From IMG/VR virus record IMGVR_UViG_3300014625_000033: a stretch of 12,579 nt of DNA; one strand, written 5' to 3'. This DNA is from a virus. Taxonomy: Duplodnaviria; Heunggongvirae; Uroviricota; Caudoviricetes. This document shows, piece after piece, positions 1 through 12,579 of the stretch. Numbering within the stretch: position 1 is the stretch's first letter; the number at the start of each line of letters is the position of its first letter. The translations under genes were made by a program, and so were the position numbers. The notes beneath the pieces are model-generated. The model saw only the letters and a list, made by a program, of their open reading frames with translations. It did no database searches and was not told where the DNA came from.

Positions 1-174
1 CTAGATTAAATCAATCTTGATATCATAGCTTTCAAGACCAGTCATTTTTTCCCGTGCAGTAAACTGGATACTGGTAACTTCTTTCCCGGTCTTTTTCTTA
101 AGCTCAATGATTTTTTTTGTTATATATTCAGAAATATCTGCTTCTGTTTTTGTTTTTAACTCTTCAATGTTCAT
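1..174 (-). CDS. gnsB: GnsA/GnsB family small protein, 57 aa (MNIEELKTKTEADISEYI...FTAREKMTGLESYDIKIDLI)
   Basis: Translation closely resembles the E. coli GnsA/GnsB sequence as I recall it. Tandem ATGs at 177 and 174; SD AAGAGGA just upstream; stop TAG at 3..1. The ORF-track upstream extension is probably not translated. Confidence 0.75.
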   Translation of the reverse strand: MNIEELKTKTEADISEYITKKIIELKKKTGKEVTSIQFTAREKMTGLESYDIKIDLI

Positions 175-346
175 CATTTCCTCTTTTAGTCTGTTATGAC
201 TGTCCTGGTACACAGTAGTGTCAATTATATGGAGCAAACGTATAAAAGATAAGATGAAACATCGCAATAATCAACATACGACGGTCTAAATTTCACACAA
301 ACAGATAAAGATGATTATCATTTATTATCAATGCATTAGAATCAAA

Positions 347-577
347 TCAATTCAAGAGTCTCATTGCTGCTTCCAGAATTTCTTCTGAAGTTACATGTCG
401 ATCCGCTGCTACATAAATGACTTTATGATCTCCGGTCAGAGATGGAAACCCTGCAGCCATTACAGTGAGGTGTGTTGTTTCGCCATTTGGATATTCACGC
501 ATGATGGTGTTAACTCCGGTCATCACTGGCACTACCATTGCTGGTTCAGAGTTAAAAAAAACTATTATTTTTTTCAT
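347..577 (-). CDS. ynfN: Small prophage protein, 76 aa from ATG at 577 (MKKIIVFFNSEPAMVVPVMTGV...); probable YnfN-like gene by synteny
   Basis: Intact ORF between gnsB and cspI, as in K-12 Qin. The ORF-track start at 616 is GTG; the first ATG is at 577. Naming rests on synteny only; the K-12 protein is shorter (51 aa as I recall). Confidence 0.5.
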   Translation of the reverse strand: MKKIIVFFNSEPAMVVPVMTGVNTIMREYPNGETTHLTVMAAGFPSLTGDHKVIYVAADRHVTSEEILEAAMRLLN

Positions 578-620
578 AATGTTACCGTAATATGTGAGTA
601 TCCATCGACTAGACACTAAG

Positions 621-641
621 CAAAAAAGCTCCCGAAGGAGC
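621..641 (-). terminator. Intrinsic terminator-like hairpin GCTCC-cgaa-GGAGC, followed on the minus strand by a T6 run
   Basis: Perfect 5-bp GC-rich stem with 4-nt loop; plus strand reads caaaaaaGCTCCcgaaGGAGCcttcatttt, so it is flanked by A/T runs in both orientations. Lies about 200 nt downstream of the cspI stop and directly abuts the ynfN-like start. Confidence 0.5.
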
Positions 642-848
642 CTTCATTTTCACTTTCTTAAATCTAACGACAGATGGCTAACATTTAAGTATTGTGAAAT
701 ATTATCAAATGTAATCATCATTGATTTACAAAAGATACATTTTGCCCCGAAAGGATTTCTGTCAGAAACATCAAAAGATGATGTTCTATACTGAGAACCA
801 TGGCAACACGGGCATCTAAAGTGAATATGGTTTGTAATATTTTCTACC

Positions 849-1061
849 TCAAAGTGCCACTACATGAACAGCTGCAGGGCCTTTAGGTCCGTTCTCAATA
901 CCAAATTCGACTTCCTGATTCTCAGTTAACGTTTTGAAATCGTTGCTCTGAATAGCTGAGAAATGCACAAACACATCTTTGCTACCATCTTTCGGCGTGA
1001 TGAAACCAAAACCTTTTTCAGGGTTAAACCATTTCACTAAACCAGTCATTTTGTTAGACAT
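849..1061 (-). CDS. cspI: Cold-shock protein CspI (CspA family, S1-like cold-shock domain), 70 aa
   Basis: Translation [70 protein letters not shown] carries the RNP1/RNP2 motifs (KGFGFI, VFVHF) and matches CspI as I recall it. SD AAGG upstream of the tandem ATGs. Confidence 0.9.
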
Positions 1062-1204
1062 CATTATTACCTTTTGAAGAAGTTAGCCCTTGGGCAGAAT
1101 GGTCCGAAAAAAAATATCAGAAAGAAAAACCAACAAGGAAATCTCAAGAGGTACAAATAATAAAATTATAACAATGACTGCTTCAGATAATTTTGTAACA
1201 AACC

Positions 1205-1241
1205 AGAACACCATTAACGCATGATTAACCAACCATAGCAA
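1205..1241 (-). promoter_or_regulatory. Candidate cspA-type promoter for cspI: -35 TTGCTA (1241..1236), 17-bp spacer, -10 GTTAAT (1218..1213), AT-rich UP-like region upstream; predicts a 5'UTR of about 145 nt
   Basis: Minus-strand read: TTGCTAtggttggttaatcatgcGTTAAT. This resembles the cspA promoter architecture (TTGCAT / CTTAAT), and the predicted leader length matches the long leaders typical of cold-shock genes. Confidence 0.4.
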
Positions 1242-1424
1242 GGATTACTTTTGTAAAGAAAAACACACGAATGAAACAATAGCTTTATTTATTAATAAAA
1301 CGTGTCATTCTGTCTAATGACCTTTTATCTTACCCTTAAGATTTCAAGGATTTTGACTCATGGAAGAGTCCTTTTTATTTAAATTTCACATTCAGCGCTA
1401 AAAATAATCCGATTTAATATTAAT

Positions 1425-2448
<1,024 letters not shown>

Positions 2449-2452
<4 letters not shown>

Positions 2453-2760
2453 AGATATTTATGATGAGGACGCTCGTGCTTATTGGCAGGATTTTCAATC
2501 TTAAAGGAGTACTGATGCTGCAGATAAGACTCAACTTTTTCTGACAATTTTTCTGCTACTTCCAGGAAGACTTGCCGGACGCTCATTCTGGCTGCTGCCT
2601 CATAAAACTCCAGCGCAGCTCCTTCAACACGGTCCATGGCGACATCCAGGCCAAAAATTTCACCGTCAAAGCGTTCTTTGTCCTGTAAGGCTACAGTTAC
2701 CGTAACTTTATTCTCAAAATTACGGACTCCTTTCACAACCAGTTCATAGTCTTGAGTCAT
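2449..2760 (-). CDS. ydfR: YdfR-like protein (DUF1327) sitting between holin and endolysin, 103 aa
   Basis: Intact ORF with strong SD (GAGGAGAG) 4 nt after the holin stop; position matches K-12 Qin ydfR. Function unknown. Confidence 0.7.
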
Positions 2761-2764
2761 TGGA

Positions 2765-2980
2765 TTACTCTCCTCTCGCAGCCTTACGCCTGTCTTCTTT
2801 AATCTTGAAATAAAGATTTGTCAGATACGTCAGCATGCCAAATACCAGACTACCCAATACACCTATTGCCGCCCACTGTGAGGGCGTGACTTTATCGAGC
2901 AACTGTAAAAACCAGTAGCCAGCACTGCCTGCAGAGGTGCTGTAGGCGATGCCCGTTGTTAACTTATCCATGGATTTCAT
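2765..2980 (-). CDS. essQ: Class II pinholin (phage 21 S21-like) with dual-start motif MKSM, 71/68 aa
   Basis: [71 protein letters not shown] has two TM segments and matches S21 as I recall it. ATGs at 2980 and 2971; strong SD GGAGGTGAGG. The ORF-track upstream extension is not used. Confidence 0.85.
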
Positions 2981-3070
2981 AGCCTCACCTCCGCAGATAA
3001 CGGATGGTGTACACGGTTTGGTTCGAAGAAGGAAAGAAGTTACATTAGCGTAAGGCCCGAACATCTATTC

Positions 3071-3101
3071 AAAAAGAAAAACGCCAGCAATTATTCTGGC
3101 G
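3071..3101 (-). terminator. Intrinsic terminator downstream of the AraC-family gene: hairpin CGCCAG-(8 nt)-CTGGCG followed on the minus strand by a T-rich run (TTTTTCTTTTT)
   Basis: Plus strand reads aaaaagaaaaaCGCCAGcaattattCTGGCG. It sits between the cargo gene and the holin start. Confidence 0.5.
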
Positions 3102-3170
3102 TAGCTAAAAATATCGTATAATCTTACACTTCAAAAAATAACTTTATAAAATACCATCACATCATATCTT

Positions 3171-3884
3171 CTAAGAAAATCTTGATAAATATTGGTGCGG
3201 AGGCACACCAAAATATCCTCTAAAAACACTTACAAAATATGATGCATTGTCATACCCGCATATTCCCGCCACCTTGCCGACAGTATGGTTACTGTAGATC
3301 AATAATCTTTGCGCCATCATCATTCGTTCTTCAAGAATTAATTTACTAAACGATAATCCTTCGTCTTTTAATTTTCTTTTTAACAAACTCTCGCTCATAT
3401 ATAATCTTGAAGATATATCACAAAGTCTCCATGACGCAGAGATATCCGAGTGAATAATAGCCTTAACTTTACAACCTAAGCTATTAAGACTTCCGAACAA
3501 AAAACTTTGCACTATTTTCTCTGAAGATAAGACAGCAAGACATGCAAGTGATATTTGATTTCTAACTACATCCACGGTTTTGCTATCACAATTCAAGCAT
3601 GCAACCAAGTTCTTTAACAATGAAAAATCTTCACATTCTACTATCAAGTATGACGGATAAAACCTTCTTACAGAAAAAGGTGAGAGTGTGTAGTTTTTAA
3701 AGAAATCATTAACTGTTTTCTCCTCAACATCTACGATCATTAGATGATCTGTATTTGACGAAAAAAGATCTTTTAAATTGTATTCAATGAGGACAGCATT
3801 TCCTTTTTTAAACAAAATATCTTCTTTACCAATTCGGACACCAAACGAGTTCAACACCAAAATGATAGAACATATGTATGGCAT
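3171..3884 (-). CDS. AraC/XylS-family transcriptional regulator (AppY/Rns-like short type), 237 aa from ATG at 3884; markedly AT-rich cargo gene
   Basis: C-terminal double HTH typical of AraC/XylS (…SESLLKRKLKDEGLSFSKLILEERMMMAQRLL…VGKVAGICGYDNASYFVSVFRGYFGVPPHQYLSRF). SD AGGTGGA precedes the ATG at 3884; the ORF-track start at 3893 is GTG. Base composition is far lower in GC than the flanking phage genes. Confidence 0.8.
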   Translation of the reverse strand: MPYICSIILVLNSFGVRIGKEDILFKKGNAVLIEYNLKDLFSSNTDHLMIVDVEEKTVNDFFKNYTLSPFSVRRFYPSYLIVECEDFSLLKNLVACLNCDSKTVDVVRNQISLACLAVLSSEKIVQSFLFGSLNSLGCKVKAIIHSDISASWRLCDISSRLYMSESLLKRKLKDEGLSFSKLILEERMMMAQRLLIYSNHTVGKVAGICGYDNASYFVSVFRGYFGVPPHQYLSRFS

Positions 3885-4290
3885 ATTATCCACCTGATAT
3901 CATTGGGGTTACACCAGGTAAGTATAGGTGGAAAATCAATATTCGCCAGTTCAACAATAAGGAAAATCTCATTGCATCACAACTATAAAACCATGTGTTT
4001 AACTCACAAAAAACAAATCATTAAACTAATCTGTTATATTATAATAGCTGCGTGCAATAATAATATTATATGCTCTTAATATTCACTTGAAATATCTTCA
4101 TATAAAAACAGATTGAATAAAATCTTTTGGGGCTGGTATGTTTACCAACATTAAATTGCATCTCAATGTTTTCTTTAGCGTGAACAGGATTTTTATAAAA
4201 ACTGACACTATGAGCATCATAGCGTAGTTTTTACGATTGTAAATATCCTGCATACAGGAACTCATCACTTTCAGATGATATCGCATACAG

Positions 4291-5250
4291 TTAATTCACC
4301 ATCAGTCTTAGAGCCAGTTCTTCCGGATAGGGATCGAAGTAGTTCTGTGTAAGCAAGTAATCATTAGGATACTCACCCAGATAATGCTTCAGCAGAGTCA
4401 ACGGCGCAAGAAGAGGCAATGTGCCAAAGCGATAGTTAAGTATAACCTCGCTCAACTCTTTACGCTGGCGTGTACTTAAGTAATTACTAAAATACCCCTG
4501 TATATGCATCAGCACATTCGTGTGATTTTTACGTGATGCTGGTTTTCTGAGAATCGCCATCAGATTATCACGATACACCTCAAAGTATGATTCAAGGTCC
4601 GCCCACTCGTGTATTGCAGCCACAAATGGTCCCATATCTTTATAGCCTGCCTGGCTATGCGCCAACAACTGAAGCTTATAACGACTATGAAAAGCTAATA
4701 ACTCTCTTCTTGATAATTTCTCCTTGTAAAGGTGATTGAGCTCATGCAAAGCAAAAACTCTTTCAATAAAATTCTCACGAAGCACTGGATCATGTAATCG
4801 CCCATCCTCTTCAACCGGTAGCCAGGAAAACTTTTCCATCAAAGTGCTCGTAAATAGTCCCACTCCATCTTTACGACCTCGATTACCATTTTCATCATAG
4901 ACACGCACGCGCTCCATGCCACAGCTGGGAGATTTAGCACAAACCACAAACCCCGATACATCCTTTAATTTGTCCATATAAGAACGACTAAACTCTGTCA
5001 TTCTCTCTGTCACATCCTCATTCTGGTCGTGGCTGAAACACATCCGTATATTTCCTTGCTTCGAGCGCACAAGTCGTAGAGCAGGACGCGGAACTGGCAG
5101 CCCTATAGCCATTTCCGGACATACTGGTCTGAATGTTACCCATTCCACTAATTTGTCCATTAAAAAGTCATCTCTTTTGTGACCACCATCAAAACGAACA
5201 GCAGAACCGCCCAAACAACCGCTGATCCCAATCACAGGTTTTTTTATCAT
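4291..5250 (-). CDS. DUF523 (TudS-like, putative [4Fe-4S] thio-nucleobase desulfurase fold) fused to DUF1722 (YbgA-like), 319 aa
   Basis: N-terminus MIKKPVIGISGCLGGSAVRFDGGHK with further conserved Cys in PVCPEM and VVCAKSPSCG matches the DUF523/TudS pattern; the C-terminal half resembles DUF1722/YbgA. Strong SD GGGGGAGGA before the ATG at 5250. Confidence 0.75.
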   Translation of the reverse strand: MIKKPVIGISGCLGGSAVRFDGGHKRDDFLMDKLVEWVTFRPVCPEMAIGLPVPRPALRLVRSKQGNIRMCFSHDQNEDVTERMTEFSRSYMDKLKDVSGFVVCAKSPSCGMERVRVYDENGNRGRKDGVGLFTSTLMEKFSWLPVEEDGRLHDPVLRENFIERVFALHELNHLYKEKLSRRELLAFHSRYKLQLLAHSQAGYKDMGPFVAAIHEWADLESYFEVYRDNLMAILRKPASRKNHTNVLMHIQGYFSNYLSTRQRKELSEVILNYRFGTLPLLAPLTLLKHYLGEYPNDYLLTQNYFDPYPEELALRLMVN

Positions 5251-5442
5251 TTCCTCCCCCTTGACTAATTCATTAACACATAAACTTTGTAGTGCACGGA
5301 CTAAATTGCCTTTCTGGCTTCATCACTGACAATTTTTCTGTTATTGACTATTCCTAATATAGTAGGAAAGTTCTTTAAGTGATCGGTCGTACTCATCTAT
5401 CTTTCATACTTACTCTCAACTATCAAAAGTACAGGATTTATT

Positions 5443-5967
5443 ATGAAGTTATGGCCTGTGTTGACTGGCATTGCACTCTCTTTCACTCTTATAGCATGTA
5501 AGGCCCCGACACCACCTAAAGGTGTGCAGCCGATTACAAATTTTGACGCCAACCGCTACCTCGGAAAATGGTATGAAATAGCTCGCCTCGAGAACTGGTT
5601 CGAACGTGGTCTGGAACAGGTCAGCGCTACTTATGAAAAACGGAACGACGGAGGGATTCGCGTACTTAACCGTGGATACGATCCAACGAAAAACAAATGG
5701 AGCGAGAGCGAAGGTAAAGCATACTTTACTGGAGATACTAAAACTGCAGCGTTGAAAGTTTCGTTTTTTGGCCCCTTCTATGGTGGCTATAATGTAATCA
5801 AACTGGATGATGAGTATAAGTATGCTCTTGTCAGTGGTCCGAACAGAGAATACCTATGGATTCTGGCAAGGACCCAAACTATTCCAGATAATGTAAAAGC
5901 AGACTATGTGCGTACCGCTCAAAAGTTGGGATTCAATGTCAATGAACTATTATGGGTTAAACAATAA
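5443..5967 (+). CDS. blc: Bacterial lipocalin (Blc family) outer-membrane lipoprotein, 174 aa
   Basis: Lipoprotein signal with lipobox LIAC, then lipocalin motifs (FDANRYLGKWYEIARLENWFERG; KVSFFGPFYGGYNVIKLD; YLWILARTQ), nearly collinear with E. coli Blc as I recall it. SD AGGA 7 nt upstream. Transcribed opposite to all flanking phage genes. Confidence 0.85.
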   Translation: MKLWPVLTGIALSFTLIACKAPTPPKGVQPITNFDANRYLGKWYEIARLENWFERGLEQVSATYEKRNDGGIRVLNRGYDPTKNKWSESEGKAYFTGDTKTAALKVSFFGPFYGGYNVIKLDDEYKYALVSGPNREYLWILARTQTIPDNVKADYVRTAQKLGFNVNELLWVKQ

Positions 5968-5995
5968 AATCCCCACCCGAAATGATACTTATTAG

Positions 5996-6022
5996 AAAAA
6001 AACCAGCCTTTGGGGAGGCTGG
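5996..6022 (-). terminator. Intrinsic terminator (candidate tR') downstream of the Q gene: minus strand CCAGCC-tccccaaa-GGCTGG followed by T7
   Basis: Plus strand reads aaaaaaaCCAGCCtttggggAGGCTGG. It lies about 100 nt downstream of the Q stop, where lambdoid phages place PR'/qut/tR'. It also lies just downstream of the convergent blc-like gene. Confidence 0.55.
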
Positions 6023-6122
6023 CTAAATCAGGAAACAAGCTGTTATATGATAATAACTACGTTGCGATTCCAACATTTAAAATGTTAGACTAATGAAAAT
6101 CAGACAGCAACTTTTCCTTTAA
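6023..6122 (-). promoter_or_regulatory. Candidate late promoter PR' / qut region between Q and the terminator
   Basis: Positional inference from lambdoid architecture. Minus strand contains TTGGAA-(17-18 nt)-CATATA-like elements, but I could not pick a single convincing -35/-10 pair. Confidence 0.3.
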
Positions 6123-6500
6123 TTATTTCGAACAATCAGCATCCATCTCCAATCGGAGATCCAACACCATCAGCATGCCCTCCACTACGCCCTCAGCTTT
6201 CTGGAGCATCCTGCCAACCCAACAATCAGATCGCCCATGCTTACGTGCAAGCGCCATAAAAGTCATGCCGCCGACATAATAGTCCACCAATAAATCATGT
6301 AAATCGCTGTTGTTTTTTTTCAGGCGAGCCATACATTCACAAATGATCATCGCGTCATCGTCACAGCATTGCGGACGAGATCTTACTTTTGAAGGAATTA
6401 ATCCCTTAAAACCGGCGGCAATGGACGACCAGGTCACATCTTCATGATTATTAGCCGCCCATGCCCCCCAACGCTCAAGAACCATCTGAATATCACGCAT
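6123..6500 (-). CDS. quuQ: Late-gene antiterminator Q (phage 82 / QuuD family), 125 aa from ATG at 6500
   Basis: [63 protein letters not shown]... matches the QuuD/QuuQ sequence as I recall it, including the Cys-rich zinc motif. SD GGAG precedes the ATG at 6500; the ORF-track start at 6515 is TTG. Confidence 0.85.
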
Positions 6501-6517
6501 CAACTTACTCCACAAAA

Positions 6518-7522
6518 TTAGGCCAGCACACCAATTGCCAGCGCGCGATCGATAAATCGAAAAATCAGCTCCAGTTGGGAGCCATACTTCTCTTCAAATG
6601 CCACGGTATCCGTATGCAACTCGTCGTGATGCTTTCTGCACAAAGGCAAAACAAAGAGATCATGTGCTTTGGTTCCCATTCCGCCCTGCCCGTGACCAAT
6701 CAGATGATGCGGATCGTCGGCTGGCATACCGCAGCAAGCACACGGCTGTGTCTTAACCCAGCGTGTGTATTTCTCCTTAACCCACCGGTGACGTTTAGGC
6801 AGCTTCATGAAAGATTCCGGAGACTCTGGATCAACGGTGATGCTTACCACCGTCTTTTCCTGTGATGGGTTTTGTTGCTGGTGGGCGTGAGGCAACGGTG
6901 CAAGATTTTTTGTGCGCTGTTTCAATATGCTGGTGGCGGTCTGCTCTCCCGGTACGATGTCGCTTTCGCGGTACACCGAGCAGATTTTTTCCGCTGGTAA
7001 TCCCAGCGAGCGACGTAATACCGCTTCCGGTAGCGCGTCCGCCAGCTGATTGCGGACCGCCCACCAGGATAATTCAGCCAGAGATAATTCACGCTCCTGC
7101 GTACCGCTTATTGCGTGACCGATGACGTCAATCATCCATGCTGACAGGTTTTGATGAGCAAGTTGCTCGAGTGATTCGGATGTCTGGTCACGCAGCTGGT
7201 TGTCGCAGTGCCAGCACAACACCATTGCGCCGGTACCATATCGGTGAATAACGGTTTCGCTGTGATGATAATCGCCGTGTGGCCACTGGCAGGATTTAAT
7301 ATGGCGCAACAGCCAGTCAGACAATGCACCAGCACCACCAGCAGCACGAATTACCCGTGCGTTACTGAAAAACGGCAGCAATGTTTTGTCTTCCACCAGC
7401 GGCTGGCGAACGGCAGGAACGACCCCGGACGGCAGATTACGCATGCTTTTCGGTTCCGGCTCCACCAGTACCCGGGTATTGTGGAATACCGGCATGGATT
7501 CACGGCCCGGCTTAACGACCAC
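6518..7522 (-). CDS. ydfU: YdfU-like DUF968 protein with C-terminal HNH-like Cys/His motif, 334 aa (GTG at 7522; alternative ATG at 7495)
   Basis: C-terminus [22 protein letters not shown]...[10 protein letters not shown] has CxxC...HH...C..HH spacing typical of HNH nucleases. Position between rem and Q matches K-12 Qin. Confidence 0.75.
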
Positions 7523-7772
7523 CAGCCCGAGTTCCGGTATCCCTGGTGTCGATAGCCTTCCAGCGTTCGAATATCTTCACTCGATTAACGCTAAGCGCTC
7601 GCTGATCAACCGCGCCACCTTCATATGTGACACGCTGAACATCGATGTTCGGGCGCTCTTTCAAAGCCCAGAATGCTTCAGTGATTAATATCGTCGCCTG
7701 CTCCTGTGTCATTCCTGGTCGACATATCCAGGCATCCAGAGCCTCACGAGCCTGTTCAGGAGTGATTTTCAT
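7512..7772 (-). CDS. rem: Rem-like small protein, 86 aa
   Basis: ATG at 7772; translation MKITPEQAREALDAWICRPGMTQEQATILITEAFWALKERPNIDVQRVTYEGG... Synteny with K-12 Qin rem. It overlaps both neighbours (dicC-like 3' end and ydfU 5' end). Confidence 0.6.
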   Translation of the reverse strand: MKITPEQAREALDAWICRPGMTQEQATILITEAFWALKERPNIDVQRVTYEGGAVDQRALSVNRVKIFERWKAIDTRDTGTRAGGR

Positions 7773-7983
7773 TGTTCAACCGCCCCGCCCGCTTCGTCTT
7801 ACGATATTCGTCATAAACTTTGGGATCATACTGAAGCTCCCCGCCAGATGCCTCCTGTAGACGCATCGCGCGACCTTCAGGAACCAGTATCCCCCAAGCA
7901 GCAACACTTGCCAGTCTCACTCCTGCGGCATTGGCAAGCTTTGTTTTGCTGCCAAAAAAAGTAATTGCGTCAACTTTAAGCAT
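7756..7983 (-). CDS. dicC: Cro-like regulator DicC (YdaS/DicC family), 75 aa from ATG at 7983
   Basis: Small ORF divergent from the dicA-like repressor across an operator-containing intergenic region; SD AGAGGGGG; length about 76 aa as for DicC. Identification is by position, size and partial sequence recall. Confidence 0.7.
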   Translation of the reverse strand: MLKVDAITFFGSKTKLANAAGVRLASVAAWGILVPEGRAMRLQEASGGELQYDPKVYDEYRKTKRAGRLNNENHS

Positions 7984-7996
7984 CAAAGCCCCCTCT

Positions 7997-8014
7997 TGTT
8001 AGACTTTTCTAACA
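7997..8014. promoter_or_regulatory. Operator-like palindrome TGTTAGA-cttt-TCTAACA in the dicC/dicA divergent promoter region
   Basis: Perfect 7-bp inverted repeat with 4-bp spacer, 14 nt from the dicC-like start codon; the same half-sites recur downstream of dicA (8507..8526). Confidence 0.55.
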
Positions 8015-8063
8015 TTATTGTGCGCGGGATACCTAAGTCAAGAAAAATTAGAATTACCTAACT

Positions 8064-8471
8064 ATGGATACAAGAACCCTAGGCCAGCGAGTTCTGGCGC
8101 GACGAAAAGAATTACGCTTAACACAACGAGAAGCTGCGCGCCTCGCTGGAGTTGCTCACGTCACAATTTCACAATGGGAAAGAGACGAAACCCAGCCAGT
8201 CGGAAAACGATTGTTTGCTTTAGCGGATGCTCTGAAGTGCTCACCTACATGGCTAATGTTTGGTGACGAAGACAAGGCACCAGTGCCTGCACAAGAACTT
8301 CATGTGGAAACAGAGCTAACTCCCAACCACAAAGAATTGATCGAATTATTCGATGCTCTTCCATCTTCCGAGCAGGAAGCCTTGCTGTCTGAAATGCGCG
8401 CAAGAGTAGAAAACTTCAACAAACTCTTCGAAGAAATGCTTAAAGCGCGTAAAAATAAATCAATAAAATAA
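8064..8471 (+). CDS. dicA: DicA-type prophage repressor (HTH_XRE / cI-like), 135 aa
   Basis: N-terminal HTH (LTQREAARLAGVAHVTISQWER) and the segment KRLFALADALKCSPTWLMFGDEDK...NFNKLFEEMLKAR resemble DicA as I recall it. Weak or absent SD suggests a near-leaderless mRNA, like lambda cI from PRM. Confidence 0.85.
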   Translation: MDTRTLGQRVLARRKELRLTQREAARLAGVAHVTISQWERDETQPVGKRLFALADALKCSPTWLMFGDEDKAPVPAQELHVETELTPNHKELIELFDALPSSEQEALLSEMRARVENFNKLFEEMLKARKNKSIK

Positions 8472-8506
8472 CATTCTTTTCAAGTGATTAGTTGCGCCCA
8501 CTCTTT

Positions 8507-8526
8507 TTGTTAGATCAATCTAACAA
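8507..8526. promoter_or_regulatory. Second operator-like palindrome TTGTTAGA-tcaa-TCTAACAA upstream of the ydfA-dicB operon; degenerate third copy at about 8544..8560 (TGTTAG-N5-TCTAAA)
   Basis: 8-bp perfect inverted repeat with the same half-site as 7997..8014, located between the dicA stop and ydfA. Consistent with repressor control of the dicB operon promoter. Confidence 0.55.
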
Positions 8527-8639
8527 AAAACACTTGCCTCTCGTGTTAGGTTATTCTAAATTACTTTCCATCAAGACACCGCACGGTGTTCTCAGCAAAC
8601 AGTTCCGCGACCCCGGCGTTAAGGGGAAATGAGGTCAGC

Positions 8640-8792
8640 ATGGATACTATCGATCTTGGCAACAGCGAATCTCTGGTATGTGGCGTGTTCCCCAACCAGG
8701 ACGGTACGTTCACCGCGATGACATATACCAAAAGCAAAACGTTTAAAACCGAATCTGGCGCGCGTTGCTGGTTAGCCAGAAACACTGACTGA
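8640..8792 (+). CDS. ydfA: YdfA-like small protein (DUF1391), 50 aa from ATG at 8640
   Basis: MDTIDLGNSESLVCGVFPNQDGTFTAMTYTKSKTFKTESGARCWLARNTD; SD GAGG 5 nt upstream. The ORF-track start at 8586 is GTG and lacks an SD. Confidence 0.7.
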   Translation: MDTIDLGNSESLVCGVFPNQDGTFTAMTYTKSKTFKTESGARCWLARNTD

Positions 8793-9169
8793 TGAGGCTG
8801 ACGATGGAATTTAAAGATTTACCGTCTGATGTACAGAAAACAGCAGCTCATACATTGCATTCTGTGCTGCGAGAAATCGGGAAAGATATTGCAAGCGAGC
8901 CAGCAAAAGATCTGGCCCGGAAAATCAAGACCGCTTTCGTTGAGCTTTGTAATGTTGGCACTGACTCTGAAACTGTCGAGACCAAGACCGTAAGTTCACC
9001 AATATTCTCACTTGAGCCAGGCGTATTATCAGGTGAAATATGCACCGAGATTTCCAGCGAACTGCTTCCGGTAATACGAGAAGCAATTTGCCGTCGCGGT
9101 TTGGATGGAAGTTACGATCATGACGTCCTGCAAGTTCTCAGGACAATGGTGACTTCACTGGGGATTTGA
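8792..9169 (+). CDS. YdfB/YdfC-region hypothetical protein, 125 aa (alternative start ATG 8804 with SD GAGG, 121 aa)
   Basis: Intact ORF; ATG 8792 overlaps the ydfA stop (TGATG). K-12 has two short ORFs (ydfB, ydfC) here; this looks like a single longer reading frame. Confidence 0.55.
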   Translation: MRLTMEFKDLPSDVQKTAAHTLHSVLREIGKDIASEPAKDLARKIKTAFVELCNVGTDSETVETKTVSSPIFSLEPGVLSGEICTEISSELLPVIREAICRRGLDGSYDHDVLQVLRTMVTSLGI

Positions 9170-9338
9170 TCCCTGCGTCCTCTAACCTTTTGATATAGCG
9201 GTCCTCCAAGAAGCGGTAAATTTTGTCGAAATCATCTTTCCCCTCTGGTTTATTCAGAGGATTACAGGACCCGTAAGTAGCGGCATACATTTCAACCGTT
9301 TTATCAAAAATATAAGAGACAAATTCTTCTTTAGTCAT
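9138..9338 (-). CDS. Small hypothetical protein, 66 aa (MTKEEFVSYIFDKTVEMYAATYGSCNPLNKPEGKDDFDKIYRFLEDRYIKRLEDAGIKSPVKSPLS), antisense to the dicB operon
   Basis: ATG at 9338 with good SD (AAGAAGGA, 7-nt spacing). Hydrophilic, non-repetitive sequence. Its 3' end overlaps the upstream + strand CDS by 32 nt. No homolog recognised. Confidence 0.4.
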   Translation of the reverse strand: MTKEEFVSYIFDKTVEMYAATYGSCNPLNKPEGKDDFDKIYRFLEDRYIKRLEDAGIKSPVKSPLS

Positions 9339-9613
9339 ATAGATTTCCTTCTTGGTTATTCGGAATAAGAAGGATACCACCTCGCCTGACGTGGTTAAAA
9401 GCAGGCACACAACACGAAAGCGCACGGCGAAGTTCGTCTCACTGTACAGTGTCGTTAAATTTAATTCGACCGTGCGCTTCCGGTTGTGGCAACCCGCGAA
9501 ATGGCGCGGCGGTAAGTATGGCGGGGTTATTCCTTCCCCGTTGAGGACACCGAGTTGTCAGGTTGACCATACGCTTAAGTGACAACCCCGCTGCAACGCC
9601 CTCTGTTATCAAT

Positions 9614-9671
9614 TTTCTGGTGACGTTTGGCGGTATCAGTTTTACTCCGTGACTGCTCTGCCGCCGTTTTT
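9614..9671 (+). ncRNA. dicF: DicF small regulatory RNA (Hfq-dependent, represses ftsZ translation)
   Basis: Sequence TTTCTGGTGACGTTTGGCGGTATCAGTTTTACTCCGTGACTGCTCTGCCGCCGTTTTT matches the E. coli DicF sequence I recall almost base for base, including the terminal hairpin and U-tract. Confidence 0.9.
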
Positions 9672-9840
9672 AAAGTGAATTTTGTGATGCGGTGAATGCG
9701 GCTAAGCGCACGCGGAACAGTTAAAACCAAAAACAGTGTTATGGGTGGATTCTCTGTATCCGGCGTTAATTGTTAACTGGTTAACGTCACCTGGAGGCAC
9801 CAGGCACTGCATCACAAAATTCATTGTTGAGGACGCGATA

Positions 9841-10029
9841 ATGAAAACGTTATTACCAAACGTTAATACGTCTGAAGGTTGTTTTGAAATTGGTGTCACT
9901 ATCAGTAACCCTGTATTTACTGAAGATGCCATTAACAAGAGAAAACAAGAACGGGAGCTATTAAATAAAATATGCATTGTTTCAATGCTGGCTCGTTTAC
10001 GTCTGATGCCAAAAGGATGTGCACAATGA
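9841..10029 (+). CDS. dicB: Cell-division inhibitor DicB, 62 aa
   Basis: MKTLLPNVNTSEGCFEIGVTISNPVFTEDAINKRKQERELLNKICIVSMLARLRLMPKGCAQ matches DicB as I recall it. SD GAGGA 6 nt upstream. The ORF-track extension upstream (from 9736) is leader, not coding. Confidence 0.9.
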   Translation: MKTLLPNVNTSEGCFEIGVTISNPVFTEDAINKRKQERELLNKICIVSMLARLRLMPKGCAQ

Positions 10030-10217
10030 ATTCAGCATTTGCGCTTGTTCTGACAGTTTTTCTTGTTTCCGGAGAGCCAGTTGATATTGCAGTCAGTGTT
10101 CACAGGACAATGCAGGAGTGTATGACTGCAGCAACCGAACAGAAAATTCCCGGTAACTGTTACCCGGTCGATAAAGTTATTCACCAGGATAATATCGAAA
10201 TCCCGGCAGGTCTTTAA
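10026..10217 (+). CDS. ydfD: YdfD small membrane protein (reported lysis-inducing protein of Qin), 63 aa
   Basis: MNSAFALVLTVFLVSGEPVDIAVSVHRTMQECMTAATEQKIPGNCYPVDKVIHQDNIEIPAGL; N-terminal TM segment. Its ATG overlaps the dicB stop (ATGA). Confidence 0.85.
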   Translation: MNSAFALVLTVFLVSGEPVDIAVSVHRTMQECMTAATEQKIPGNCYPVDKVIHQDNIEIPAGL

Positions 10218-10310
10218 AACAGTTCCGTAATAAATATCCGGTTTCATTCTTATATGCCAGCAATGGCAGGGATTTGTTCATCCTTAAATCTGTCATGAGG
10301 TTAAAACAAA

Positions 10311-10940
10311 ATGAGTAAAGTCTTTATTTGCGCCGCTATTTCTGACGAACTGGCAACAAGGGAAGAAGGCGCTGTGGCTGTAGCCACAGCCATTGAAGCT
10401 GGCGACGAACGCCGTGCTCGAGCAAAATTTCACTGGCAGTTCCTGGAACATTATCCGGCTGCTCAGGACTGCGCTTATAAATTTATTGTCTGCGAGGATA
10501 AACCTGGCATACCCCGCCCTGCCCTCGATTCATGGGATGCTGAATATATGCAGGAAAACCGCTGGGATGAGGAGTCTGCTTCTTTTGTCCCGGTTATGAC
10601 CGATGAAATCCCGTTAGATGATGCACTGTTACAATTGCGGGAATTTATCGACGAAAACTCCGGTGAATTTTTTGTTCATGTCTGGGGAAATGGAGCCAAC
10701 TTCGACAACACGATTTTGCGCCGTTCATACGAACGGCAGGGGATCCCCTGCCCGTGGCGTTACTACAACGATCGCGATGTACGCACAATCGTTGAGCTGG
10801 GGAAAGCCATAGACTTCGATGCCAGAACGGCTATTCCATTCGAAGGTGAGCGCCATAATGCACTTGATGACGCCCGTTACCAGGCAAAATACGTTTCAGC
10901 TATCTGGCAAAAACTGATCCCGAGTCAGGCTGATTCTTAA
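10311..10940 (+). CDS. ydfE: YdfE-like protein, 209 aa, with C-terminal DnaQ-like 3'-5' exonuclease-type motifs; apparently intact
   Basis: Motifs VWGNGANFDNTIL (Exo II-like N..FD) and ERHNALDDARYQAKY (Exo III-like H-x-A-L-D-D-A). No canonical N-terminal D-x-E Exo I motif was seen. Position after ydfD matches K-12 ydfE, which I recall as disrupted there. Confidence 0.7.
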   Translation: MSKVFICAAISDELATREEGAVAVATAIEAGDERRARAKFHWQFLEHYPAAQDCAYKFIVCEDKPGIPRPALDSWDAEYMQENRWDEESASFVPVMTDEIPLDDALLQLREFIDENSGEFFVHVWGNGANFDNTILRRSYERQGIPCPWRYYNDRDVRTIVELGKAIDFDARTAIPFEGERHNALDDARYQAKYVSAIWQKLIPSQADS

Positions 10941-11012
10941 TGTTCAACTGTCGCCGGTTGTGACTGGTATTCTGCAACCGGCGCTCGTCTGATGTAAGAG
11001 ATAAAGAAATCG

Positions 11013-11264
11013 ATGAGCGAAGTAATCATGATTGTCTCTCCCGGCAAATGGGTATCCGAAGAGCAGTTAATTGCGCTGAAAGGAATAAAAAAAGGTACGT
11101 TAAAAAAGGCCCGGGAAAAATCGTTTATGGAAGGAAGGGAATATAAGCATGTCGCTCATGACGGTATGCCATGGGATAACAGTCCATGCTTTTACAACCT
11201 GGAAGAAATTGATCGCTGGATTGAGCGCCAGGCATCAGCAAGACCAAGACGTCATCTTACTTGA
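11013..11264 (+). CDS. Excisionase-like small protein (putative Xis), 83 aa
   Basis: Small basic protein immediately upstream of and co-directional with the integrase; ends 35 nt before the int start. Assignment is positional plus general resemblance; weak SD. Confidence 0.5.
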   Translation: MSEVIMIVSPGKWVSEEQLIALKGIKKGTLKKAREKSFMEGREYKHVAHDGMPWDNSPCFYNLEEIDRWIERQASARPRRHLT

Positions 11265-11298
11265 CTAAAAGCCACACTAACTAATGAGAGAAGTTGAA

Positions 11299-12579
11299 AT
11301 GAAATATCCGACAGGCGTGGAAAACCATGGAGGGAAATTACGTATCTGGTTTGTTTATAAAGGCGTAAGAGTCAGGGAAAACCTGGGGGTTCCTGACACA
11401 GCAAAAAACAGGCGCGTTGCAGGTGAGCTACGCGCCTCTGTTTGTTACGCAATAAAAACTGGTGTTTTCGACTATGCAAAACAGTTTCCCTCCTCACGCA
11501 ATCTGGAAAAATTTGGTGAGGCCCGACAAGATTTAACCATAAAAGAACTGGCTGAAAAATTTCTGGCACTGAAAGAAACTGAAGTCGCAAAAACATCACT
11601 CAACACATACCGTGCCGTCATCAAAAATATCCTGAGCATAATCGGTGAAAAAAATCTTGCCTCATCGATTAATAAAGAAAAATTACTGGAGGTTCGTAAA
11701 GAGCTACTGACTGGATACCAGATCCCCAAAAGTAACTATATTGTTACACAACCAGGGAGATCGGCTGTAACTGTAAATAATTACATGACAAATCTTAACG
11801 CCGTGTTCCAGTTTGGTGTTGATAACGGTTACCTGGCAGATAACCCGTTTAAGGGGATCTCGCCATTAAAGGAATCAAGAACCATTCCGGATCCTCTTTC
11901 GCGGGAGGAATTCATCCGTCTTATCGATGCGTGCAGAAATCAGCAAGCCAAAAATTTATGGTGTGTTTCTGTTTATACTGGCGTTCGCCCTGGTGAGCTG
12001 TGTGCACTTGGATGGGAGGACATAGATCTGAAAAATGGAACAATGATGATCAGGAGAAATTTAGCAAAAGACCGTTTCACGGTCCCAAAAACACAGGCGG
12101 GAACCAATCGGGTCATTCATCTTATTAAGCCAGCAATCGACGCTCTCCGGAGTCAGATGACATTAACGAGACTGAGCAAAGAGCATATCATTGATGTTCA
12201 CCTCAGAGAGTATGGCAGAACAGAAAAACATAAATGCACCTTTGTTTTTCAACCTGAAGTGTCAGCGAGAGTAAAAAATTATGGTGACCATTTTACCGTT
12301 GACTCAATAAGGCAGATGTGGGACGCAGCGATAAAACGTGCCGGACTCCGCCATCGAAAATCATATCAGTCGAGACATACTTATGCCTGCTGGTCGCTGA
12401 CAGCTGGTGCTAACCCTGCATTTATAGCAAACCAGATGGGCCATGCAGATGCGCAAATGGTATTTCAGGTATACGGAAAATGGATGTCTGAAAACAATAA
12501 TGCACAGGTAGCTTTGTTAAATACACAGTTAAGCGAGTTTGCCCCAACCATGCCCCATAACGAAGCAATGAAAAATTAA
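11299..12579 (+). CDS. intQ: Phage integrase, tyrosine recombinase family (N-terminal arm-binding domain + C-terminal catalytic domain), 426 aa from ATG at 11299
   Basis: Catalytic-domain signatures are present (VYTGVRPGELCALGWEDIDL...; SRHTYACWSLTAGANPAFIANQMGHADAQMVFQVYGKW, i.e. R...HxxR...Y). SD GAGAGAAG before 11299. Stop TAA is at the last 3 nt of the window. Confidence 0.9.
   Translation: MKYPTGVENHGGKLRIWFVYKGVRVRENLGVPDTAKNRRVAGELRASVCYAIKTGVFDYAKQFPSSRNLEKFGEARQDLTIKELAEKFLALKETEVAKTSLNTYRAVIKNILSIIGEKNLASSINKEKLLEVRKELLTGYQIPKSNYIVTQPGRSAVTVNNYMTNLNAVFQFGVDNGYLADNPFKGISPLKESRTIPDPLSREEFIRLIDACRNQQAKNLWCVSVYTGVRPGELCALGWEDIDLKNGTMMIRRNLAKDRFTVPKTQAGTNRVIHLIKPAIDALRSQMTLTRLSKEHIIDVHLREYGRTEKHKCTFVFQPEVSARVKNYGDHFTVDSIRQMWDAAIKRAGLRHRKSYQSRHTYACWSLTAGANPAFIANQMGHADAQMVFQVYGKWMSENNNAQVALLNTQLSEFAPTMPHNEAMKN

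What the first reader, a model, noticed from the sequence alone, without database searches (positions are those of the whole stretch)
3071..5995. Three-gene AT-rich cargo island (AraC regulator + TudS/YbgA-like fusion + Blc lipocalin) in the Q-to-holin slot where Stx phages carry stx
Between the candidate tR' terminator (5996-6022) and the pinholin start (2980) sits a 2.9-kb insertion that is not phage machinery. In K-12 Qin I recall cspB/cspF in this slot, and in Stx phages it holds stx. Two of the genes (DUF523-DUF1722 and AraC) are co-directional with late transcription, so Q-antiterminated RNA polymerase would express them on induction. The AraC gene also has its own AT-rich upstream region (3885-4290) and terminator, which suggests lysogen-state expression as well. 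I know of no described system combining a thio-nucleobase desulfurase-like Fe-S protein, an AraC regulator and a lipocalin, so it is a candidate lysogenic-conversion or defence/counter-defence module of unknown function.
Basis: partly seen in the sequence, partly recalled or inferred. Interest (0 to 1): 0.75.

Follow-up and report, generated by a model that had tools for sequence, protein, structure and literature searches.

The report
Prophage cargo: tRNA-eraser, lipocalin, AraC regulator
Between the late-gene switch (Q) and the lysis genes of this E. coli prophage sit three passenger genes: an enzyme that strips a light-sensitive sulfur mark from tRNA (RudS), a Blc-type outer-membrane lipocalin and an AraC-type regulator. 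About a fifth of complete E. coli genomes carry this cassette; its parts are each already known, but its joint role, probably light and stress tolerance, has never been tested.

Summary
Window 3001-6140 is a low-GC cargo block between a quuD-type Q gene with a terminator hairpin and a P21-type holin, in a Qin-type cryptic prophage. It is not an unknown system.

- **Middle gene:** a RudS protein (TudS+DUF1722), 92% identical to RudS_vir of phage 1H12. That enzyme was shown in 2024 to remove 4-thiouridine (s4U) from E. coli tRNA.
- **Lipocalin:** passes NCBI's Blc model. It was already listed in 2020 as a common lambda moron.
- **AraC-type gene:** a full-length relative of YdeO, AppY and the O157 prophage regulators that are probably PsrA/PsrB (29-41% identity). 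Those paralogues also sit right after Q.

New here: blc and rudS are the two ends of an enterobacterial light/photo-oxidative-stress divergon controlled by an MlrA-type MerR regulator. In the phage copy, that regulator and the intervening operon are absent.

The order Q-blc-rudS-araC-holin holds in 20 of 21 viral contigs. It recurs in three prophage backgrounds and in 989-1151 of 5426 E. coli genomes. All three genes are under purifying selection. A Citrobacter-type phage lineage captured a RudS gene independently, next to dinI.

Best reading: a composite lysogenic-conversion cassette (near-UV/photo-stress module plus a Psr-like regulator). No evidence supports a defence role. The physiological role is inferred, not shown.

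The parts
6123..6500 (-). Q antiterminator, quuD type (125 aa from the RefSeq-style start; the mechanical ORF runs to 6515)
   Evidence: Pfam PF06530, E = 8e-51. 84% nucleotide identity to DLP12 quuD up to 6141. It always accompanies the cassette.
6025..6077 (-). Late-leader segment just upstream of the tR' hairpin; it has a 53-nt copy upstream of araC
   Evidence: Local alignment score 50, against shuffles averaging 27.5 +/- 4.3 with a maximum of 46. It contains ATATAACAG, which is also in the DLP12 quuD leader. The pR' promoter itself was not located.
5994..6024 (-). Candidate tR': 9-bp GC-rich hairpin followed by U7
   Evidence: Terminator scan. RNA fold -14.9 kcal/mol, z = -4.2. Conserved in phages 1H12 and IdasGreatGrand.
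5443..5967 (+). Blc-type outer-membrane lipocalin (174 aa), convergent with late transcription; lipobox L-I-A-C at residues 16-19
   Evidence: Pfam Lipocalin_2, E = 7.5e-43. NCBIfam Blc subfamily score 312.6, above the 267 cutoff. Matches PDB Blc 3mbt at E = 8e-67. 75-80% identical to chromosomal Blc-like proteins of Cedecea, Serratia and Pantoea.
5251..5442 (.). Divergent blc<->rudS intergenic region. It holds a conserved box TCCTACTATATT (5356-5367) and a weak inverted repeat AAATTG-N21-CAATTT (5303-5335)
   Evidence: The box lies about 76 nt from the lipocalin ATG, the same distance as in the chromosomal lipocalin-merR intergenic regions of Serratia, Klebsiella, Cedecea and a metagenome contig (alignment A1). 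Promoter function is inferred, not shown.
4291..5250 (-). rudS: TudS(DUF523)-DUF1722 fusion (319 aa), a tRNA 4-thiouridine desulfidase; strong Shine-Dalgarno sequence GGGGGAGG
   Evidence: Pfam PF04463 + PF08349. 92% identical to RudS_vir, phage 1H12 gp66, which was tested in PMC11417400. Cys12, Cys44 and Cys110 are present, along with Glu46, Arg55, Ser107, Ser109, Ser239 and Arg240.
4216..4243 (-). Candidate araC promoter: TTTACA, 16 nt, TATGAT
   Evidence: 10 of 12 consensus matches. Invariant in four alleles whose flanks have diverged (alignment A3). Not tested experimentally.
4015..4067 (-). Second copy of the 53-nt late-leader segment, inside the AT-rich araC leader
   Evidence: Present in the window, IdasGreatGrand and B1W1; absent from 1H12.
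3171..3884 (-). AraC/XylS-family regulator (237 aa) of the YdeO/AppY/Psr-like subgroup
   Evidence: Pfam HTH_18 and HTH_AraC. Full-length but sub-threshold match to the NCBIfam YdeO model, 112 against a cutoff of 348 bits. 37-41% identical to the O157 prophage regulator WP_000301797, and 29-32% to YdeO and AppY. An AF2 model (pLDDT 74) matches CsvR, Rns and ToxT. phrog_1450.
3072..3102 (-). Intrinsic terminator after araC, just upstream of the holin
   Evidence: Terminator scan. RNA fold -11.3 kcal/mol, z = -3.2.
2765..2980 (-). Holin (essD / P21 S type), first gene of the lysis cassette and the downstream border of the slot
   Evidence: Pfam PF04971. Homology to DLP12 essD resumes at 3000, and to K-12 essQ at 3009.

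Best explanation
This is a composite lysogenic-conversion ('moron') cassette built from two modules. It travels with a quuD-type Q gene and occupies the Q-to-holin slot.

**Module A (blc <-> rudS)**
- It is a regulator-less fragment of an enterobacterial light/photo-oxidative-stress divergon. In Serratia, Klebsiella, Cedecea and Citrobacter, the lipocalin and RudS are the two ends of a unit controlled by an MlrA-type MerR regulator. That unit usually includes a lipid-modification operon (SDR, amine oxidase, DUF1365, CFA-synthase-like).
- The phage copy keeps the lipocalin-side promoter region but lacks the regulator and the operon.
- RudS is a [4Fe-4S] desulfidase that converts s4U8 in tRNA back to U.
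- Inferred role: by lowering s4U it reduces UVA-induced s4U8-C13 cross-linking. That should reduce the growth delay and stringent arrest that near-UV light causes, so a sun-exposed lysogen, or a UV-induced phage, keeps translating.
- The Blc-type lipoprotein plausibly handles damaged or lyso-phospholipids in the outer membrane.

**Module B (araC)**
- It is a YdeO/AppY/Psr-like regulator with its own promoter, a long AT-rich leader and a terminator.
- It most likely plugs into host stress regulons, as AppY, PatE and PsrB do with the GAD acid-resistance genes.
- It may additionally have replaced the missing MerR as controller of module A.

**Expression**
In a lysogen, expression would come from the genes' own promoters. 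On induction, Q-modified polymerase reading through tR' would boost rudS and araC, and would run antisense across blc.

**Shown versus inferred**
- Shown: gene identities, synteny, ancestry, linkage and purifying selection.
- Taken from the literature: the RudS enzymatic activity.
- Inferred: promoters, regulation and the physiological benefit.
For: **Identity**
- RudS domains and ligand residues are present, with 92% identity to the tested RudS_vir.
- Overexpressing RudS genes, RudS_vir included, lowers s4U in E. coli tRNA. RudS_KT diminishes the UVA growth delay (PMC11417400).
- The lipocalin exceeds the NCBIfam Blc cutoff and has a lipobox.

**Ancestry**
- Chromosomal RudS (70-75% identical) and Blc-like proteins (75-80%) occur in Enterobacterales.
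- In Serratia (L008, L009) and a JGI contig (L013) the order is lipocalin <- -> MlrA-type MerR -> (transthyretin-like gene) -> RudS.
- In Cedecea and Klebsiella (L010-L012) it is lipocalin <- -> MerR -> SnoaL2-SDR-amine oxidase-DUF1365-CMAS.
- In Citrobacter (L005-L007) the same operon ends in RudS.
- No MerR homologue is found in any of 42 viral loci.
- A conserved box sits at the same distance from the lipocalin ATG in the phage and in the chromosomes.

**Linkage**
- The blc-rudS pair is in 1151 of 5426 complete E. coli genomes. The araC region is in 974, and the whole Q-to-holin block is in 989.
- In IMG/VR, Blc is present in 32 of 33 loci with room for it and AraC in 25 of 26. The full gene order holds in 20 of 21. 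The one exception carries IS1 and IS66 elements in place of araC.
- The cassette occurs in three prophage backgrounds and in plaque-forming phages.

**Selection**
dN/dS is 0.06-0.25 for all three genes.

**Two modules**
- GC content and synonymous divergence differ. For window versus 1H12, dS is 0.18 for blc, 0.30 for rudS and 0.57 for araC.
- AraC paralogues sit alone right after Q in other prophages.
- RudS sits alone, next to a DinI homologue, in an independent Citrobacter-type phage lineage.
- A 53-nt late-leader repeat upstream of araC looks like a junction scar.
- Precedent for prophage AraC regulators acting on host GAD genes.
Against: - There are no expression or phenotype data for this cassette.
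- Promoter calls are weak. The scan finds no more sites than shuffled sequence does, and pR' was not located.
- The UVA phenotype was shown only for overexpressed Pseudomonas RudS_KT. RudS_vir had lower tRNA desulfidation than its protein level would suggest. It also gave the best growth on 4-thiouracil of all RudS proteins tested.
- The cassette is very common in lambda phages from infant guts, a dark habitat. This argues against a purely sunlight-related benefit.
- Loss of s4U can destabilise some tRNAs, so constitutive erasure may carry a cost.
- IS insertions, a truncated rudS and a frameshifted araC occur in several genomes.
- Tight linkage over 3 kb needs no functional coupling.
- The identification of the O157 paralogue as PsrA/PsrB rests on context (two copies per genome, a Pch/PerC gene nearby, position near 1.9 Mb). 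It was not confirmed by locus tag.
Confidence: 0.5

Rival explanations
1. These are three unrelated morons that merely share a permissive slot. blc, rudS and araC each do something separate, or nothing, for the host. They stay together only because they lie within 3 kb between two recombination anchors, Q and the holin.
For: Composition and synonymous divergence differ between the genes. AraC paralogues occur in Q-S slots without rudS or blc. RudS occurs in a phage without blc or araC. The same Q type carries nmpC instead in DLP12. The cassette is often decayed by IS elements or frameshifts.
Against: blc and rudS are partners of one regulated unit in several chromosomal lineages, so at least that pair was co-inherited as a functional neighbourhood. 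All three genes are under purifying selection across alleles with dS up to 0.57. The gene order is invariant in 20 of 21 viral contigs and across three prophage backgrounds.
Confidence: 0.25
2. The phage RudS works mainly in thionucleotide salvage or detoxification, converting 4-thio-UMP or 4-thiouracil released by RNA turnover into UMP or uracil. That would feed nucleotide pools during lytic growth rather than edit intact tRNA.
For: RudS_vir gave the shortest lag on 4-thiouracil of all RudS proteins tested. Its tRNA desulfidation was low for its protein level. Stand-alone TudS enzymes do recycle 4-thio-UMP (PMC10611767, listed).
Against: RudS_vir still lowered tRNA s4U in vivo. The DUF1722 tRNA-binding domain is retained under purifying selection (dN/dS 0.11-0.22), including Ser239 and Arg240. 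s4U is a very small nucleotide pool.
Confidence: 0.1
3. This is a defence or counter-defence module. Erasing s4U, or the AraC regulator, protects the lysogen from superinfecting phages or protects the phage from tRNA-targeting host immunity.
For: Q-S slots and other prophage hot spots often carry defence genes (general knowledge). RudS acts on tRNA, which is a frequent target in phage-host conflict.
Against: None of the three proteins, nor the small spacer ORF, hits PADLOC. The closest relatives are housekeeping stress genes in chromosomal light-response clusters, not in defence islands. I know of no defence system that depends on s4U (own knowledge).
Confidence: 0.05
4. AraC is the cassette's dedicated regulator. 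It replaced the lost MlrA-type MerR and switches blc and rudS on in response to a new cue, for example fatty acids or acid, as in Rns/ToxT/GadX-type proteins.
For: The MerR gene is missing while an AraC gene is almost always present. The AraC model resembles the fatty-acid-binding regulators Rns, CsvR and ToxT. Blc binds fatty acids and lysophospholipids (own knowledge of PDB 2ACO; PDB hit).
Against: araC lies downstream of rudS, not beside the divergent promoters. No motif shared between the two intergenic regions stood out. The paralogues that are probably Psr, and AppY, act on host genes. araC has roughly twice the synonymous divergence of rudS, which suggests separate histories. The model has only medium confidence (pLDDT 74, TM about 0.45).
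Confidence: 0.2

Closest known systems
RudS (TudS-DUF1722) tRNA 4-thiouridine desulfidases, specifically RudS_vir = gp66 of Escherichia phage 1H12 (Jamontas et al., NAR 2024, PMC11417400)
   Same: Same two-domain architecture. Same Cys12/Cys44/Cys110 ligands and the same catalytic Glu, Ser and Arg residues. 92% identity to the tested phage enzyme. Same position in the phage genome.
   Different: The paper treats the gene in isolation. It does not describe the Q-S slot, the lipocalin and AraC neighbours, or a role in phage biology. It also states that E. coli lacks RudS, whereas 1151 of 5426 complete genomes carry this prophage copy.
MlrA/LitR-type MerR-controlled light/photo-oxidative-stress clusters of Proteobacteria. 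Examples: the Pseudomonas LitR-PhrB-RudS operon, Salmonella STM1389 (ORF319) with its MerR neighbour, and V. cholerae MerR-phr.
   Same: The lipocalin and RudS are divergently arranged partners, as in Serratia, Klebsiella and Cedecea. A short intergenic box is conserved.
   Different: The phage copy has lost the MerR regulator and the SDR/amine-oxidase/DUF1365/CMAS operon. Light control is therefore probably gone, and late-operon read-through has been added.
E. coli Blc (outer-membrane lipocalin, PDB 1QWD/2ACO/3MBT) and the 'blc' moron of infant-gut lambda phages (Mathieu et al. 2020, PMC6969025)
   Same: Blc-subfamily score above cutoff, lipobox present, and strong alignment to the Blc crystal structures (PDB 3mbt, E = 8e-67). 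It is the same gene family that was counted in more than 50% of 19 lambda phages.
   Different: It is closer to the Blc-like proteins of the light-stress clusters in other genera (75-80%) than the host's own Blc appears to be; the Blc alignment shows more substitutions. It is convergent with late transcription. Its ligand and role in the phage context are unknown.
Prophage-borne AraC/XylS regulators of the YdeO/GadX group: AppY (DLP12), PatE, PsrA and PsrB (O157 prophages)
   Same: Similar length, full-length alignability and the same N-terminal M..(I/V)CS(I/V) start. The gene is AT-rich and carried by a prophage. The paralogues that are probably Psr lie in the same Q-to-holin slot.
   Different: Identity is only 29-41%, and it fails the YdeO and GadX equivalog cutoffs. 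It sits at the holin end of the slot rather than directly after Q. Its targets are untested.
Other Q-S slot cargo: stx in Stx phages, nmpC in DLP12, cspB/cspF in K-12 Qin, tRNA genes in O157 prophages
   Same: Same slot and the same logic: the gene has its own promoter and also gains Q-dependent read-through on induction. The swap boundaries lie at the end of Q and just upstream of the holin.
   Different: The cargo here is a stress and translation-maintenance set rather than a toxin, a porin or cold-shock proteins.

Membership tests
RudS (TudS-DUF1722 tRNA s4U desulfidase) | N-terminal TudS/DUF523 domain fused to a C-terminal DUF1722 domain | tested here: met
   PF04463 covers residues 7-149 (E = 5.8e-40) and PF08349 covers residues 192-309 (E = 9.4e-40).
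RudS (TudS-DUF1722 tRNA s4U desulfidase) | Three Cys ligands of the [4Fe-4S] cluster, plus catalytic Glu, Ser and Arg residues and the DUF1722 Ser-Arg tRNA-contact pair | tested here: met
   Cys12, Cys44 and Cys110 are the positions listed for RudS_vir and RudS_ST in Table 1 of PMC11417400. Glu46, Arg55, Ser107, Ser109, Ser239 and Arg240 are present in the sequence. They correspond to RudS_KT Glu51, Arg60, Ser111, Ser113, Ser243 and Arg244. Correspondence was judged by motif and offset; no alignment to RudS_KT was made.
RudS (TudS-DUF1722 tRNA s4U desulfidase) | Removes s4U from tRNA | not testable with these tools
   The 92%-identical RudS_vir lowered s4U in E. coli tRNA when overexpressed.
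Blc (bacterial outer-membrane lipocalin) | Lipocalin_2 fold and a score above the curated Blc subfamily cutoff | tested here: met
   PF08212, E = 7.5e-43. NF007786 scores 312.6 against a cutoff of 267. PDB 3mbt matches at E = 8e-67.
Blc (bacterial outer-membrane lipocalin) | Lipoprotein signal peptide with a lipobox Cys and no inner-membrane retention signal | tested here: met
   The sequence reads MKLWPVLTGIALSFTLIAC-K. The lipobox is LIAC and the +2 residue is Lys. This was read directly from the sequence; no signal-peptide predictor was run.
YdeO / GadX equivalogs (AraC/XylS acid-resistance regulators) | Score above the curated equivalog cutoff | tested here: not met
   YdeO model: 112.3 bits against a cutoff of 348. 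GadX model: 89.9 against 500. Identity to K-12 YdeO is 29% and to AppY 30%. It is a homologue, not an orthologue.
Psr/PatE-type prophage AraC regulators | Prophage-borne AraC-type regulator with a C-terminal dual HTH, alignable over its full length to PsrA/PsrB | tested here: inconclusive
   The HTH domains are present. Identity to O157 WP_000301797 is 37-41% over 97-99% of the length. That protein has two copies per O157 genome, sits after Q and has a PerC/Pch gene nearby. It could not be tied to locus tags Z1789 or Z2104.
Psr/PatE-type prophage AraC regulators | Activates gadE/hdeA and raises acid resistance | not testable with these tools
   Known only for PatE, PsrB and AppY.
Lambdoid Q-S slot moron | Lies between the Q antiterminator with its terminator and the holin, and is dispensable for the phage | tested here: met
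   Position. Related Q-S slots carry other cargo instead: nmpC in DLP12, which has the same Q and holin types, and cspB/cspF in K-12 Qin, which shares the holin type but has a different Q. Plaque-forming phages carry the cassette.
Lambdoid Q-S slot moron | Transcribed from pR' by Q-modified polymerase | tested here: inconclusive
   Orientation and the terminator fit. However, no pR' promoter was identified and no transcript data exist.
MerR(MlrA/LitR-type)-controlled light-stress divergon | An adjacent MerR-family regulator gene | tested here: not met
   tblastn with the Serratia MerR found nothing in 42 viral loci, and the window has no MerR-type ORF. The cassette is a derivative of such a divergon, not a member.
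Known anti-phage defence systems | Match to a PADLOC model | tested here: not met
   None of the four proteins scanned gave a hit at E <= 0.01.

The most novel reading that the evidence does not exclude
Temperate enterobacterial phages use a captured tRNA-modification eraser as 'sunlight-proofing'. By keeping host tRNA low in s4U8, RudS would uncouple the near-UV growth delay and stringent arrest from DNA-damage (SOS) signalling. A lysogen hit by sunlight could then still induce the prophage and translate a full late-protein burst. Supporting observations: two phage lineages acquired rudS independently (one in the Q-S slot, one beside dinI), and the light-sensing repressor is absent from the phage copy, which is what constitutive expression would need.
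Probability: 0.25. Interest if true: 0.7.

Novelty: new member of a known kind. Interest (0 to 1): 0.4.

Why it matters
About one in five complete E. coli genomes carries a prophage copy of a tRNA s4U eraser that the species is said to lack. s4U levels, UVA sensitivity and stringent-response behaviour may therefore differ between strains for a reason nobody has looked at.

The cassette gives the first natural setting in which to test what RudS is for, using isogenic lysogens and inducible, plaque-forming phages such as 1H12. It also offers a clean example of a phage taking the output genes of a host stress regulon while leaving the sensor behind.

In addition, it adds a fourth lineage to the prophage AraC regulators (AppY, PatE, Psr) that rewire host stress responses.

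None of this is a new kind of system. The value lies in annotation and in a directly testable hypothesis.

Tried and rejected
- **Defence role.** PADLOC gave no hits.
- **Small ORF in the araC leader (4098-4286, 62 aa).** It has no family hits. An indel shifts its frame in IdasGreatGrand, and the region is not conserved in 1H12. I treat it as non-coding.
- **A hidden lipocalin in the Citrobacter operon.** The unannotated 175-aa gene upstream of DUF3833 is not a lipocalin.
- **DNA-level homology of the phage intergenic region to the chromosomal loci.** blastn finds homology only within the coding regions, at about 70%. Only a 12-nt box aligns.
- **Locating PsrA in EDL933.** I fetched the CP-933N region (NZ_CP008957 1.625-1.672 Mb). 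tblastn found no AraC gene there. The Psr assignment therefore rests on context in other O157 genomes.
- **The primary PatE, PsrB and 1986 near-UV/SOS papers.** They are not held in the library.
- **Shared AraC-type operator motifs between the two intergenic regions.** Only short, chance-level repeats turned up, apart from the 53-nt leader repeat.
- **Rfam and tRNA scans of the slot.** Nothing was found inside 3000-6140.
- **A bidirectional role of the tR' hairpin for blc.** There is no U-run on the + strand and z is only -0.8.
- **Literature search for the RefSeq protein accessions and for RudS together with prophage.** No hits.

Full report
**1.

The window is a Qin-type cryptic lambdoid prophage of E. 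coli. An identical 3.3-kb stretch lies in the ydfJ-rspB prophage of strain H2. Late genes run on the - strand, in this order:
- ydfU (DUF968)
- a quuD-type Q gene (PF06530, 6123-6500)
- a hairpin followed by U7 at 6024-5994
- a lipocalin gene on the opposite strand (5443-5967)
- a DUF523+DUF1722 gene (5250-4291)
- a roughly 400-bp spacer of 29-31% GC
- an AraC-type gene (3884-3171)
- a second terminator (3102-3072)
- a P21-type holin, then ydfR, lysozyme and Rz

Both terminators fold far better than shuffled sequence: -14.9 kcal/mol (z = -4.2) and -11.3 kcal/mol (z = -3.2). In K-12 Qin the same slot holds cspB, cspF, ynfU and ynfS. In DLP12, which has the same Q type, it holds nmpC.

Homology to DLP12 stops at 6141 and resumes at 3000. 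Homology to K-12 Qin stops at 6518 and resumes at 3009. I could not locate pR'. The promoter scan finds no more sites than shuffled sequence gives.

**2. The middle gene is a RudS enzyme**

Jamontas et al. (NAR 2024, PMC11417400) showed that TudS-DUF1722 fusions, which they named RudS, are [4Fe-4S] desulfidases. They convert 4-thiouridine at position 8 of tRNA back to uridine. Overexpression lowers s4U in E. coli tRNA 4.7- to 26-fold, and RudS_KT diminishes the growth delay caused by UVA.

One of their six enzymes, RudS_vir, is gp66 of Escherichia phage 1H12. The window protein is 92% identical to it. It has the same Cys12, Cys44 and Cys110 ligands. It also has Glu46, Arg55, Ser107, Ser109, Ser239 and Arg240. 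The biochemical function is therefore known by close orthology.

The paper does not discuss the phage context. It states that E. coli lacks RudS, yet megablast finds this rudS-blc pair in 1151 of 5426 complete E. coli genomes.

**3. The lipocalin is a Blc-family lipoprotein**

It scores 312.6 against the NCBIfam Blc subfamily cutoff of 267. It aligns to the Blc crystal structures at E = 8e-67 and carries an LIAC lipobox. Mathieu et al. (2020, PMC6969025) had already listed 'blc, a bacterial lipocalin' as a moron in more than half of 19 lambda phages from infant guts. 1H12 is a close relative of the Lambda_* phage records in the collection, which share the same rudS-blc block at 91% nucleotide identity.

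**4. The AraC-type gene belongs to the YdeO/AppY/Psr group**

It aligns end-to-end with the NCBIfam YdeO model but scores far below the cutoff (112 against 348 bits). It is 29-32% identical to K-12 YdeO and AppY. It is 37-41% identical to a 237-aa regulator of O157:H7 prophages, WP_000301797.

That O157 protein is present twice per genome, sits just after the antiterminator and has a PerC/Pch gene nearby. This fits the published description of PsrA and PsrB. I could not tie it to the locus tags, and a first guess at the EDL933 location was wrong.

Two further paralogues (P0015, P0017) also lie between Q and the holin of other prophages, without rudS or blc. A medium-confidence AF2 model (pLDDT 74) best matches the full-length regulators CsvR, Rns and ToxT. 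Its C-terminal half matches the GadX DNA-binding domain.

AppY, PatE and PsrB all activate the GAD acid-resistance genes. That is the best available guess for this protein's targets, but it is only a guess.

**5. Where blc and rudS came from**

Chromosomal RudS proteins of Citrobacter, Serratia, Klebsiella, Enterobacter and Salmonella are 70-75% identical to the phage protein. Blc-like proteins of Cedecea, Serratia, Pantoea and Klebsiella are 75-80% identical. Their neighbourhoods tell the story:
- In Serratia rubidaea and in a metagenome contig, the order is lipocalin (leftward), then an MlrA-type MerR regulator (rightward), then an optional transthyretin-like gene, then RudS.
- In Cedecea and Klebsiella the lipocalin faces the same MerR gene, followed by SnoaL2, SDR, amine oxidase, DUF1365 and a CFA-synthase-like gene.
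- In Citrobacter braakii that same operon continues through DUF2878 and DUF3833 and ends with RudS.

The lipocalin and RudS are thus the two ends of one MerR-controlled divergon. It belongs to the light/photo-oxidative-stress type described for LitR, MerR and ChrR regulons.

The phage cassette has the two ends joined by only 192 bp, and no MerR gene occurs in any of 42 viral loci. A 12-nt box (TCCTACTATATT, 5356-5367) lies about 76 nt from the lipocalin start codon in both the phage and the chromosomes. Otherwise, DNA similarity is confined to the coding regions.

I infer that the phage captured, or was reduced to, the output genes without the sensor. If the MerR acts as a dark-state repressor, as class II LitR proteins do, that loss would make expression constitutive. 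This step is inference.

**6. Linkage, spread and selection**

The whole Q-to-holin block is found at 80% coverage or more in 989 of 5426 genomes. The araC region is found in 974.

| IMG/VR check (loci with enough flanking DNA) | Result |
|---|---|
| Blc present | 32 of 33 |
| AraC present | 25 of 26 (23 near full length) |
| Order Q, blc, rudS, araC, holin | 20 of 21 |

The single exception has IS1 and IS66 elements where araC should be.

The cassette occurs in at least three prophage backgrounds:
- the Qin site
- a decayed prophage next to ybhB
- an intact lambda-like prophage

It also occurs in 12 deposited plaque-forming phages.

Between allelic lineages all three genes show purifying selection: dN/dS is 0.11-0.22 for rudS, 0.06-0.23 for blc and 0.20-0.25 for araC. 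Synonymous divergence differs for the window-1H12 pair: 0.18 for blc, 0.30 for rudS and 0.57 for araC. Together with the GC contrast, this points to two modules with different histories.

A 53-nt piece of the late leader (6077-6025, just before the tR' hairpin) is repeated upstream of araC (4067-4015). The alignment scores 50, against shuffles of 27.5 +/- 4.3 with a maximum of 46. I read it as a possible scar from a time when araC lay directly behind pR', as its paralogues still do. The repeat is absent from 1H12.

**7. An independent capture**

Six viral contigs (L059-L064) are related to Citrobacter phage Chris1. They carry a different RudS, 72% identical to the window protein and 82% identical to the C. 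braakii chromosomal enzyme, with no blc and no araC nearby. It sits in the nin region between replication genes and a DinI homologue, upstream of RusA, DUF968 and Q.

Two separate acquisitions by temperate enterobacterial phages, one of them beside an SOS modulator, suggest that RudS itself is the selected cargo. They also fit a link to DNA-damage or UV situations.

**8. The most likely mechanism**

In the lysogen, blc and rudS would be transcribed from the retained divergent promoter region. araC would be transcribed from its own promoter. TTTACA-16 nt-TATGAT at 4243-4216 is invariant across alleles whose flanks have diverged. It would give a roughly 330-nt AT-rich leader, which is probably bound by H-NS.

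On induction, Q-modified polymerase would read through 6024-5994. It would cross blc antisense and raise rudS and araC expression before reaching the lysis genes. RudS would lower s4U8 in tRNA and so reduce UVA-induced s4U8-C13 cross-links and the translation arrest that follows.

[quoted passage not shown] A phage induced by sunlight would therefore gain from removing s4U.

Blc would deal with damaged outer-membrane lipids. AraC would tune host stress regulons.

Confidence differs by step:
- high for gene identities and ancestry
- moderate for the two-module view
- low to moderate (about 0.3-0.4) for the UV physiology

**9. Caveats**
- RudS_vir was the weakest tRNA eraser relative to its protein level. 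It was also the best at supporting growth on 4-thiouracil, so a salvage role cannot be excluded.
- The cassette is abundant in phages from the infant gut, which is dark.
- Losing s4U can cost tRNA stability.
- Decay by IS elements, truncation and frameshift is common. Examples are the IS3-split rudS in strain B-DolR, the truncated rudS in BL21 and the frameshifted araC in B1W1.
- Tight linkage over 3 kb does not prove functional coupling.
- No defence-system model matches any of the proteins.

**10. Verdict**

The cassette is a new, widespread member of the known class of Q-S slot morons, built from parts that are each already described. What this analysis adds:
- the cassette as a unit
- its origin as a sensor-less fragment of a light-stress divergon
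- the Psr-like identity of the regulator
- the independent RudS capture in a second phage lineage
- the prevalence of RudS in E. coli

Interest is moderate. The finding supplies a testable role for a newly discovered tRNA eraser rather than a new kind of system.

Noticed in passing
L059-L064 (for example L063:5001-5960, with the DinI homologue at L063:6157-6423): A second temperate-phage lineage, related to Citrobacter phage Chris1, carries its own RudS. It is 72% identical to the window protein and 82% identical to the C. braakii chromosomal RudS. It lies in the nin region next to a DinI homologue, with no lipocalin or AraC. This is an independent capture.
   Followed up: partly
L018:7001-7714, L020:7001-7711, L022:6001-6714, L024:9001-9714: AraC-type paralogues (37-41% identical) sit directly downstream of Q in late regions that resemble those of Stx phages. 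They lie before the tRNA-Ile and tRNA-Arg genes, TerB and the nanS-p-like esterase, which is where stx lies in Stx phages. The O157 copies are probably PsrA/PsrB, but this was not verified by locus tag.
   Followed up: partly
window 6025-6077 and 4015-4067: A 53-nt stretch of the late leader, just upstream of the tR' hairpin, is repeated in the araC leader. It contains ATATAACAG, which is also found after DLP12 quuD. It is missing from phage 1H12. It may be a recombination scar or a Q/pause-related element.
   Followed up: partly
E. coli genome hits H44 (B-DolR), H66 (BL21); also H1, H11, H20-H22, H38, H47: The cassette is often hit by insertion sequences (IS1, IS3, ISVsa5). rudS is split by IS3 in strain B-DolR. 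In strain BL21 only its first ~49 codons, together with blc, remain. BL21(DE3), a BL21 derivative, was the expression host in the RudS study, which also states that E. coli has no RudS. The prophage copy is in 1151 of 5426 complete genomes.
   Followed up: no
L009:5566-6000 (Serratia, upstream of rudS); window 5303-5335: Serratia has an inverted repeat AAAATTGTACA-N12-TGTGTAATTTT upstream of rudS. From memory, this resembles the E. coli MlrA box. The phage intergenic region has a weaker AAATTG-N21-CAATTT, which could easily arise by chance. Host MlrA or BluR might still touch the phage promoter.
   Followed up: no
window 803-1208 (- strand): A cspA-type thermoregulator 5' UTR (Rfam RF01766, 111 bits) precedes the cspI-like cold-shock gene at 849-1064.
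   Followed up: no
window 9615-9666 (+ strand): The DicF small RNA (Rfam RF00039, 72.5 bits) lies in the dicA/dicC immunity arm of the prophage.
   Followed up: no
window 10311-10940: The exonuclease-like ORF is only 209 aa, whereas strain H2's Qin prophage has a 2472-nt exonuclease gene at the matching place. The left arm of this prophage therefore differs from, or is more decayed than, the one in H2.
   Followed up: no
L005-L007 (Citrobacter), L010-L012 (Cedecea, Klebsiella): Some Enterobacterales carry a MerR-controlled operon of SnoaL2, SDR, amine oxidase, DUF1365, a CFA-synthase-like gene, DUF2878, an unannotated gene, DUF3833 and RudS. It resembles the photo-oxidative-stress/furan-fatty-acid gene sets of other Proteobacteria. 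No homologue of the MerR regulator turned up in any of the E. coli prophage loci examined.
   Followed up: partly

What the first reader, a model, noticed from the sequence alone, without database searches (positions are those of the whole stretch)
3171..4290. Low-GC AraC/XylS regulator with long AT-rich upstream region inside the prophage: candidate host-rewiring regulator
The gene and its 400-bp upstream region are far more AT-rich than the surrounding phage genes, which is typical of horizontally acquired, H-NS-silenced regulators. Short AraC-family regulators carried on prophages (e.g. AppY/EnvY on DLP12) are known to regulate host genes. The N-terminus here (MPYICSIILVLNSF...) resembles the AppY-type architecture as I recall it. 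It may control the adjacent cargo genes and/or host stress regulons.
Basis: partly seen in the sequence, partly recalled or inferred. Interest (0 to 1): 0.55.

Follow-up and report, generated by a model that had tools for sequence, protein, structure and literature searches.

The report
Prophage-borne PatE/AppY-like AraC regulator gene
This is an intact but unstudied AraC-family regulator gene carried as self-contained cargo in an E. coli lambda-like prophage; its relatives PatE and AppY switch on host acid-resistance genes, so it is an ordinary new member of a known class, not a new kind of system.

Summary
A 237-aa ORF (3171-3884, minus strand, ATG start) has the AraC dual helix-turn-helix domain. 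The gene is 33.5% GC and its 406-bp upstream region 31% GC, against 44% for the rest of the window.

It sits in a Qin-like lambdoid prophage between the Q antiterminator and the holin. Beside it are a Blc lipocalin gene and a RudS-type tRNA 4-thiouridine desulfidase gene.

The protein aligns over its full length with PatE of O157 prophage CP-933H (48%), GadW (33%), AppY (30%) and YdeO (29%), and shares their N-terminal MxxxCS motif. It looks like a typical moron:
- a promoter conserved as far as patE, with a sigma-S-like -10 (CTATACTT)
- a strong ribosome-binding site
- a conserved terminator

dN/dS of 0.22-0.26 argues against decay. About 18% of complete E. coli genomes and several isolated phages carry the cassette. 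More distant relatives occupy the same Q-holin slot without the neighbouring cargo.

Most likely it activates host acid-resistance promoters (gadE, hdeAB) as PatE and AppY do. This is inferred, not shown. H-NS silencing and control of the neighbouring genes remain untested. Verdict: new member of a known kind, modest interest.

The parts
3171..3884 (-). AraC/XylS-family regulator CDS, 237 aa plus stop. Residues 1-135 (3884-3480) form the N-terminal beta-sandwich/helical domain. Residues 136-237 (3479-3174) form the dual-HTH DNA-binding domain.
   Evidence: ORF. Pfam HTH_18 and HTH_AraC. RefSeq CDS WP_001146314.1. All invariant family residues are present. AlphaFold model pLDDT 85.9. dN/dS 0.22-0.26.
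3890..3895 (-). Shine-Dalgarno AGGTGG, 5 nt upstream of the ATG at 3884
   Evidence: Read from the sequence. Conserved in all seven family members aligned.
3921..3949 (-). Predicted own promoter: -35-like CTGGCG (3949-3944), 17-nt spacer, -10 TATACT (3926-3921) preceded by C at 3927. CTATACTTA resembles a sigma-S extended -10. The implied leader is about 30 nt.
   Evidence: The block TGGC(A/G)...TATACTT is conserved in the window, the 85%, 76%, 60% and 50% relatives and upstream of patE. The sigma-S assignment is my inference from the published consensus. No start site has been mapped.
3950..4204 (-). AT-rich variable upstream spacer with indels between alleles, including a roughly 54-bp segment (4130-4077) present only in this allele. 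No conserved ORF and no Rfam match.
   Evidence: Alignment. GC 31%. Rfam finds nothing. The ORFs at 4098-4286 and 3903-4079 have no Pfam hit and fall in the indel region.
4205..4243 (-). Conserved element just downstream of the rudS/ybgA stop. It reads as a promoter-like TTTACA-16-TATGAT (10/12) overlapping a hairpin and T-run (4225-4205). It is probably the weak terminator of the upstream gene; alternatively it is a distal promoter.
   Evidence: Pattern scan. Conserved in the 85% and 76% alleles although the flanks diverge.
3081..3102 (-). Intrinsic terminator of the regulator gene (ACGCCAG-loop-CTGGCG followed by a T-run), between its stop codon and the holin gene
   Evidence: Pattern scan. 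Fold -11.3 kcal/mol, z -2.05. Conserved down to the 50% relative L011.
4291..5250 (-). Context: neighbouring cargo gene, a DUF523 (TudS) + DUF1722 fusion, i.e. a RudS-type tRNA 4-thiouridine desulfidase
   Evidence: Pfam. 91.8% identical to phage 1H12 gp66, with Cys12, Cys44 and Cys110 conserved. That protein is RudS_vir, which was tested experimentally in PMC11417400.
5443..5967 (+). Context: Blc outer-membrane lipocalin cargo gene, antisense to late transcription
   Evidence: Pfam Lipocalin_2. NCBIfam Blc 312.6 bits against a cutoff of 267.
6001..6500 (-). Context: Q antiterminator gene (6123-6500) and the terminator about 100 nt downstream of it (6024-6001), presumably tR'. Q-modified late transcription would run leftwards through rudS and the regulator gene into the lysis genes.
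   Evidence: Pfam Phage_antitermQ E 8e-51. Terminator scan. RefSeq coordinates. Read-through itself is inferred from lambdoid phage biology.
2765..2980 (-). Context: class II holin (essD-like), the first lysis gene downstream of the moron
   Evidence: Pfam Phage_holin_2_1. RefSeq 216-nt CDS. Conserved SD and ATG.

Best explanation
The gene encodes a functional two-domain AraC/XylS transcription factor of the clade that contains PatE, GadW, AppY and YdeO. It is carried as a self-contained moron in the Q-to-holin slot of a Qin-like lambdoid prophage. It has its own conserved promoter, ribosome-binding site and terminator, and a foreign base composition.

Shown here: domain content, full-length homology, an intact reading frame, purifying selection, promoter and terminator conservation, the genomic slot, and the distribution in genomes and viable phages.

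Inferred: in the lysogen the gene is transcribed from its own promoter, probably in stationary phase or under stress, given the sigma-S-like -10 and the AT-rich upstream DNA of the type H-NS binds. The protein then binds AT-rich host promoters through its two recognition helices. The first helix-turn-helix (HTH) is nearly identical to that of PatE. The most likely targets are those of the acid fitness island (gadE, hdeAB), which PatE, PsrB, AppY, GadW and YdeO all activate, so the effect would be raised acid or stress tolerance of the lysogen. On prophage induction the gene would also be read through by Q-antiterminated late transcription.
For: - Domain and fold: Pfam AraC HTH domains. The solved-structure search puts the GadX DNA-binding domain first (E 4e-21), then CsvR, Rns and ToxT. 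The model (pLDDT 85.9) best matches the full-length Rns, CsvR and ToxT structures, and the GadX DNA-binding domain superposes at 1.3 A.
- Homology: PatE 48%, GadW 33%, AppY 30% and YdeO 29% over the full length. The DNA-binding domain is 65% identical to PatE and 46% to GadW. The HTH1 recognition helix SESLLKRKLKDEG differs from PatE's SESLLKRKLKEEG at one residue.
- Function of relatives: PatE, PsrB and AppY activate gadE, hdeAB and the AR2 system (PMC10877973; PMC10057817).
- Selection: dN/dS is 0.22-0.26 overall, 0.13-0.15 in the DNA-binding domain and 0.32-0.49 in the N-terminal domain.
- Expression signals: promoter, SD and terminator are conserved across the family, including patE.
- Not tied to the neighbours: the 60% and 50% relatives sit directly between Q genes of other families and, where the contig extends that far (L011), the holin, without blc or rudS. 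PatE and P0020 sit at prophage ends.
- Distribution: 976 of 5426 complete E. coli genomes match the region, 330 of them at 99% or more. Isolated phages IdasGreatGrand and 1H12 carry the same cassette.
Against: - There is no expression, binding or phenotype data for this protein. No paper mentions WP_001146314 and PHROG 1450 is labelled 'unknown function'.
- At 48% identity to PatE, target specificity cannot be transferred safely. The N-terminal domain, which would sense any signal, is only 35% identical.
- The -35 element in this allele is weak (CTGGCG).
- The H-NS high-affinity motif is not enriched.
- In the sister allele class about 43% of carrier genomes have a frameshift, so the function is dispensable in many lineages.
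Confidence: 0.55

Rival explanations
1. It is a dedicated local regulator of the cargo cassette. It controls transcription of the adjacent RudS-type tRNA s4U desulfidase and/or blc through the 5251-5442 divergent intergenic region, rather than host genes.
For: In all seven loci inspected with alleles of 76% identity or more, the gene is linked to blc and rudS in the same order. AraC-family regulators often act on neighbouring genes. The RudS paper notes that RudS regulation is unknown and suspects adjacent regulators.
Against: The 60% and 50% relatives and PatE keep the same conserved promoter and the same kind of prophage slot but lack blc and rudS. Synonymous divergence shows that the regulator gene has a different history from blc and rudS (dS 0.31 against 0.05 for window versus L007, with a breakpoint inside the gene). 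No motif is shared between the two intergenic regions.
Confidence: 0.2
2. It is a silent or decaying passenger. The gene is kept only by linkage in the prophage, is never meaningfully expressed, and has no effect on host or phage.
For: It has a very AT-rich promoter region of the type usually silenced. The sister allele carries a T8 to T7 frameshift in 232 of 534 genomes. The window allele is 6 aa shorter at the C-terminus than its relatives. Some copies are annotated as frameshifted.
Against: dN/dS is 0.22-0.26, with the strongest constraint on the DNA-binding domain. All invariant residues are present. The promoter, SD and terminator are conserved over about 50% protein divergence. The gene is retained in viable, recently isolated phages.
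Confidence: 0.12
3. It is a phage life-cycle regulator that modulates late or lysis gene expression or induction, explaining its fixed position just upstream of the holin.
For: It recurs immediately upstream of the holin and downstream of Q, across three different Q families.
Against: The Q-holin interval is the classical moron slot. K-12 Qin holds cspB and cspF there. Close family members PatE and P0020 sit at prophage ends, far from the lysis genes. Many lambdoid phages lack any such gene. A conserved terminator separates it from the holin.
Confidence: 0.06

Closest known systems
PatE (Z0321 / ECs_0287; prophage CP-933H = Sp1, O island 8, E. coli O157:H7)
   Same: It is prophage-borne, of similar size (247 aa) and low in GC (35%). 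It is 48% identical over the full length and 65% in the DNA-binding domain. The first HTH recognition helix is almost identical. The -35/-10/SD block upstream is homologous. PatE activates gadE, gadBC and hdeAB.
   Different: At 48% identity it is not an ortholog. PatE sits at the prophage end beyond the tail-fibre and invertase genes, not in the Q-holin slot. PatE has no blc or rudS neighbours. Its -13 base is A rather than C. That ECs_0287 is PatE is my inference: it is the only AraC-type gene in Sp1/OI-8.
AppY (DLP12 prophage, E. coli K-12)
   Same: It is a prophage-encoded AraC/XylS regulator with 32% GC. It is 30% identical over the full length and has the same N-terminal MxYxCS motif. 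It is repressed by H-NS, depends on RpoS, and activates gadE/AR2 directly.
   Different: Identity is low (23% in the N-terminal domain, 39% in the DNA-binding domain). AppY lies at the distal end of DLP12, next to ompT.
GadW, YdeO and GadX (chromosomal regulators of the acid fitness island)
   Same: GadW (33%) and YdeO (29%) align over the full length. The GadX DNA-binding domain is 41% identical, is the best solved-structure hit (3MKL, E 4e-21) and superposes on the model at 1.3 A.
   Different: These are core-genome genes, not phage genes. Scores against the NCBIfam equivalog models are far below cutoff: YdeO 112 against 348 and GadX 90 against 500.
PsrA / PsrB (O157 prophages CP-933N / CP-933O)
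   Same: They are prophage-encoded AraC-like regulators that raise gadE expression, and PsrB binds the hdeA and gadE promoters.
   Different: I could not retrieve their sequences and they are not in Sakai Sp6. In the O157:H7 genomes listed the only DNA-level match is a single place per genome, identified as the PatE locus in the one genome examined. PsrA/B are therefore more distant than PatE. They lie in effector-exchange loci.
Rns / CsvR / ToxT (virulence AraC regulators with solved full-length structures)
   Same: They are the best full-length structural matches to the model, with Foldseek E about 1e-11 to 1e-7. They share the architecture of a beta-sandwich N-domain plus a dual HTH.
   Different: Sequence identity is only 17-21%, and TM is about 0.45 because domain orientation differs. 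Their fatty-acid ligands and pocket residues were not examined here.

Membership tests
AraC/XylS transcription factors | C-terminal domain of about 100 aa with two helix-turn-helix motifs (PF12833 / PF00165) | tested here: met
   HTH_18 59.9 bits (cutoff 33.6) over residues 161-237. HTH_AraC 42.6 bits (cutoff 26.6). The model shows the seven-helix domain, and the GadX DNA-binding domain superposes at 1.3 A.
GadW/AppY/YdeO/PatE sub-clade of AraC/XylS | Full-length homology including the N-terminal domain, a size of about 240-255 aa, and the N-terminal M-x-x-x-C-S-(V/I) motif | tested here: met
   BLASTP covers residues 1 to about 235 with PatE (48%), GadW (33%), AppY (30%) and YdeO (29%). GadX and EnvY align confidently only in the C-terminal domain.
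GadW/AppY/YdeO/PatE sub-clade of AraC/XylS | Binds and activates the gadE and hdeAB (AR2) promoters | not testable with these tools
   Needs reporter, EMSA, ChIP or acid-survival assays. Only the similarity of the recognition helices was seen.
YdeO / GadX equivalogs (NCBIfam NF007407 / NF007432) | Score above the curated equivalog cutoff | tested here: not met
   YdeO model 112.3 bits against cutoff 348. GadX model 90 bits against cutoff 500. It is neither YdeO nor GadX.
PatE orthologs | High identity to Z0321/ECs_0287 and the same prophage position | tested here: not met
   48% identity, and a different slot (Q-holin rather than prophage end). A different protein (L011) is 84% identical to PatE.
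Phage morons | A gene not needed for the phage cycle, inserted between conserved phage genes and absent from related phages | tested here: met
   It lies between Q and the holin. K-12 Qin has cspB, cspF and ynfU in the same slot. The cassette occurs in Qin-like, DLP12-like and lambda-like backbones.
Phage morons | Own promoter and own terminator, with base composition different from the flanking genes | tested here: met
   Conserved -35/-10 and SD. Conserved intrinsic terminator at 3102-3081. GC 33.5% against 43-47%. Promoter activity itself has not been measured.
H-NS-silenced xenogeneic genes | AT-rich relative to the host genome | tested here: met
   31-33.5% GC, against about 51% for E. 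coli (established knowledge).
H-NS-silenced xenogeneic genes | H-NS occupancy and derepression in an hns mutant; presence of the high-affinity site TCGATAAATT | tested here: inconclusive
   There is no motif match (2 mismatches or fewer) within the 3885-4290 upstream region, and the single match inside the interval lies at 3182-3191, within the coding sequence. The window as a whole shows no enrichment: 26 matches against 20.5 expected. Occupancy cannot be tested in silico.

The most novel reading that the evidence does not exclude
The regulator could be the control element of a mobile 'stress-hardening' cassette. From a sigma-S/H-NS-gated promoter it would co-ordinate the phage-borne RudS tRNA-s4U eraser and the Blc lipocalin with the host GAD acid-resistance regulon. 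In the sister allele it would be switched on and off by slippage of a T8 tract, making this a phase-variable, phage-delivered rewiring of host stress physiology present in roughly a fifth of E. coli.
Probability: 0.12. Interest if true: 0.55.

Novelty: new member of a known kind. Interest (0 to 1): 0.3.

Why it matters
Prophage-encoded AraC regulators (AppY, PatE, PsrA/B) are known to plug into the E. coli acid-resistance network, which affects passage through the stomach and colonisation. This uncharacterised member and its close alleles are found in about 18% of complete E. coli genomes and in viable gut and environmental lambda-like phages. They could therefore be a common, overlooked source of strain-to-strain differences in stress regulation. 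The gene also lies next to a phage RudS tRNA-demodifying enzyme whose regulation is unknown. None of this changes current concepts. It would add one more case to an established theme.

Tried and rejected
- H-NS high-affinity motif scan: no enrichment in the window and no match within the 3885-4290 upstream region.
- Rfam at gathering and at permissive thresholds: nothing in 2950-4400, so there is no known sRNA or leader in the upstream region. The only weak hit is the terminator downstream of Q.
- The small ORFs in the upstream region (4098-4286 on the minus strand, 3903-4079 on the plus strand) have no Pfam hit, are not annotated in RefSeq and fall in a region with indels between alleles. I rejected them as genes.
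- The GTG at 3893 as start codon: rejected because it lies inside the SD, and the ATG at 3884 is conserved and used by RefSeq.
- Retrieving PsrA/PsrB for direct comparison failed. Sakai Sp6 holds no AraC-type gene, and the original PatE and PsrB papers are not in the library.
- P0026 (35% identity) turned out to be a plasmid fimbrial-operon regulator, not a prophage relative.
- A search for a motif shared between the regulator's upstream region and the rudS-blc intergenic region gave only short, chance-level repeats.
- The scan of species-representative genomes found no close relatives apart from one 85% copy on a contig mis-binned into a Nanosynbacter MAG. Everything else was GadW, AppY, YdeO or more distant.
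- Literature searches for this protein or cassette found no study of the regulator.

Full report
**What is there**

The window is a Qin-like lambdoid prophage of E. coli. Reading from right to left it contains:
- an integrase (11284-12579, plus strand)
- a DicF sRNA (9615-9666; Rfam 72.5 bits)
- a dicA-like repressor (8064-8471)
- ydfU/DUF968 (6518-7522, minus strand)
- a Q antiterminator (6123-6500, minus; Pfam E 8e-51)
- a Blc lipocalin (5443-5967, plus)
- a DUF523+DUF1722 'YbgA family' gene (4291-5250, minus)
- the gene in question (3171-3884, minus)
- a class II holin (2765-2980, minus), ydfR, lysozyme, Rz and cspI with its cspA-type leader

The 3000-4400 stretch is 100% identical to several complete E. 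coli chromosomes, for example strain H2. There RefSeq annotates the gene as WP_001146314.1, 'helix-turn-helix domain-containing protein'.

**Checking the observation**

The ORF finder starts the ORF at a GTG (3893). That GTG lies inside an AGGTGG Shine-Dalgarno (3895-3890), 5 nt upstream of the ATG at 3884. Both SD and ATG are conserved in all relatives.

Pfam finds HTH_18 (E 3e-16) and HTH_AraC (E 6e-11), both above their curated cutoffs.

The gene is 33.5% GC and the 406-bp upstream region 31%. The neighbouring genes are 43-47% and the rest of the window 44.4%. The interval is essentially the GC minimum of the window.

**Family placement**

BLASTP and tblastn against reference genes fetched from K-12 and O157 Sakai give full-length alignments:

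| Reference | Identity | Extent |
|---|---|---|
| ECs_0287 (PatE) | 48% | full length |
| GadW | 33% | full length |
| AppY | 30% | full length |
| YdeO | 29% | full length |
| GadX, EnvY | about 40% | C-terminal domain only |

ECs_0287 is the only AraC-type gene of prophage Sp1 (CP-933H, O island 8). I therefore take it to be PatE (Z0321), as described in PMC10877973.

Identity by domain is 65% (DNA-binding) and 35% (N-terminal) to PatE, and 46% and 24% to GadW. The first recognition helix is SESLLKRKLKDEG here and SESLLKRKLKEEG in PatE.

NCBIfam equivalog models for YdeO and GadX score far below cutoff (112 against 348, and 90 against 500), so the protein is neither of these. PHROGs places it in phrog_1450, 'unknown function' (E 8e-97).

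An AlphaFold model built from a 10-sequence family alignment is confident (pLDDT 85.9, pTM 0.72). It shows an N-terminal beta-sandwich with helices, followed by the seven-helix DNA-binding domain. Its best full-length PDB matches are Rns, CsvR and ToxT, and the GadX DNA-binding domain superposes at 1.3 A.

**Is the gene alive?**

All 50 invariant family columns are present. I compared the window with two diverged alleles in the same cassette, L007 (85% aa) and L008 (76% aa). dN/dS is 0.22-0.26 overall, 0.13-0.15 in the DNA-binding domain and 0.32-0.49 in the N-terminal domain. This is purifying selection, strongest on DNA binding, and not decay.

The gene evolves faster than its neighbours, which are 92-98% identical at the protein level. 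Synonymous divergence is discordant: window versus L007 gives dS 0.31 for this gene against 0.05 for rudS and blc. Within the gene it is 0.11 in the 5' half and 0.69 in the 3' half. The cassette is therefore mosaic, with a breakpoint inside the gene.

**Anatomy of a moron**

I aligned the 140 nt upstream of seven family members: the window, the 85%, 76%, 60% and 50% relatives, patE and P0020. The alignment shows a conserved block (T/C)TGGC(A/G)-17/18 nt-TATACTT, then the SD and ATG.

In the window the -10 is TATACT at 3926-3921, preceded by C. CTATACTTA is close to the published sigma-S extended -10 consensus; that assignment is my inference from the literature. The -35 is a weak CTGGCG (3949-3944).

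Downstream, an intrinsic terminator (3102-3081; -11.3 kcal/mol, z -2.05) is conserved even in the 50% relative.

The rest of the 406-bp upstream region is an AT-rich spacer that varies by indels between alleles. It includes about 54 bp present only in this allele. A conserved element next to the rudS stop (4243-4205) looks like a weak terminator or a promoter-like site. No Rfam family and no conserved small ORF lies there.

Own promoter, own terminator, foreign composition and a position between conserved phage modules are the textbook features of a moron. In K-12 Qin the same Q-holin slot holds cspB, cspF and ynfU instead.

**Distribution and context of relatives**

By megablast, 976 of 5426 complete E. 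coli genomes contain the 3000-4400 region. Of these, 330 carry the gene at 99% identity or more and about 670 at 80-90%.

The blc-rudS-regulator cassette lies between Q and the holin in Qin-like, DLP12-like and lambda-like prophages. It also occurs in isolated phages: IdasGreatGrand (86% identical regulator) and 1H12 and about ten 'Lambda_ev' infant-gut phages (77%). Mathieu et al. (PMC6969025) listed blc as a moron in more than half of their lambda phages but did not discuss the regulator.

Relatives at 60% (L010) and 50% (L011; this one is 84% identical to PatE) sit directly downstream of Q genes of other Pfam families, without blc or rudS. L011 shows the holin immediately downstream. The L010 contig ends at the regulator gene. 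PatE and P0020 sit at prophage ends beyond the tail-fibre genes.

So the regulator travels independently of its present neighbours. In species-representative genomes nothing closer than GadW, AppY or YdeO was found, apart from one mis-binned phage contig. The clade is an accessory, essentially Escherichia-phage family.

**Mechanism**

The steps shown here are those above. The rest is inferred.

All characterised members of the clade activate the glutamate-dependent acid-resistance circuit, mainly through the gadE and hdeAB promoters. These are PatE, PsrB, AppY, GadW, GadX and YdeO. AppY and PatE are tied to stationary phase and RpoS, and AppY is also repressed by H-NS. The recognition helices here are very close to PatE's.

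The most likely function is therefore a phage-supplied activator or counter-silencer of the host acid fitness island. It would be expressed from its own stress-type promoter in the lysogen and be swept up by Q-dependent late transcription on induction. I give this 0.55.

A role as local regulator of rudS and blc (0.2) is weakened by the cargo-less relatives. A silent passenger (0.12) is weakened by the selection data. A phage life-cycle role (0.06) is weakened by family members that lie far from the lysis genes.

H-NS silencing is plausible from composition alone. The high-affinity H-NS motif is not enriched.

**Novelty**

The exact protein is already in public databases under generic names and is seen on at least 1000 contigs. 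I found no study of it. It is a new, uncharacterised member of a well-known kind, the prophage-encoded AraC-like regulators that rewire host stress genes. Interest is modest: 0.3.

Noticed in passing
window 4291-5250 (minus strand): The adjacent 'YbgA family' gene is a TudS(DUF523)+DUF1722 fusion. It is 91.8% identical to Escherichia phage 1H12 gp66, with the three Fe-S cysteines (C12, C44, C110) conserved. That protein is RudS_vir, shown experimentally to remove 4-thiouridine from tRNA (PMC11417400). The prophage therefore carries a tRNA-demodifying enzyme as cargo.
   Followed up: partly
L007 about 7592-7599 and L009 about 7589-7595; equivalent to window about 3766-3756: The sister allele class (85% aa identity, 534 complete genomes) has a T8 run in codons about 40-43. 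It is exactly T8 (in frame) in 242 genomes and exactly T7 (frameshifted, annotated as a pseudogene in L009) in 232 genomes. The window allele has the run interrupted (TCTTTTTT). This could be a clonal pseudogene, homopolymer assembly error or phase-variable on/off switching; it is unresolved.
   Followed up: partly
window 4028-4053 and 6037-6062: A 26-nt direct repeat matches at 22 of 26 positions. One copy lies in the regulator's upstream region. The other lies in the short transcribed leader between the Q stop and the terminator at 6024-6001. It is present in the 85% allele but not in the 76% allele. It may be a relic of an older junction, when the regulator sat directly after Q as in L010 and L011, or it may be chance (about 0.05 expected).
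   Followed up: partly
window 3171-3884 versus L007 6984-7715: There is a recombination breakpoint inside the regulator gene. Synonymous divergence is 0.11 in the 5' half, like the upstream rudS and blc, but 0.69 in the 3' half, like or above the downstream holin (0.36).
   Followed up: partly
window 5443-5967 (plus strand): The Blc lipocalin gene scores above the NCBIfam Blc cutoff. It is oriented antisense to Q-dependent late transcription, so induction would produce antisense RNA across it. Blc was reported as a moron in more than 50% of infant-gut lambda phages (PMC6969025).
   Followed up: no
window 9615-9666 (plus) and 803-1208 (minus): A DicF sRNA gene (Rfam 72.5 bits) and a cspA-type thermoregulator leader upstream of the cspI-like gene (111 bits). 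Both are typical of Qin.
   Followed up: no
L020 (JARKOR010000151.1, 3.2 kb): An 85% identical copy of the regulator lies on a short contig binned into a 'Candidatus Nanosynbacter' MAG. This is almost certainly a mis-binned E. coli phage contig. A second contig of the same MAG carries a YdeO-like gene.
   Followed up: no
window 4077-4130: A segment of about 54 bp in the upstream region is present in this allele but absent from the 85% and 76% alleles. Its function is unknown.
   Followed up: no

What the first reader, a model, noticed from the sequence alone, without database searches (positions are those of the whole stretch)
4291..5250. Prophage-borne DUF523 (TudS-like) / DUF1722 (YbgA-like) fusion protein with conserved cluster-type cysteines
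The N-terminal half has the Cys pattern (GISGCLGG, PVCPEM, CAKSPSCG) expected for the DUF523 family, whose characterised member TudS is a [4Fe-4S] 2-thiouracil desulfurase. The C-terminal half is YbgA-like; the chromosomal ybgA is co-operonic with the photolyase gene phr. An enzyme that removes sulfur from thiolated pyrimidines in a phage late-expressed cargo position raises testable ideas: editing of thiolated tRNA nucleosides (s2U/s4U), nucleotide salvage, or a role in defence or counter-defence. None of these is established.
Basis: partly seen in the sequence, partly recalled or inferred. Interest (0 to 1): 0.65.

Follow-up and report, generated by a model that had tools for sequence, protein, structure and literature searches.

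The report
Prophage-borne RudS tRNA 4-thiouridine desulfidase
The gene is real and sits in a prophage, but it belongs to the already described RudS family, enzymes that strip the sulfur from 4-thiouridine in tRNA, and a 92%-identical phage copy has already been tested, so only its role in the phage remains open.

Summary
Window 4291-5250 (minus strand) is an intact 319-aa ORF with an N-terminal PF04463 (TudS/DUF523) domain and a C-terminal PF08349 (DUF1722) domain. It lies in a Qin-type lambdoid prophage of E. coli, between the Q antiterminator and the holin, not at the chromosomal ybgA-phr locus.

The function is no longer open. The TudS-DUF1722 fusion was named RudS in 2024 (PMC11417400), a [4Fe-4S] desulfidase that converts s4U in tRNA to U. 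[quoted passage not shown] The catalytic residues are conserved across 146 diverse homologues.

New here:
- The Q-blc-rudS-AraC-like-holin module is in about 21% of complete E. coli genomes (the paper says E. coli lacks RudS), on several lambdoid backbones and in plaque-forming phages.
- It is under purifying selection (dN/dS 0.11-0.24).
- The divergent blc|rudS pair mirrors a chromosomal blc-merR-rudS locus of Enterobacter and relatives, with the MerR regulator missing.
- A BL21-type strain carries a remnant whose C-terminal part is missing, next to an IS3.

Why lambdoid phages carry an s4U eraser is unknown. Verdict: already known kind, modest interest.

The parts
4291..5250 (-). rudS-type gene, 319 aa (TudS/DUF523 + DUF1722 fusion); the finding itself
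   Evidence: ORF. Pfam PF04463 + PF08349. 92% identical to the tested RudS_vir of phage 1H12. phrog_3275 over its full length.
4804..5232 (-). Catalytic TudS domain, residues 7-149, with C12, C44 and C110 (predicted [4Fe-4S] ligands) and E46, R55, S107, S109
   Evidence: Pfam. Residues conserved in 139-145 of 146 homologues. The AlphaFold model matches only the TudS structures 6zw9/6z96/6z93/6z92, target-normalised TM 0.65-0.68. phmmer hit to 6z92.
4324..4677 (-). DUF1722 domain, Pfam residues 192-309 (all-helical region about 155-315 in the model); the tRNA-binding domain in RudS
   Evidence: Pfam. Helices H155-315 in the model. 49% identical to K-12 YbgA. The tRNA-binding role comes from PMC11417400.
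5443..5967 (+). blc-type outer-membrane lipocalin gene, divergent from rudS (192-bp intergenic region); same cargo block
   Evidence: Pfam Lipocalin_2 and NCBIfam Blc. 75% identical to the lipocalin next to merR-rudS in L017 against 59% to K-12 Blc. Adjacent to rudS in 42 of 64 loci from species-representative genomes.
3171..3893 (-). AraC/YdeO-like regulator gene (RefSeq start at 3884); second block of the cargo
   Evidence: Pfam HTH_18/HTH_AraC, with YdeO as best NCBIfam match below cutoff. 48% identical to an O157:H7 AraC regulator that is probably PatE. Present in 72 of 80 viral loci together with blc, Q and holin.
6123..6500 (-). Q antiterminator (QuuD-like), upstream boundary of the module
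   Evidence: Pfam Phage_antitermQ, E 8e-51. RefSeq annotation in strain H2. Homology to the K-12 DLP12 quuD region ends at window 6141.
5991..6024 (-). Intrinsic-terminator-like hairpin plus T-run about 100 nt after the Q stop codon; candidate tR'
   Evidence: Terminator scan: 9-pair stem followed by TTTTTTT. Sequence read. 88-93% of columns are invariant among the 5 aligned cassette copies (window plus 4). Its function is inferred.
3071..3102 (-). Terminator-like hairpin between the AraC-like gene and the holin
   Evidence: Terminator scan: 7 pairs, 5 of them GC, then a T-run. Its function is inferred.
2765..2980 (-). Holin (essD/essQ-type), downstream boundary of the cargo
   Evidence: Pfam Phage_holin_2_1. 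RefSeq essD in strain H2. Homology to K-12 Qin and DLP12 resumes at about 3000-3009.

Best explanation
The ORF encodes a RudS-family enzyme. It is an N-terminal TudS-type desulfidase domain that should hold a [4Fe-4S] cluster on Cys12, Cys44 and Cys110. The free fourth iron binds the sulfur of 4-thiouridine, and Glu46, Ser107 and Ser109 (with Arg55) catalyse replacement of S by O. The C-terminal helical DUF1722 domain docks the enzyme onto tRNA. The net reaction is s4U8 to U8 in tRNA, erasing the near-UV-sensitive modification made by ThiI.

The gene is part of a roughly 3.1-kb cargo (blc | rudS | AraC-like regulator) in the classic moron slot between the Q antiterminator and the lysis cassette of lambdoid E. 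coli phages. Here that phage is a decayed Qin-type prophage. The divergent blc|rudS pair was most likely captured from an enterobacterial chromosomal blc-merR-rudS locus and lost the MerR-type regulator.

Shown here: domain architecture, residue conservation, context, distribution and purifying selection. Shown in the literature for a 92%-identical allele: lowering of tRNA s4U in E. coli. Inferred:
- Cluster binding and activity of this particular allele.
- Q-dependent read-through from a promoter just after Q must cross rudS to reach the holin. If so, rudS is co-expressed with the late genes on induction.
- The benefit is relief of s4U-dependent near-UV growth delay or the stringent response, either in lysogens or during UV-triggered induction.
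For: - Domains: full-length Pfam hits to both domains.
- Closest tested relative: 293/319 identity with no gaps to phage 1H12 gp66. That protein is RudS_vir in Table 1 of PMC11417400, with Cys12/44/110. All six RudS orthologues tested, including RudS_vir, lowered tRNA s4U on overexpression in E. coli. Cys, Glu, Ser and Arg mutants of RudS_KT lost activity, and DUF1722 mediates tRNA binding.
- Residue conservation among 146 homologues of 37-76% identity: C12 144, C44 144, E46 145, R55 144, S107 145, S109 139, C110 142.
- Fold: the model (pLDDT 80) matches only TudS crystal structures.
- Context: Qin prophage between ydfJ and rspB, in the order Q | blc | rudS | AraC-like | holin. The same module is 90-92% identical in phage IdasGreatGrand, phage 1H12 and two other prophage backbones.
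- Distribution: 1136 of 5426 complete E. coli genomes have the gene, 1064 of them over at least 80% of its length. 79 of 80 IMG/VR loci carry an intact 319-aa ORF with all catalytic residues.
- Selection: dN/dS 0.11-0.24 between alleles.
- Origin: blc(-)|merR(+)|rudS(+) in 38 of 64 loci from species-representative genomes, and a bare blc|rudS pair in 3 loci; the one checked (Citrobacter sedlakii, L105) lies among ordinary chromosomal genes. The window Blc is 75% identical to such a neighbour against 59% to E. coli Blc.
- Terminator-like hairpins lie after Q and before the holin on the rudS strand.
Against: - No biochemical or expression data exist for this allele. It differs at 26 residues from the tested RudS_vir.
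- In the paper RudS_vir was the less active orthologue on tRNA despite good protein levels. It also gave the shortest lag on free 4-thiouracil, so its preferred substrate may not be purely tRNA.
- No convincing sigma-70 promoter was found upstream of rudS or after Q. Promoter-like sites in the region are no more frequent than in shuffled sequence (13 against 11.7 expected). Timing of expression is therefore unresolved.
- blc is on the opposite strand, so the cargo is not a simple late-operon insert.
- The window's prophage is decayed, so any phage-cycle role cannot operate in this particular copy.
- No literature in the held library links s4U with prophage biology.
Confidence: 0.8

Rival explanations
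1. The enzyme works mainly as a TudS-like salvage desulfidase on free 4-thiouracil, 4-thiouridine or 4-thio-UMP. It would recycle thiolated pyrimidines released by tRNA turnover rather than acting on intact tRNA.
For: The TudS catalytic domain is complete. In PMC11417400 the viral RudS gave the shortest lag of all RudS proteins on 4-thiouracil, and its tRNA desulfidation appeared lower despite high protein levels.
Against: None of the RudS variants supported growth of the uracil auxotroph the way TudS did, and none grew on 2-thiouracil. RudS_vir did reduce tRNA s4U, whereas stand-alone TudS did not. The DUF1722 tRNA-binding domain is intact and under purifying selection.
Confidence: 0.1
2. The primary selected role is in phage-host conflict, as defence or counter-defence. 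For example, it might alter tRNA so that a tRNA-targeting host or rival-phage system no longer recognises or cleaves it. The molecular activity would still be s4U removal.
For: The gene sits in a lambdoid moron slot, where conflict and conversion genes accumulate. It is retained in intact, plaque-forming phages.
Against: None of the three cargo proteins hits PADLOC. Chromosomal orthologues sit next to MerR regulators or in a CFA-synthase/amine-oxidase stress cluster rather than in defence islands. No literature link was found. No known tRNA-targeting defence system is known to depend on s4U (own knowledge).
Confidence: 0.07
3. The gene is inert baggage in a decaying cryptic prophage, an ORF kept by chance with no function.
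For: The window's Qin copy has lost blocks present in strain H2. BL21-type strains carry only the first 147 nt, the rest of the gene being absent next to an IS3. Some genomes carry IS insertions in the cassette.
Against: dN/dS is 0.11-0.24 between alleles. 79 of 80 viral loci are intact with all catalytic residues. The gene is present in complete lambdoid phages. The allele 92% identical to it is active in vivo.
Confidence: 0.02
4. It is the host's chromosomal ybgA locus misread as prophage cargo.
For: RefSeq names the product 'YbgA family protein'. The C-terminal half is homologous to YbgA.
Against: It is flanked by Q, holin, lysozyme, Rz, DicA/DicF and an integrase at the Qin site between ydfJ and rspB. 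K-12 ybgA is at ybgA-phr, has DUF1722 only and is 49% identical. The NCBIfam YbgA equivalog score is 189 against a cutoff of 237. The gene is absent from 79% of E. coli genomes.
Confidence: 0.01

Closest known systems
RudS_vir (Escherichia phage 1H12 gp66, H3V29_gp66), the phage RudS assayed in Jamontas et al. 2024, NAR 52:10543 (PMC11417400)
   Same: Same length (319 aa), 92% identity without gaps, same Cys12/44/110. Same neighbours: Q-like antiterminator | Blc | RudS | a roughly 240-aa regulator | holin.
   Different: 26 substitutions. The downstream AraC-like block is only about 80% identical at the DNA level. This copy sits in a decayed Qin-type prophage rather than in a viable phage.
RudS_KT (Pseudomonas putida PP_0741) and chromosomal enterobacterial RudS (e.g. 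Salmonella STM1389/ORF319, Enterobacter, Citrobacter)
   Same: TudS + DUF1722 fusion with the same catalytic Cys/Glu/Ser/Arg set. Enterobacterial copies are also 319 aa and 65-76% identical.
   Different: Chromosomal copies sit beside a MerR-type regulator, often with blc (38 of 64 loci from species-representative genomes), or at the end of an SDR, amine oxidase, DUF1365, CFA synthase, DUF2878, DUF3833 cluster. According to the paper they are often in light-responsive operons. The prophage copy has no MerR gene and lies between Q and the lysis genes.
TudS (stand-alone DUF523; PDB 6Z92/6Z93/6Z96/6ZW9), [4Fe-4S] thiouracil desulfidase
   Same: Fold and cluster-ligand pattern of the N-terminal half.
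   Different: TudS is about 150-166 aa with no DUF1722. It acts on free 2- and 4-thiouracil or 4-thio-UMP and did not change tRNA s4U in vivo, whereas RudS proteins do not grow on 2-thiouracil. Only about 25% identity.
E. coli YbgA (b0707), stand-alone DUF1722 in the ybgA-phr operon
   Same: Homologous to residues 164-315 (49% identity).
   Different: YbgA has no catalytic domain, and its overexpression had no effect on s4U. It is at a different locus, and the match falls below the NCBIfam equivalog cutoff.
Cargo in the Q-to-lysis slot of lambdoid phages (stx in Stx phages, nmpC in DLP12, cspB/cspF in K-12 Qin)
   Same: Same insertion slot. Homology to DLP12 and K-12 Qin stops inside the 3' end of Q or at the ydfU stop codon just upstream of Q, and resumes about 20 nt before the holin.
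   Different: Different cargo: a tRNA-modification eraser, a lipocalin and an AraC-like regulator.

Membership tests
RudS (TudS-DUF1722 tRNA s4U desulfidase) | N-terminal TudS/DUF523 domain (PF04463) | tested here: met
   E 5.8e-40, profile 1-141 of 141, residues 7-149. Foldseek hits only the TudS structures.
RudS (TudS-DUF1722 tRNA s4U desulfidase) | C-terminal DUF1722 domain (PF08349) fused in the same polypeptide | tested here: met
   E 9.4e-40, profile 1-117 of 117, residues 192-309.
RudS (TudS-DUF1722 tRNA s4U desulfidase) | Three conserved cysteines that hold the [4Fe-4S] cluster (Cys12/44/110 in RudS_vir and RudS_ST) | tested here: met
   C12, C44 and C110 are present and align with RudS_vir. 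Conserved in 142-144 of 146 homologues and in all 14 prophage alleles.
RudS (TudS-DUF1722 tRNA s4U desulfidase) | Catalytic Glu, two Ser and Arg (RudS_KT Glu51, Ser111, Ser113, Arg60) | tested here: met
   E46, S107, S109 and R55 are present and conserved in 139-145 of 146 homologues. The mapping to KT numbering uses the offset from the flanking cysteines (inference); the RudS_KT sequence itself was not aligned.
RudS (TudS-DUF1722 tRNA s4U desulfidase) | Binds a [4Fe-4S] cluster and converts s4U in tRNA to U | not testable with these tools
   Shown in the literature in vivo for the 92%-identical RudS_vir and in vitro for RudS_KT. Not shown for this allele.
TudS (stand-alone thiouracil desulfidase) | Single-domain protein of about 150-170 aa acting on free thiouracils | tested here: not met
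   319 aa with a fused DUF1722. 25% identity to 6zw9. RudS proteins did not grow on 2-thiouracil.
YbgA (NCBIfam NF007549 equivalog) | Score at or above the curated cutoff; stand-alone DUF1722 at ybgA-phr | tested here: not met
   189 bits against a cutoff of 237. 49% identity to K-12 YbgA, at a different locus.
Lambdoid-phage moron in the Q-lysis slot | Non-essential cargo between the Q antiterminator and the holin, replaceable between related phages | tested here: met
   Flanked by Q and the holin. K-12 Qin has cspB/cspF and DLP12 has nmpC in the same slot.
Lambdoid-phage moron in the Q-lysis slot | Own promoter and terminator allowing expression from the repressed prophage | tested here: inconclusive
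   Terminator-like hairpins were found on the rudS strand, including 4225-4205 just after rudS. No convincing promoter was found, and promoter-like sites are at background frequency.

The most novel reading that the evidence does not exclude
In intact lambdoid phages, rudS may be a Q-dependent late gene. Its product would erase s4U8 from host tRNA during SOS/UV-triggered induction. That would prevent the near-UV s4U8-C13 cross-linking, uncharged-tRNA build-up and ppGpp burst that would otherwise stall translation just when virions must be made. In lysogens with leaky or AraC-like-driven expression, it would make about a fifth of E. coli strains differ in near-UV physiology from K-12. This would be a phage-encoded tRNA-modification eraser used to manage the host stress response.
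Probability: 0.25. Interest if true: 0.6.

Novelty: already known. Interest (0 to 1): 0.3.

Why it matters
The molecular identity adds little, because RudS and its phage-borne form are published. Three smaller points are useful.

- A functional-looking s4U eraser is present in about one in five complete E. coli genomes through lambdoid prophages. This contradicts the statement that E. coli lacks RudS. It matters for anyone using s4U or near-UV phenotypes across strains.
- The common expression host BL21 carries only a remnant whose C-terminal part is missing.
- The cargo has lost the MerR-type regulator of its chromosomal relatives and now sits downstream of a phage antiterminator. That gives a concrete, testable case of a tRNA-modification eraser rewired to a phage programme.

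All three cargo proteins are still 'unknown function' in PHROGs, so phage annotation could be updated.

Tried and rejected
- Promoter search around rudS and after Q. The consensus scan gave background numbers (13 found, 11.7 expected), with nothing at 9/12 or better in the 192-bp blc-rudS spacer. Manual reading gave only weak candidates, which I do not use as evidence.
- A 26-nt direct repeat (4028-4053 and 6037-6062, 85%) lies in two AT-rich regions. Its meaning is unclear, and two-copy short repeats are often chance.
- I tested whether the unannotated 175-aa ORF in the Citrobacter CFA-synthase cluster is a lipocalin related to the cargo Blc. It is not.
- I tried to align the blc-rudS spacer with the Citrobacter chromosomal spacers to find a shared operator. 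They are too diverged.
- PADLOC search for a defence role: no hit.
- Literature search for a link between s4U or ThiI and prophage induction, lambdoid phages or phage defence: nothing relevant.
- Search for papers on the 1H12 / Lambda_ev phages: only taxonomic mentions.
- Rfam and tRNA scans found no tRNA gene or RNA element in the cargo.
- Foldseek found no solved homologue for the DUF1722 half.

Full report
**Observation.** The coordinates 4291-5250 delimit one intact ORF on the minus strand: 319 aa, ATG start, preceded by GGGGGAGG. Pfam matches both halves over the full length of the profiles. PF04463 ('2-thiouracil desulfurase', formerly DUF523) covers residues 7-149 with E 5.8e-40. PF08349 (DUF1722) covers residues 192-309 with E 9.4e-40.

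I collected 50%-identity cluster representatives (6522 with E<=1e-3, 1170 with E<=1e-30). I then aligned 146 full-length homologues of 37-76% identity. Conservation was C12 144/146, C44 144/146 and C110 142/146. E46 (145), R55 (144), S107 (145), S109 (139) and R19 (144) are also kept. C104 is usually Lys and C71 usually Val, so they are not conserved family residues. An AlphaFold2 model (pLDDT 80, pTM 0.78) has an alpha/beta N-terminal half and an all-helical C-terminal half. Foldseek against the PDB returns only the four TudS entries (6zw9, 6z96, 6z93, 6z92; probability 1.00, target-normalised TM 0.65-0.68). Nothing matches the helical half.

**Context.** The window is a Qin-type lambdoid prophage of E. 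coli. Around the gene lie:
- a Q antiterminator (6123-6500, minus strand) and a DUF968/YdfU gene;
- a P21-type holin (2765-2980), YdfR, a lysozyme, an Rz-like gene and cspI with its cspA-type 5' thermoregulator;
- DicA, the DicF sRNA and a tyrosine integrase.

The window is 100% identical, in three pieces, to the prophage between ydfJ and rspB in E. coli strain H2. On the minus strand the order is Q | blc (opposite strand, 5443-5967) | the 319-aa gene | an AraC/YdeO-like regulator (3171-3893) | holin. K-12 Qin carries cspB/cspF in this slot and DLP12 carries nmpC. Homology to DLP12 stops inside the 3' end of Q (window 6141) and resumes at 3000. Homology to K-12 Qin stops at 6518 (the ydfU stop codon, just upstream of Q, because the Q gene itself differs) and resumes at 3009. 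The cargo is therefore about 3.1 kb. K-12 ybgA is at ybgA-phr, has DUF1722 only and is 49% identical to residues 164-315. The NCBIfam YbgA equivalog scores 189 bits against a cutoff of 237.

[quoted passage not shown] The main results of that paper are:
- Overexpressing any of six RudS orthologues in E. coli lowered tRNA s4U 4.7- to 26-fold. Stand-alone TudS and YbgA had no effect.
- The three cysteines bind a [4Fe-4S] cluster whose fourth iron binds the substrate. Mutating Cys17/49/114, Glu51, Ser111, Ser113 or Arg60 of RudS_KT abolished activity.
- DUF1722 binds the anticodon region of tRNA.
- Expression of RudS_KT reduced the UVA-induced growth delay.

One of the six orthologues was RudS_vir, gp66 of Escherichia phage 1H12, with Cys12/44/110. 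That phage is among my hits. Its gp66 is 293/319 (92%) identical to the window protein, without gaps, and sits in the same Q | Blc | RudS | regulator | holin arrangement.

The paper adds two qualifications. RudS_vir was expressed well, yet its tRNA desulfidation appeared lower than that of RudS_ST. It also gave the shortest lag of the RudS proteins on free 4-thiouracil, and none grew on 2-thiouracil. This keeps a partly TudS-like salvage activity open as a minor rival.

**Distribution and selection.**
- The 3-kb cargo is found in 1154 of 5426 complete E. coli genomes. The gene itself is in 1136, of which 1064 cover at least 80% of it. Almost all copies are chromosomal. This contradicts the paper's remark that E. 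coli lacks TudS or RudS homologues.
- The likely reason for that remark is visible in a BL21-type genome. Its Qin prophage has Q and blc but only the first 147 nt of rudS; the rest of the gene is absent, with an IS3 lying next to the remnant. K-12 Qin has different cargo.
- The whole module from Q to the holin (window 6542-2764) is colinear at 90-92% in four other elements. These are the complete swamp-mud phage IdasGreatGrand, phage 1H12, a DLP12/lambda-like prophage and a prophage with e14-like immunity.
- In IMG/VR, 72 of 80 loci carry blc, the AraC-like gene, Q and the holin together. 79 of 80 have an intact 319-aa ORF, in 14 alleles, all with the C-C-E-R-S-S-C set.
- dN/dS between alleles is 0.11-0.24.
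- The Q-blc-rudS block is much more uniform among variants than the rudS-to-AraC spacer and the AraC-like gene. This suggests two sub-modules joined near 4280-3990.

**Origin.** Outside E. coli the nearest proteins are chromosomal RudS of Citrobacter, Klebsiella, Enterobacter, Serratia, Pectobacterium and relatives. All are 319 aa and 65-76% identical. The 64 loci from species-representative genomes divide as follows:
- 38 have blc (minus) | MerR/MlrA-like regulator (plus) | rudS (plus).
- 3 have a bare divergent blc|rudS pair. The one I checked, in Citrobacter sedlakii, sits among ordinary chromosomal genes (betT, a pseudouridine synthase, lysC).
- 12 have rudS as the last gene of an SDR, amine oxidase, DUF1365, CFA synthase, DUF2878, DUF3833 cluster.
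- The other 11 show mixed or no such neighbours; 2 of them are E. coli prophage fragments in a contaminated MAG.

The window's Blc is 75% identical to the lipocalin beside one such merR-rudS pair. It is only 59% identical to E. coli's own Blc. The simplest reading is that blc and rudS were captured together and the MerR-type regulator was lost. A 73%-identical copy in Salmonella Derby lies next to ttcA with integrase fragments and a DUF1367 phage gene, so that copy too is in a prophage remnant.

**How it probably works in the phage (inference).** A strong terminator-like hairpin with a T-run (6024-6001) lies on the rudS strand about 100 nt after the Q stop codon. Another lies at 3102-3081, just before the holin. 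By analogy with lambda pR'/tR' and with stx in Stx phages (own knowledge), Q-modified RNA polymerase would have to read through antisense blc, rudS and the AraC-like gene to reach the lysis genes. That would make rudS a late-co-expressed gene in intact phages. I could not identify the promoter, and promoter-like matches are at background level. Whether rudS is also expressed from the repressed prophage is unknown.

A plausible benefit follows from the published physiology. Removing s4U prevents the near-UV cross-link that causes uncharged tRNA, ppGpp accumulation and growth delay. That could help a lysogen, or help a phage induced by UV. None of this has been tested, and I found no paper connecting s4U with prophages. 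None of the cargo proteins matches a known defence family. All three are 'unknown function' PHROGs.

**Verdict.** The feature is an already known kind with a near-identical tested member. What remains open is the biological role and regulation of the phage-borne copy, together with the unappreciated fact that about a fifth of E. coli strains carry it.

Noticed in passing
window 3171-3893 (-): AraC/YdeO-like regulator in the same cargo. It is 48% identical to an O157:H7 AraC regulator next to an integrase (WP_000246059.1). That protein is probably the prophage-encoded acid-resistance regulator PatE (z0321, OI-8), but this was not verified. The gene is far more divergent between cassette variants than Q-blc-rudS.
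   Followed up: partly
locus L006 (NZ_CP053600.1, Nico21(DE3), a BL21 derivative) 5001-5147: The Qin prophage of this BL21-type strain keeps Q and blc but only the first 147 nt of rudS; the rest of the gene is absent, with an IS3 next to the remnant. This explains why the standard expression host shows no RudS activity.
   Followed up: yes
window 7500-8000 and 10311-10940, compared with L001: The window's Qin copy is more decayed than in strain H2. The rem/hokD/AIPR/DUF977/YdaT block is missing. The 209-aa ORF at 10311-10940 is a fusion of the N- and C-terminal ends of a roughly 820-aa phage exonuclease.
   Followed up: partly
window 9615-9666 (+) and 803-1208 (-): DicF sRNA (72.5 bits) and a cspA-type thermoregulator 5' UTR in front of cspI (111 bits). 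Both are ordinary Qin features.
   Followed up: no
window 4028-4053 and 6037-6062: A 26-nt direct repeat (85%) containing TATAAT/TATCAT-like sequence. One copy lies just after Q and the other upstream of the AraC-like gene. These may be related promoter elements or chance.
   Followed up: no
locus L163 (K-12) 1093-2511: K-12 ybgA (DUF1722 only) has an H-repeat transposase gene (ybfD) directly upstream. This fits loss of an ancestral TudS half by insertion or deletion.
   Followed up: no
loci L007, L015, L016 (Citrobacter, Klebsiella): In these genera rudS is the last gene of a conserved cluster: SnoaL, SDR, amine oxidase, DUF1365, CFA synthase, DUF2878, a 175-aa protein and DUF3833. The function of the cluster is uncharacterised here.
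   Followed up: partly
loci L151 and L156 (MAG 'Candidatus Nanosynbacter sp.' contigs): Short contigs carry the E. coli prophage cassette at 92-98% identity. This is almost certainly E. coli contamination in the binned genome.
   Followed up: no
window 4098-4286 (-): A 62-aa ORF in the AT-rich rudS-to-AraC spacer has no family hit and lies in the most variable, indel-rich part of the cassette. It is probably not a gene.
   Followed up: partly

What the first reader, a model, noticed from the sequence alone, without database searches (positions are those of the whole stretch)
5443..5967. Blc-type lipocalin paralog encoded antisense to the phage late transcript
This is a full-length outer-membrane lipocalin lipoprotein (lipobox LIAC) on the strand opposite to every neighbouring phage gene and convergent with Q. 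A Q-modified late transcript would run antisense through it, so its expression would be confined to the lysogenic state and shut down on induction. Phage-encoded outer-membrane lipoproteins often act in superinfection exclusion or envelope remodelling.
Basis: partly seen in the sequence, partly recalled or inferred. Interest (0 to 1): 0.45.

Follow-up and report, generated by a model that had tools for sequence, protein, structure and literature searches.

The report
Lipocalin cargo gene in a lambdoid prophage
This is a real, intact outer-membrane lipocalin gene carried as accessory cargo by a lambda-like prophage of E. coli; the gene was already known from such phages, and what is added here is that it came with its neighbour rudS from a stress locus of other enterobacteria, not from the host's own blc.

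Summary
Observation confirmed. Window 5443-5967(+) encodes an intact 174-aa Blc-family lipoprotein (lipobox LIAC). It is the only plus-strand gene among minus-strand phage genes and is convergent with Q.

It is already known. The cassette occurs in 1146 of 5426 complete E. coli genomes and in plaque-forming phages (1H12, IdasGreatGrand). Mathieu et al. 2020 listed "blc" as a moron in more than half of their infant-gut Lambdaviruses.

New here:
- It is not a copy of host blc (58% identity). It belongs to a separate Blc clade (73-80% identity). Chromosomal members of that clade, in Enterobacter, Leclercia, Buttiauxella and Cedecea, lie divergent from an MlrA-like MerR regulator.
- In many of those loci the regulator is followed by rudS, a tRNA 4-thiouridine desulfidase. 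The phage carries blc and rudS back-to-back with the regulator deleted, and the blc upstream region is still colinear with the ancestral intergenic region.
- All 84 copies examined are intact (pN/pS 0.12-0.29). This window's allele has radical changes at conserved positions (R52W, G65E, P145Q).

The antisense, lysogen-only expression model fits the layout: a terminator between Q and blc, and two more before the holin gene. It remains untested. Nothing supports superinfection exclusion. Function is inferred as envelope or lipid stress protection.

The parts
5443..5967 (+). blc-type lipocalin lipoprotein CDS (174 aa)
   Evidence: ORF. Pfam Lipocalin_2 at 7.5e-43. NCBIfam Blc subfamily above cut-off. 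Matches PDB Blc at about 1e-66. Intact in 84 of 84 copies.
5443..5499 (+). Type II signal peptide ending in lipobox L-I-A-C (5488-5499); +2 residue is Lys
   Evidence: Read directly from the sequence. L-V/I-A-C-K is conserved in all 15 chromosomal members of the clade.
5334..5442 (+). blc upstream region, colinear with the merR-blc intergenic region of chromosomal homologues
   Evidence: 30 of 52 conserved positions match in an ungapped register. Shuffles give mean 13.8, sd 3.1 and a maximum of 26 in 20000; other registers reach at most 23.
5406..5413 (+). CATACTTA, a -10-like element in the position of the conserved CTACACTT of chromosomal blc promoters
   Evidence: Alignment. K-12 blc has CTACACTT at the equivalent distance from its ATG. 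The changes at -13 and -12 make its activity uncertain.
5356..5361 (-). TATATT on the - strand, a retained -10 of the ancestral merR promoter, now facing rudS
   Evidence: The block AATATA.TA.GAA is conserved, with the same 49-nt spacing to the blc -10 element. Its role as a promoter is inferred.
5994..6024 (-). Intrinsic terminator (9-bp GC-rich stem plus U7) between Q and the blc 3' end; candidate late-leader terminator tR'. On the + strand the same hairpin lacks a U tract.
   Evidence: Terminator scan. The - strand fold has z = -4.3; the + strand fold has z = -0.4. The stem is almost invariant across the 83 loci with full flanks.
6075..6151 (-). Zone holding candidate late promoter(s): TGGAGA-18-AATAAT (6151-6122) and TTGCTG-17-TAACAT (6110-6082)
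   Evidence: The first was found by the scan; the second was read by eye. Neither is verified. There is no homology with the DLP12 or 434 late leaders.
6123..6515 (-). Antiterminator Q (Pfam PF06530); the likely true start is the ATG at 6500
   Evidence: Pfam at 8e-51. It is 85% nt identical to K-12 quuD over 366 nt.
4291..5250 (-). rudS (TudS desulfidase fused to DUF1722; annotated 'YbgA family'), divergent partner of blc
   Evidence: Pfam 2-thiour_desulf plus DUF1722. It is 92% identical to phage 1H12 gp66, which is the 'RudS_vir' tested in PMC11417400.
4205..4225 (-). Terminator-like hairpin after rudS
3171..3893 (-). AraC/YdeO-like regulator, 33.5% GC; third cargo gene with a separate origin
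   Evidence: Pfam HTH_18. Best NCBIfam hit is YdeO, below cut-off. GC content.
3081..3102 (-). Strong terminator between the AraC-like gene and the holin gene
2765..3064 (-). P21-type holin, first lysis gene downstream of the cargo
   Evidence: Pfam Phage_holin_2_1 at 6e-34.

Best explanation
The ORF is a functional Blc-family outer-membrane lipocalin lipoprotein. It is carried as accessory cargo (a 'moron') in the gap between Q and the holin gene of a Qin/21-like lambdoid prophage.

Origin. It is not a duplicate of the host blc. Together with the adjacent rudS it forms a block of about 1.7 kb. That block descends from a chromosomal locus in which blc is transcribed divergently from an MlrA-like MerR regulator gene, and in many species that gene is followed by rudS. 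In the phage the regulator, and a transthyretin-like gene, have been deleted. blc and rudS now face away from each other across 192 bp.

Transcription (inferred).
- blc is transcribed from the remnant of its ancestral promoter towards Q.
- It ends near a hairpin that, on the other strand, is a strong intrinsic terminator just downstream of Q, the candidate tR'.
- In a lysogen, late-promoter transcripts would stop at that terminator, leaving blc free to be expressed.
- After induction, Q-modified RNA polymerase would read through it, across blc in antisense, and then through rudS, the AraC-like gene and two further terminators to reach the lysis genes. This would oppose blc expression.

Product (inferred). 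The protein would be lipidated, sorted to the outer membrane facing the periplasm, and bind lipids such as lysophospholipids or fatty acids, or possibly tetrapyrroles. This would help the lysogen maintain its envelope under stress. Its genomic ancestry points to near-UV or photo-oxidative stress as well as stationary-phase stress.

What is shown: gene identity, integrity, clade, co-ancestry with rudS, and layout. What is inferred: promoter activity, timing of expression, ligand and phenotype.
For: Identity.

Cargo status and invariant layout:
- The order holin(-) araC(-) rudS(-) blc(+) Q(-) is found in about 75 of 83 loci, on two different phage backbones.
- It also occurs in viable phages.
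- The cassette is present in 1146 of 5426 complete E. coli genomes.
- It is published as a moron (PMC6969025).

Separate clade:
- 73-80% identity to the MerR-adjacent homologues, against 57-61% to the gdx/ampC-adjacent clade that contains K-12 blc.
- Bootstrap support is 187/200 and 199/200 for the two clades.

Co-ancestry with rudS:
- Enterobacter, Leclercia, Buttiauxella, Raoultella and a metagenome contig all show rudS(-) [ttr(-)] merR(-) | blc(+).
- In those loci RudS is 70-72% and Blc 73-80% identical to the phage proteins.
- The upstream region is colinear.
- Both phage genes have the same unusual composition, 43.8% and 43.3% GC, against 57-59% in the chromosomal copies.

Purifying selection:
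- 84 of 84 copies are intact; pN/pS is 0.12-0.29; 30 of 44 polymorphic sites are at third codon positions.
- Against chromosomal copies, synonymous sites are saturated (pS 0.8-0.85) while pN is 0.12.

Layout for insulation:
- Three - strand terminators lie at 6024-6001, 4225-4205 and 3102-3081.
- K-12 DLP12 has the same design: quuD(+) nmpC(-) essD(+) ... rzpD(+) borD(-).

Stress link:
- RudS_vir from phage 1H12 lowers tRNA s4U, and rudS genes lie in light-responsive, MerR-controlled loci (PMC11417400).
- A lipocalin is the last gene of a sigmaE/ChrR-controlled CFA-synthase and FAD-oxidoreductase cluster in S. maltophilia, up 165-fold in a chrR mutant (PMC11832516).
- E. coli Blc is reported to bind lysophospholipids and haem or tetrapyrroles and to respond to starvation and osmotic stress (PMC8177097; PMC7026729).
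Against: - No expression data of any kind were found for the phage copy.
- The consensus scan found no sigma-70-like promoter on the + strand in 5251-5442.
- The retained -10 element has lost the -13C and -12T of the ancestral CTACACT, and the conserved GAATGAAG box is gone. The promoter may therefore be weak or dependent on an unknown factor.
- The late promoter itself could not be located by homology.
- The window's allele carries W52, E65 and Q145. In 115 close homologues position 52 is R in 113 and H in 2, position 65 is always G, S, A or T, and position 145 is P, T or S in 113 with a single Q and a single R. This particular copy may be functionally altered or impaired.
- The link to light or photo-oxidative stress is guilt by association and was seen only in Enterobacterales, plus one literature case. 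More distant lipocalin loci showed no such neighbours.
Confidence: 0.6

Rival explanations
1. Superinfection exclusion or receptor masking. The outer-membrane lipoprotein would block a phage receptor or DNA entry, as Cor and Llp do for FhuA, protecting the lysogen from other phages.
For: - It is a prophage-encoded outer-membrane lipoprotein placed where lysogenic-conversion genes sit.
- Mathieu et al. found membrane proteins predominant among lambda morons, including sie.
Against: - No similarity to any PADLOC defence model.
- It scores only as a lipocalin in Pfam and NCBIfam.
- It is 73-80% identical to housekeeping chromosomal lipocalins and evolves conservatively. Exclusion proteins engaged with phages would be expected to diversify faster.
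- The lipocalin cavity and the conserved lipocalin sequence motifs (GxW, SCR3 Arg) are retained.
Confidence: 0.08
2. Passenger without a selected function of its own. blc would simply ride with the selected rudS gene, or with the Q/qut module to which it is tightly linked, and contribute nothing to phage or host.
For: - Homology with other phages ends inside the 3' end of Q, so the Q C-terminus, the leader and the cargo travel as one module.
- The window allele has radical substitutions at near-invariant positions.
- The promoter looks degraded.
Against: - 84 of 84 copies are intact, against 78 of 80 for rudS and 62 of 75 for the AraC-like gene in the same loci.
- pN/pS is 0.12-0.29.
- Synonymous sites are saturated while amino-acid divergence is only about 12% since the split from chromosomal copies. 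This implies long-term purifying selection while on phages.
Confidence: 0.17
3. Mainly a cis-acting role. Convergent blc transcription, which meets a hairpin without a U tract on its own strand, would read into the late leader and Q as antisense RNA. This would damp Q and late-promoter activity and stabilise lysogeny, in the manner of lambda paQ. The protein would be secondary.
For: - On the + strand the hairpin lacks a U tail and folds no better than shuffled sequence (z = -0.4).
- blc stops 156 nt from the Q stop codon, convergent with it.
- DLP12 has another convergent gene, nmpC, at the same place.
Against: - The strong conservation of the protein sequence is not explained by a purely cis-acting role.
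- The blc promoter looks weak.
- There are no data on read-through.
Confidence: 0.1

Closest known systems
'blc, a bacterial lipocalin' moron of infant-gut Lambdaviruses (Mathieu et al. 2020, PMC6969025; phages Lambda_ev*, 1H12, 2E9, 4B5)
   Same: It is the same gene. The proteins are 96% identical to the window protein and are annotated 'Lipocalin Blc'. They have the same position and orientation between Q and the lysis genes.
   Different: Nothing essential. Those phages carry the R52/G65/P145 allele, whereas the window has W52/E65/Q145. The paper did not analyse origin, orientation or function.
E. coli chromosomal Blc (b4149; PDB 1QWD, 2ACO, 3MBT)
   Same: The same family and fold, a lipobox lipoprotein, the GxW and SCR3 Arg motifs, and the same length. 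The K-12 promoter has the CTACACTT -10 element that also marks the ancestors of the phage copy.
   Different: Only 57.6% identical. It belongs to a different clade, the gdx/ampC-adjacent one rather than the MerR-adjacent one. The phage copy lacks the intact CTACACT element.
Chromosomal MlrA-like regulator / (ttr) / rudS | blc locus of Enterobacter, Leclercia, Buttiauxella and Raoultella. The RudS paper (PMC11417400) notes the MerR-rudS pairing in E. cloacae and Salmonella ORF242/ORF319.
   Same: The same two genes in the same relative orientation. Blc is 73-80% and RudS 70-72% identical. The blc upstream region is colinear.
   Different: In the phage the regulator and the transthyretin-like gene are absent. 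GC content is 43-44% against 57-59%. The rudS upstream region is not recognisably homologous.
Antisense outer-membrane morons of lambdoid phages: nmpC/lc porin between quuD and essD, and bor/borD after Rz (K-12 DLP12; lambda)
   Same: A gene for an outer-membrane protein placed in the late operon on the opposite strand. nmpC occupies exactly the same slot between Q and the holin gene and is also convergent with Q. Phage 1H12 carries both blc and a Bor-like gene in this antisense arrangement.
   Different: The protein families are unrelated (a porin, and the Bor lipoprotein). For lambda bor, expression in lysogens and a serum-resistance phenotype are established (Barondess and Beckwith, from memory). 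For blc nothing has been tested.
Superinfection-exclusion lipoproteins Cor and Llp
   Same: They are prophage-encoded outer-membrane lipoproteins.
   Different: There is no sequence or domain similarity. They are much smaller and are specific to FhuA.

Membership tests
Blc bacterial lipocalin (Pfam PF08212, NCBIfam NF007786) | Lipocalin_2 domain spanning the mature protein | tested here: met
   E=7.5e-43, residues 35-174 against profile positions 2-146 of 146.
Blc bacterial lipocalin (Pfam PF08212, NCBIfam NF007786) | Full-length score above the curated Blc subfamily cut-off | tested here: met
   312.6 bits against a cut-off of 267.
Blc bacterial lipocalin (Pfam PF08212, NCBIfam NF007786) | Type II signal peptide with a lipobox Cys and a non-Asp residue at +2 (outer-membrane sorting) | tested here: met
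   L16-I17-A18-C19-K20. L-V-A-C-K is found in 14 of 15 clade members. No dedicated signal-peptide predictor was available.
Blc bacterial lipocalin (Pfam PF08212, NCBIfam NF007786) | Lipocalin structurally conserved motifs (GxW in SCR1, Arg in SCR3) aligned with solved Blc | tested here: met
   G41-K42-W43 and R143 align with 3MBT, 1QWD and K-12 Blc.
Blc bacterial lipocalin (Pfam PF08212, NCBIfam NF007786) | Near-invariant residues of close homologues (R52, a small residue at 65, P/T/S at 145) | tested here: not met
   The window allele has W52, E65 and Q145. In 115 homologues position 52 is R in 113 and H in 2, position 65 is always G, S, A or T, and position 145 is P, T or S in 113, Q in one and R in one. 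The other main phage allele meets all three.
Blc bacterial lipocalin (Pfam PF08212, NCBIfam NF007786) | Stress-type (sigmaS-like) promoter with a CTACACT -10 element | tested here: inconclusive
   Ancestors and K-12 have CTACACTT. The phage has TCATACTT at the same position.
Blc bacterial lipocalin (Pfam PF08212, NCBIfam NF007786) | Outer-membrane localisation and binding of lysophospholipid or fatty acid | not testable with these tools
   Needs fractionation and ligand-binding assays.
Canonical enterobacterial blc locus (ampC-blc-gdx/sugE) | Adjacent to gdx/sugE and ampC | tested here: not met
   K-12 context. The phage copy and its closest relatives lack this context and fall in another clade.
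Phage moron / lysogenic-conversion gene | Non-essential insert between conserved phage modules, absent from related phages | tested here: met
   It lies between Q and the holin gene. 348 phage records share the 5' part of Q without blc. DLP12 has nmpC in that slot.
Phage moron / lysogenic-conversion gene | Its own promoter and terminator, independent of phage operons | tested here: inconclusive
   The opposite strand guarantees independence from the late operon. The promoter is only inferred by homology. The hairpin downstream lacks a U tract on the blc strand.
Phage moron / lysogenic-conversion gene | Expressed from the repressed prophage and gives the host a phenotype | not testable with these tools
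   No transcriptomic or phenotypic data were found.
MlrA-like-regulated blc/rudS stress locus | blc and rudS in one locus, divergent orientation, homologous intergenic DNA | tested here: met
MlrA-like-regulated blc/rudS stress locus | MlrA-like MerR regulator gene 112-119 bp upstream of blc | tested here: not met
   Absent from the window and from all phage loci. No close relative of the regulator was found in viral contigs.
Superinfection-exclusion lipoproteins (Cor, Llp and similar) | Sequence or profile similarity to a known exclusion or defence protein | tested here: not met
   PADLOC gave no hits at E<=0.01. PHROG 2809 has 'unknown function'.

The most novel reading that the evidence does not exclude
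blc and rudS together would form a phage-borne sunlight-stress cassette, captured from an MlrA/LitR-type regulated locus and rewired to the phage life cycle.
- blc, antisense to the late operon, would be made only in the lysogen. It would protect the envelope against near-UV or photo-oxidative lipid damage, or against tetrapyrrole photosensitisers.
- rudS, in sense with the late operon, would be boosted by Q after UV-triggered induction. It would strip 4-thiouridine from tRNA and so spare phage protein synthesis from the near-UV growth delay.
Probability: 0.15. Interest if true: 0.6.

Novelty: already known. Interest (0 to 1): 0.3.

Why it matters
The gene sits in about a fifth of complete E. 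coli genomes, so a real phenotype would be a common, phage-delivered trait of gut E. coli. Candidate phenotypes are envelope maintenance, lysophospholipid handling and tolerance of light or oxidative stress. E. coli Blc variants have been linked to gut lysophosphatidylethanolamine levels and inflammation (PMC7026729), so a second, phage-borne lipocalin with two protein alleles deserves a look in that context.

The tracing of blc and rudS to one regulator-less copy of a chromosomal stress locus is a clean example of how morons are assembled. It also gives a concrete, testable hypothesis for both genes. As a discovery, however, it is incremental. The gene, its family, its presence on lambda-like phages and the antisense-moron layout are all already described.

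Tried and rejected
- 'Copy of host blc or a chromosomal junction': rejected. Identity to K-12 Blc is 57.6%, the clade is different, and there are phage genes on both sides.
- Consensus promoter scan: no sigma-70-like site on the + strand upstream of blc. Within-phage footprinting was uninformative because the 83 loci with full flanks are nearly identical there.
- Locating pR' by homology failed. Similarity to DLP12 quuD and to 348 other phages stops inside the 3' end of Q.
- The region upstream of rudS (5251-5333) is not recognisably homologous to the conserved inverted-repeat promoter upstream of chromosomal rudS. The exact deletion junction is therefore undefined.
- A search for a phage intermediate still carrying the MerR regulator found none.
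- PADLOC gave no hits for blc, rudS, the AraC-like gene, DUF968 or DUF1327.
- Literature searches for the RefSeq protein accession and for lipocalin with photolyase, MerR, cyclopropane and DUF1365 found nothing. Sumi et al. 2020 (PMC7515241) is not held. The Pseudomonas LitR paper does not mention a lipocalin.
- A first neighbour-joining tree mis-extracted K-12 Blc because of its strand. The first bootstrap run timed out, and the second was spoiled by two truncated sequences. This was fixed.
- More distant lipocalin loci (Flavobacterium, Bacteroidota, Methylophaga and others) showed no MerR, RudS or amine-oxidase neighbours within 6 kb with my queries. The stress-locus association is therefore not claimed beyond Enterobacterales.
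- Whether the AraC-like neighbour is a PsrA/PsrB/PatE homologue was not resolved, because no sequence was available.
- Structure prediction was not run. Alignment to three solved Blc structures at E about 1e-66 (58% global identity to K-12 Blc) makes the fold certain.
Full report
**1.
Window 5443-5967(+) is an uninterrupted ORF of 174 codons.
- It matches Pfam Lipocalin_2 at E=7.5e-43.
- It passes the curated NCBIfam cut-off for 'outer membrane lipoprotein Blc' over its whole length, 312.6 against 267 bits.
- It aligns with the solved E. coli Blc structures 3MBT, 1QWD and 2ACO at E about 1e-66.
- The N-terminus MKLWPVLTGIALSFTLIAC|K is a classical type II signal peptide. It has a lipobox (L-I-A-C) and Lys at +2, which by the established Lol sorting rule predicts an outer-membrane lipoprotein.
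- AGGA lies 5 nt before the ATG.

**2. Surroundings.**
All real genes between 1 and 7986 are on the minus strand. In order they are:
- a Csp gene with a cspA-type 5' UTR (Rfam);
- Rz with embedded Rz1, lysozyme, DUF1327 and a P21-type holin;
- an AraC/YdeO-like regulator (3171-3893);
- a TudS+DUF1722 'YbgA family' gene (4291-5250);
- on the other side of blc, antiterminator Q (6123-6515, Pfam PF06530) and DUF968.

An immunity region, DicF, an exonuclease, an excisionase and an integrase follow. The window is 100% identical to E. coli strain H2 and is a Qin-like lambdoid prophage.

**3. It is common and already described.**
- The blc segment occurs in 1146 of 5426 complete E. coli genomes, almost always on the chromosome.
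- The exact protein is seen on at least 1000 contigs, and it has its own PHROG, 2809.
- Twelve deposited phage genomes carry it at 96-97% protein identity, annotated 'Lipocalin Blc'. They include plaque-forming phages 1H12 (NC_049947) and IdasGreatGrand, with the same gene order.
- Mathieu et al. 2020 (PMC6969025) list 'blc, a bacterial lipocalin' among morons present in more than 50% of their 19 infant-gut Lambdaviruses.
- No functional test of the phage copy was found.

**4. It is not the host's blc.**
K-12 blc lies between ampC and gdx, and its product is 57.6% identical to the window protein.

One-genome-per-species loci and exact-protein look-ups show two clades.
- The first is a gdx/ampC-adjacent clade: K-12, Citrobacter, Salmonella, Atlantibacter, and one of the two Buttiauxella izardii copies. 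It is 57-61% identical to the phage protein.
- The second clade is 73-80% identical. Its chromosomal members are in Enterobacter (7 species), Leclercia, Buttiauxella, Raoultella, Cedecea and Scandinavium. They lie 112-119 bp divergent from a MerR-family regulator that has MlrA_helical and MlrA_C domains. The regulator's best NCBIfam hit is MlrA, below cut-off, and the next is CarH.
- Neighbour-joining bootstraps give 187/200 for phage plus the MerR-adjacent clade and 199/200 for the gdx clade. A split separating the phage proteins from K-12 appears in 200 of 200 replicates.

**5. blc came with its neighbour.**
Behind the regulator the chromosomal loci carry one of two gene sets.
- The first is (transthyretin-like)-rudS.
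- The second, in Cedecea and Scandinavium, is a SnoaL - SDR - FAD amine oxidase - DUF1365 - CFA-synthase-like cluster.

The chromosomal RudS proteins are 70-72% identical to window 4291-5250. They have the same orientation relative to blc.

The phage arrangement, rudS(-) | blc(+) across 192 bp, is therefore the same locus with the regulator and the transthyretin-like gene deleted. Three further results support this.
- The 96 nt upstream of the blc ribosome-binding site (5334-5429) align without gaps to the ancestral merR-blc intergenic region. They match 30 of 52 conserved positions. Shuffles give 13.8 +/- 3.1 with a maximum of 26 in 20000, and the best alternative register gives 23.
- Two blocks survive with an identical 49-nt spacing. 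One is AATATA.TA.GAA, which on the other strand is the TATATT -10 of the merR promoter. The other is the -10 region of blc.
- blc and rudS share an unusual composition, 43.8% and 43.3% GC with GC3 of 41%. The Enterobacter copies have 57-59% GC (GC3 68-76%), and the AraC-like gene has 33.5%. The donor is therefore an unsampled lower-GC relative, or residence on phages has been long.

Homology to the chromosomal loci is confined to the two coding regions and the blc upstream region.

**6. The neighbour has a known activity.**
Jamontas et al. 2024 (PMC11417400) named TudS+DUF1722 fusions RudS. Over-expression of the RudS genes in their Table 1 lowers tRNA 4-thiouridine 4.7- to 26-fold. That table includes 'RudS_vir', which is gp66 of phage 1H12 and the gene next to 'Lipocalin Blc' gp65. 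gp66 is 92% identical to the window protein.

The authors note that rudS genes lie in light-responsive, MerR/LitR-controlled operons, including in E. cloacae and Salmonella. They also report that RudS lessens the growth arrest after UVA.

Independently, in S. maltophilia a lipocalin is the last gene of a sigmaE/ChrR-controlled CFA-synthase and FAD-oxidoreductase cluster. It is induced 165-fold in a chrR mutant (PMC11832516).

E. coli Blc itself is reported to respond to starvation and high osmolarity. It binds lysophospholipids with nanomolar affinity and binds haem or another tetrapyrrole (PMC8177097). A single G84E change lowers LPE binding (PMC7026729).

These are associations, not tests of the phage protein.

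**7. Selection.**
- In 84 copies (window plus 83 phage or prophage loci) the ORF is always 174 codons with no internal stop. There are 17 nucleotide alleles and 9 protein alleles.
- pN/pS against the window allele is 0.12-0.29, and 30 of 44 polymorphic sites are third positions.
- Against chromosomal homologues, synonymous sites are saturated (pS 0.80-0.85) while pN is 0.12.
- In the same loci rudS is intact in 78 of 80 and the AraC-like gene in 62 of 75.
- Oddity: the window allele (31 of 84 copies) has W52, E65 and Q145. In 115 close homologues position 52 is R in 113 and H in 2, position 65 is always G, S, A or T, and position 145 is P, T or S in 113 with a single Q and a single R. The other main allele (38 of 84, including 1H12) keeps R52, G65 and P145.

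**8. Transcription layout.**
- A 9-bp GC-rich hairpin followed by U7 lies on the minus strand at 6024-5994, which places it between Q and the blc stop codon. The leader folds with z = -4.3 and the stem is nearly invariant. By position it is the candidate tR' of the late leader.
- Candidate late promoters lie at 6151-6122 and 6110-6082 (by eye). Neither could be checked by homology, because similarity to DLP12 and to 348 other phages ends inside the 3' end of Q.
- Two more minus-strand terminators follow rudS (4225-4205) and the AraC-like gene (3102-3081, just before the holin gene).

In lambdoid phages the lysis and morphogenesis genes depend on Q-antiterminated transcription from the single late promoter next to Q. 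This is established knowledge. In viable phages with this layout the late transcript must therefore cross blc in antisense and ignore three terminators. In the repressed prophage the same terminators would insulate blc and the lysis genes.

On the blc strand the hairpin has no U tract (z = -0.4), so some read-through into the leader and Q is possible.

The layout has precedents. K-12 DLP12 has quuD(+) nmpC(-) essD(+) and rzpD(+) borD(-). Phage 1H12 has both blc and a Bor-like gene in antisense.

**9. The blc promoter.**
Chromosomal members of both clades carry CTACACTT about 27-33 nt before the ATG. This fits the sigmaS-type extended -10 consensus, which I recall from memory. The phage has TCATACTT in the same place, having lost -13C and -12T but kept A-11 and T-7. 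The conserved GAATGAAG box is gone. The consensus scan reports no sigma-70-like site. A promoter remnant is therefore present, but its strength and sigma dependence are unknown.

**10. Interpretation.**
- Best explanation (confidence about 0.6): blc is a conserved lysogenic-conversion lipocalin, co-captured with rudS from an MlrA-like-regulated stress locus. It would be expressed from its own promoter in the lysogen and opposed by late transcription after induction, and it would serve envelope or lipid maintenance under stress.
- Rivals: a passenger without selected function (0.17); a cis-acting anti-Q transcription unit (0.10); superinfection exclusion (0.08; no PADLOC hit, and conservative evolution).
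- Most novel reading not excluded: a phase-split 'sunlight cassette', with blc expressed in the lysogen and rudS boosted by Q after UV induction (about 0.15).

**11. Verdict.**
The feature is real and correctly described, but ordinary in kind and already published as a moron. The layout-based expression model is reasonable but untested. The exclusion idea has no support. The added value is the origin of the blc-rudS block, its clade assignment and the unusual allele. Interest is 0.3.

Noticed in passing
window 4291-5250 (-): The gene annotated 'YbgA family' is a RudS-type tRNA 4-thiouridine desulfidase (TudS+DUF1722). It is 92% identical to phage 1H12 gp66, the 'RudS_vir' tested in Jamontas et al. 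2024. It lies in sense with the late operon, so Q would boost it on induction.
   Followed up: yes
window 5596-5598, 5635-5637, 5875-5877 (codons 52, 65, 145 of blc): This window's allele has W52, E65 and Q145. In 115 close homologues position 52 is R in 113 and H in 2, position 65 is always G, S, A or T, and position 145 is P, T or S in 113 with a single Q and a single R. The other common phage allele keeps the ancestral residues. The window allele may be functionally altered.
   Followed up: partly
window 3171-3893 (-): A low-GC (33.5%) AraC/YdeO/GadX-like regulator is the third cargo gene. It is disrupted or partial in 13 of 75 related loci, and by IS1 in strain 503829 (L001). It may be related to the prophage regulators PsrA, PsrB and PatE of EHEC, which control acid resistance, but this was not tested.
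   Followed up: partly
window 3081-3102 (-) and 4205-4225 (-): Intrinsic terminators follow the AraC-like gene and rudS. Each cargo gene therefore looks like a separate transcription unit, and the holin gene is shielded from cargo transcription unless RNA polymerase is Q-modified.
   Followed up: partly
window 803-1208 (-): Rfam cspA thermoregulator (111 bits) covering the 5' UTR and the cold-shock protein gene at 849-1064, downstream of the lysis cassette.
   Followed up: no
window 9615-9666 (+): Rfam DicF antisense sRNA (72.5 bits) in the early-left region, as in Qin.
   Followed up: no
window 6123-6160 (-) and phage hits: Similarity of Q to quuD and to 348 other phage Q genes stops about 20 nt before the Q stop codon. 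The Q C-terminus, the late leader and the cargo are therefore inherited as one module, with a recombination joint inside Q.
   Followed up: partly
L089 (JARKOR010000135.1, 'Candidatus Nanosynbacter' MAG, 2113 bp): This contig carries blc (97%) and Q (98%) of the E. coli prophage. It is almost certainly a binning contaminant in the MAG.
   Followed up: no
L004 5001-5516 (Morganella phage IME1369_01, KY653118): A 50%-identical Blc lipoprotein lies between the lysis genes and the terminase, on the same strand as the late genes. This is an independent acquisition of a lipocalin by another temperate phage, in the opposite orientation logic.
   Followed up: no
L091 4546-4647 and equivalents (chromosomal rudS upstream): A conserved inverted repeat, ACTTGGACAA-N-TTGTGTAAGT, is embedded in a TTGGAC...TAAGTT promoter-like element upstream of chromosomal rudS. 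It is a likely MerR-type operator and is not retained in the phage.
   Followed up: no
hit H21 (NZ_CP028733): The window matches its 100%-identical source genome in 3 pieces spread over 19.9 kb, and the features under the match include an AIPR family gene (annotated name only). The cause of the 7.3-kb excess was not examined.
   Followed up: no

What the first reader, a model, noticed from the sequence alone, without database searches (positions are those of the whole stretch)
5996..6500. Q antiterminator with candidate PR'-tR' unit; the late transcript must traverse 3 kb of cargo and a second terminator to reach the lysis genes
A QuuD-type Q gene is followed within about 100 nt by a strong intrinsic terminator on the same strand (hairpin + T7). 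That is the expected arrangement for a short terminated PR' transcript, read through only when Q modifies RNA polymerase. Here the lysis cassette is a further 3 kb downstream and another terminator (3071-3101) intervenes, so lysis-gene expression depends fully on Q-mediated read-through. This makes the cargo a Q-controlled locus analogous to stx.
Basis: partly seen in the sequence, partly recalled or inferred. Interest (0 to 1): 0.45.

Follow-up and report, generated by a model that had tools for sequence, protein, structure and literature searches.

The report
Prophage Q switch with displaced promoter

Summary
The window is a Qin-like defective E. coli prophage, with late genes on the minus strand. 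The physical observation holds. Q (6123-6500) is 86% identical to QuuD and belongs to the Q21/Q933W family. A strong hairpin plus T7 lies at 6024-5996, a second terminator at 3102-3071, and the S-ydfR-R-Rz lysis genes begin at 2980.

In every relative of this Q, including 933W, the late promoter carries TTTACG-WW-CGTAAAA, a 16-nt spacer and a -10 hexamer. A profile of 19 such promoters hits the window once, at 4244-4206 (E 3e-4), between ybgA and the AraC-like gene. Nothing matches in the gap after Q. That block is a conservation island against viable phage 1H12 (26/28 in a 50-77% region). K-12 DLP12 also has cargo between quuD and PR'.

Most likely PR' is at 4243-4216 and 3102-3071 acts as tR'. 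The AraC-like gene would then sit inside the terminated unit, with blc and ybgA outside Q control. The hairpin next to Q is homologous to the Stx-phage tR' (StxS 3' end) and probably ends the Q transcript. Nothing here has been tested experimentally, and interest is modest.

The parts
6123..6500 (-). Q antiterminator gene, 125 aa, Q21/Q933W family, QuuD-like
   Evidence: ORF. PF06530 full length, E 7e-51. Q21 PDB 6P18, E 5e-9. 86% identical to QuuD and 79% to 933W Q.
5996..6024 (-). T1: intrinsic terminator next to Q (9-pair hairpin plus T7). It is homologous to the Stx-phage tR' (StxS 3' end). It probably ends the Q (early-right) transcript and shields the convergent blc gene.
   Evidence: -14.9 kcal/mol, z -3.8. 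29/29 identical in 1H12. 42/54 identity, E 6e-6, to 933W 20929-20957. That site's function as tR' was mapped by Term-seq (PMC7547250).
6082..6110 (-). The best local sigma-70-like site is TTGCTG-17-TAACAT. If active it would give an RNA of about 80 nt ending at T1.
   Evidence: Approximate weight matrix, 99.98th percentile. Only 24/29 conserved in 1H12, with the -10 at 4/6. No family PR' motif here.
5443..5967 (+). blc outer-membrane lipocalin gene, a cargo gene antisense to the late strand
   Evidence: PF08212. NCBIfam Blc, 313 bits against a cutoff of 267.
4291..5250 (-). YbgA-family gene (2-thiouracil desulfurase/DUF523 domain plus DUF1722), a cargo gene upstream of the inferred PR'
   Evidence: Pfam PF04463 and PF08349.
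4207..4244 (-). Inferred Q-responsive late promoter PR' of the 933W type. The -35 TTTACA is at 4243-4238, inside the near-palindrome TTTACAATCGTAAA (4243-4230). The spacer is 16 nt and the -10 TATGAT is at 4221-4216. The predicted start is about A4209.
   Evidence: Only nhmmer hit of the family PR' profile, E 3.2e-4. The motif is unique in the window, with 0 matches in 200 shuffles. One copy in each of the 87 loci that reach this region. Best sigma-70 score on the late strand between Q and S. 26/28 conserved against 1H12 in a 50-77% region.
3171..3893 (-). AraC-family (YdeO/GadX-like) regulator gene, AT-rich. It lies between the inferred PR' and T2.
   Evidence: PF12833 and PF00165. Best NCBIfam match is YdeO, below its cutoff. 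GC 29-33%.
3071..3102 (-). T2: intrinsic terminator (7-pair stem, 8-nt loop, TTTTCTTTTT). It is the first strong terminator downstream of the inferred PR', so the functional equivalent of tR'.
   Evidence: Stem invariant in all AraC-carrying alleles although flanks are 76-87% identical. No other strong late-strand terminator between 4205 and 3102.
2765..2980 (-). S21-type holin (EssD/EssQ-like), with a dual-start MKSM motif
   Evidence: PF04971. Sequence.
1425..2760 (-). Rest of the lysis cassette: ydfR (DUF1327) 2449-2760, lysozyme 1919-2452, Rz-like DUF2514 1425-1922
   Evidence: Pfam. Annotation of the identical strain H2 locus.
7756..8471 (.). DicC (7756-7986, minus strand) and DicA (8064-8471, plus strand) immunity pair. 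The early-right transcript that would express Q should start here.
   Evidence: NCBIfam DicC and DicA above their cutoffs. Promoter-like site at 8041-8014 on the minus strand.

Best explanation
This is the late-gene switch of a Qin-like defective lambdoid prophage, built around a Q21/Q933W-family antiterminator.

Q (6123-6500, minus strand) is made from the DicA/DicC-controlled early-right transcript. That transcript ends at the hairpin plus T7 immediately after Q (T1, 6024-5996). T1 descends from a Stx-phage-type tR' but has lost its own PR'.

The promoter on which Q loads is most likely the 933W-type promoter at 4243-4216. It consists of TTTACAATCGTAAAA, a 16-nt spacer and TATGAT, with a start near 4209. 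It lies 1.9 kb downstream of Q, after the cargo genes blc (antisense) and ybgA.

Without Q, transcripts from this promoter would cover a leader of about 316 nt and the AraC-like gene, then stop at T2 (3102-3071). With Q bound, polymerase would read through T2 into S-ydfR-R-Rz.

What is shown: the genes, both terminators, the unique family promoter motif and its conservation pattern. What is inferred: promoter activity, Q loading at that site, and termination and read-through.
For: The Q family assignment rests.

In all 19 distinct non-window relatives, the region after Q aligns without gaps. These come from 933W, DLP12, other E. coli, Shigella, Trabulsiella, Pantoea, Citrobacter, Providencia and Xenorhabdus. 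The shared pattern is an A-rich stretch, then TTTACG-WW-CGTAAAA, 16 nt, a -10 hexamer and a conserved start region. A hairpin with a T run usually follows.

In 933W this region is the annotated pR'. A start at L108 position 1701 fits the 258-nt StxS transcript reported in PMC7547250.

A profile of those 19 regions hits the window only at 4244-4206 (E 3.2e-4), with nothing in 6122-6030. TTTACRWWYGTAAA occurs once in the window, against 0 matches in 200 shuffles. It occurs once in every one of the 87 loci that extend far enough. It is absent, even allowing one mismatch, from K-12 Qin, which has the same backbone and lysis genes but a different Q family.

The site is also the best sigma-70-like match on the late strand between Q and S in the window, in 1H12 and in IdasGreatGrand.

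Against 1H12 the promoter block is 26/28 identical (motif 14/14, -10 6/6), while its flanks are 50-77% identical. The candidate next to Q is 24/29 (-10 4/6) in an interval that is otherwise 93-100% identical.

There is precedent for cargo between Q and PR'. In K-12 DLP12, nmpC lies between quuD and a PR'-tR' that starts about 200 nt upstream of essD. In C. braakii L095, three reverse-oriented genes lie between them.

T2 is invariant across diverged alleles and is the first strong terminator after 4209.
Against: There is no transcript mapping or Q-dependence data for this element. The profile E-value is moderate (3e-4), so the argument rests mainly on the uniqueness and conservation of the motif.

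Window-type Q proteins differ from all relatives in a short segment, [14 protein letters not shown] against CSDG(H/Y)IGK(K/R)LQK. I infer that this segment is the DNA-recognition part, so their DNA specificity may have changed.

I could not identify a clear sigma-dependent pause element downstream of 4209. Unlike its relatives, this promoter has no terminator within about 100 nt.

The region next to Q does contain a fair sigma-70 match, and T1 is homologous to a genuine tR'. Other promoter-like sites closer to the AraC-like gene (4009-3982, 3982-3954) could mean that 4243 is just one promoter of that gene.
Confidence: 0.55

Rival explanations
1. PR' lies in the 100 nt between Q and the hairpin (TTGCTG-17-TAACAT, 6110-6082, start about 6075), and T1 (6024-5996) is its tR'. 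Q-modified polymerase then crosses blc (antisense), ybgA, the AraC-like gene and T2 to reach the lysis genes.
For: This is the canonical position directly after Q, as in lambda and 933W. The sigma-70 match is fair (99.98th percentile of my approximate matrix). A -10-like TGGAAT (TAGAAT in 1H12) lies at about +5 to +10, where a sigma-dependent pause element could sit. T1 is strong, 100% conserved and homologous to a mapped tR'. The altered segment of window-type Q could mean a new binding site.
Against: The site lacks the motif shared by every relative's late promoter. It is the least conserved part of its interval in viable phage 1H12, where the -10 becomes TAATGT. It falls below the scan tool's threshold. 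The family-type promoter is conserved elsewhere in the same phages. This model needs antisense transcription through blc.
Confidence: 0.2
2. The segment next to Q is a free-standing small-RNA gene. A constitutive promoter at 6110-6082 and T1 would produce an RNA of about 80 nt related to the 74-nt StxS, independent of Q. Late-gene control would still happen at 4243. This is compatible with the best explanation as an add-on.
For: 6085-5996 aligns with the 3' part of the 933W StxS region, including the terminator. The predicted length is close to the processed StxS (PMC7547250). The fold is stable (-24.1 kcal/mol, z -3.9).
Against: The rpoS-pairing seed of StxS is not kept: -8.6 kcal/mol, against -19.2 for StxS and -31.8 for DsrA at the same site. 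No Rfam family reaches its threshold. The promoter is poorly conserved. The RNA could equally be just the 3' end of the Q mRNA.
Confidence: 0.25
3. The 4243 promoter is simply the AraC-like moron's own promoter, with T2 as its terminator (promoter, gene, terminator). Q in this phage group loads elsewhere or at both sites.
For: Promoter-gene-terminator is the classic moron layout. The AraC module (4243-3071) has its own diverged alleles and a low GC content. T2 is lost together with the AraC-like gene in L074.
Against: The promoter is homologous specifically to the late promoters of this Q family. It tracks the Q family, not the lysis module or the prophage backbone. No other candidate carries the family motif.
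Confidence: 0.15

Closest known systems
Stx phage 933W/Sakai late region (Q933W, PR', StxS, tR', stx2, lysis genes)
   Same: The Q subfamily is the same (79% identity). The late promoter type is the same: TTTACGATCGTAAAA-16-TATCAT against TTTACAATCGTAAAA-16-TATGAT. T1 is homologous to the StxS terminator. In both, cargo and terminators lie between Q and S.
   Different: In 933W, PR' overlaps the 3' end of Q and the terminated transcript is a 258-nt non-coding RNA, with cargo (tRNAs, stx2) beyond tR'. In the window, PR' is 1.9 kb from Q and two cargo genes lie upstream of it. A regulator gene lies between PR' and the first terminator. The StxS rpoS seed is lost.
DLP12 cryptic prophage of E. coli K-12 (quuD, nmpC, PR'-tR', essD-rrrD-rzpD)
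   Same: This is the closest Q (86% identity). Cargo is inserted between Q and the family-type PR', with the gene next to Q oriented against Q. Phage 434B carries the DLP12 quuD-nmpC region in place of its own.
   Different: In DLP12, PR' is followed at once by a hairpin terminator, and PR' itself starts about 200 nt before essD. No gene lies inside the PR'-terminator unit. The cargo is a porin gene. There is no StxS-like terminator after quuD.
Phage 21 Q (Q21), whose antitermination complex structures are solved
   Same: Same Pfam family, with detectable sequence homology over residues 8-90. The expected mechanism is the same: Q binds a site in the late promoter, loads on sigma-paused polymerase and narrows the RNA exit channel (PMC6606751; 10.1101/651190).
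   Different: Q21 is 162 aa and binds two direct repeats, TGAGCA, between -35 and -10 (PMC6606751). The conserved element here is a near-palindrome overlapping the -35 hexamer. Whether it is the Q binding site is untested.
Phage lambda PR'-6S RNA-tR'
   Same: Same logic: a late promoter, a terminator, and Q-dependent read-through into S, R and Rz.
   Different: Lambda Q belongs to an unrelated protein family (PF03589; 10.1101/651190). In lambda, PR' is adjacent to Q and the terminated RNA is a short non-coding RNA of about 190 nt (that length is from my own knowledge).

Membership tests
Q21/Q933W-family antiterminator (Pfam PF06530) | Full-length match to the family profile | tested here: met
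   PF06530, residues 1-118 of 118 profile positions, E 6.9e-51, 171.6 bits against a cutoff of 26.
Q21/Q933W-family antiterminator (Pfam PF06530) | Homology to a member with a solved structure and a demonstrated mechanism (Q21) | tested here: met
   phmmer against PDB 6P18 and 6JNX, E 5.2e-9, residues 8-90. No structure was predicted here.
Q21/Q933W-family antiterminator (Pfam PF06530) | Gene lies at the end of the early-right operon, upstream of the lysis genes on the same strand | tested here: met
   Order dicC, ydaT' remnant, ydfU, Q, then S-R-Rz, all on the minus strand. The same order occurs in viable phages.
Q21/Q933W-family antiterminator (Pfam PF06530) | Antitermination activity of the protein | not testable with these tools
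   Needs in vivo or in vitro read-through assays.
Lambdoid Q-dependent late transcription unit (PR', Q binding element, sigma-dependent pause element, tR', late genes) | Late promoter with the element conserved in this Q subfamily (TTTACG-WW-CGTAAAA, 16 nt, -10 hexamer) | tested here: met
Met at 4243-4216.
Lambdoid Q-dependent late transcription unit (PR', Q binding element, sigma-dependent pause element, tR', late genes) | PR' immediately downstream of the Q gene | tested here: not met
   The family-type promoter is 1.88 kb from the Q stop. Only a weaker, poorly conserved sigma-70 match lies next to Q. DLP12 and C. braakii L095 also fail this feature, so it is typical but not obligatory.
Lambdoid Q-dependent late transcription unit (PR', Q binding element, sigma-dependent pause element, tR', late genes) | A -10-like sigma-dependent pause element in the first 25 nt or so of the transcript | tested here: inconclusive
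   Downstream of 4209 there are only partial -10-like hexamers (TATAAA at +13 to +18, AAAAAT at +16 to +21), and they are not consistently kept in L003 and L004. Downstream of 6075 there is TGGAAT/TAGAAT.
Lambdoid Q-dependent late transcription unit (PR', Q binding element, sigma-dependent pause element, tR', late genes) | Intrinsic terminator between PR' and the late genes | tested here: met
   T2 at 3102-3071 for PR' at 4243. T1 at 6024-5996 would serve a promoter next to Q.
Lambdoid Q-dependent late transcription unit (PR', Q binding element, sigma-dependent pause element, tR', late genes) | Q-dependent read-through | not testable with these tools
   Needs reporter or transcript assays with and without Q.
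StxS small RNA (PR'-tR' transcript of Stx phages) | Homologous 3' segment and terminator downstream of a short (144-aa type) Q | tested here: met
   42/54 identity, E 6e-6, collinear with Q. Alignment.
StxS small RNA (PR'-tR' transcript of Stx phages) | Made as a 258-nt PR' transcript that is processed to 74 nt | tested here: not met
   Only about 100 nt lie between Q and T1. The 933W-type PR' and the 5' part of the precursor, about 170 nt, are absent there.
StxS small RNA (PR'-tR' transcript of Stx phages) | Seed that pairs with the rpoS leader at the DsrA/RprA/ArcZ site | tested here: not met
   Duplex energy at rpoS -130 to -90 is -8.6 kcal/mol for the window, -19.2 for StxS and -31.8 for DsrA.
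stx-like Q-controlled cargo (genes transcribed only by read-through of tR') | Cargo lies downstream of PR' and of its terminator, on the late strand | tested here: not met
blc is on the opposite strand. blc and ybgA lie upstream of the family-type PR'. The AraC-like gene lies upstream of T2, not beyond it.

The most novel reading that the evidence does not exclude
In this widespread phage and prophage group, the 'short terminated PR' transcript' may have expanded into an mRNA of about 1.1 kb for an AraC/GadX-like regulator. A late promoter that is active in lysogens would then double as the expression signal for a lysogenic-conversion regulator. The regulator's terminator (T2) would be the Q-sensitive gate for lysis. 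The old tR' next to Q would survive as a separate StxS-like terminator or small-RNA unit. Window-type Q and its promoter motif may also have co-evolved: GRML with TTTACA, against GK(K/R)L with TTTACG.
Probability: 0.3. Interest if true: 0.5.

Novelty: new variant of a known kind. Interest (0 to 1): 0.3.

Why it matters
Q-dependent late switches are textbook biology, so the element itself is ordinary. The useful result is a correction. In the Q933W/QuuD subfamily, a conserved motif identifies the late promoter, and that promoter can sit kilobases from the Q gene (this window, DLP12, a C. braakii prophage). Assuming PR' lies just after Q therefore misassigns which cargo genes are Q-controlled.

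This arrangement is found in 952 of the 5426 complete E. coli genomes searched. There, blc and ybgA would be independent morons. A GadX/YdeO-like regulator would be tied to the late promoter, which would affect how prophage induction and host acid-stress or virulence regulation might be coupled. These statements are inferences that simple reporter assays could settle.

Tried and rejected
1. I first read the TGtTGGAAT element (6075-6067) as an extended -10 promoter. It fits better as a possible pause element for the 6110 candidate, and in any case it lacks support from homology.

2. I considered that 4176-4120 is a degenerate second copy of the 6120-5996 segment, which would mean a duplicated PR' leader. 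The local alignment score of 15.75 is below the mean of dinucleotide shuffles (19.0; 443 of 500 shuffles scored at least as high). The idea is rejected.

3. I recalled that the DLP12 small RNA IpeX might be a PR' transcript downstream of quuD. A review states that it is part of the nmpC transcript, on the other strand. The idea is dropped.

4. I first took the conserved AAGAGT/CATAGT hexamer, 3 nt after the -10, for the sigma-dependent pause element. The 258-nt StxS length places the 933W start inside it, so it is the start region and not a pause element.

5. Rfam finds only the cspA thermoregulator and DicF at gathering thresholds. Nothing meaningful appears at relaxed thresholds around T1.

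6. PADLOC finds no defence-system match for the cargo proteins.

7. L037 looked like an alternative cargo junction after GGAAT. It is an insertion of about 1.4 kb, probably an IS element.

8. The PatE paper (PMC3416394) could not be read. Cluster names for the AraC-like protein are generic. Any relation to PatE, PsrA or PsrB is therefore untested.

Full report
**Context.** The window is part of a Qin-like defective lambdoid prophage of E. coli. Rfam finds DicF at 9615-9666 (plus strand) and a cspA-type thermoregulator at 803-1208 (minus strand). NCBIfam identifies DicA (8064-8471, plus) and DicC (7756-7986, minus). Positions 1-7539 and 7538-10127 are 100% and 99.96% identical to two separate parts of the strain H2 chromosome, and the window lacks 5.47 kb that lies between them in H2.

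The late direction is the minus strand. In that direction the order is:
- ydfU (6518-7522)
- Q (6123-6500)
- a hairpin plus T7 (6024-5996)
- blc on the opposite strand (5443-5967)
- a YbgA-family gene (4291-5250)
- a 400-nt AT-rich spacer
- an AraC-family gene (3171-3893)
- a second terminator (3102-3071)
- an S21-type holin (2765-2980), ydfR, a lysozyme and Rz

No tRNA genes are present.

**Check of the observation.** Q is 125 aa and matches PF06530 over the whole profile (E 7e-51). It is 86% identical to DLP12 QuuD and 79% identical to 933W Q. It is a distant relative of Q21, whose structure is solved (E 5e-9). A preprint names this group the Q21/Q933W family (10.1101/651190).

The first hairpin folds at -14.9 kcal/mol (z -3.8, 0 of 200 shuffles as good). 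The second folds at -11.3 kcal/mol (z -2.5).

The complete Q-to-S arrangement is common. It covers at least 80% of the query in 952 of 5426 complete E. coli genomes. It is also present in 12 deposited phage genomes, including 1H12, Lambda_2E9 and IdasGreatGrand. In 80 IMG/VR loci with this Q allele, Q is always followed by the same hairpin, blc and ybgA wherever the contig is long enough.

**Where the late promoter is.** The best sigma-70-like site there is TTGCTG-17-TAACAT (6110-6082). It is below the scan tool's threshold but scores well in my own approximate weight matrix.

Comparison with relatives points elsewhere. I collected 23 loci from other species and 933W. Nineteen distinct regions downstream of Q align without gaps. 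They share an A-rich stretch, TTTACG-WW-CGTAAAA, 16 nt, a -10 hexamer and a conserved start region. In most, a GC-rich hairpin with a T run follows within about 60 nt.

In 933W this region is the annotated pR' at 20666-20693. A start at L108 position 1701 gives exactly the 258-nt distance to the Term-seq-mapped StxS 3' end reported for Sakai Stx phages (PMC7547250).

An nhmmer profile of these 19 regions, built without any window-type sequence, hits the window once, at 4244-4206 on the minus strand (E 3.2e-4). Nothing matches in 6122-6030.

The 14-mer TTTACRWWYGTAAA occurs once in the window, against 0 matches in 200 shuffles. It occurs once in each of the 87 fetched loci that reach this region. 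It does not occur, even with one mismatch, in the 21-kb K-12 Qin prophage. K-12 Qin shares the backbone and the lysis cassette but carries a Q of another family, so the motif tracks the Q family.

The site (TTTACA-16-TATGAT, 10 of 12 consensus matches) is also the top promoter-like match on the late strand between Q and S. This holds in the window, in 1H12 and in IdasGreatGrand.

**Conservation.** Between the window and phage 1H12, the 4243-4216 block is 26/28 identical (motif 14/14, -10 6/6). The spacer on either side of it is only 50-77% identical.

The opposite is true for the site next to Q. It is 24/29 identical (-10 4/6, becoming TAATGT) in an interval where Q is 94%, the adjacent leader 93% and the hairpin 100% identical.

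**Precedents.** Separation of Q from PR' by cargo is not unique to this element. In K-12 DLP12, the family-type PR' and its hairpin terminator lie at 577,196-577,279, with PR' starting about 200 nt upstream of essD. The reverse-oriented nmpC gene lies between them and quuD. In Citrobacter braakii L095, three reverse-oriented genes lie between Q and the motif.

**What the hairpin next to Q is.** The last 54 nt before and including the hairpin match the second 933W terminator (20929-20957) at 42/54 identity, E 6e-6, collinear with Q. Sy et al. mapped that site as tR', the 3' end of StxS. The hairpin is therefore most simply a descendant of a real tR'. Its partner promoter, together with the C-terminal tail of Q that overlaps it in 933W, is missing here.

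On the opposite strand the hairpin has no T run, so it is not a good terminator for blc.

If the 6110 site is active, it would produce an RNA of about 80 nt, similar in size to the 74-nt StxS. The StxS seed for the rpoS leader is not kept. Duplex energies at that site are -8.6 kcal/mol for the window RNA, -19.2 for StxS and -31.8 for DsrA as a positive control. No Rfam family matches.

**Model.**
- Shown: the genes, the two terminators, and the unique family-type promoter and its conservation.
- Inferred: Q is expressed from the DicA/DicC-controlled rightward transcript, which ends at T1.
- Inferred: RNA polymerase starting near 4209 transcribes a leader of about 316 nt and the AraC-like gene, then stops at T2. 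T2 is the first strong late-strand terminator after 4209 in the window and in both phages examined. Its stem is invariant across alleles whose flanks are 76-87% identical.
- Inferred: Q bound at the promoter loads onto the polymerase and carries it through T2 into S-ydfR-R-Rz. No promoter-like site lies between T2 and S.

Under this model blc and ybgA lie outside the late unit. The AraC-like gene is transcribed without Q, unlike stx2, which lies beyond tR'.

**Caveats.**
- No experimental data exist for this element.
- Window-type Q proteins differ from all relatives in one short segment, [14 protein letters not shown] against CSDG(H/Y)IGK(K/R)LQK. This difference co-occurs perfectly with TTTACA against TTTACG in the promoter. 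From the alignment with Q21 I infer that the segment is the turn and second helix of the DNA-binding motif, but I did not test this. It could reflect co-adaptation, or a changed specificity that would weaken my assignment. Linkage confounds the association.
- I could not identify a convincing sigma-dependent pause element after 4209.
- Other promoter-like sites closer to the AraC-like gene exist.

**Comparison with known systems and novelty.** The switch is a member of the Q21/Q933W family of late-control units and works like those of lambda, 933W and DLP12. Crossing cargo and several terminators is normal. In 933W the late transcript passes three annotated terminators, three tRNA genes, stx2AB and two more genes, about 5 kb in all, before S.

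Two things appear not to have been described for this group. PR' is 1.9 kb from Q, and a regulator gene lies between PR' and the first terminator. I rate this a variant of a known kind, of modest interest.

Noticed in passing
window 5996-6085 (minus strand): This segment is homologous to the 3' part of the Stx-phage small RNA StxS, including its terminator (42/54 identity). The seed that pairs with the rpoS leader is not conserved (-8.6 kcal/mol against -19.2 for StxS).
   Followed up: yes
window 7538-7539 junction: Compared with strain H2, the window lacks 5.47 kb. The missing stretch holds the 3' part of ydaT, a hypothetical gene, a DUF977 gene, an AIPR gene, hokD, rem, one more gene and the first 28 nt of ydfU. 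As a result Q lies only about 1.5 kb downstream of dicC, and ydfU is truncated at its 5' end.
   Followed up: partly
window 6212-6253 (minus strand; Q residues 87-100): All window-type Q proteins read [14 protein letters not shown] where every other relative reads CSDG(H/Y)IGK(K/R)LQK. This co-occurs perfectly with TTTACA against TTTACG in the late-promoter motif. It may reflect co-evolution of protein and DNA site, or simply linkage.
   Followed up: partly
L109 3697-3780 (K-12 MG1655 577,196-577,279): In DLP12 the family-type late promoter and hairpin terminator sit just upstream of essD (PR' starts about 200 nt before it), not next to quuD. The nmpC gene lies between them on the opposite strand.
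   Followed up: yes
window 4205-4225 (minus strand): An inverted repeat, ACGCTATGA-TGC-TCATAGTGT, followed by CAGTTTTTAT overlaps the -10 hexamer and start of the inferred PR'. As RNA from upstream it could terminate ybgA transcripts right at the promoter.
   Followed up: no
L015, L022, L074 (spacer after ybgA); L037 (after Q); L006, L010, L014 (cargo genes): Insertions, apparently IS elements, interrupt the region between Q and S in several prophage copies. L022 is hit right at the -10/start of the inferred PR'. In L074 an IS1 end replaces the AraC-like gene and T2. This may reflect selection to disable lysis-gene expression in cryptic prophages.
   Followed up: partly
window 3171-3893 and 3894-4290: The AraC-family protein is closest to YdeO, GadX and HilD, all below their family cutoffs. 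It lies in a region of 29-33% GC, which is typical of horizontally acquired regulators silenced by H-NS. Published prophage regulators PatE, PsrA and PsrB are of this kind, but the relation was not tested.
   Followed up: partly
window 4291-5250: The cargo protein fuses a 2-thiouracil desulfurase (DUF523) domain to DUF1722. By the NCBIfam match (PRK10167, 169 positions), the chromosomal YbgA corresponds only to the DUF1722 part. There is no PADLOC defence hit.
   Followed up: no
window 4098-4286 (minus strand): A 62-aa ORF overlaps the inferred PR' and its leader. It has no family match, and the region carries indels in 1H12, so it is probably not a gene.
   Followed up: partly
window 803-1208 (minus strand) and 9615-9666 (plus strand): A cspA-type thermoregulator 5' UTR lies ahead of the cspI-like gene (849-1064). 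The DicF small RNA gene is also present. Both are known features of Qin-type prophages.
   Followed up: no

What the first reader, a model, noticed from the sequence alone, without database searches (positions are those of the whole stretch)
6518..7986. No replication module between the cro-like gene and Q; only rem and an HNH-motif DUF968 protein
In lambdoid phages the cro-to-Q interval holds cII/O/P and nin genes. Here dicC is followed directly by rem (overlapping both neighbours) and ydfU, whose C-terminus has an HNH-like CxxC/HH/CxxHH arrangement. The hokD/relBE/flxA block that I recall in K-12 Qin is also absent. This indicates a stripped, probably replication-defective prophage whose retained genes may be selected for host benefit. 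YdfU may be a NinG/Rap-like structure-specific nuclease.
Basis: partly seen in the sequence, partly recalled or inferred. Interest (0 to 1): 0.4.

Follow-up and report, generated by a model that had tools for sequence, protein, structure and literature searches.

The report
Deletion scar in Qin-like cryptic prophage
This is an E. coli Qin-type defective prophage in which one clean 4.3-4.8 kb deletion removed the replication genes, the origin and the real rem gene, leaving a truncated cII-like gene joined to a 5'-clipped, already-predicted HNH nuclease gene: ordinary prophage decay, not a new system.

Summary
The gene-content observation holds. Between dicC (7756-7986) and Q (6123-6515) there is no replication gene, and hokD, relBE and flxA are absent. 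One identification is wrong. The ORF at 7512-7772 is not rem. It is the first 78 codons of a YdaT/YdfX (cII-equivalent) gene plus 8 out-of-frame codons.

Its overlap with ydfU is a deletion scar at 7538/7539, with 2-bp 'TA' microhomology. Compared with E. coli 13C1079T and the phage HannyBb, 4773 or 4255 bp are missing. The lost stretch held the ydaT 3' part, an O-like initiator with 23-nt iterons, a Ren-like gene, hok, the true rem (the DicA antirepressor), a small ORF and the first 28 nt of ydfU.

The identical junction occurs in at least 23 independent public contigs but in none of 5426 complete E. coli genomes. Other strains carry independent deletions of the same interval.

Verdict: known kind, low interest.

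The parts
8064..8471 (+). dicA, the CI-like repressor, divergent from dicC
   Evidence: Pfam HTH_3 at 1.5e-14. It is annotated as the same protein, WP_000381212.1, in relatives.
8014..8041 (-). Sigma-70-like promoter upstream of dicC, the pR-equivalent. This is a consensus match only.
   Evidence: TTGACT-16-AATAAT, 10 of 12 matches. DicA-repressed dicC transcription is described in PMC10448788 and PMC11430063.
7756..7986 (-). dicC, the cro-like regulator, intact
   Evidence: Pfam P22_Cro at 5.1e-12. NCBIfam PRK09744 DicC scores 165.7 bits against a cutoff of 130.
7512..7772 (-). It holds codons 1-78 of a YdaT/YdfX-family (cII-equivalent) gene, then 8 codons read out of frame from the ydfU 5' region.
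   Evidence: tblastn gives 97.4% identity over residues 1-78 to K-12 YdfX and to the L002 YdaT protein. It matches phrog_163 'CII-like' over its N-terminal part only. The precomputed Pfam assignment is YdaT_toxin.
7538..7539 (.). Deletion junction with 'TA' microhomology. It joins ydaT codon 78 to ydfU codon 10.
   Evidence: Window 1-7539 equals L002 3003-10540, and window 7538-8783 equals L002 15312-16557. The base-level junction is shown. The same breakpoints apply against phage HannyBb.
6518..7522 (-). 5'-truncated ydfU (DUF968). It lacks the first 28 nt, the native start codon and the upstream context. The first in-frame canonical start left is GTG at native codon 16.
   Evidence: Pfam DUF968 at 5.7e-77, 258 bits. 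phrog_96 'HNH endonuclease' at 2.6e-166. It is 100% identical at the nucleotide level to ydfU of many E. coli genomes up to position 7539.
6887..7522 (-). YdfU N-terminal domain (residues 1-212) with conserved C78, C103, W104 and D107 ('CWHxDN'). It has no confident match to a known fold.
6518..6841 (-). YdfU C-terminal His-Me finger (HNH) domain (residues 228-334). The motif core lies at about 6614-6748.
6123..6515 (-). Q-type antiterminator, intact
   Evidence: Pfam Phage_antitermQ at 8e-51. phrog_79.
6001..6024 (-). Intrinsic-terminator-like hairpin downstream of Q. This is a consensus match only.
   Evidence: A 9-bp stem followed by a T-run.

Best explanation
The window is a Qin-type lambdoid cryptic prophage of E. 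coli, integrated next to rspB. In this lineage a single illegitimate-recombination deletion joined codon 78 of the cII-equivalent gene ydaT (ydfX) to codon 10 of ydfU. The junction is at window 7538/7539 and has 2-bp 'TA' microhomology.

The deleted 4.3-4.8 kb carried:
- the ydaT 3' half;
- the O-like replication initiator gene, with its internal 23-nt iterons (the presumed origin);
- a Ren-like DUF977 gene;
- strain-variable cargo;
- hok;
- the true rem gene (the DicA antirepressor);
- a 92-aa ORF;
- the start of ydfU.

What remains is dicC, then an 86-aa chimeric ydaT remnant, then a 5'-clipped ydfU, then Q. All lie downstream of the DicA-repressed dicC promoter.

Inferred consequences:
- The element cannot initiate its own replication.
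- It has no functional cII-type regulator. A YdaT fragment without the tetramerisation helix does not bind DNA in the studied homolog.
- It has lost Rem-dependent derepression of DicA.
- Whether the clipped ydfU is still translated is uncertain.

YdfU itself is a two-domain phage protein from the nin region. Its C-terminal domain is a zinc-stabilised His-Me finger (HNH) nuclease module of the DUF968/DUF1364 group, structurally closest to P1 Ref and DLP12 YbcO. By inference it most likely cuts DNA during phage recombination or replication restart.

Shown here: the deletion and the gene identities. Inferred: the phenotypes and the nuclease activity.
For: Deletion and its direction:
- Collinear BLAST gives window 1-7539 = L002 3003-10540 (99.9%) and window 7538-8783 = L002 15312-16557.
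- The base-level junction shows shared 'TA'.
- The breakpoints are the same against phage HannyBb: window 6518-7539 = L012 10005-8984, and 7538-7887 = L012 4728-4379.
- Gene order in relatives is cro, CII-like, O-like, Ren-like..., hok, rem, hyp92, DUF968, Q.
- The protein encoded in the missing stretch of the relative matches phrog_391 'replication initiation O-like' at 1.5e-93.
- That gene holds 4-5 iterons of 23 nt, and the window has none.

Not an assembly artefact:
- The exact 86-aa chimeric protein is on at least 23 contigs in 29 index blocks.
- NCBI, Logan and ENA assemblies are 99.97-100% identical to the window.

Decay context:
- Strain 20AR0300 has a further 341-bp deletion between GTATCCC repeats, fusing dicC to ydfU.
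- Strain O27:H7 B4103-1 has an independent ydaT'-to-hyp92' deletion and a frameshifted DUF968 gene.
- K-12 Qin also has a truncated ydfX and no O-like gene.
- In the same allele, terminase and portal are fused into one 586-aa product.
- The nearest complete genome lacks portal, capsid and tail genes and has no replication gene anywhere in the prophage.

YdfU: evidence is.

Literature:
- Rem is the DicA antirepressor (PMC10448788).
- YdaT 1-96 is monomeric and does not bind DNA (PMC9986795).
- DUF968/YdfU is His-Me finger group 7 (PMC5714182).
Against: - The rest of the prophage in the window's own genome was seen only to 10 kb either side of the junction ORF. The full prophage was inspected only in a sister strain.
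- No expression, replication or nuclease data exist for this allele.
- The apart-from-5'-end intact ydfU and Q ORFs cannot distinguish a recent neutral deletion from retention by selection.
Confidence: 0.9

Rival explanations
1. The compact dicC-ORF-ydfU-Q arrangement is a selected, domesticated operon. The host keeps ydfU and Q for its own benefit, and the overlaps reflect translational coupling.
For: - The ydfU frame is open for 334 codons and is 100% identical to ydfU of many strains.
- Q, dicC, dicA, DicF and dicB are intact.
- The allele is found in many assemblies.
- The deletion removes everything between the dicC promoter and ydfU-Q, so both would be co-transcribed with dicC (inference).
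Against: - The overlap with ydfU is created by an out-of-frame deletion. That deletion removed ydfU's start codon and its first 28 nt, a segment conserved across the family.
- No good Shine-Dalgarno sequence precedes the remaining GTG or ATG (by inspection).
- Sister and independent alleles show continued erosion: a dicC::ydfU fusion and a frameshifted DUF968 gene.
- Near-identity to relatives gives no power to detect purifying selection.
Confidence: 0.07
2. The prophage still replicates, using replication functions located at a non-canonical place outside the window or on a helper element.
For: - The window shows only 12.6 kb.
- The structural side of this lineage's prophage was seen only as far as a terminase-portal fusion.
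Against: - No replication family hit in any window ORF and no tblastn hit.
- None among the called genes within 10 kb either side in the same allele.
- None in the complete prophage of the closest complete genome, from int to ydfJ'.
- Relatives and phages place the initiator only at the cro-cII-O position.
Confidence: 0.02
3. YdfU is a NinG/Rap orthologue, that is, the branched-DNA/Holliday-junction endonuclease of this phage group.
For: - It has the same map position as lambda ninG, in the nin region just upstream of Q.
- It belongs to the same His-Me finger superfamily (PMC5714182).
- A CxxC...H motif aligns locally.
Against: - There is no Pfam NinG hit at E <= 0.01.
- hhalign probability is 6.9% over 18 columns.
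- The best structural neighbours are P1 Ref and YbcO.
- DUF968 genes frequently sit beside a RusA resolvase gene in relatives, as YbcO does in DLP12. This argues for a role distinct from junction resolution.
Confidence: 0.1

Closest known systems
Cryptic prophage Qin (Kim) of E. coli K-12 MG1655 (b1544-b1579)
   Same: - Same chromosomal site, next to rspB/ynfP.
- Same immunity and cell-division module: dicA, dicC, ydfA, DicF, dicB, ydfD.
- ydfU lies directly upstream of Q.
- Same lysis cassette and cspI.
- It also lacks an O-like replication gene and carries a truncated ydaT (ydfX).
   Different: - K-12 keeps rem and hokD and has relBE, ydfV, flxA and ydfW/intK between ydfX and rem. The window has none of these.
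- K-12 has a full-length 349-aa ydfU.
- K-12 has a different Q (ydfT, 250 aa; no tblastn match in the window).
- K-12 has cspB/cspF where the window has lipocalin, YbgA and an AraC-type gene.
- K-12 has an IS2-disrupted ydfE and intQ, whereas the window has an intact int ORF and an in-frame-deleted exonuclease gene.
Escherichia phages HannyBb (PP925841) and mEp460_ev081 (LR597641). The latter is called a functional temperate phage carrying dicB, dicF, dicAC and rem in PMC10448788.
   Same: - 98-99% nucleotide identity to the window in ydfU, ydaT 5'/dicC, the lysis genes and the dicB region.
- The YdfU proteins are 98.5% and 86% identical.
   Different: The phage has the full order: cro, CII-like (173 aa), O-like initiator, Ren-like, methyltransferase, hok-like, rem, hyp92, full ydfU, Q. 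The window lacks 4255 bp of this.
DLP12 YbcO (DUF1364, PDB 3g27) and phage P1 Ref (PDB 3plw)
   Same: - It aligns to nearly all of YbcO by hhalign (probability 80%).
- YbcO sits in the nin region upstream of rusA and Q, as DUF968 does.
- DUF968 and DUF1364 form one His-Me finger group (PMC5714182).
   Different: - YdfU has an extra N-terminal domain of about 210 aa with no confident fold match, joined by a disordered linker.
- No biochemical data exist for YdfU. From my own knowledge, Ref's nuclease activity is RecA-dependent; this was not tested for YdfU.
Lambda NinG/Rap (PF05766)
   Same: - Gene in the nin region upstream of Q.
- Member of the His-Me finger superfamily.
- Proposed recombination role (PMC5714182).
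   Different: There is no detectable family-level homology. The domain architecture and size differ, at 204 versus 349 aa.

Membership tests
Qin-type lambdoid cryptic prophage | Integrated beside rspB/ynfP, with the integrase at that end | tested here: met
   Contigs carrying the identical allele show int followed by rspB, rspA, ynfA and ynfB. The layout is the same in K-12 and in strain 20AR0300.
Qin-type lambdoid cryptic prophage | Divergent dicA/dicC immunity genes plus DicF sRNA, dicB and ydfD | tested here: met
   NCBIfam DicC scores 165.7 bits. dicA matches HTH_3. Rfam DicF scores 72.5 bits at 9615-9666. dicB and ydfD ORFs are present.
Lambdoid replication module (O-type initiator with internal iterons, with or without a helicase loader) | An initiator gene and iteron origin between cro/cII and the nin region | tested here: not met
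   No hit in the window. The iteron pattern has 0 matches. Both are present in relatives at that position.
Rem (DicA antirepressor) | Sequence similarity of ORF 7512-7772 to Rem | tested here: not met
   tblastn of K-12 Rem against the window gives no hit at E <= 0.01. The two sequences are unrelated by inspection.
YdaT / CII-equivalent regulators | N-terminal POU-like HTH region homologous to YdaT/YdfX | tested here: met
   97.4% identity over 78 aa to YdfX and to L002 YdaT. phrog_163 at 1.9e-16.
YdaT / CII-equivalent regulators | Full length, with the C-terminal helix that forms the tetramer required for DNA binding | tested here: not met
   Only 78 of 173 residues remain, followed by 8 foreign residues. 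In the studied homolog, YdaT 1-96 is monomeric and does not bind DNA (PMC9986795).
Pfam DUF968 (PF06147) | Score above the gathering threshold | tested here: met
   258 bits against a threshold of 27.8, covering residues 145-331.
His-Me finger (HNH) nucleases | Beta-beta-alpha-metal fold | tested here: met
   [not shown]
His-Me finger (HNH) nucleases | Conserved catalytic His on strand 1, a polar Asn/Asp, a His on the helix, and Cys/His zinc ligands | tested here: met
   H272 and H273 are at least 90% conserved. D288 and C261 are invariant. C264, C295, H299 and H303 are present in the window protein.
His-Me finger (HNH) nucleases | Metal-dependent nuclease activity | not testable with these tools
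   No biochemical report on YdfU was found in the library.
NinG/Rap (PF05766) | Family-level sequence homology | tested here: not met
   No Pfam NinG hit at E <= 0.01. hhalign against lambda NinG gives probability 6.9% over 18 columns.
NinG/Rap (PF05766) | Structure-specific cleavage of branched DNA | not testable with these tools
   This needs a nuclease assay.

The most novel reading that the evidence does not exclude
YdfU-family proteins could be a distinct, uncharacterised class of two-module phage nuclease. One module would be a Ref/YbcO-like HNH domain. The other would be a conserved N-terminal Cys/His domain ('CQ...CWHxDN') whose helix, beta-hairpin, helix order mirrors the C-terminal module, so it may be a degenerate second beta-beta-alpha unit used for DNA-structure or partner recognition.

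In this allele the deletion would place a truncated version, together with Q, directly under the DicA/DicC switch. The remnant would then act as a repressor-gated nuclease and late-gene (lysis and cargo) cassette.
Probability: 0.12. Interest if true: 0.4.

Novelty: already known. Interest (0 to 1): 0.12.

Why it matters
It matters little beyond annotation hygiene, in three ways.

1. The name 'rem' should not be given to this ORF. Strains with this allele lack the DicA antirepressor. They should therefore lack Rem-dependent induction of the dicBF cell-division inhibitors. This matters to anyone using such strains to study Qin regulation.

2. ydfU here is a 5'-partial gene, not an intact one.

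3. The locus is a clean, base-resolved example of stepwise decay of a lambdoid prophage. There are nested and independent deletions of the same replication interval in different E. coli lineages, while the immunity and dicBF module stays intact. This fits the published picture of prophage 'grounding' and domestication.

The one open biological question is what DUF968/YdfU nucleases do, since no biochemistry exists. That question is not specific to this window.

Tried and rejected
- **Sequence search of YdfU against PDB chains.** The single-sequence search returned only a spurious RING-finger hit at E 0.43. The 36-sequence profile found nothing.
- **hhalign of YdfU against lambda NinB/Orf.** No similarity. 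The Orf-like N-terminal domain reported for Gram-positive DUF968 proteins (PMC4118853) is not evident here.
- **PADLOC scan.** YdfU, the cargo genes and the exonuclease remnant have no defence-system hit. The P-loop ATPase of the relative gave only a weak PDC-M28C hit at 4e-5.
- **NCBIfam.** There is no model for YdfU, Q, the ydaT remnant or the O-like protein.
- **Look-up of contigs carrying the window's gnsB, to see further left.** It returned only other lineages that still have rem and full ydfU. These were useful as context but do not show the window's own structural region.
- **The idea that the compact form is ancestral.** Rejected, because both flanking genes are truncated relative to conserved full-length homologs and a phage carries the full form.

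Full report
**What the window is.** ORF listing and family scans identify a Qin-type lambdoid prophage. From right to left the genes are:

| Feature | Coordinates |
|---|---|
| integrase | 11284-12579 |
| excisionase | 11013-11264 |
| shortened exonuclease gene | 10311-10940 |
| ydfD and dicB | about 9840-10217 |
| DicF sRNA | 9615-9666 |
| ydfA-like genes | not listed |
| dicA | 8064-8471 |
| dicC | 7756-7986, minus strand |
| 86-aa ORF | 7512-7772, minus strand |
| ydfU (DUF968) | 6518-7522, minus strand |
| Q | 6123-6515, minus strand |
| low-GC cargo block (lipocalin, YbgA-type, AraC-type) | not listed |
| lysis genes | not listed |
| cspI with its cspA-type 5' leader | not listed |
| gnsB | not listed |

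Contigs that carry the identical sequence place it beside rspB/rspA/ynfA, which is the K-12 Qin site.

**Checking the observation.** No replication function is detectable anywhere in the window:
- Pfam and PHROGs scans of all sizeable ORFs gave no initiator, helicase, loader or primase.
- tblastn with lambda cII, O, P, ren, NinB and NinG found nothing. Neither did tblastn with the O-like, DUF977, P-loop and hyp92 proteins of a close relative, or with K-12 Rem, HokD, RelB, RelE, YdfV, FlxA and YdfW.

So 'no replication module' and 'no hokD/relBE/flxA' are confirmed.

**The 'rem' ORF is misidentified.**
- K-12 Rem begins MMNIEELRKIF and has no match in the window.
- The ORF at 7512-7772 begins MKITPEQAREALDAW. 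It is 97% identical over its first 78 residues to K-12 YdfX and to the 173-aa YdaT-family protein of relatives.
- It matches phrog_163 'CII-like transcriptional activator', N-terminal part only.
- Its last eight residues (TGTRAGGR) are the 5' end of ydfU read in another frame.

**A deletion scar.**
- BLAST against E. coli 13C1079T (L002) shows window 1-7539 collinear with L002 3003-10540 at 99.9%. The alignment then jumps, with window 7538-8783 matching L002 15312-16557.
- At base level the two sides share only 'TA'.
- The 4773 bp missing relative to L002 carry these genes:
  - the 3' part of ydaT;
  - a 321-aa protein matching phrog_391 'replication initiation O-like' (E 1.5e-93);
  - DUF977 ('Ren-like');
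  - a P-loop ATPase;
  - hokD;
  - rem;
  - a 92-aa ORF;
  - the first 28 nt of ydfU.
- The O-like gene contains four to five 23-nt iterons (CATCnGGnCATTTTGAnCCnATG) spaced 23-24 nt apart, the lambda-type arrangement of an origin inside the initiator gene. The pattern is absent from the window.
- The same two breakpoints appear against Escherichia phage HannyBb. That phage is annotated with the order repressor, cro, CII-like, O-like, Ren-like, methyltransferase, hok-like, 83-aa ORF, 92-aa ORF, HNH endonuclease, Q. Here 4255 bp are missing.
- Ten unrelated loci carrying the same gnsB all show DUF968 directly upstream of Q or of RusA-Q, mostly preceded by hok, Rem and the 92-aa ORF.
- The direction of the change is clear, because both flanking genes are truncated relative to conserved full-length homologs.

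**Real allele, not an artefact.**
- The exact 86-aa chimeric protein occurs on at least 23 contigs, from NCBI assemblies, Logan assemblies of sequencing runs and an ENA metagenome.
- Those loci are 99.97-100% identical to the window.
- None of 5426 complete RefSeq E. coli genomes carries the junction in one piece.
- The closest complete genome, strain 20AR0300, has the same left breakpoint plus a further 341-bp deletion between two GTATCCC repeats. This fuses dicC codon 32 in frame to ydfU.
- Strain O27:H7 B4103-1 and one other genome have an independent deletion from ydaT to the 92-aa ORF, and a frameshifted DUF968 gene.
- K-12 Qin has its own truncated ydfX and no O-like gene.
- Loss of this interval is therefore recurrent, while dicA, dicC, dicF and dicB persist.

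**Beyond the window edges.**
- In the same allele, 10 kb of flank shows host genes beyond int. On the other side it shows a 586-aa product combining terminase and portal domains, where intact relatives have 700-aa terminase, 70-aa and 502-aa portal genes.
- In the nearest complete genome the whole prophage runs from int to a truncated ydfJ. It has a terminase fragment abutting a tail-tip fragment, tail-fibre fragments and pinQ, and no replication gene.

**Consequences (inferred).**
- Without the initiator and iterons the element should be unable to replicate autonomously.
- The YdaT remnant lacks the C-terminal helix. In the studied CP-933P homolog, YdaT 1-96 is monomeric and does not bind DNA (PMC9986795).
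- Rem is the antirepressor that relieves DicA repression of dicBp; its ectopic expression gave a 165-fold increase (PMC10448788). This allele should therefore lack Rem-dependent induction. The Rem-independent routes described in that paper could remain.
- ydfU has lost its annotated start and upstream context. The first in-frame start is GTG at native codon 16, overlapping the remnant's stop, with no evident Shine-Dalgarno sequence. Translation is uncertain.
- A promoter-like site precedes dicC and a good terminator-like hairpin follows Q. These are consensus matches only.

**What YdfU is.**
- Pfam DUF968 scores 258 bits. HNHc_6 is sub-threshold and NinG is absent. PHROGs places it in phrog_96 'HNH endonuclease'.
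- 185 phage records encode a homolog.
- An alignment of 36 homologs down to 26% identity keeps C261, H272, H273, D288, P293 and K243. In the N-terminal half it keeps C78, C103, W104 and D107.
- hhalign of that profile against DLP12 YbcO (PDB 3g27) gives 80% probability over 75 columns. Against lambda NinG it gives 7%, and against NinB nothing.
- The AlphaFold model has pLDDT 87.8 and shows two domains joined by a disordered linker at residues 213-227.

**Comparison with the literature.**
- The His-Me finger classification of Jablonska et al. (PMC5714182) already names YdfU in group 7, together with DUF1364/YbcO. It proposes a recombination role 'similarly to NinG'.
- Curtis et al. (PMC4118853) noted the HNH motif of DUF968.
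- Size and gene-content diversity of Qin across strains is documented in PMC6379469.
- No biochemical study of YdfU was found.

**Verdict.** The finding is real as gene content, but it is explained by an ordinary deletion in a well-known cryptic prophage. One gene name was wrong, and the nuclease prediction is already published. Interest is low.

Noticed in passing
window 10311-10940 (+), junction near 10596-10603: The ydfE-type exonuclease gene carries an in-frame internal deletion of 1842 bp, shortening the product from 823 to 209 aa. It joins the N-terminal 97 residues to the C-terminal Rv2179c-like 3'-5' exonuclease domain. This is a second deletion scar in the same prophage.
   Followed up: partly
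window 3171-5967: A low-GC (33-35%) cargo block lies between Q and the holin gene. It holds a lipocalin (5443-5967 +), a YbgA-type 2-thiouracil desulfurase/DUF1722 protein (4291-5250 -) and an AraC-type regulator (3171-3893 -). It occupies the place of cspB/cspF in K-12 Qin. The two minus-strand genes lie on the presumed Q-dependent late transcript.
   Followed up: partly
L002 11811-13298, and the equivalent position in L018, L021 and L025: In relatives, the slot between the Ren-like gene and hok holds different large genes: an Sll1717-family P-loop ATPase, DUF7380/EMARD_N, DUF5677, or a KAP NTPase. It looks like a variable cargo hotspot, possibly for defence genes. PADLOC gave only a weak hit (PDC-M28C, 4e-5).
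   Followed up: partly
L002 14585-14716: Four to five 23-nt iterons (CATCnGGnCATTTTGAnCCnATG) lie inside the O-like initiator gene of the undeleted relative. This is the presumed replication origin of this phage group.
   Followed up: partly
L001 8535-8544 (NZ_CP195498.1); window 7537-7543 and 7887-7893: A sister strain carries a secondary 341-bp deletion between two GTATCCC repeats of the window-type allele. It produces an in-frame dicC(1-32)::ydfU fusion annotated as a 371-aa DUF968 protein, and it destroys dicC.
   Followed up: yes
L004 19321-20261 and onward: In the same allele as the window, terminase and portal domains are found in one 586-aa product, where intact relatives have separate 700-aa and 502-aa genes. 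This indicates a further deletion in the packaging module.
   Followed up: no
L006 about 5788-5917 (window 11853-11856): One assembly with an otherwise identical prophage (GCA_946062815.1) has the Qin integrase gene interrupted by another integrase-bearing element, which carries an acyltransferase, DinI and tail-fibre genes.
   Followed up: no
window 7060-7290 (YdfU residues about 78-154): The YdfU N-terminal domain has a family-wide conserved 'CQ ... LCWHxDN' motif on a beta-hairpin plus helix. It resembles a second, degenerate beta-beta-alpha unit or a zinc knuckle. No significant match was found to any solved structure or to the C-terminal domain.
   Followed up: yes
window 803-1208 (-) and 9615-9666 (+): Rfam finds a cspA-type thermoregulator leader upstream of cspI (111 bits) and an intact DicF sRNA (72.5 bits).
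   Followed up: no

What the first reader, a model, noticed from the sequence alone, without database searches (positions are those of the whole stretch)
7997..8560. Repeated operator palindrome (TTGTTAGA-N4-TCTAACAA) flanking dicA on both sides
The same inverted repeat occurs in the dicC/dicA divergent promoter region (7997-8014) and again between dicA and ydfA (8507-8526), with a degenerate copy at about 8544-8560. This fits a single repressor controlling both the cro-like switch and the dicB operon promoter, i.e. an OR/OL-like organisation. DicA starting almost without a leader is reminiscent of leaderless cI mRNA from PRM.
Basis: seen in the sequence. Interest (0 to 1): 0.5.

Follow-up and report, generated by a model that had tools for sequence, protein, structure and literature searches.

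The report
DicA repressor operators flanking dicA
These palindromes are the DNA sites through which a dormant-virus repressor (DicA) and its Cro-like partner (DicC) keep a cell-division-inhibitor operon of E. coli switched off; they are real, but the same layout was already described for the laboratory strain K-12.

Summary
TGTTAGA-N4-TCTAACA occurs exactly at 7997-8014 and 8508-8525, where about 1e-4 exact copies are expected by chance. A copy with 3 mismatches lies at 8544-8561.

The window is a Qin-type prophage immunity region: a dicC-like gene, a dicA-like gene (57% identical to K-12 DicA), then the ydfA-DicF-dicB operon.

In 10 diverged loci from several enterobacterial genera the same four-site layout recurs. 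The half-site sequence changes from locus to locus but stays matched between the sites on both sides of dicA (0 of 20,000 permutations reach the observed match). It also tracks the repressor's recognition helix. The weak sites are not decayed copies: one arm of each doubles as a -10 hexamer (PdicB for 8544-8561, PdicA for 8046-8063).

- Oc = TTGTTAG-N6-CTAACAA binds DicA in vivo.
- Operators at dicBp have been described.
- DicC ChIP-seq binding was inferred on either side of dicA.
- The dicA mRNA has a 3-nt leader.

Verdict: a homologous copy of a known system. Interest is low.

The parts
7756..7983 (-). dicC-like gene (Cro-type regulator, 75 aa)
   Evidence: Pfam P22_Cro, E 4.9e-12. 86% identical to K-12 DicC.
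7997..8014 (.). O1, a perfect 7+4+7 palindrome TGTTAGACTTTTCTAACA. It is the homologue of K-12 operator Oc and covers the predicted PdicC start (about 8007) and the last base of its -10.
   Evidence: K-12 Oc binds DicA in vivo (PMC3441716).
8014..8041 (-). PdicC promoter: -35 TTGACT (8041-8036), 16-bp spacer, -10 AATAAT (8019-8014).
   Evidence: The only sigma-70 match found in 7700-8900, 10 of 12 positions. The GTCAA of the -35 is present in 9 of 10 aligned loci.
8046..8063 (.). Oa-like weak site AATTAGAATTACCTAACT. It overlaps the PdicA -10, the predicted start and abuts the start codon.
   Evidence: (I2). Same position as the predicted K-12 Oa, ATTTAGCATTAGCTAACT. Binding is not shown: in K-12, DicA did not bind Oa in an in vivo assay (PMC3441716).
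8049..8054 (+). PdicA -10-like hexamer TAGAAT. Predicted transcription start at about 8061, giving a 3-nt leader.
   Evidence: K-12 start is 3 nt before the ATG. A conserved TAGAAT/TAGCAT/TAAGAT hexamer sits at a fixed distance from the ATG in 10 loci. There is no -35 match, so the promoter is inferred.
8064..8471 (+). dicA-like repressor gene (135 aa)
   Evidence: Pfam HTH_3, E 1.5e-14. 57% identical to K-12 DicA. The N-terminal domain matches P22 C2 (1ADR, 2R1J) at E 1e-18.
8504..8529 (.). O2, a perfect palindrome with core 8508-8525 TGTTAGATCAATCTAACA and 12-nt arms. It lies just upstream of the PdicB -35.
   Evidence: (I7).
8534..8562 (+). PdicB (dicB-operon promoter): -35 TTGCCT (8534-8539), 17-bp spacer, -10 TAAATT (8557-8562). 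Predicted start at about 8569-8570.
   Evidence: Assigned by homology to K-12 TTGACC-17-TAATCT. Invariant -35 and -10 columns and a 17-bp spacer read in nine of the ten aligned loci. It falls below the consensus-scan threshold, so it is inferred.
8544..8561 (.). O3, weak site TGTTAGGTTATTCTAAAT in the spacer and -10 of PdicB.
   Evidence: The left arm co-varies with O1 while the right arm is fixed as the -10.
8640..8792 (+). ydfA-like first gene of the dicB operon (DUF1391)
   Evidence: Pfam DUF1391, E 4e-27.
9615..9666 (+). DicF small RNA, a downstream target of the promoter
   Evidence: Rfam RF00039, 72.5 bits.
9841..10029 (+). dicB cell-division inhibitor gene
   Evidence: ORF translation reads MKTLLPNVNTSEGCFEIG...; I identify it as DicB from my own recollection of the K-12 DicB sequence. 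A dicB gene is annotated at the corresponding place in strain H2; no alignment between the window ORF and an annotated DicB was run.

Best explanation
This is the immunity (genetic-switch) region of a Qin-type lambdoid prophage. It carries four 18-bp operators of the form TGTTAG-N6-CTAACA. They are read by the dimeric helix-turn-helix repressor encoded between them (DicA-like) and, in all likelihood, also by the divergently encoded Cro-like protein (DicC-like).

O1 (7997-8014) sits on the start site and -10 edge of the strong leftward promoter PdicC. Repressor bound there shuts off dicC and the genes behind it.

Shutting off PdicC also lets the weak, -35-less promoter PdicA fire. Its -10 is TAGAAT at 8049-8054, only 7 bp from the PdicC -35. 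This could work by direct activation or by clearing RNA polymerase from the overlapping PdicC.

PdicA produces a dicA mRNA with a leader of about 3 nt.

Oa (8046-8063) overlaps the PdicA -10, start site and ATG. It is the likely OR3 equivalent: the site through which DicC, or excess DicA, turns dicA down.

On the other side of dicA, the high-affinity O2 (8508-8525) lies just upstream of the PdicB -35. The low-affinity O3 (8544-8561) fills the spacer and -10. Together they block transcription of ydfA-DicF-dicB.

What is shown here: the sites exist, their positions are conserved, and their sequence co-varies with the repressor type.

What is taken from K-12 literature: DicA binds Oc in vivo, DicA represses dicC and dicBp, DicC binds on both sides of dicA, and the dicA leader is 3 nt.

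What is inferred: the roles of Oa and O3, cooperativity between O2 and O3, and the exact promoter and start-site positions in this allele.
For: - Exact palindromes lie at both places, far above chance.
- The gene content is a Qin-type locus: HTH_3 repressor, P22_Cro, DUF1391, DicF and dicB. The region is 100% identical to E. coli strain H2, and related sequence occurs in 3,882 of 5,426 E. coli genomes.
- The layout is conserved in 10 diverged loci from Escherichia, Citrobacter, Enterobacter, Symbiopectobacterium, Rahnella, Superficieibacter and Buttiauxella. The O1 centre lies 57.5-59.5 nt before the ATG, and O2-O3 spacing is 35-36 bp.
- Half-sites co-vary within a locus. O1 vs O2 left arms match at 5.9 of 7 positions against 4.1 when permuted, with 0 of 20,000 permutations reaching the observed value. 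O1 vs O3 left arms: 17 of 20,000.
- Operator type tracks recognition-helix type (proteins, sites).
- In the alignment the -10 positions T, A, A and T are invariant across operator types. That fits a right arm of O3 that doubles as the -10, even though that arm still co-varies with O1 (2 of 20,000 permutations).
- A scan of viral contigs for the exact motif gave 120 loci. In 33 of them the site lies next to a dicA-like and dicC-like gene pair, including alleles where DicA is only 52-56% identical.
- Literature support: PMC3441716, PMC10448788, PMC11430063, PMC4681348.
Against: - There are no binding data for this allele.
- In K-12, DicA did not bind the predicted Om and Oa sites in an in vivo reporter assay (data not shown in PMC3441716), so Oa may be a DicC-only site or not an operator at all.
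- The Reg-Seq paper states that the DicA site at dicB is low-evidence and its location unknown (PMC7567609). Its authors also found no active RNA-polymerase site for dicA in their mutagenised window.
- PdicA and PdicB do not reach the consensus-scan threshold.
- O2-O3 spacing of 35-36 bp is about 3.4 helical turns, which does not obviously favour side-by-side cooperative binding.
- O1 is centred near -55 relative to the predicted dicA start. That is not the -42 position lambda CI uses to activate PRM.
Confidence: 0.86

Rival explanations
1. The palindromes are targets of the Cro-like DicC protein only. The DicA-like repressor would act through other sequences, or through only some of these sites.
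For: DicC ChIP-seq in K-12 peaks on both sides of dicA. Its motif is TT(A/C/T)G ... C(G/A/T)AA, which all four sites fit (PMC11430063). DicA did not bind Om or Oa in vivo.
Against: K-12 Oc has the same TTGTTAG/CTAACAA arms, confers DicA-dependent repression, and loses it with a single A-to-C change (PMC3441716). Operator type co-varies with the DicA recognition helix. Sharing operators between the two proteins is the norm in lambdoid switches.
Confidence: 0.07
2. The 8504-8529 palindrome is a transcription terminator hairpin for dicA, and O1 is an RNA structure in the dicC leader, rather than protein-binding DNA.
For: As RNA, 8498-8535 folds at -9.6 kcal/mol (z = -6.8) and 7990-8021 at about -6 kcal/mol.
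Against: The stems are A/U-rich. No U tract follows on either strand, and the terminator scan finds nothing there. The same arms recur at a promoter start site (O1) and, as a non-palindromic copy, inside a promoter spacer (O3). The arms are conserved and co-vary between sites while the 4-nt centre varies freely. That pattern fits a dimeric DNA-binding protein, not a hairpin.
Confidence: 0.03
3. The sites are bound by a host factor (for example YjdC, or H-NS with Cnu, both reported at the dic locus) and not by prophage proteins.
For: YjdC ChIP-qPCR shows enrichment at the dic genes (PMC9283627). CnuK9E with H-NS antagonises DicA at Oc (PMC3441716). The region is AT-rich.
Against: The half-site sequence changes with the prophage's own repressor type in different hosts, and even within E. 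coli. A conserved host factor would not produce that.
Confidence: 0.03
4. Chance repetition of an AT-rich palindrome.
For: With 3 mismatches allowed, 5 of 200 shuffles give 3 or more hits. The weak copies alone are not significant.
Against: Two exact 14-base matches are seen where 9e-5 are expected. Their positions are conserved across genera.
Confidence: 0.01

Closest known systems
E. coli K-12 Qin prophage dicC-dicA-dicBp immunity locus (operators Oc, Om, Oa and the dicBp operators; Bejar et al. 1988 as cited in PMC10448788 and PMC3441716)
   Same: - Same gene order.
- Same operator arms: K-12 Oc TTGTTAG-N6-CTAACAA against the window's TGTTAGA-N4-TCTAACA.
- Same O1-to-ATG distance and an identical 511-bp O1-O2 distance.
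- Same arrangement of operator, -35, operator and -10 at dicBp.
- Same ACTATG start context for the 3-nt-leader dicA mRNA.
   Different: - The repressor is only 57% identical, while DicC is 86% identical.
- The window's O2 is a perfect 24-26-bp palindrome, whereas the K-12 distal dicBp site is degenerate (TGTTAGCTATAGCATACA).
- The window's middle site (Om) has lost its left half.
- Different genes follow ydfA.
Phage lambda OR/OL with CI, Cro and leaderless cI mRNA from PRM
   Same: - Divergent repressor and cro genes.
- Operators overlap both promoters.
- A second operator cluster sits at the promoter on the far side of the repressor gene.
- The maintenance promoter is weak and depends on the repressor.
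- The repressor mRNA is (almost) leaderless.
   Different: - DicA has 135 aa and no LexA-like self-cleavage domain; only HTH_3 is found. In K-12 it is relieved by the antirepressor Rem.
- Operators are 18 bp (7+4+7).
- Site number and spacing differ: 49 bp for O1-Oa and 36 bp for O2-O3, against 23-24 bp in lambda.
- O1 is centred near -55 of PdicA, not -42.
- The O1-O2 distance is about 0.5 kb and not phase-conserved, so lambda-style OR-OL looping is unsupported.
Phage P22 C2 repressor N-terminal domain and its 18-bp operators
   Same: Residues 1-71 of the DicA-like protein match P22 C2 (1ADR, 2R1J) at E 1e-18 and are 45% identical by tblastn. From my own knowledge, not tested here: P22 operators are also 18 bp with 7-bp arms and a non-contacted 4-bp centre.
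   Different: The half-site sequence differs. The C-terminal part (residues about 70-135) is unrelated to the C2 peptidase-type domain.
Gifsy-type short prophage repressors controlled by antirepressors (GfoR, GfhR)
   Same: A short, non-cleavable repressor is removed from its operators by a small antirepressor, as discussed for DicA and Rem in PMC10448788.
   Different: No rem-like gene was examined in this window. Sequence relationship was not tested.

Membership tests
Qin/DicA-type prophage immunity region | A DicA-like repressor of about 135 aa with an N-terminal HTH_3 domain and the conserved C-terminal SPTW..FGDE...RARV.NFN.LFEE region | tested here: met
   HTH_3 at E 1.5e-14. 57% identity over 132 aa to K-12 DicA.
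Qin/DicA-type prophage immunity region | A divergent Cro-like dicC gene | tested here: met
   P22_Cro at E 4.9e-12. 86% identical to K-12 DicC.
Qin/DicA-type prophage immunity region | An Oc-type operator TTGTTAG-N6-CTAACAA between dicC and dicA, on the dicC promoter | tested here: met
   7997-8014 aligns column for column with K-12 Oc. It overlaps the PdicC -10 edge and predicted start.
Qin/DicA-type prophage immunity region | A downstream operon promoter (dicBp) flanked by related operators, followed by ydfA, DicF and dicB | tested here: met
   O2 and O3 bracket a conserved -35/17-bp/-10. DUF1391, DicF RF00039 and the dicB ORF follow.
Qin/DicA-type prophage immunity region | The repressor physically binds the operators and represses both promoters | not testable with these tools
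   Shown for Oc and for repression of dicBp and dicC in K-12 only. Here it is supported indirectly by co-variation.
Qin/DicA-type prophage immunity region | A dicA mRNA with a leader under 10 nt | tested here: inconclusive
   The K-12 start is 3 nt before the ATG. The window keeps the ACTATG context and a TAGAAT hexamer 9 nt before the ATG. No transcript data exist for this allele.
Lambda-type CI/Cro switch (strict sense) | A repressor with a C-terminal LexA/S24-like self-cleaving oligomerisation domain | tested here: not met
   Only HTH families match, the protein is 135 aa, and the PDB hits cover residues 1-71 only.
Lambda-type CI/Cro switch (strict sense) | Three tandem operators about 23-24 bp apart in each of OR and OL | tested here: not met
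   There are two clear sites per region, at 49 bp and 36 bp. A middle site is reduced to one half-site.
Lambda-type CI/Cro switch (strict sense) | The same operator specificity at the promoters on both sides of the repressor gene | tested here: met

The most novel reading that the evidence does not exclude
DicA alleles that are only 52-57% identical keep the same recognition helix (VAHVTISQWE) and the same TGTTAGA-N4-TCTAACA operators. This set includes K-12 Qin, this allele and several viral-contig alleles. Many E. coli genomes carry several dicA-like places, up to 8. Co-resident Qin-type prophages may therefore cross-repress one another, forming a shared immunity network that sets when DicB and DicF are released. 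A second, smaller point: the weak sites are dual-coded with -10 hexamers. This may give DicC its Cro-like preference for Oa and O3, and would explain why DicA alone did not bind Oa in K-12.
Probability: 0.3. Interest if true: 0.35.

Novelty: already known. Interest (0 to 1): 0.15.

Why it matters
DicA holds back DicB and DicF, which block cell division and alter phage receptors. Where and how DicA and DicC bind therefore decides when a dormant prophage becomes toxic or protective.

For K-12 the operator layout, the bistable DicA/DicC switch and the leaderless dicA mRNA are already published, so this window adds no new principle.

Its practical value is small but real. The exact DicA site at dicBp is still described as low-evidence with unknown location (PMC7567609). 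This allele offers a perfect 24-26-bp palindrome plus a clear weak site inside the promoter. The cross-genus co-variation table gives ready-made specificity variants for footprinting and operator-swap experiments.

Tried and rejected
1. De novo choice of the best palindrome upstream of dicA in each locus. It picked spurious repeats at the dicC start, so I replaced it with anchoring on the conserved PdicC -35 and then with alignment columns.
2. DNA looping between O1 and O2. The distance ranges from 497 to 564 bp and the fractional helical phase is not conserved, so there is no support. At this length phase matters little, so looping is not excluded either.
3. Terminator reading of O2. Rejected.
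4. A third full operator (Om) in the window. Only a right half-site (CCTAAG, 8032-8037) next to the PdicC -35 is present, and the left half is GC-rich.
5. Viral-contig locus L033, with four tandem copies of the motif. It is an unrelated AT-rich element with no dicA or dicC nearby.
6. A conserved RNA structure in the dicB-operon leader. The alignment fold gave -0.6 kcal/mol and no meaningful covariation.
7. Literature look-ups for DicA ChIP or EMSA at dicBp found nothing beyond the papers cited. The original Bejar et al. 1988 paper could not be read and is cited second-hand.

Full report
**1. What is in the sequence**

Reading 7600-9000 and searching the pattern confirm two exact copies of TGTTAGA-N4-TCTAACA. 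They lie at 7997-8014 (spacer CTTT) and 8508-8525 (spacer TCAA). A third copy at 8544-8561 (TGTTAGGTTATTCTAAAT) has 3 mismatches.

From base composition, 9e-5 exact copies are expected in 12.6 kb. The pair is therefore not chance.

The second copy is part of a longer perfect palindrome with 12-nt arms, 8504-8515 and 8518-8529 (I7).

It is 8046-8063, AATTAGAATTACCTAACT, 89% complementary to the 8545-8562 copy (I2), and it directly abuts the ATG at 8064.

**2. Genomic context**

- The ORF at 8064-8471 encodes a 135-aa HTH_3 protein. It is 57% identical to K-12 DicA. Its first 71 residues match the P22 C2 repressor N-terminal domain at E 1e-18.
- The divergent ORF at 7983-7756 is a P22_Cro family protein, 86% identical to K-12 DicC.
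- Downstream follow a DUF1391 ydfA-like gene, the DicF RNA at 9615-9666 (Rfam) and dicB at 9841-10029.
- The 1.2-kb core is 100% identical to E. coli strain H2. Related sequence occurs in 3,882 of 5,426 complete E. coli genomes.

The window is thus a Qin-type prophage immunity region, but a different allele from K-12.

**3. Promoter geometry**

- *PdicC.* The only consensus sigma-70 match in 7700-8900 lies on the minus strand: TTGACT (8041-8036), 16 bp, AATAAT (8019-8014). This predicts a dicC start near 8007, in the centre of O1.
- *PdicA.* In K-12 the dicA transcription start is 3 nt before the ATG (PMC4681348 Table S3). The window has the same ACTATG context and a TAGAAT hexamer at 8049-8054. 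This predicts a start at about 8061 and a 3-nt leader. No -35 is recognisable, as also noted for K-12 (PMC3441716).
- *PdicB.* On the other side of dicA, the window's TTGCCT (8534-8539), 17 bp, TAAATT (8557-8562) aligns with K-12's TTGACC-17-TAATCT.
- *Site positions.* O2 ends 8 bp upstream of the PdicB -35. O3 fills the spacer, and its right arm overlaps the -10.
- PdicA and PdicB are below the scan threshold. They are assigned by homology and conservation, so they are inferences.

**4. Comparative test**

A scan of one genome per species with a DicA alignment returned 21 loci. Ten intact, diverged ones were analysed. They come from E. coli K-12, Citrobacter (two), Enterobacter, Symbiopectobacterium, Rahnella, Superficieibacter, Buttiauxella and one metagenome bin (L012).

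All ten show the same layout:

- a strong palindrome centred 57.5-59.5 nt before the dicA ATG;
- the PdicC -35;
- a weak site abutting the ATG;
- after the gene, a site upstream of a conserved -35, and a site 35-36 bp further on, inside a 17-bp spacer that ends in a conserved TAA..T -10.

The half-site differs between loci:

- TGTTAG...CTAACA in the window, K-12, Citrobacter L005, Symbiopectobacterium and Rahnella;
- CTTAGG...CCTAAG in Enterobacter;
- TGTTGAG... in C. braakii and Superficieibacter;
- (C/T)TGAG-N4-CTCAAT in L012 and Buttiauxella;
- TAAC-N4-GTTA in L014 and L017.

Within a locus the half-site is the same at O1, O2 and O3:

| Comparison | Within-locus matches | Permuted matches | Permutations reaching observed |
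|---|---|---|---|
| O1 vs O2, left arm | 5.9 of 7 | 4.1 | 0 of 20,000 |
| O1 vs O3, left arm | 5.6 of 7 | 4.1 | 17 of 20,000 |

The operator types also follow the recognition helix of the encoded repressor:

| Recognition helix | Operator type |
|---|---|
| HVTISQWE | TGTTAG and CTTAGG |
| (H/Y)A(T/S)ISLWE | TGTTGAG |
| (G/D)SSISLWE | TTGAG |
| SSVSVFKWE | TAAC-N4-GTTA |

In the alignment the T, A, A and T positions of the -10 are invariant across all operator types. O3's right arm still co-varies with O1 (2 of 20,000 permutations). This suggests that the 'degenerate' copy is constrained by the -10 hexamer it overlaps, not decaying. The same holds for Oa and the PdicA -10.

**5. Independent check**

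In 33 of them the site lies beside a dicA-like and dicC-like gene pair.

- Fourteen have two exact sites 511 bp apart and are the same allele as the window; L052 also carries this allele but shows a single exact site.
- The rest carry DicA proteins only 52-74% identical. They keep a perfect O1, the same Oa (ATTTAGAAT.ATCTAACT) and recognisable O2 and O3.
- The other hits are unrelated, including a tandem array in L033.

**6. What is already known**

[quoted passage not shown] 1988 and Yun et al. 2012. It also shows that DicA represses dicBp, that the antirepressor Rem relieves this, and that DicA and DicC behave as a bistable switch.
- PMC3441716 shows DicA-dependent, sequence-specific repression through Oc (TTGTTAGTCATAACTAACAA), repression of dicC, and DicA-dependent dicA transcription. 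It reports no binding to the predicted Om and Oa sites.
- PMC4681348 and PMC8794815 list dicA among the few leaderless E. coli mRNAs.

**7. Mechanism proposed**

The DicA-like dimer binds O1 and blocks PdicC at its start site.

With PdicC silenced, the adjacent PdicA can fire. Its -10 lies 7 bp from the PdicC -35. The effect could be direct activation, as Yun et al. proposed, or relief of promoter occlusion, which is my inference. O1 is centred near -55 of PdicA rather than at the lambda -42 position.

Oa, on the PdicA -10, start and ATG, is the likely OR3 equivalent. DicC would use it to shut off dicA; DicC induction lowers dicA 48- to 84-fold in K-12. Excess DicA might use it too.

O2 and O3 repress PdicB. 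O3 does the occluding and O2 provides affinity. Cooperativity between them is inferred only, and 35-36 bp is not an integral number of helical turns.

**8. Rivals**

- A terminator or RNA-hairpin reading of O2 fails. The stem is A/U-rich and no U tract follows. The arms co-vary with sites that cannot be hairpins.
- A host-factor reading fails because the half-site changes with the prophage's own repressor type.
- A DicC-only reading is contradicted by the K-12 Oc data, although it may hold for the weak sites.
- Chance is excluded.

**9. Verdict**

As for novelty, this is a homologous allele of a system described since 1988 and refined in 2012-2024.

I did not find three modest additions in the papers I could read:
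- the cross-genus co-variation of operator type on both sides of dicA;
- the dual coding of the weak sites with -10 hexamers;
- retention of one operator specificity by DicA alleles only about 52-57% identical.

Interest is low (0.15).

Noticed in passing
window 8563-8640: The leader of the ydfA-DicF-dicB operon is conserved in sequence across genera. The conserved elements are CCATCAA at the predicted start, a small palindrome ACACCGCACGGTGT at 8576-8589, CTCAG, and AGTTCCGC. An alignment fold gave no convincing conserved structure (-0.6 kcal/mol), so its role is unknown. An antitermination site, a processing site or a binding site are all possible.
   Followed up: partly
L033 2125-2230: An unrelated AT-rich viral contig carries at least four tandem copies of AATGTTAGAGTAGTCTAACAA, 23-47 bp apart, in a non-coding stretch. 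No dicA-like or dicC-like gene is nearby. It looks like an iteron or operator array of a different system that happens to share the motif.
   Followed up: partly
window 803-1208 (-): An Rfam cspA thermoregulator hit (111 bits) lies upstream of a cold-shock protein gene at 849-1064, as in the cspB/cspF part of Qin-type prophages.
   Followed up: no
window 6518-7772: The YdaT-like ORF next to dicC is only 86 aa (7512-7772) and is followed directly by a DUF968 ydfU-like gene (6518-7522). In strain H2, a full-length YdaT gene and several other genes, among them an AIPR-family gene, hokD and rem, lie between dicC and ydfU. The window's prophage therefore appears to carry a deletion that removes the rem antirepressor region.
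   Followed up: no
L008, L012, L013: Contigs binned as Collinsella, 'Bacillota bacterium' and Veillonella parvula metagenome-assembled genomes carry enterobacterial dicA loci. L008 differs from K-12 DicA at a single residue. These are probably binning contaminants.
   Followed up: no
window 8032-8037: A lone half-site-like CCTAAG abuts the PdicC -35. In other loci the corresponding bases change with the operator type (CTCAAG in the TTGAG-type loci, CTAAAG or CTTTAG in the TGTTGAG-type loci). This suggests a remnant of the middle operator (Om) whose left half is lost in this allele.
   Followed up: partly

What the first reader, a model, noticed from the sequence alone, without database searches (positions are those of the whole stretch)
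8586..10940. Complete host-targeting dicB operon (ydfA, ydfB/C-like, DicF sRNA, dicB, ydfD) with an apparently intact ydfE-like exonuclease-motif gene
DicF and DicB are near-identical to the E. coli K-12 sequences I recall. Known functions: DicF represses ftsZ translation, DicB inhibits division via MinC and has been reported to confer phage resistance, and YdfD has been reported to cause lysis. dicB/ydfD overlap (ATGA) and ydfA/next gene overlap (TGATG), consistent with coupling. The 209-aa ydfE-like ORF is uninterrupted and carries Exo II/Exo III-like motifs but no obvious Exo I D-x-E, so it may be a divergent or non-catalytic exonuclease-fold protein.
Basis: partly seen in the sequence, partly recalled or inferred. 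Interest (0 to 1): 0.45.

Follow-up and report, generated by a model that had tools for sequence, protein, structure and literature searches.

The report
dicBF operon plus deleted exonuclease remnant
This is the well-known dicB/DicF cell-division-inhibitor operon of a Qin-type cryptic E. coli prophage, and the "intact" 209-aa exonuclease-like gene after it is what remains of an 823-aa prophage exonuclease gene after a clean in-frame 1,842-bp internal deletion, which explains the missing catalytic motif.

Summary
DicF is at 9615-9666 (Rfam 72.5 bits, 52/53 nt identical to K-12). dicB is at 9841-10029 (62/62 aa), ydfD at 10026-10217 (62/63, ATGA overlap) and ydfA at 8640-8792 (43/50). They lie downstream of a DicA/DicC-type immunity region and a positionally conserved dicBp promoter.

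Two details do not hold:
- The ORF after ydfA (121/125 aa) is unrelated to K-12 YdfB/YdfC. It is a different cassette, phrog_33007.
- The 209-aa "ydfE-like" ORF is not an intact or divergent gene. It equals residues 1-95 plus 710-823 of an 823-aa prophage exonuclease, with no amino-acid difference. E. coli H2 and more than 23,000 database members carry the full-length protein.

The deletion is 1,842 bp (614 codons, in frame) with a 2-nt microhomology, junction at window 10595|10596. It removes Exo I (IDLETMG, residues 645-651) and the first 73 of 177 profile positions of the DEDDh (Rv2179c/DexA-like) domain.

The allele is natural but rare: about 20 contigs carry it, and 0 of 5,426 complete E. 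coli genomes. It co-occurs with a second, 5.5-kb deletion that removed replication genes, hokD and the Rem antirepressor.

Verdict: ordinary prophage decay around a known operon.

The parts
7756..7986 (-). dicC-like Cro-type regulator (76 aa)
   Evidence: NCBIfam DicC subfamily, 165.7 bits against a cut-off of 130. Pfam P22_Cro. 65/76 aa identical to K-12 DicC.
7996..8062 (.). dicC/dicA intergenic region with two candidate operators (7996-8014 TTGTTAGACTTTTCTAACA; 8045-8062)
   Evidence: These sequences are repeated in the dicA-ydfA intergenic region (repeat finder D1, I1, I2). Their operator role is inferred by analogy with the K-12 DicA operators described in PMC10448788.
8064..8471 (+). DicA-family repressor (135 aa) of a different immunity type from K-12
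   Evidence: NCBIfam 'transcriptional repressor DicA' subfamily, 224.7 bits against a cut-off of 101, covering 1-134. Only 75/135 aa identical to K-12 DicA.
8504..8562 (+). dicBp-equivalent (PL-like) promoter region. Perfect palindrome operator at 8504-8529, -35 TTGCCT at 8534-8539, 17-nt spacer, -10 TAAATT at 8557-8562, second operator at 8545-8562.
   Evidence: Colinear with the K-12 dicA-ydfA intergenic sequence: CACTTGACC-N17-TAATCT in K-12 against CACTTGCCT-N17-TAAATT here. Repeats. The hexamers match 8 of 12 positions, just under the scanner's threshold. Promoter function is inferred.
8640..8792 (+). ydfA (DUF1391, 50 aa)
   Evidence: Pfam PF07151, 92.7 bits. 43/50 aa identical to K-12 YdfA. 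RefSeq start in strain H2.
8804..9169 (+). 121-aa ORF (alternative start 8792, 125 aa) occupying the ydfB/ydfC slot but unrelated to either
   Evidence: phrog_33007, 270.9 bits, residues 5-125. No Pfam or NCBIfam hit. No similarity to K-12 YdfB or YdfC.
9138..9338 (-). Antisense 66-aa ORF annotated as hypothetical in RefSeq. Status as a gene is uncertain.
   Evidence: WP_000159335.1 in strain H2. phrog_34441, 170 bits.
9615..9666 (+). DicF sRNA with terminator stem and T-run
   Evidence: Rfam RF00039, 72.5 bits, E = 9.5e-15, full model. 52/53 nt identical to K-12 dicF.
9841..10029 (+). dicB (62 aa)
   Evidence: Pfam DicB, 136.8 bits. NCBIfam, 132.8 bits. 62/62 aa identical to K-12.
10026..10217 (+). 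ydfD (63 aa), ATGA overlap with dicB
   Evidence: Pfam DUF1482, 92 bits. 62/63 aa identical to K-12. Junction sequence.
10311..10940 (+). Deletion allele (missing residues 96-709) of the 823-aa prophage exonuclease: YdfE_N-type N-terminus (aa 1-95) fused to the C-terminal 114 aa of the DEDDh domain
   Evidence: Equals residues 1-95 plus 710-823 of WP_089545991.1. Pfam Rv2179c-like matches profile positions 74-177 of 177 only. phrog_2082 (823-aa exonuclease) is matched in two stretches.
10594..10597 (+). Deletion junction (10595|10596) with TT microhomology at 10594-10595
   Evidence: The two blastn pieces against strain H2 overlap by 2 nt, and 1,842 bp are missing between them.
11013..11264 (+). 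Excisionase (DUF1233), downstream on the same strand
   Evidence: Pfam PF06806, 108 bits. RefSeq annotates an excisionase in strain H2.
11299..12579 (+). Tyrosine integrase (426 aa) at the prophage end next to rspB
   Evidence: 99.95% identical to the H2 integrase region. rspB and rspA follow in H2 and in loci L003-L007.
7537..7540 (.). Junction of a second, 5,471-bp deletion. It truncates ydaT and removes replication-region genes, AIPR, hokD, rem and the start of ydfU.
   Evidence: blastn against H2 locus L009 and its annotation. The same junction is present in L003-L005.

Best explanation
The region is the early-left (PL-like, 'dicBF') operon of a Qin-type cryptic lambdoid prophage integrated next to rspB.

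How it most likely works:
- A DicA-family repressor, of a different immunity type from K-12, sits just upstream. By analogy with K-12 it represses a promoter (dicBp equivalent, about 8534-8562) flanked and overlapped by palindromic operators.
- When derepressed, a polycistronic transcript would run through ydfA, an unrelated 121-aa gene, dicF, dicB, ydfD, the exonuclease remnant, and probably xis and int.
- DicF is processed out of that transcript and represses ftsZ, xylR and pykA mRNAs.
- DicB, acting with MinC, blocks division and ManXYZ-dependent phage entry.
- YdfD causes lysis.

The last 'gene' of the finding is not an intact protein-coding innovation. It is an 823-aa prophage exonuclease gene that lost codons 96-709 in one illegitimate-recombination event (2-nt microhomology, in frame by chance). 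The resulting 209-aa ORF fuses the first 95 residues to the last 114. It lacks the Exo I Asp and Glu and about 40% of the DEDDh domain, so it is almost certainly catalytically dead and probably unable to form the native exonuclease domain.

A second deletion in the same lineage removed the replication region and the rem antirepressor. The element is therefore a further-decayed Qin relative that still retains the small host-targeting genes.

Shown here: sequence identities, domain coverage, deletion junctions and the distribution of the allele. Inferred: promoter and operator function, transcript extent, and loss of activity of the remnant.
For: Operon identity:
- Rfam DicF, 72.5 bits.
- Pfam and NCBIfam hits for DicB, YdfD, YdfA, DicA and DicC.
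- Residue-level identity to K-12.
- K-12 gene order, from the annotated Qin region.

Deletion:
- Window 7538-10595 and 10594-12579 align to E. coli H2 at 99.97% and 99.95%. 1,842 bp of H2 are missing between the two pieces, which overlap by 2 nt.
- The translated 209-aa ORF equals H2 residues 1-95 plus 710-823 exactly.
- H2 annotates a 2,472-bp 'exonuclease' gene at that position.

Domain loss:
- Rv2179c-like profile positions 74-177 of 177 are matched in the remnant, against 2-177 in the full-length protein.
- The Exo I motif IDLETMG at 645-651 lies inside the deleted segment.
- The intact domain matches PDB 8KEL (T4 DexA) at E = 4.5e-13 by profile. The remnant has no significant PDB hit.

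The allele is real but rare:
- The exact protein is found on about 20 contigs from several sources. Six fetched loci carry the junction.
- No record among the 5,426 complete E. coli genomes covers at least 80% of the ORF.
- The allele's cluster has 5 members, against 23,183 for the full-length protein's cluster.

Other:
- The promoter region is colinear with K-12 dicBp and has repeated palindromes.
- The K-12 functions and the DicA and Rem regulation come from PMC10448788, PMC5069750, PMC6832061 and PMC8835842.
Against: - No expression data exist for this allele or this immunity type.
- The promoter hexamers match the consensus at only 8 of 12 positions, and the generic scan did not call them.
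- The ORF is open and in frame, so a translated 209-aa product is possible, and some residual or new function cannot be excluded.
- Two other in-frame N-terminus/C-terminus fusions of the same gene exist in public data. This could hint at selection rather than pure decay, although only in-frame events are visible to a protein search.
- The AlphaFold2 models were low-confidence for both the remnant and the intact domain, so they say nothing about foldability.
Confidence: 0.9

Rival explanations
1. The 209-aa ORF is a genuine, intact, divergent DEDD-fold protein that evolved without Exo I (a non-catalytic exonuclease-fold protein).
For: The ORF is uninterrupted, has a plausible Shine-Dalgarno sequence (GAGG 12 nt upstream of the ATG) and retains Exo II and Exo III. 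Pfam Rv2179c-like scores 124.6 bits.
Against: There is no divergence. Both halves are identical in amino-acid sequence to the 823-aa protein, and the join is a single 1,842-bp deletion. The Pfam match begins at profile position 74 of 177. The allele is in about 20 contigs against more than 23,000 full-length cluster members, and in none of the 5,426 complete genomes.
Confidence: 0.02
2. The in-frame N-terminus/C-terminus fusion is maintained by selection. It might act as a small non-catalytic protein (for example a dominant-negative or binding module built from YdfE_N plus the C-terminal subdomain). Alternatively, keeping the frame open might avoid polarity on the downstream xis and int genes.
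For: Three independent in-frame internal deletions of the same gene exist: residues 96-709, about 133-694, and about 63-671. All keep the N-terminus and the last 114-152 residues, and all remove Exo I. One of them (P0023) is on 19 contigs.
Against: - A protein-level search sees only in-frame survivors. Out-of-frame deletions appear as N-terminal fragments, of which there are very many (one search lists numerous partial or short forms; K-12 ydfE is itself a truncated pseudogene).
- One deletion in three is in frame by chance.
- The three junctions differ, with no shared domain boundary.
- Each allele is rare.
- The prophage is otherwise decaying: a second 5.5-kb deletion co-occurs in the same lineage.
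Confidence: 0.05
3. The deletion is an assembly or sequencing artefact (a collapsed contig), and the real genome carries the full-length gene.
For: No complete (mostly long-read) E. coli genome carries the junction.
Against: The identical junction occurs in independent assemblies from NCBI, Logan, ENA and JGI samples, on contigs up to 825 kb. There is no repeat at the junction that could cause a collapse; the microhomology is only 2 nt.
Confidence: 0.01

Closest known systems
dicBF operon of the cryptic prophage Qin, E. coli K-12 (ydfABC-dicF-dicB-ydfDE, repressed by DicA at dicBp)
   Same: - Same gene order and same chromosomal site (next to rspB).
- DicF 52/53 nt, DicB 62/62 aa, YdfD 62/63 aa and YdfA 43/50 aa identical to K-12.
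- DicA- and DicC-family regulators lie upstream.
- The promoter region is colinear.
   Different: - The repressor is only 56% identical to K-12 DicA, and the operator half-sites differ, so this is another immunity type.
- ydfB and ydfC are replaced by an unrelated 121-aa gene plus an antisense ORF.
- xis and int are intact here, whereas K-12 intQ is a pseudogene.
- The last gene was damaged by an internal deletion rather than by IS2.
- rem is deleted.
K-12 ydfE pseudogene (b1577)
   Same: It derives from the same 823-aa exonuclease gene. The first 95 aa are 94/95 identical.
   Different: K-12 keeps roughly the first 255 residues and is then cut by IS2E. This window keeps residues 1-95 and 710-823 as one open frame.
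823-aa prophage 'exonuclease' (phrog_2082; WP_089545991.1): YdfE_N domain, RecE-like central region, C-terminal Rv2179c/DexA-like DEDDh domain
   Same: The window ORF is the same gene; the retained parts are identical in amino-acid sequence.
   Different: Residues 96-709 are missing, including Exo I and the first 68 residues of the exonuclease domain.
Phage T4 DexA (PDB 8KEL) and bacterial DexA homologues such as EcD (PMC12153337)
   Same: The intact C-terminal domain of the parent protein matches DexA by profile (E = 4.5e-13). The DEDDh motifs align (IDFETMG in DexA against IDLETMG).
   Different: The remnant lacks the part that gives most of that match and has no significant PDB hit. EcD is a different protein: its cloning primer begins ATGATTGACACCGAAAC, which encodes MIDTE. 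No activity data exist for the 823-aa family.
Lambda PL operon (N ... kil ... exo/bet/gam ... xis-int)
   Same: The repressor gene is followed by a repressed leftward promoter, small host-targeting genes including a division inhibitor, a nuclease gene, and then xis and int. The analogy is stated for Qin in PMC10448788.
   Different: The genes differ. The repressor is short and has no RecA-cleavage site (PMC10448788). No N-type antiterminator was identified here.

Membership tests
Qin-type dicBF operon | DicF sRNA | tested here: met
   Rfam RF00039, 72.5 bits against a gathering score of 48. 52/53 nt identical to K-12.
Qin-type dicBF operon | DicB protein immediately downstream of dicF, with ydfD overlapping its stop codon | tested here: met
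   Pfam DicB, 136.8 bits. NCBIfam, 132.8 bits against a cut-off of 100. DUF1482, 92 bits. ATGA overlap present.
Qin-type dicBF operon | DicA/DicC immunity region and a DicA-repressed promoter upstream of ydfA | tested here: inconclusive
   The DicA and DicC subfamily models score above their cut-offs. The promoter and operators are colinear with K-12, and the palindromes recur in both intergenic regions. Binding and repression were not testable.
Qin-type dicBF operon | ydfB and ydfC between ydfA and dicF | tested here: not met
   No protein or DNA similarity. The slot holds a phrog_33007 gene.
Qin-type dicBF operon | Polycistronic transcription and RNase III/RNase E processing of DicF | not testable with these tools
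   About 220 nt upstream of dicF fall within a 97.3%-identical match to K-12. The processing is known only for K-12 (PMC10448788).
DEDDh 3'-5' exonuclease (Pfam Rv2179c-like / DexA-like) | Exo I motif (D-x-E) | tested here: not met
   IDLETMG lies at residues 645-651 of the parent protein, inside the deleted segment 96-709.
DEDDh 3'-5' exonuclease (Pfam Rv2179c-like / DexA-like) | Exo II (Asp) and Exo III (H-x4-D) | tested here: met
   GNGANFDN at residue 126 and HNALDDA at residue 182 of the 209-aa ORF. These columns are invariant in alignment A2.
DEDDh 3'-5' exonuclease (Pfam Rv2179c-like / DexA-like) | Complete domain | tested here: not met
   Profile positions 74-177 of 177 only, against 2-177 in the full-length protein.
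DEDDh 3'-5' exonuclease (Pfam Rv2179c-like / DexA-like) | Exonuclease activity | not testable with these tools
   Needs a biochemical assay.
823-aa prophage exonuclease (phrog_2082) | Full-length colinear match | tested here: not met
   The match falls in two stretches, N-terminal residues 1-97 and the C-terminal end. 614 internal residues are absent.

The most novel reading that the evidence does not exclude
The in-frame fusion of the YdfE_N N-terminus to the Exo II/III half of the DEDDh domain is a selected, functional small protein, or is selected to keep translation running into xis and int. It would have arisen repeatedly: three independent in-frame alleles of 209, 214 and 261 aa exist, all lacking Exo I.
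Probability: 0.04. Interest if true: 0.4.

Novelty: already known. Interest (0 to 1): 0.1.

Why it matters
It matters little beyond correct annotation.
- The dicBF module and its functions are established.
- The useful result is negative. An ORF that looks like an intact Exo I-less exonuclease is a deletion remnant and should be annotated as a pseudogene or deletion allele, not pursued as a new non-catalytic DEDD protein.
- The locus illustrates the usual pattern of cryptic-prophage decay. The large replication and nuclease genes and the antirepressor are lost, while the small host-targeting genes (DicF, DicB, YdfD) and their repressor stay essentially unchanged.
- The lineage lacks rem, so Rem-dependent induction of the operon, known from K-12, cannot come from this element.

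Tried and rejected
- AlphaFold2 on the 209-aa ORF (alignment A1) gave mean pLDDT 39.5. The control, the intact domain (P0046, alignment A2), gave 45.9. Both alignments are shallow (mostly 57-99% identical to the first sequence). The models are uninformative, so no fold search was run.
- A sequence search of the 209-aa ORF against the PDB gave only noise at E of about 0.9.
- The junction 36-mer was not found in any GTDB species-representative genome.
- The generic promoter and terminator scan found no more sites than in shuffled sequence and did not call the dicBp-equivalent promoter. Its hexamers match 8 of 12 positions, just below the threshold.
- I asked whether the E. coli anti-T4 exonuclease EcD (PMC12153337) is this protein. 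Its cloning primer encodes MIDTE, not MIDLE, so it is a different DexA homologue.
- A literature search for ydfE plus exonuclease plus prophage returned nothing.
- Assembly artefact was considered and rejected, because the junction occurs in multiple independent assemblies.
Full report
**What is in the sequence**

Rfam finds a full-length DicF at 9615-9666 on the + strand (72.5 bits against a gathering score of 48). Compared with the annotated K-12 MG1655 Qin region:
- DicF is 52/53 nt identical. The only change is the last base after the terminator stem, and a T-run follows.
- DicB (9841-10029) is 62/62 aa identical.
- YdfD (10026-10217) is 62/63 aa identical.
- YdfA (8640-8792) is 43/50 aa identical.

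Pfam and NCBIfam agree: DicB 136.8 and 132.8 bits, DUF1482 92 bits, DUF1391 92.7 bits. The dicB/ydfD ATGA overlap is there. This part of the finding is real and far beyond chance.

**Corrections to the operon description**

- ydfA most likely starts at ATG 8640, which has GAGG five bases upstream and is the RefSeq start in strain H2. It probably does not start at GTG 8586.
- The ORF after ydfA (8792 or 8804 to 9169) is not ydfB/C-like. It gives no alignment to K-12 YdfB or YdfC. K-12 DNA similarity is absent from 8784 to 9396. The ORF belongs to phrog_33007.
- Its likelier start is ATG 8804 (GAGG upstream, RefSeq start, PHROG profile begins at residue 5). The TGATG 'overlap' at 8790-8794 is therefore weak evidence for coupling.
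- RefSeq also annotates a 66-aa ORF on the opposite strand at 9138-9338 (phrog_34441), which overlaps the end of that gene.

**Regulatory context**

Upstream lie a DicA-family repressor (8064-8471) and a divergent DicC/Cro-type gene (7756-7986, minus strand). The repressor scores 224.7 bits on the NCBIfam DicA subfamily against a cut-off of 101, but is only 75/135 aa identical to K-12 DicA. The DicC-type gene scores 165.7 bits against a cut-off of 130.

The dicA-ydfA spacer is colinear with K-12. K-12 reads CACTTGACC-N17-TAATCT; here it reads CACTTGCCT-N17-TAAATT (-35 at 8534-8539, -10 at 8557-8562).

A perfect palindrome, TTTTTGTTAGAT-CA-ATCTAACAAAAA (8504-8529), and a second related site (8545-8562) flank and overlap these hexamers. 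Copies also occur in the dicC-dicA spacer at 7996-8014 and 8045-8062.

In K-12, dicBp lies between dicA and ydfA. It is repressed about 22-fold by DicA through operators resembling those of lambda PL, is derepressed by the Qin antirepressor Rem, and gives the polycistronic transcript from which RNase III and RNase E release DicF (PMC10448788). I infer the same arrangement here, with a different immunity specificity. Nothing suggests a dead promoter, but the hexamers match only 8 of 12 positions and the generic scan did not call them.

**The '209-aa ydfE-like' ORF**

A megablast of the finding against 5,426 complete E. coli genomes stopped at query base 2010, which is window 10595. The ORF alone never matched over more than 55% of its length in one piece.

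In the best-matching genome (E. coli H2, NZ_CP028733.1) the corresponding gene is a 2,472-bp, 823-aa 'exonuclease', WP_089545991.1. Window 7538-10595 and 10594-12579 align to H2 at 99.97% and 99.95% identity. 1,842 bp of H2 are missing between them, and the two pieces overlap by 2 nt (TT).

Translation shows that the 209-aa ORF equals residues 1-95 plus 710-823 of the H2 protein exactly. The deletion is 614 codons, hence in frame.

The full-length protein carries a complete Rv2179c-like DEDDh domain at residues 642-813, matching profile positions 2-177. The remnant matches only profile positions 74-177.

Exo I (IDLETMG, residues 645-651) lies in the deleted part. Exo II (GNGANFDN) and Exo III (HNALDDA) remain, at residues 126 and 182 of the remnant. 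The cause is deletion, not divergence.

With two of the DEDDh catalytic residues gone (the Exo I Asp and Glu) and the first 68 residues of the domain gone, catalysis is not expected. This is inference from the established DEDD mechanism.

**Is the allele real, and how common is it?**

- The exact 209-aa protein occurs on about 20 contigs from NCBI, Logan, ENA and JGI samples.
- Six fetched loci carry the junction 36-mer. They show the same neighbourhood, ending at rspB-rspA, which is the K-12 Qin site.
- Its 90% cluster has 5 members, against 23,183 for the full-length protein's cluster.
- No complete E. coli genome and no GTDB representative genome has it.

It is therefore a genuine but rare, lineage-restricted allele.

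**A second deletion in the same lineage**

Relative to H2, the window lacks 5,471 bp at 7538/7539, again with a 2-nt overlap. The missing segment carries:
- the C-terminal part of ydaT;
- the replication-region genes;
- DUF977;
- an AIPR gene;
- hokD;
- rem;
- a 92-aa ORF;
- the first 28 nt of ydfU.

This junction co-occurs with the exonuclease junction in L003-L005. The element is thus a further-decayed relative of the H2 prophage. It has lost its own Rem antirepressor.

**Other deletion alleles of the same gene**

The homologue search returned two more in-frame N-terminus/C-terminus fusions with different junctions:
- P0022 (261 aa), missing about residues 133-694;
- P0023 (214 aa, 19 contigs), missing about residues 63-671.

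P0021 is a slightly diverged copy of the present allele. All of them remove Exo I.

The search also returned very many N-terminal or C-terminal fragments, and K-12 ydfE is itself an IS2-truncated N-terminal fragment (94/95 aa identical over the shared start). The gene is evidently a frequent casualty of prophage decay. The in-frame survivors are what a protein search can see, so I do not read the recurrence as evidence of selection, though I cannot exclude it.

**What the parent gene is**

- Its C-terminal domain matches T4 DexA (PDB 8KEL) at E = 4.5e-13 by profile, with the Exo I regions aligned.
- Its central part matches the PHROG families phrog_607 ('exonuclease VII') and phrog_412 ('exonuclease VIII'), and precomputed Pfam calls the N-terminus YdfE_N. 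That this central similarity is RecE-like is my reading of the 'exonuclease VIII' name.
- A 2025 paper reports that an E. coli DexA homologue, EcD, selectively degrades 5hmC T4 DNA and protects against T4 (PMC12153337). EcD's cloning primer encodes MIDTE, so it is a different protein.

This is a lead for the function of the intact 823-aa family only. It has no bearing on the truncated copy here.

**What led nowhere**

- AlphaFold2 models of the remnant and of the intact domain were both low-confidence (pLDDT 39.5 and 45.9) with the shallow alignments available, so no fold search was run.
- The remnant alone has no significant PDB sequence match.

**Verdict**

- The dicF-dicB-ydfD core and ydfA are as described and already well known.
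- 'ydfB/C-like' is wrong.
- The 'intact exonuclease-motif gene' is an in-frame deletion remnant.

Known functions (DicF on ftsZ, xylR and pykA, PMC5069750; DicB with MinC on division and ManXYZ-dependent phage entry, PMC6832061 and PMC10448788; YdfD lysis through IspG, PMC8835842) can be transferred to the nearly identical genes here by homology. The novelty category is 'already known' and interest is low.

Noticed in passing
window 7538-7539 (H2 record NZ_CP028733.1 2366737-2372207 missing): A second deletion of 5,471 bp with 2-nt microhomology. It truncates ydaT to an 86-aa ORF (7512-7772, minus strand). It removes the replication-region genes, DUF977, an AIPR gene, hokD, the Rem antirepressor, a 92-aa ORF and the first 28 nt of ydfU. 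The same junction is present in L003-L005.
   Followed up: yes
proteins P0022 (261 aa) and P0023 (214 aa, 19 contigs), compared with L001:7726-10197: Two further independent in-frame internal deletions of the same 823-aa exonuclease gene (missing about residues 133-694 and about 63-671). Both fuse the N-terminus to a C-terminal piece that lacks Exo I.
   Followed up: partly
L001:7726-10197 (823-aa parent protein): A mosaic protein: a YdfE_N N-terminus, a central region matching the PHROG families phrog_607 ('exonuclease VII') and phrog_412 ('exonuclease VIII'), a Cys-rich CxxC...CxxC stretch, and a C-terminal DEDDh domain matching T4 DexA (PDB 8KEL, E = 4.5e-13). The family is uncharacterised although its cluster has more than 23,000 members. 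An E. coli DexA homologue (EcD, a different protein) was reported as an anti-T4 defence (PMC12153337).
   Followed up: partly
window 9138-9338 (-): A 66-aa ORF antisense to the operon, overlapping the 3' end of the 121-aa gene by 32 nt. RefSeq annotates it as hypothetical (WP_000159335.1) and it matches phrog_34441 at full length. It is unclear whether it is a real convergent gene.
   Followed up: partly
window 8784-9396: A cassette swap relative to K-12. The ydfB-ydfC segment is replaced by unrelated DNA (the 121-aa ORF plus the antisense ORF), while the flanks stay 78-97% identical. The first roughly 50 residues of the 121-aa protein also match the N-terminal ends of three other PHROG families (phrog_9419, phrog_1363, phrog_2151).
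   Followed up: partly
window 7996-8062 and 8504-8562: Four related palindromic sites (core TGTTAGA-N5-TCTAACA), shared between the dicC-dicA and dicA-ydfA spacers. They are candidate operators of a DicA-family repressor whose specificity differs from K-12 (56% identity).
   Followed up: partly
window 803-1208 (-): An Rfam cspA thermoregulator hit (111 bits) on the 5' leader of the prophage cold-shock gene (cspI in strain H2).
   Followed up: no
L004 11675-18044: In one carrier assembly (GCA_946062815.1) the prophage integrase gene is split. Another integrase-bearing element is inserted before rspB; it carries DinI, an acyltransferase and tail-fibre assembly genes.
   Followed up: no

What the first reader, a model, noticed from the sequence alone, without database searches (positions are those of the whole stretch)
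9138..9613. Unannotated-looking small gene antisense to the dicB operon, with its SD inside a 7-bp hairpin, next to the DicF precursor region
A 66-aa hydrophilic ORF on the minus strand (9338..9138) has a good SD/ATG and overlaps the 3' end of the upstream + strand gene. I do not recall a gene in this orientation in the K-12 dicB operon. Its SD (AAGAAGGA) forms the 3' arm of an inverted repeat, CCTTCTT-N13-AAGAAGG (9347-9373), which could occlude the ribosome-binding site. The same palindrome lies in the dicB-operon transcript upstream of DicF, where RNase processing that generates DicF occurs. It could be a real antisense-encoded regulator or a structured RNA element.
Basis: partly seen in the sequence, partly recalled or inferred. 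Interest (0 to 1): 0.5.

Follow-up and report, generated by a model that had tools for sequence, protein, structure and literature searches.

The report
Small prophage gene opposing dicB operon
The 66-codon reverse-strand reading frame is a real, conserved but uncharacterised small prophage gene, already annotated as "hypothetical" and present in E. coli B/BL21; it appears to be expressed while the toxic dicB operon is silent, and its hairpin is not part of DicF processing.

Summary
A 66-aa ORF lies on the minus strand (9338..9138). It overlaps the 3' end of the + strand 125-aa gene by 32 nt. Its Shine-Dalgarno sequence is the 3' arm of a perfect 8-bp inverted repeat (9346-9353 / 9367-9374).

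The ORF is a real gene. dN/dS is 0.11-0.28 against homologues down to 54% identity. It matches PHROG 34441 over its full length and is annotated by PGAP as WP_000159335.1. It occurs in 390 of 5426 complete E. coli genomes, including REL606 and BL21(DE3), and in phage mEp460. Published LTEE Ribo-seq counts give it the highest ribosome density in the locus while dicB and ydfD read zero.

It is not "unannotated", and it is not tied to DicF. The gene sits in a mosaic module (about 8784-9396) that K-12 lacks and that also occurs in prophages without dicF. The RNase III stem that makes the DicF precursor is a separate structure at 9408-9490.

The gene always travels with the C-terminal ~50 aa of the convergent gene. 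SD sequestration is predicted in the E. coli-type and one related lineage but not in the two most distant ones, and covariation is weak. A conserved extended -10 motif overlaps the anti-SD arm.

Protein function is unknown; the predicted fold is a two-helix hairpin.

The parts
9138..9338 (-). 66-aa small protein gene (ATG 9338, TGA 9140-9138). Predicted two-helix hairpin; the N-terminal 16 aa are nearly invariant.
   Evidence: ORF. PHROG 34441 at E 1.5e-50 over 66/66 positions. PGAP CDS WP_000159335.1. dN/dS 0.11-0.28. AF2 pLDDT 83 with helices H3-22 and H31-54. Ribo-seq counts as ECB_01542.
9346..9374 (-). Anti-SD:SD inverted repeat ('hairpin 2'). On the minus strand the 5' arm UCCUUCUU is at 9374-9367, the loop is 13 nt, and the 3' arm AAGAAGGA (containing the SD) is at 9353-9346.
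9376..9395 (-). Upstream GC-rich stem-loop ('hairpin 1'): ACCAC 9395-9391 pairs with GUGGU 9380-9376. It is immediately followed by the U/C-rich tract that forms the anti-SD arm.
   Evidence: MFE folds. The RNAalifold consensus keeps it in 9 of 9 sequences with little covariation.
9371..9398 (-). Candidate promoter of the 66-aa gene: -35 TTAACC (9398-9393), 16-nt spacer, extended -10 TGgTATCCT (9379-9371). The predicted TSS is about 9360-9366, inside the hairpin-2 loop.
   Evidence: It is the best sigma-70-like site on the minus strand in 9300-9800. TGnTAYYCT is retained in all seven sequence lineages. This is a prediction only.
9014..9169 (+). C-terminal ~50-aa domain of the convergent 125-aa gene (whole gene 8792-9169; PGAP start 8804). 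This domain co-travels with the 66-aa gene; the CDS overlap is 9138-9169.
   Evidence: The AF2 model of p125 shows two helical hairpins joined by a disordered linker (low confidence).
8784..9396 (.). Mosaic module that replaces ydfB-ydfC of K-12 Qin. K-12 homology ends at 8783 and resumes at 9397.
   Evidence: blastn of the window against the K-12 locus and the K-12 annotation.
9408..9490 (+). Not part of the gene. This is the long stem of the dicB-operon RNA whose RNase III cleavage (about 9478) gives the 190-nt DicF precursor.
   Evidence: Inverted repeat 9415-9427 / 9470-9482. Fold with z -4.4. DicF at 9615-9666. Processing described in PMC10448788.

Best explanation
The ORF is a bona fide small accessory (moron-like) gene of DicB/Qin-type and related lambdoid prophages.

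**What is shown**
- It encodes a 66-aa acidic protein under purifying selection, predicted to be a two-helix hairpin.
- It is a mobile cassette: about 60 nt of leader plus the ORF. The cassette always faces an early lytic operon, either PL/dicBp-type or, in Cedecea, PR-type.
- It overlaps the 3' end of a convergent small gene or domain tail-to-tail.
- In REL606-derived cells growing exponentially, its annotated region carries more ribosome footprints than the DicA-like repressor gene, while ydfA, dicB and ydfD are essentially silent.

**What is inferred**
- The gene is transcribed from its own extended -10 promoter (TGgTATCCT, 9379-9371) in the repressed prophage.
- When the early operon fires, convergent transcription and the 3' RNA duplex shut it down. 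Expression of the 66-aa protein and of the convergent 125-aa protein would then be reciprocal.
- The anti-SD arm overlaps the -10 hexamer. The 8-bp hairpin would therefore form only in transcripts that start further upstream and would block their translation. This is read-through insulation, as in IS10, IS50 and IS200.
- Alternatively, if the real TSS lies upstream, the hairpin simply throttles translation of the gene's own mRNA.
- The protein most likely acts by binding another protein. The co-inherited C-terminal domain of the convergent gene product is the obvious candidate.

The hairpin has no role in DicF maturation.
For: **Coding**
- dN/dS is 0.11-0.28 in independent pairs. The N-terminal changes are mostly synonymous.
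- The frame is intact in 55 of 58 IMG/VR loci.
- Upstream in-frame stops fix the ATG as the start.
- The gene matches PHROG 34441 and is annotated by PGAP.

**Expression**
- Favate et al. 2022, Ribo-seq DESeq2 baseMean: ECB_01542 45.6, dicA-like 26.1, p125 12.9, ydfA 0.67, dicB 0, ydfD 0.
- The tag was mapped to the ORF by gene order and lengths.

**Cassette and orientation**
- The same layout occurs in four unrelated contexts.
- It is combined with at least four repressor types and occurs with or without dicF/dicB.
- It is present in the functional phage mEp460.
- An unrelated antisense small gene occupies the same slot in Serratia.

**Partner**
- The C-domain is found with the gene in 55 of 57 uncut loci. 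In Cedecea it is a stand-alone ~53-aa ORF.

**Promoter and hairpin**
-.
- IS200 precedent: PMC4513863.

**Not DicF**
-.
Against: - No transcription start site has been measured.
- The candidate promoter has only 4/6 + 4/6 hexamer matches, and Cedecea and L003 lack a recognisable -35.
- The kallisto quantification in the LTEE study does not state strandedness, and it used the 288-nt annotation that includes the leader.
- No intrinsic terminator is predicted downstream of the gene, which is unlike a textbook moron.
- Base composition is not atypical.
- Hairpin covariation is weak: one compensatory pair, and an RNAalifold covariation term of -0.18.
- One stem pair is broken in three lineages.
- The SD is not predicted to be sequestered in Cedecea or L132.
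- Two loci keep p125 but have deleted the 66-aa gene, so the 66-aa protein is not indispensable to its partner.
- The partner in L132 is not detectably homologous.
- No functional hint came from Pfam, NCBIfam, PADLOC or the PDB fold search.
Confidence: 0.6

Rival explanations
1. The hairpin is a translational attenuator or sensor in the gene's own mRNA. Transcription would start upstream of hairpin 1. The 5' UTR would fold into two stem-loops, and the second would hide the SD. Translation would then be low unless the stem melts (as in an RNA thermometer) or is opened by a factor or by cleavage. This is essentially the first reader's idea.
For: - SD pairing probability is 0.96-0.98 in five sequence variants, reached by 1-5% of upstream shuffles.
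- The stem is lengthened to 11 bp in L003/L006 and to 7+3 bp in L065 by changes outside the -10 hexamer. There is one CG-to-UA compensatory pair.
- U.G wobbles at pair 7 are compatible only with the sense strand.
Against: - No sigma-70-like promoter is found upstream of hairpin 1 on the minus strand until 9776.
- Conservation among contexts begins only about 65-95 nt before the ATG.
- The SD is not sequestered in the Cedecea and L132 lineages.
- Pair 8 changes in L009 and L010 fit the opposite strand better.
- The five invariant stem pairs are equally explained by a conserved -10 element plus a conserved SD.
Confidence: 0.25
2. The inverted repeat has no function of its own. A C/U-rich promoter-proximal stretch would happen to be complementary to a purine-rich SD. 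The repeat is also not a DNA operator.
For: - 8-bp inverted repeats are frequent in this window: 11 observed.
- The covariation term is near zero.
- Pairing is lost in the two most divergent lineages.
- The z-score is only -1.2 in a 61-nt context.
Against: - The expected chance of a perfect 8-mer complement falling on a given SD is about 3e-4.
- The stem was extended independently in L003/L006 and in L065.
Confidence: 0.15
3. The element belongs to DicF biogenesis. The palindrome would be a structured part of the dicB-operon transcript that guides RNase processing upstream of DicF, and the ORF would be incidental.
For: The + strand RNA can also form the hairpin (dG -9.8), and it lies in the same polycistronic transcript as DicF.
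Against: - K-12 makes DicF without this sequence; its homology begins at 9397.
- RNase III cleavage for the 190-nt species maps to the separate long stem at 9408-9490.
- An 8-bp stem is too short for RNase III (established knowledge).
- The module occurs in loci with no dicF hit: L010, L061-L065, L003, L004.
- The ORF is under purifying selection.
- U.G pairs in three lineages become C.A mismatches on the + strand.
Confidence: 0.03
4. The pair is a toxin-antitoxin-like system. One of the two convergent small proteins would be toxic and the other, or the antisense overlap, would neutralise it.
For: - The convergent pair with a 3' overlap is conserved.
- An SD-sequestering leader is typical of type I toxins.
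- Many prophage TA modules sit near immunity regions (established knowledge).
Against: - The 66-aa protein is hydrophilic and acidic, with no membrane helix.
- There is no PADLOC, Pfam or NCBIfam match.
- Each partner can be lost separately: L087 and L090 keep p125 alone, and L066-L068 lose both bodies.
- The 66-aa region is ribosome-occupied in healthy exponential cells.
Confidence: 0.07

Closest known systems
Lysogeny-expressed accessory genes ('morons') set against early operons of lambdoid phages, e.g. lambda sieB in the PL region (from my own knowledge of the lambda map)
   Same: - It is a small gene embedded in the early-left region and oriented against the early promoter.
- It is present or absent among otherwise similar prophages.
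- It is apparently expressed while the early operon is repressed.
   Different: - There is no sequence or fold similarity to any characterised moron.
- No terminator is predicted and base composition is not atypical.
- It overlaps a convergent gene tail-to-tail and co-travels with that gene's C-terminal domain.
- No exclusion or defence phenotype is known (PADLOC negative).
IS200 / IS10 / IS50 leader architecture. IS200 is documented in PMC4513863. IS10 and IS50 read-through protection is from my own knowledge (Davis, Simons & Kleckner 1985; Schulz & Reznikoff 1991).
   Same: - There are two inverted repeats ahead of a small mobile gene.
- An upstream GC-rich stem is followed by a U/C-rich tract, and a second stem pairs an anti-SD with the SD.
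- In IS10 and IS50 the native promoter lies inside the structure, so only outside transcripts are silenced. The predicted -10 here overlaps the anti-SD arm.
   Different: - This is not a transposase and there are no terminal repeats.
- Hairpin 1 is a weak terminator candidate and was not called by the scan.
- The TSS is not mapped.
- The structure is not conserved in the two most distant family members.
DicF precursor processing elements of Qin (Faubladier 1990; Ragunathan 2023, PMC10448788)
   Same: It lies in the same polycistronic dicB-operon transcript, upstream of DicF.
   Different: - It lies outside the DNA shared with K-12.
- It is a separate structure from the RNase III stem.
- The module exists without dicF.
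Type I toxin-antitoxin loci
   Same: Small ORF, SD hidden in a leader hairpin, and an overlapping convergent transcript.
   Different: - The protein is hydrophilic, acidic and helical, not a membrane peptide.
- The overlapping partner is a protein-coding mRNA.
- There is no evidence of toxicity.

Membership tests
PHROG 34441 (phage protein family of unknown function) | Significant full-length match to the family HMM | tested here: met
   E 1.5e-50, 170 bits, residues 1-66 on profile positions 1-66 of 66.
Real protein-coding gene (versus chance ORF or shadow) | Purifying selection in this frame across diverged homologues | tested here: met
   NG86 dN/dS is 0.11 (Cedecea), 0.24-0.28 (L003/L006) and 0.23-0.28 (L010/L065). 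Third-position changes dominate in the distant pairs.
Real protein-coding gene (versus chance ORF or shadow) | No longer ORF on the opposite strand that could explain the open frame | tested here: met
   There is no + strand ORF of 30 aa or more over 9170-9351. The only exception is Cedecea, where the partner ORF has lost its stop codon.
Real protein-coding gene (versus chance ORF or shadow) | Evidence of translation | tested here: inconclusive
   Published Ribo-seq counts for ECB_01542 are the highest in the locus. Strandedness and periodicity could not be checked, and the tag was mapped by gene order and lengths.
DicF RNA / DicF precursor element | Match to Rfam RF00039, or location within the conserved precursor shared with K-12 | tested here: not met
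   The DicF hit is at 9615-9666 only. K-12 homology begins at 9397, and the palindrome at 9346-9374 lies outside it.
DicF RNA / DicF precursor element | Coincides with the RNase III or RNase E processing site | tested here: not met
   The 190-nt species' 5' end is calculated at about 9478, within the long stem 9408-9490. The palindrome is about 100 nt upstream of that.
DicF RNA / DicF precursor element | Co-occurrence with dicF | tested here: not met
   The module is present in L003, L004, L006, L010 and L061-L065 without a dicF hit.
SD-sequestering cis-regulatory leader (IS200/IS10-type or RNA thermometer-like) | The anti-SD pairs with the SD in the predicted ensemble | tested here: met
   P(SD paired) is 0.96-0.98 in the window, L009, L010, L065 and L003, reached by 3-16 of 300 shuffles.
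SD-sequestering cis-regulatory leader (IS200/IS10-type or RNA thermometer-like) | Structure conserved across the whole family | tested here: not met
   P(SD paired) is 0.48 in Cedecea L004 and 0.33 in L132, both below the shuffle means.
SD-sequestering cis-regulatory leader (IS200/IS10-type or RNA thermometer-like) | Compensatory base changes | tested here: inconclusive
   One pair changes CG to UA. The RNAalifold covariation term is -0.18. The stem is extended in L003 and L065, but pair 8 is broken in three lineages.
SD-sequestering cis-regulatory leader (IS200/IS10-type or RNA thermometer-like) | The anti-SD arm is present in (or, for read-through insulation, absent from) the native mRNA | not testable with these tools
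   This needs a mapped TSS. Only a predicted extended -10 promoter overlapping the arm is available.
Moron (autonomous lysogeny-expressed cassette) | Patchy presence among related prophages and movement between contexts | tested here: met
   The module is absent from K-12 and present in 390 of 5426 genomes. It occurs in four different genomic contexts.
Moron (autonomous lysogeny-expressed cassette) | Own promoter and own terminator | tested here: inconclusive
   A conserved TGnTAYYCT candidate promoter exists. No intrinsic terminator is predicted downstream.
Moron (autonomous lysogeny-expressed cassette) | Expressed while lytic genes are repressed | tested here: inconclusive
   In LTEE Ribo-seq ECB_01542 reads 45.6 while dicB and ydfD read 0. 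The strandedness caveat applies.
Type I toxin-antitoxin | Small hydrophobic or membrane-active toxic peptide | tested here: not met
   GRAVY is -0.68 and net charge -1.5. The AF2 model is a soluble two-helix hairpin.
Known anti-phage defence proteins (PADLOC-DB) | HMM match | tested here: not met
   No family matches at E up to 1 for the 66-aa protein, p125 or the L003 partner.

The most novel reading that the evidence does not exclude
The 66-aa protein and the co-inherited C-terminal domain of the convergent early-operon protein would form a previously undescribed two-protein switch of lambdoid prophages.

The two genes are wired tail-to-tail. Prophage-state transcription of one and early-operon transcription of the other would exclude each other through collision and a 3' RNA duplex. 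A promoter-embedded anti-SD hairpin would silence any read-through copy. The two helical-hairpin proteins would antagonise each other.

This would set a threshold for leakage of the toxic DicF/DicB (or cII/replication) functions, or would provide a lysogen-specific exclusion function.
Probability: 0.1. Interest if true: 0.6.

Novelty: new member of a known kind. Interest (0 to 1): 0.35.

Why it matters
The gene sits in E. coli B REL606, BL21 and BL21(DE3), ATCC 8739 and about 7% of complete E. coli genomes. It lies inside the operon that encodes the cell-division inhibitors DicF and DicB. From the available Ribo-seq counts it appears to be the most ribosome-occupied gene of that locus in normally growing cells. 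Despite this it has never been studied.

Because workhorse laboratory strains carry it, its function and the promoter-versus-hairpin question can be tested with existing strains and probably with existing strand-specific data.

If the convergent pair acts as a switch on early-operon leakage, it would add a control layer to a system so far studied only in K-12, which lacks the module. If it does not, the gene is one more uncharacterised small prophage protein, and the DicF-processing idea can be dropped.

Tried and rejected
- **Protein family searches.** Pfam gave only a sub-threshold Zn_ribbon_16 hit (E 0.04; the protein has one Cys) and was rejected. NCBIfam and PADLOC gave nothing.
- **Fold search.** Foldseek of the AF2 model against the PDB gave no match with E <= 0.001, only generic helical hairpins.
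- **Remote homology.** A profile search of 1.84 billion representative proteins found only about 10 clusters, so the family is tiny and no remote relative was informative.
- **sRNA-17.** The sRNA-17 of an mEp460-like prophage in E. coli K1 (PMC7719688) looked like a possible match. Its sequence is not in the window, and RS218 is not in the genome collection.
- **Failed or wasted look-ups.** A 50-aa C-domain query to the word-indexed protein search returned no candidates. One exact-sequence cluster look-up was wasted because I gave coordinates shifted by one codon.
- **Partner homology.** hhalign of the L132 partner against the C-domain profile gave probability 0.2%, so homology is not supported.
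- **MAFFT alignments.** The leader alignments put the L003 3' arm one column out of register. I counted pairs by hand-anchored arms instead.
- **p125 model.** The AF2 model has low confidence (pLDDT 59) and was not used for fold search.
- **Literature.** Searches for the locus tags and protein accession found nothing beyond the LTEE tables.
- **Base composition.** The module is not distinctive.
- **The 95-aa GTG start.** Rejected because of upstream in-frame stops in homologues.
Full report
**Setting**

The window is the immunity and early-left region of a DicB/Qin-type lambdoid prophage of E. coli. The features, with their evidence, are:

| Feature | Coordinates | Strand |
|---|---|---|
| dicC-like cro | 7756-7986 | - |
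| dicA-like repressor | 8064-8471 | + |
| ydfA (DUF1391) | ending at 8792 | + |
| 125-aa gene ("p125") | 8792-9169 | + |
| DicF (Rfam RF00039, 72.5 bits) | 9615-9666 | + |
| dicB | 9841-10029 | + |

ydfD, an exonuclease, xis and int follow. The same arrangement is found in the functional phage mEp460.

**Check of the observation**

- The minus-strand ORF has its ATG at 9338 and its TGA at 9140-9138, and encodes 66 aa.
- It overlaps the 3' end of p125 by 32 nt.
- The inverted repeat is a perfect 8-mer: TCCTTCTT at 9346-9353 and AAGAAGGA at 9367-9374, with a 13-nt loop.
- On the minus-strand RNA the 3' arm contains the SD (AAGGA, 7 nt before the ATG).
- The isolated hairpin has dG -9.8 kcal/mol, with z between -1.2 and -2.3 depending on context.
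- Perfect 8-bp inverted repeats with short loops occur 11 times in the window, against 4.1 in shuffles. The repeat alone is therefore not remarkable. Its placement exactly on an SD is expected about 3e-4 of the time.
- No + strand ORF covers 9170-9351, so the ORF is not a shadow.

**Is it a gene?**

Yes, on the following evidence.

- It matches PHROG 34441 over its whole length (E 1.5e-50).
- PGAP annotates it as hypothetical protein WP_000159335.1.
- Homologues reach down to 54% identity. A profile search of 1.84 billion representative proteins adds one more distant member of 73 aa and shows that the family is very small.
- Nei-Gojobori dN/dS against diverged copies is 0.11-0.28. The invariant N-terminal 16 residues are kept through mostly synonymous changes.
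- In 58 IMG/VR loci the frame is intact in 55. The other three retain only the leader plus 15-21 codons next to a recombination junction.
- In-frame stops 5-10 codons upstream of the ATG in several lineages show that the 66-aa form is the conserved one, not the 95-aa GTG form.
- AlphaFold2 predicts a two-helix hairpin (H3-22, H31-54; pLDDT 83). It has no informative PDB neighbour.
- The protein is acidic and hydrophilic.

**Distribution and expression**

The 259-bp cassette (9138-9396) occurs at 80% or more coverage in 390 of 5426 complete E. coli genomes, nearly always at 99% identity or more. These include REL606, BL21, BL21(DE3), ATCC 8739 and O111:H- 11128.

In the original REL606 annotation the ORF is ECB_01542. 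I identified it by gene order and by CDS lengths, since the kallisto length equals CDS + 50. The mapping is: 408 dicA-like = ECB_01539; 207 ydfA = 01540; 366 p125 = 01541; 288 = 01542; 189 dicB = 01543; 192 ydfD = 01544; 2472 exonuclease = 01545.

The supplementary tables of Favate et al. 2022 (PMC9645810) cover exponential-phase cultures. The Ribo-seq DESeq2 baseMean comes from four ancestor and two Ara-1 samples.

| Gene | Ribo-seq DESeq2 baseMean | Ara-1 replicate TPM |
|---|---|---|
| ECB_01542 (this ORF) | 45.6 | 8.6 |
| dicA-like repressor | 26.1 | 4.3 |
| p125 | 12.9 | 2.4 |
| ydfA | 0.67 | 0.5 |
| dicB | 0 | 0 |
| ydfD | 0 | 0 |
| exonuclease | 8.8 | 0.33 |

The first operon gene, ydfA, and the downstream dicB and ydfD are silent. 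The signal over the ORF is therefore unlikely to come from dicB-operon transcription. This points to autonomous expression in the repressed prophage. Two caveats apply: the paper does not state whether kallisto was run strand-specifically, and I could not inspect periodicity.

**Relation to DicF**

- blastn against K-12 Qin shows that homology stops at 8783 and resumes at 9397.
- The block 8784-9396 contains most of p125, the 66-aa gene and both leader hairpins. It replaces ydfB-ydfC and about 120 nt of K-12. K-12 produces DicF without this block.
- According to PMC10448788, RNase III generates the 5' end of a 190-nt species and RNase E the 53-nt DicF.
- Given the 3' end near 9667, the 190-nt 5' end falls at about 9478. 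That is inside a long stem (9408-9490; arms 9415-9427 / 9470-9482), which folds with z -4.4 and is distinct from the palindrome.
- The cassette also occurs in loci without any dicF or dicB hit.

**Context in other elements**

The gene always faces an early operon.

- In L003 and L006 the order is cI(S24)-type repressor, then a 129-aa gene, then the 65-aa gene in the opposite orientation, with a 56-nt tail-to-tail overlap.
- In L132 (the distant 73-aa member) the order is repressor, then a 63-aa gene, then the 73-aa gene in the opposite orientation, with a 35-nt overlap.
- In Cedecea (L004, L005) it lies between cro and a cII-like gene, antisense to the PR-type operon.
- In E. coli it is combined with at least four different DicA-like repressors (100, 58, 57 and 52% identity). 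It is therefore not tied to one immunity specificity.

**A conserved partner**

- p125 is modular. An N-terminal ~50-aa domain is shared with proteins that have unrelated C-termini (PHROGs 9419, 1363 and 2151).
- The C-terminal ~50 aa are found wherever the 66-aa gene is found. In E. coli-type loci identity is 74-100%. In L003 and L006 it is 32-36%.
- In Cedecea the domain is a stand-alone ~53-aa ORF with its own SD (59% identity).
- Searching IMG/VR with the C-domain recovers the same contigs. Of 57 loci not cut by a contig end, 55 have the intact 66-aa gene and 2 carry a ~300-bp deletion of it.
- The partner in L132 is not detectably homologous.
- In Serratia an unrelated 81-aa antisense gene occupies the same slot, overlapping a protein with the p125 N-domain by 26 nt. 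The position therefore seems to be a general landing site for antisense small genes.
- AF2 suggests that p125 is two helical hairpins joined by a disordered linker, at low confidence.

**The leader**

About 65 nt upstream of the ATG are conserved across contexts.

*Predicted structure in the closer lineages.* In the E. coli-type and L003-type lineages the leader is predicted to form two adjacent hairpins.

- Hairpin 1: ACCAC at 9395-9391 pairs with GUGGU at 9380-9376.
- Hairpin 2: the anti-SD:SD stem at 9374-9346.
- SD pairing probability is 0.96-0.98, reached by only 1-5% of upstream shuffles.

*Evidence for selection on the stem.*

- L003/L006 extend the stem to 11 bp, and L065 to 7+3 bp.
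- Pair 6 shows a CG-to-UA double change.
- Pair 7 is U.G in three lineages, which is compatible only with the sense strand.

*Evidence against.*

- Pair 8 is broken in L009, L010 and L065.
- RNAalifold finds one compensatory pair and a covariation term of -0.18.
- The two most distant lineages (Cedecea and L132) are not predicted to sequester the SD (0.48 and 0.33, below shuffles).

*The promoter candidate.* What is conserved in all seven lineages is TGnTAYYCT: TGGTATCCT, TGATACCCT or TGTTATTCT. This is an extended -10 motif. Together with TTAACC 16 nt upstream, it is the best sigma-70-like site on the minus strand between 9300 and 9800. The generic scan did not call it because it needs 9 of 12 hexamer matches.

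The -10 hexamer (9376-9371) lies inside the anti-SD arm, so a transcript from this promoter would start in the hairpin loop and lack the arm.

*How the two observations fit together.* A hairpin that seems selected and a promoter that would exclude it from the mRNA are compatible if the hairpin silences transcripts that enter from upstream. This logic is documented for IS200 (terminator plus SD-sequestering stem; PMC4513863). From my own knowledge it also applies to IS10 and IS50. Without a mapped TSS I cannot decide between this, a simple attenuator, and coincidence.

**Best explanation**

The ORF is an autonomous small accessory gene of lambdoid prophages. It is expressed in the repressed state and set head-on against the early operon. 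It is coupled tail-to-tail to a co-inherited partner domain. Its leader limits translation to the appropriate transcript.

- Shown: coding selection, cassette mobility, partner co-inheritance, absence from K-12, and separateness from DicF processing.
- Supported, not proven: expression in the repressed state.
- Inferred: the promoter, the role of the hairpin, reciprocity with the early operon, and any protein-protein interaction.
- Unknown: the protein's biochemical function. Nothing was found in Pfam, NCBIfam, PADLOC or the PDB.

**Novelty and score**

The gene is annotated but uncharacterised. Its kind, a small antisense accessory gene in a prophage early region with an SD-pairing leader, is familiar. 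The conserved convergent pairing and the promoter-in-hairpin arrangement are new details worth testing, and REL606 and BL21(DE3) make this easy. I rate it a new member of a known kind, with interest 0.35.

Noticed in passing
window 803-1208 (-): Rfam cspA thermoregulator match (111 bits, E 3e-28). This is the leader of a prophage-borne cold-shock protein gene.
   Followed up: no
window 9352-9582 (+): A 76-aa TTG ORF matches PHROG 8854 (E 2.4e-26). It lies on the long RNase III stem of the DicF precursor and is not annotated in K-12 or REL606. It is probably a protein family built on conserved RNA-coding DNA.
   Followed up: partly
window 9749-9776 (-): A promoter-like site, TTAACA-16-GAGAAT, lies between dicF and dicB on the minus strand, in DNA shared with K-12. 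If active it would give an RNA antisense to DicF that reads towards the 66-aa gene.
   Followed up: no
L134 3269-3514 (-), Serratia prophage: An unrelated 81-aa gene sits in the same antisense slot. It overlaps by 26 nt the 3' end of a 97-aa protein that carries the p125 N-terminal domain. This suggests a recurrent landing site for antisense small genes.
   Followed up: partly
L004 3568-3897 (-), Cedecea prophage: The stand-alone homologue of the p125 C-domain has lost its stop codon and stays open for 109 codons. It runs through the entire 66-aa gene on the opposite strand.
   Followed up: partly
L087 and L090 (about 3150-3240); L066-L068: Natural variants exist. A ~300-bp deletion removes the 66-aa gene but keeps p125 intact. 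Other prophages keep only the leader plus the first 15-21 codons next to a recombination junction.
   Followed up: partly
window 8792-9169 (+): p125 is modular. A ~50-aa N-terminal domain is shared with proteins of different C-termini in Enterobacter, Serratia and others (PHROGs 9419, 1363, 2151). A predicted disordered linker and then the cassette-linked C-domain follow.
   Followed up: partly
NC_012967.1 1624621-1624908 (REL606), equivalent to window 9138-9425: The original REL606 annotation (ECB_01542) uses a 95-aa GTG start that includes both leader hairpins. Homologues have in-frame stops there, so expression tables keyed to that tag mix leader and CDS reads.
   Followed up: yes
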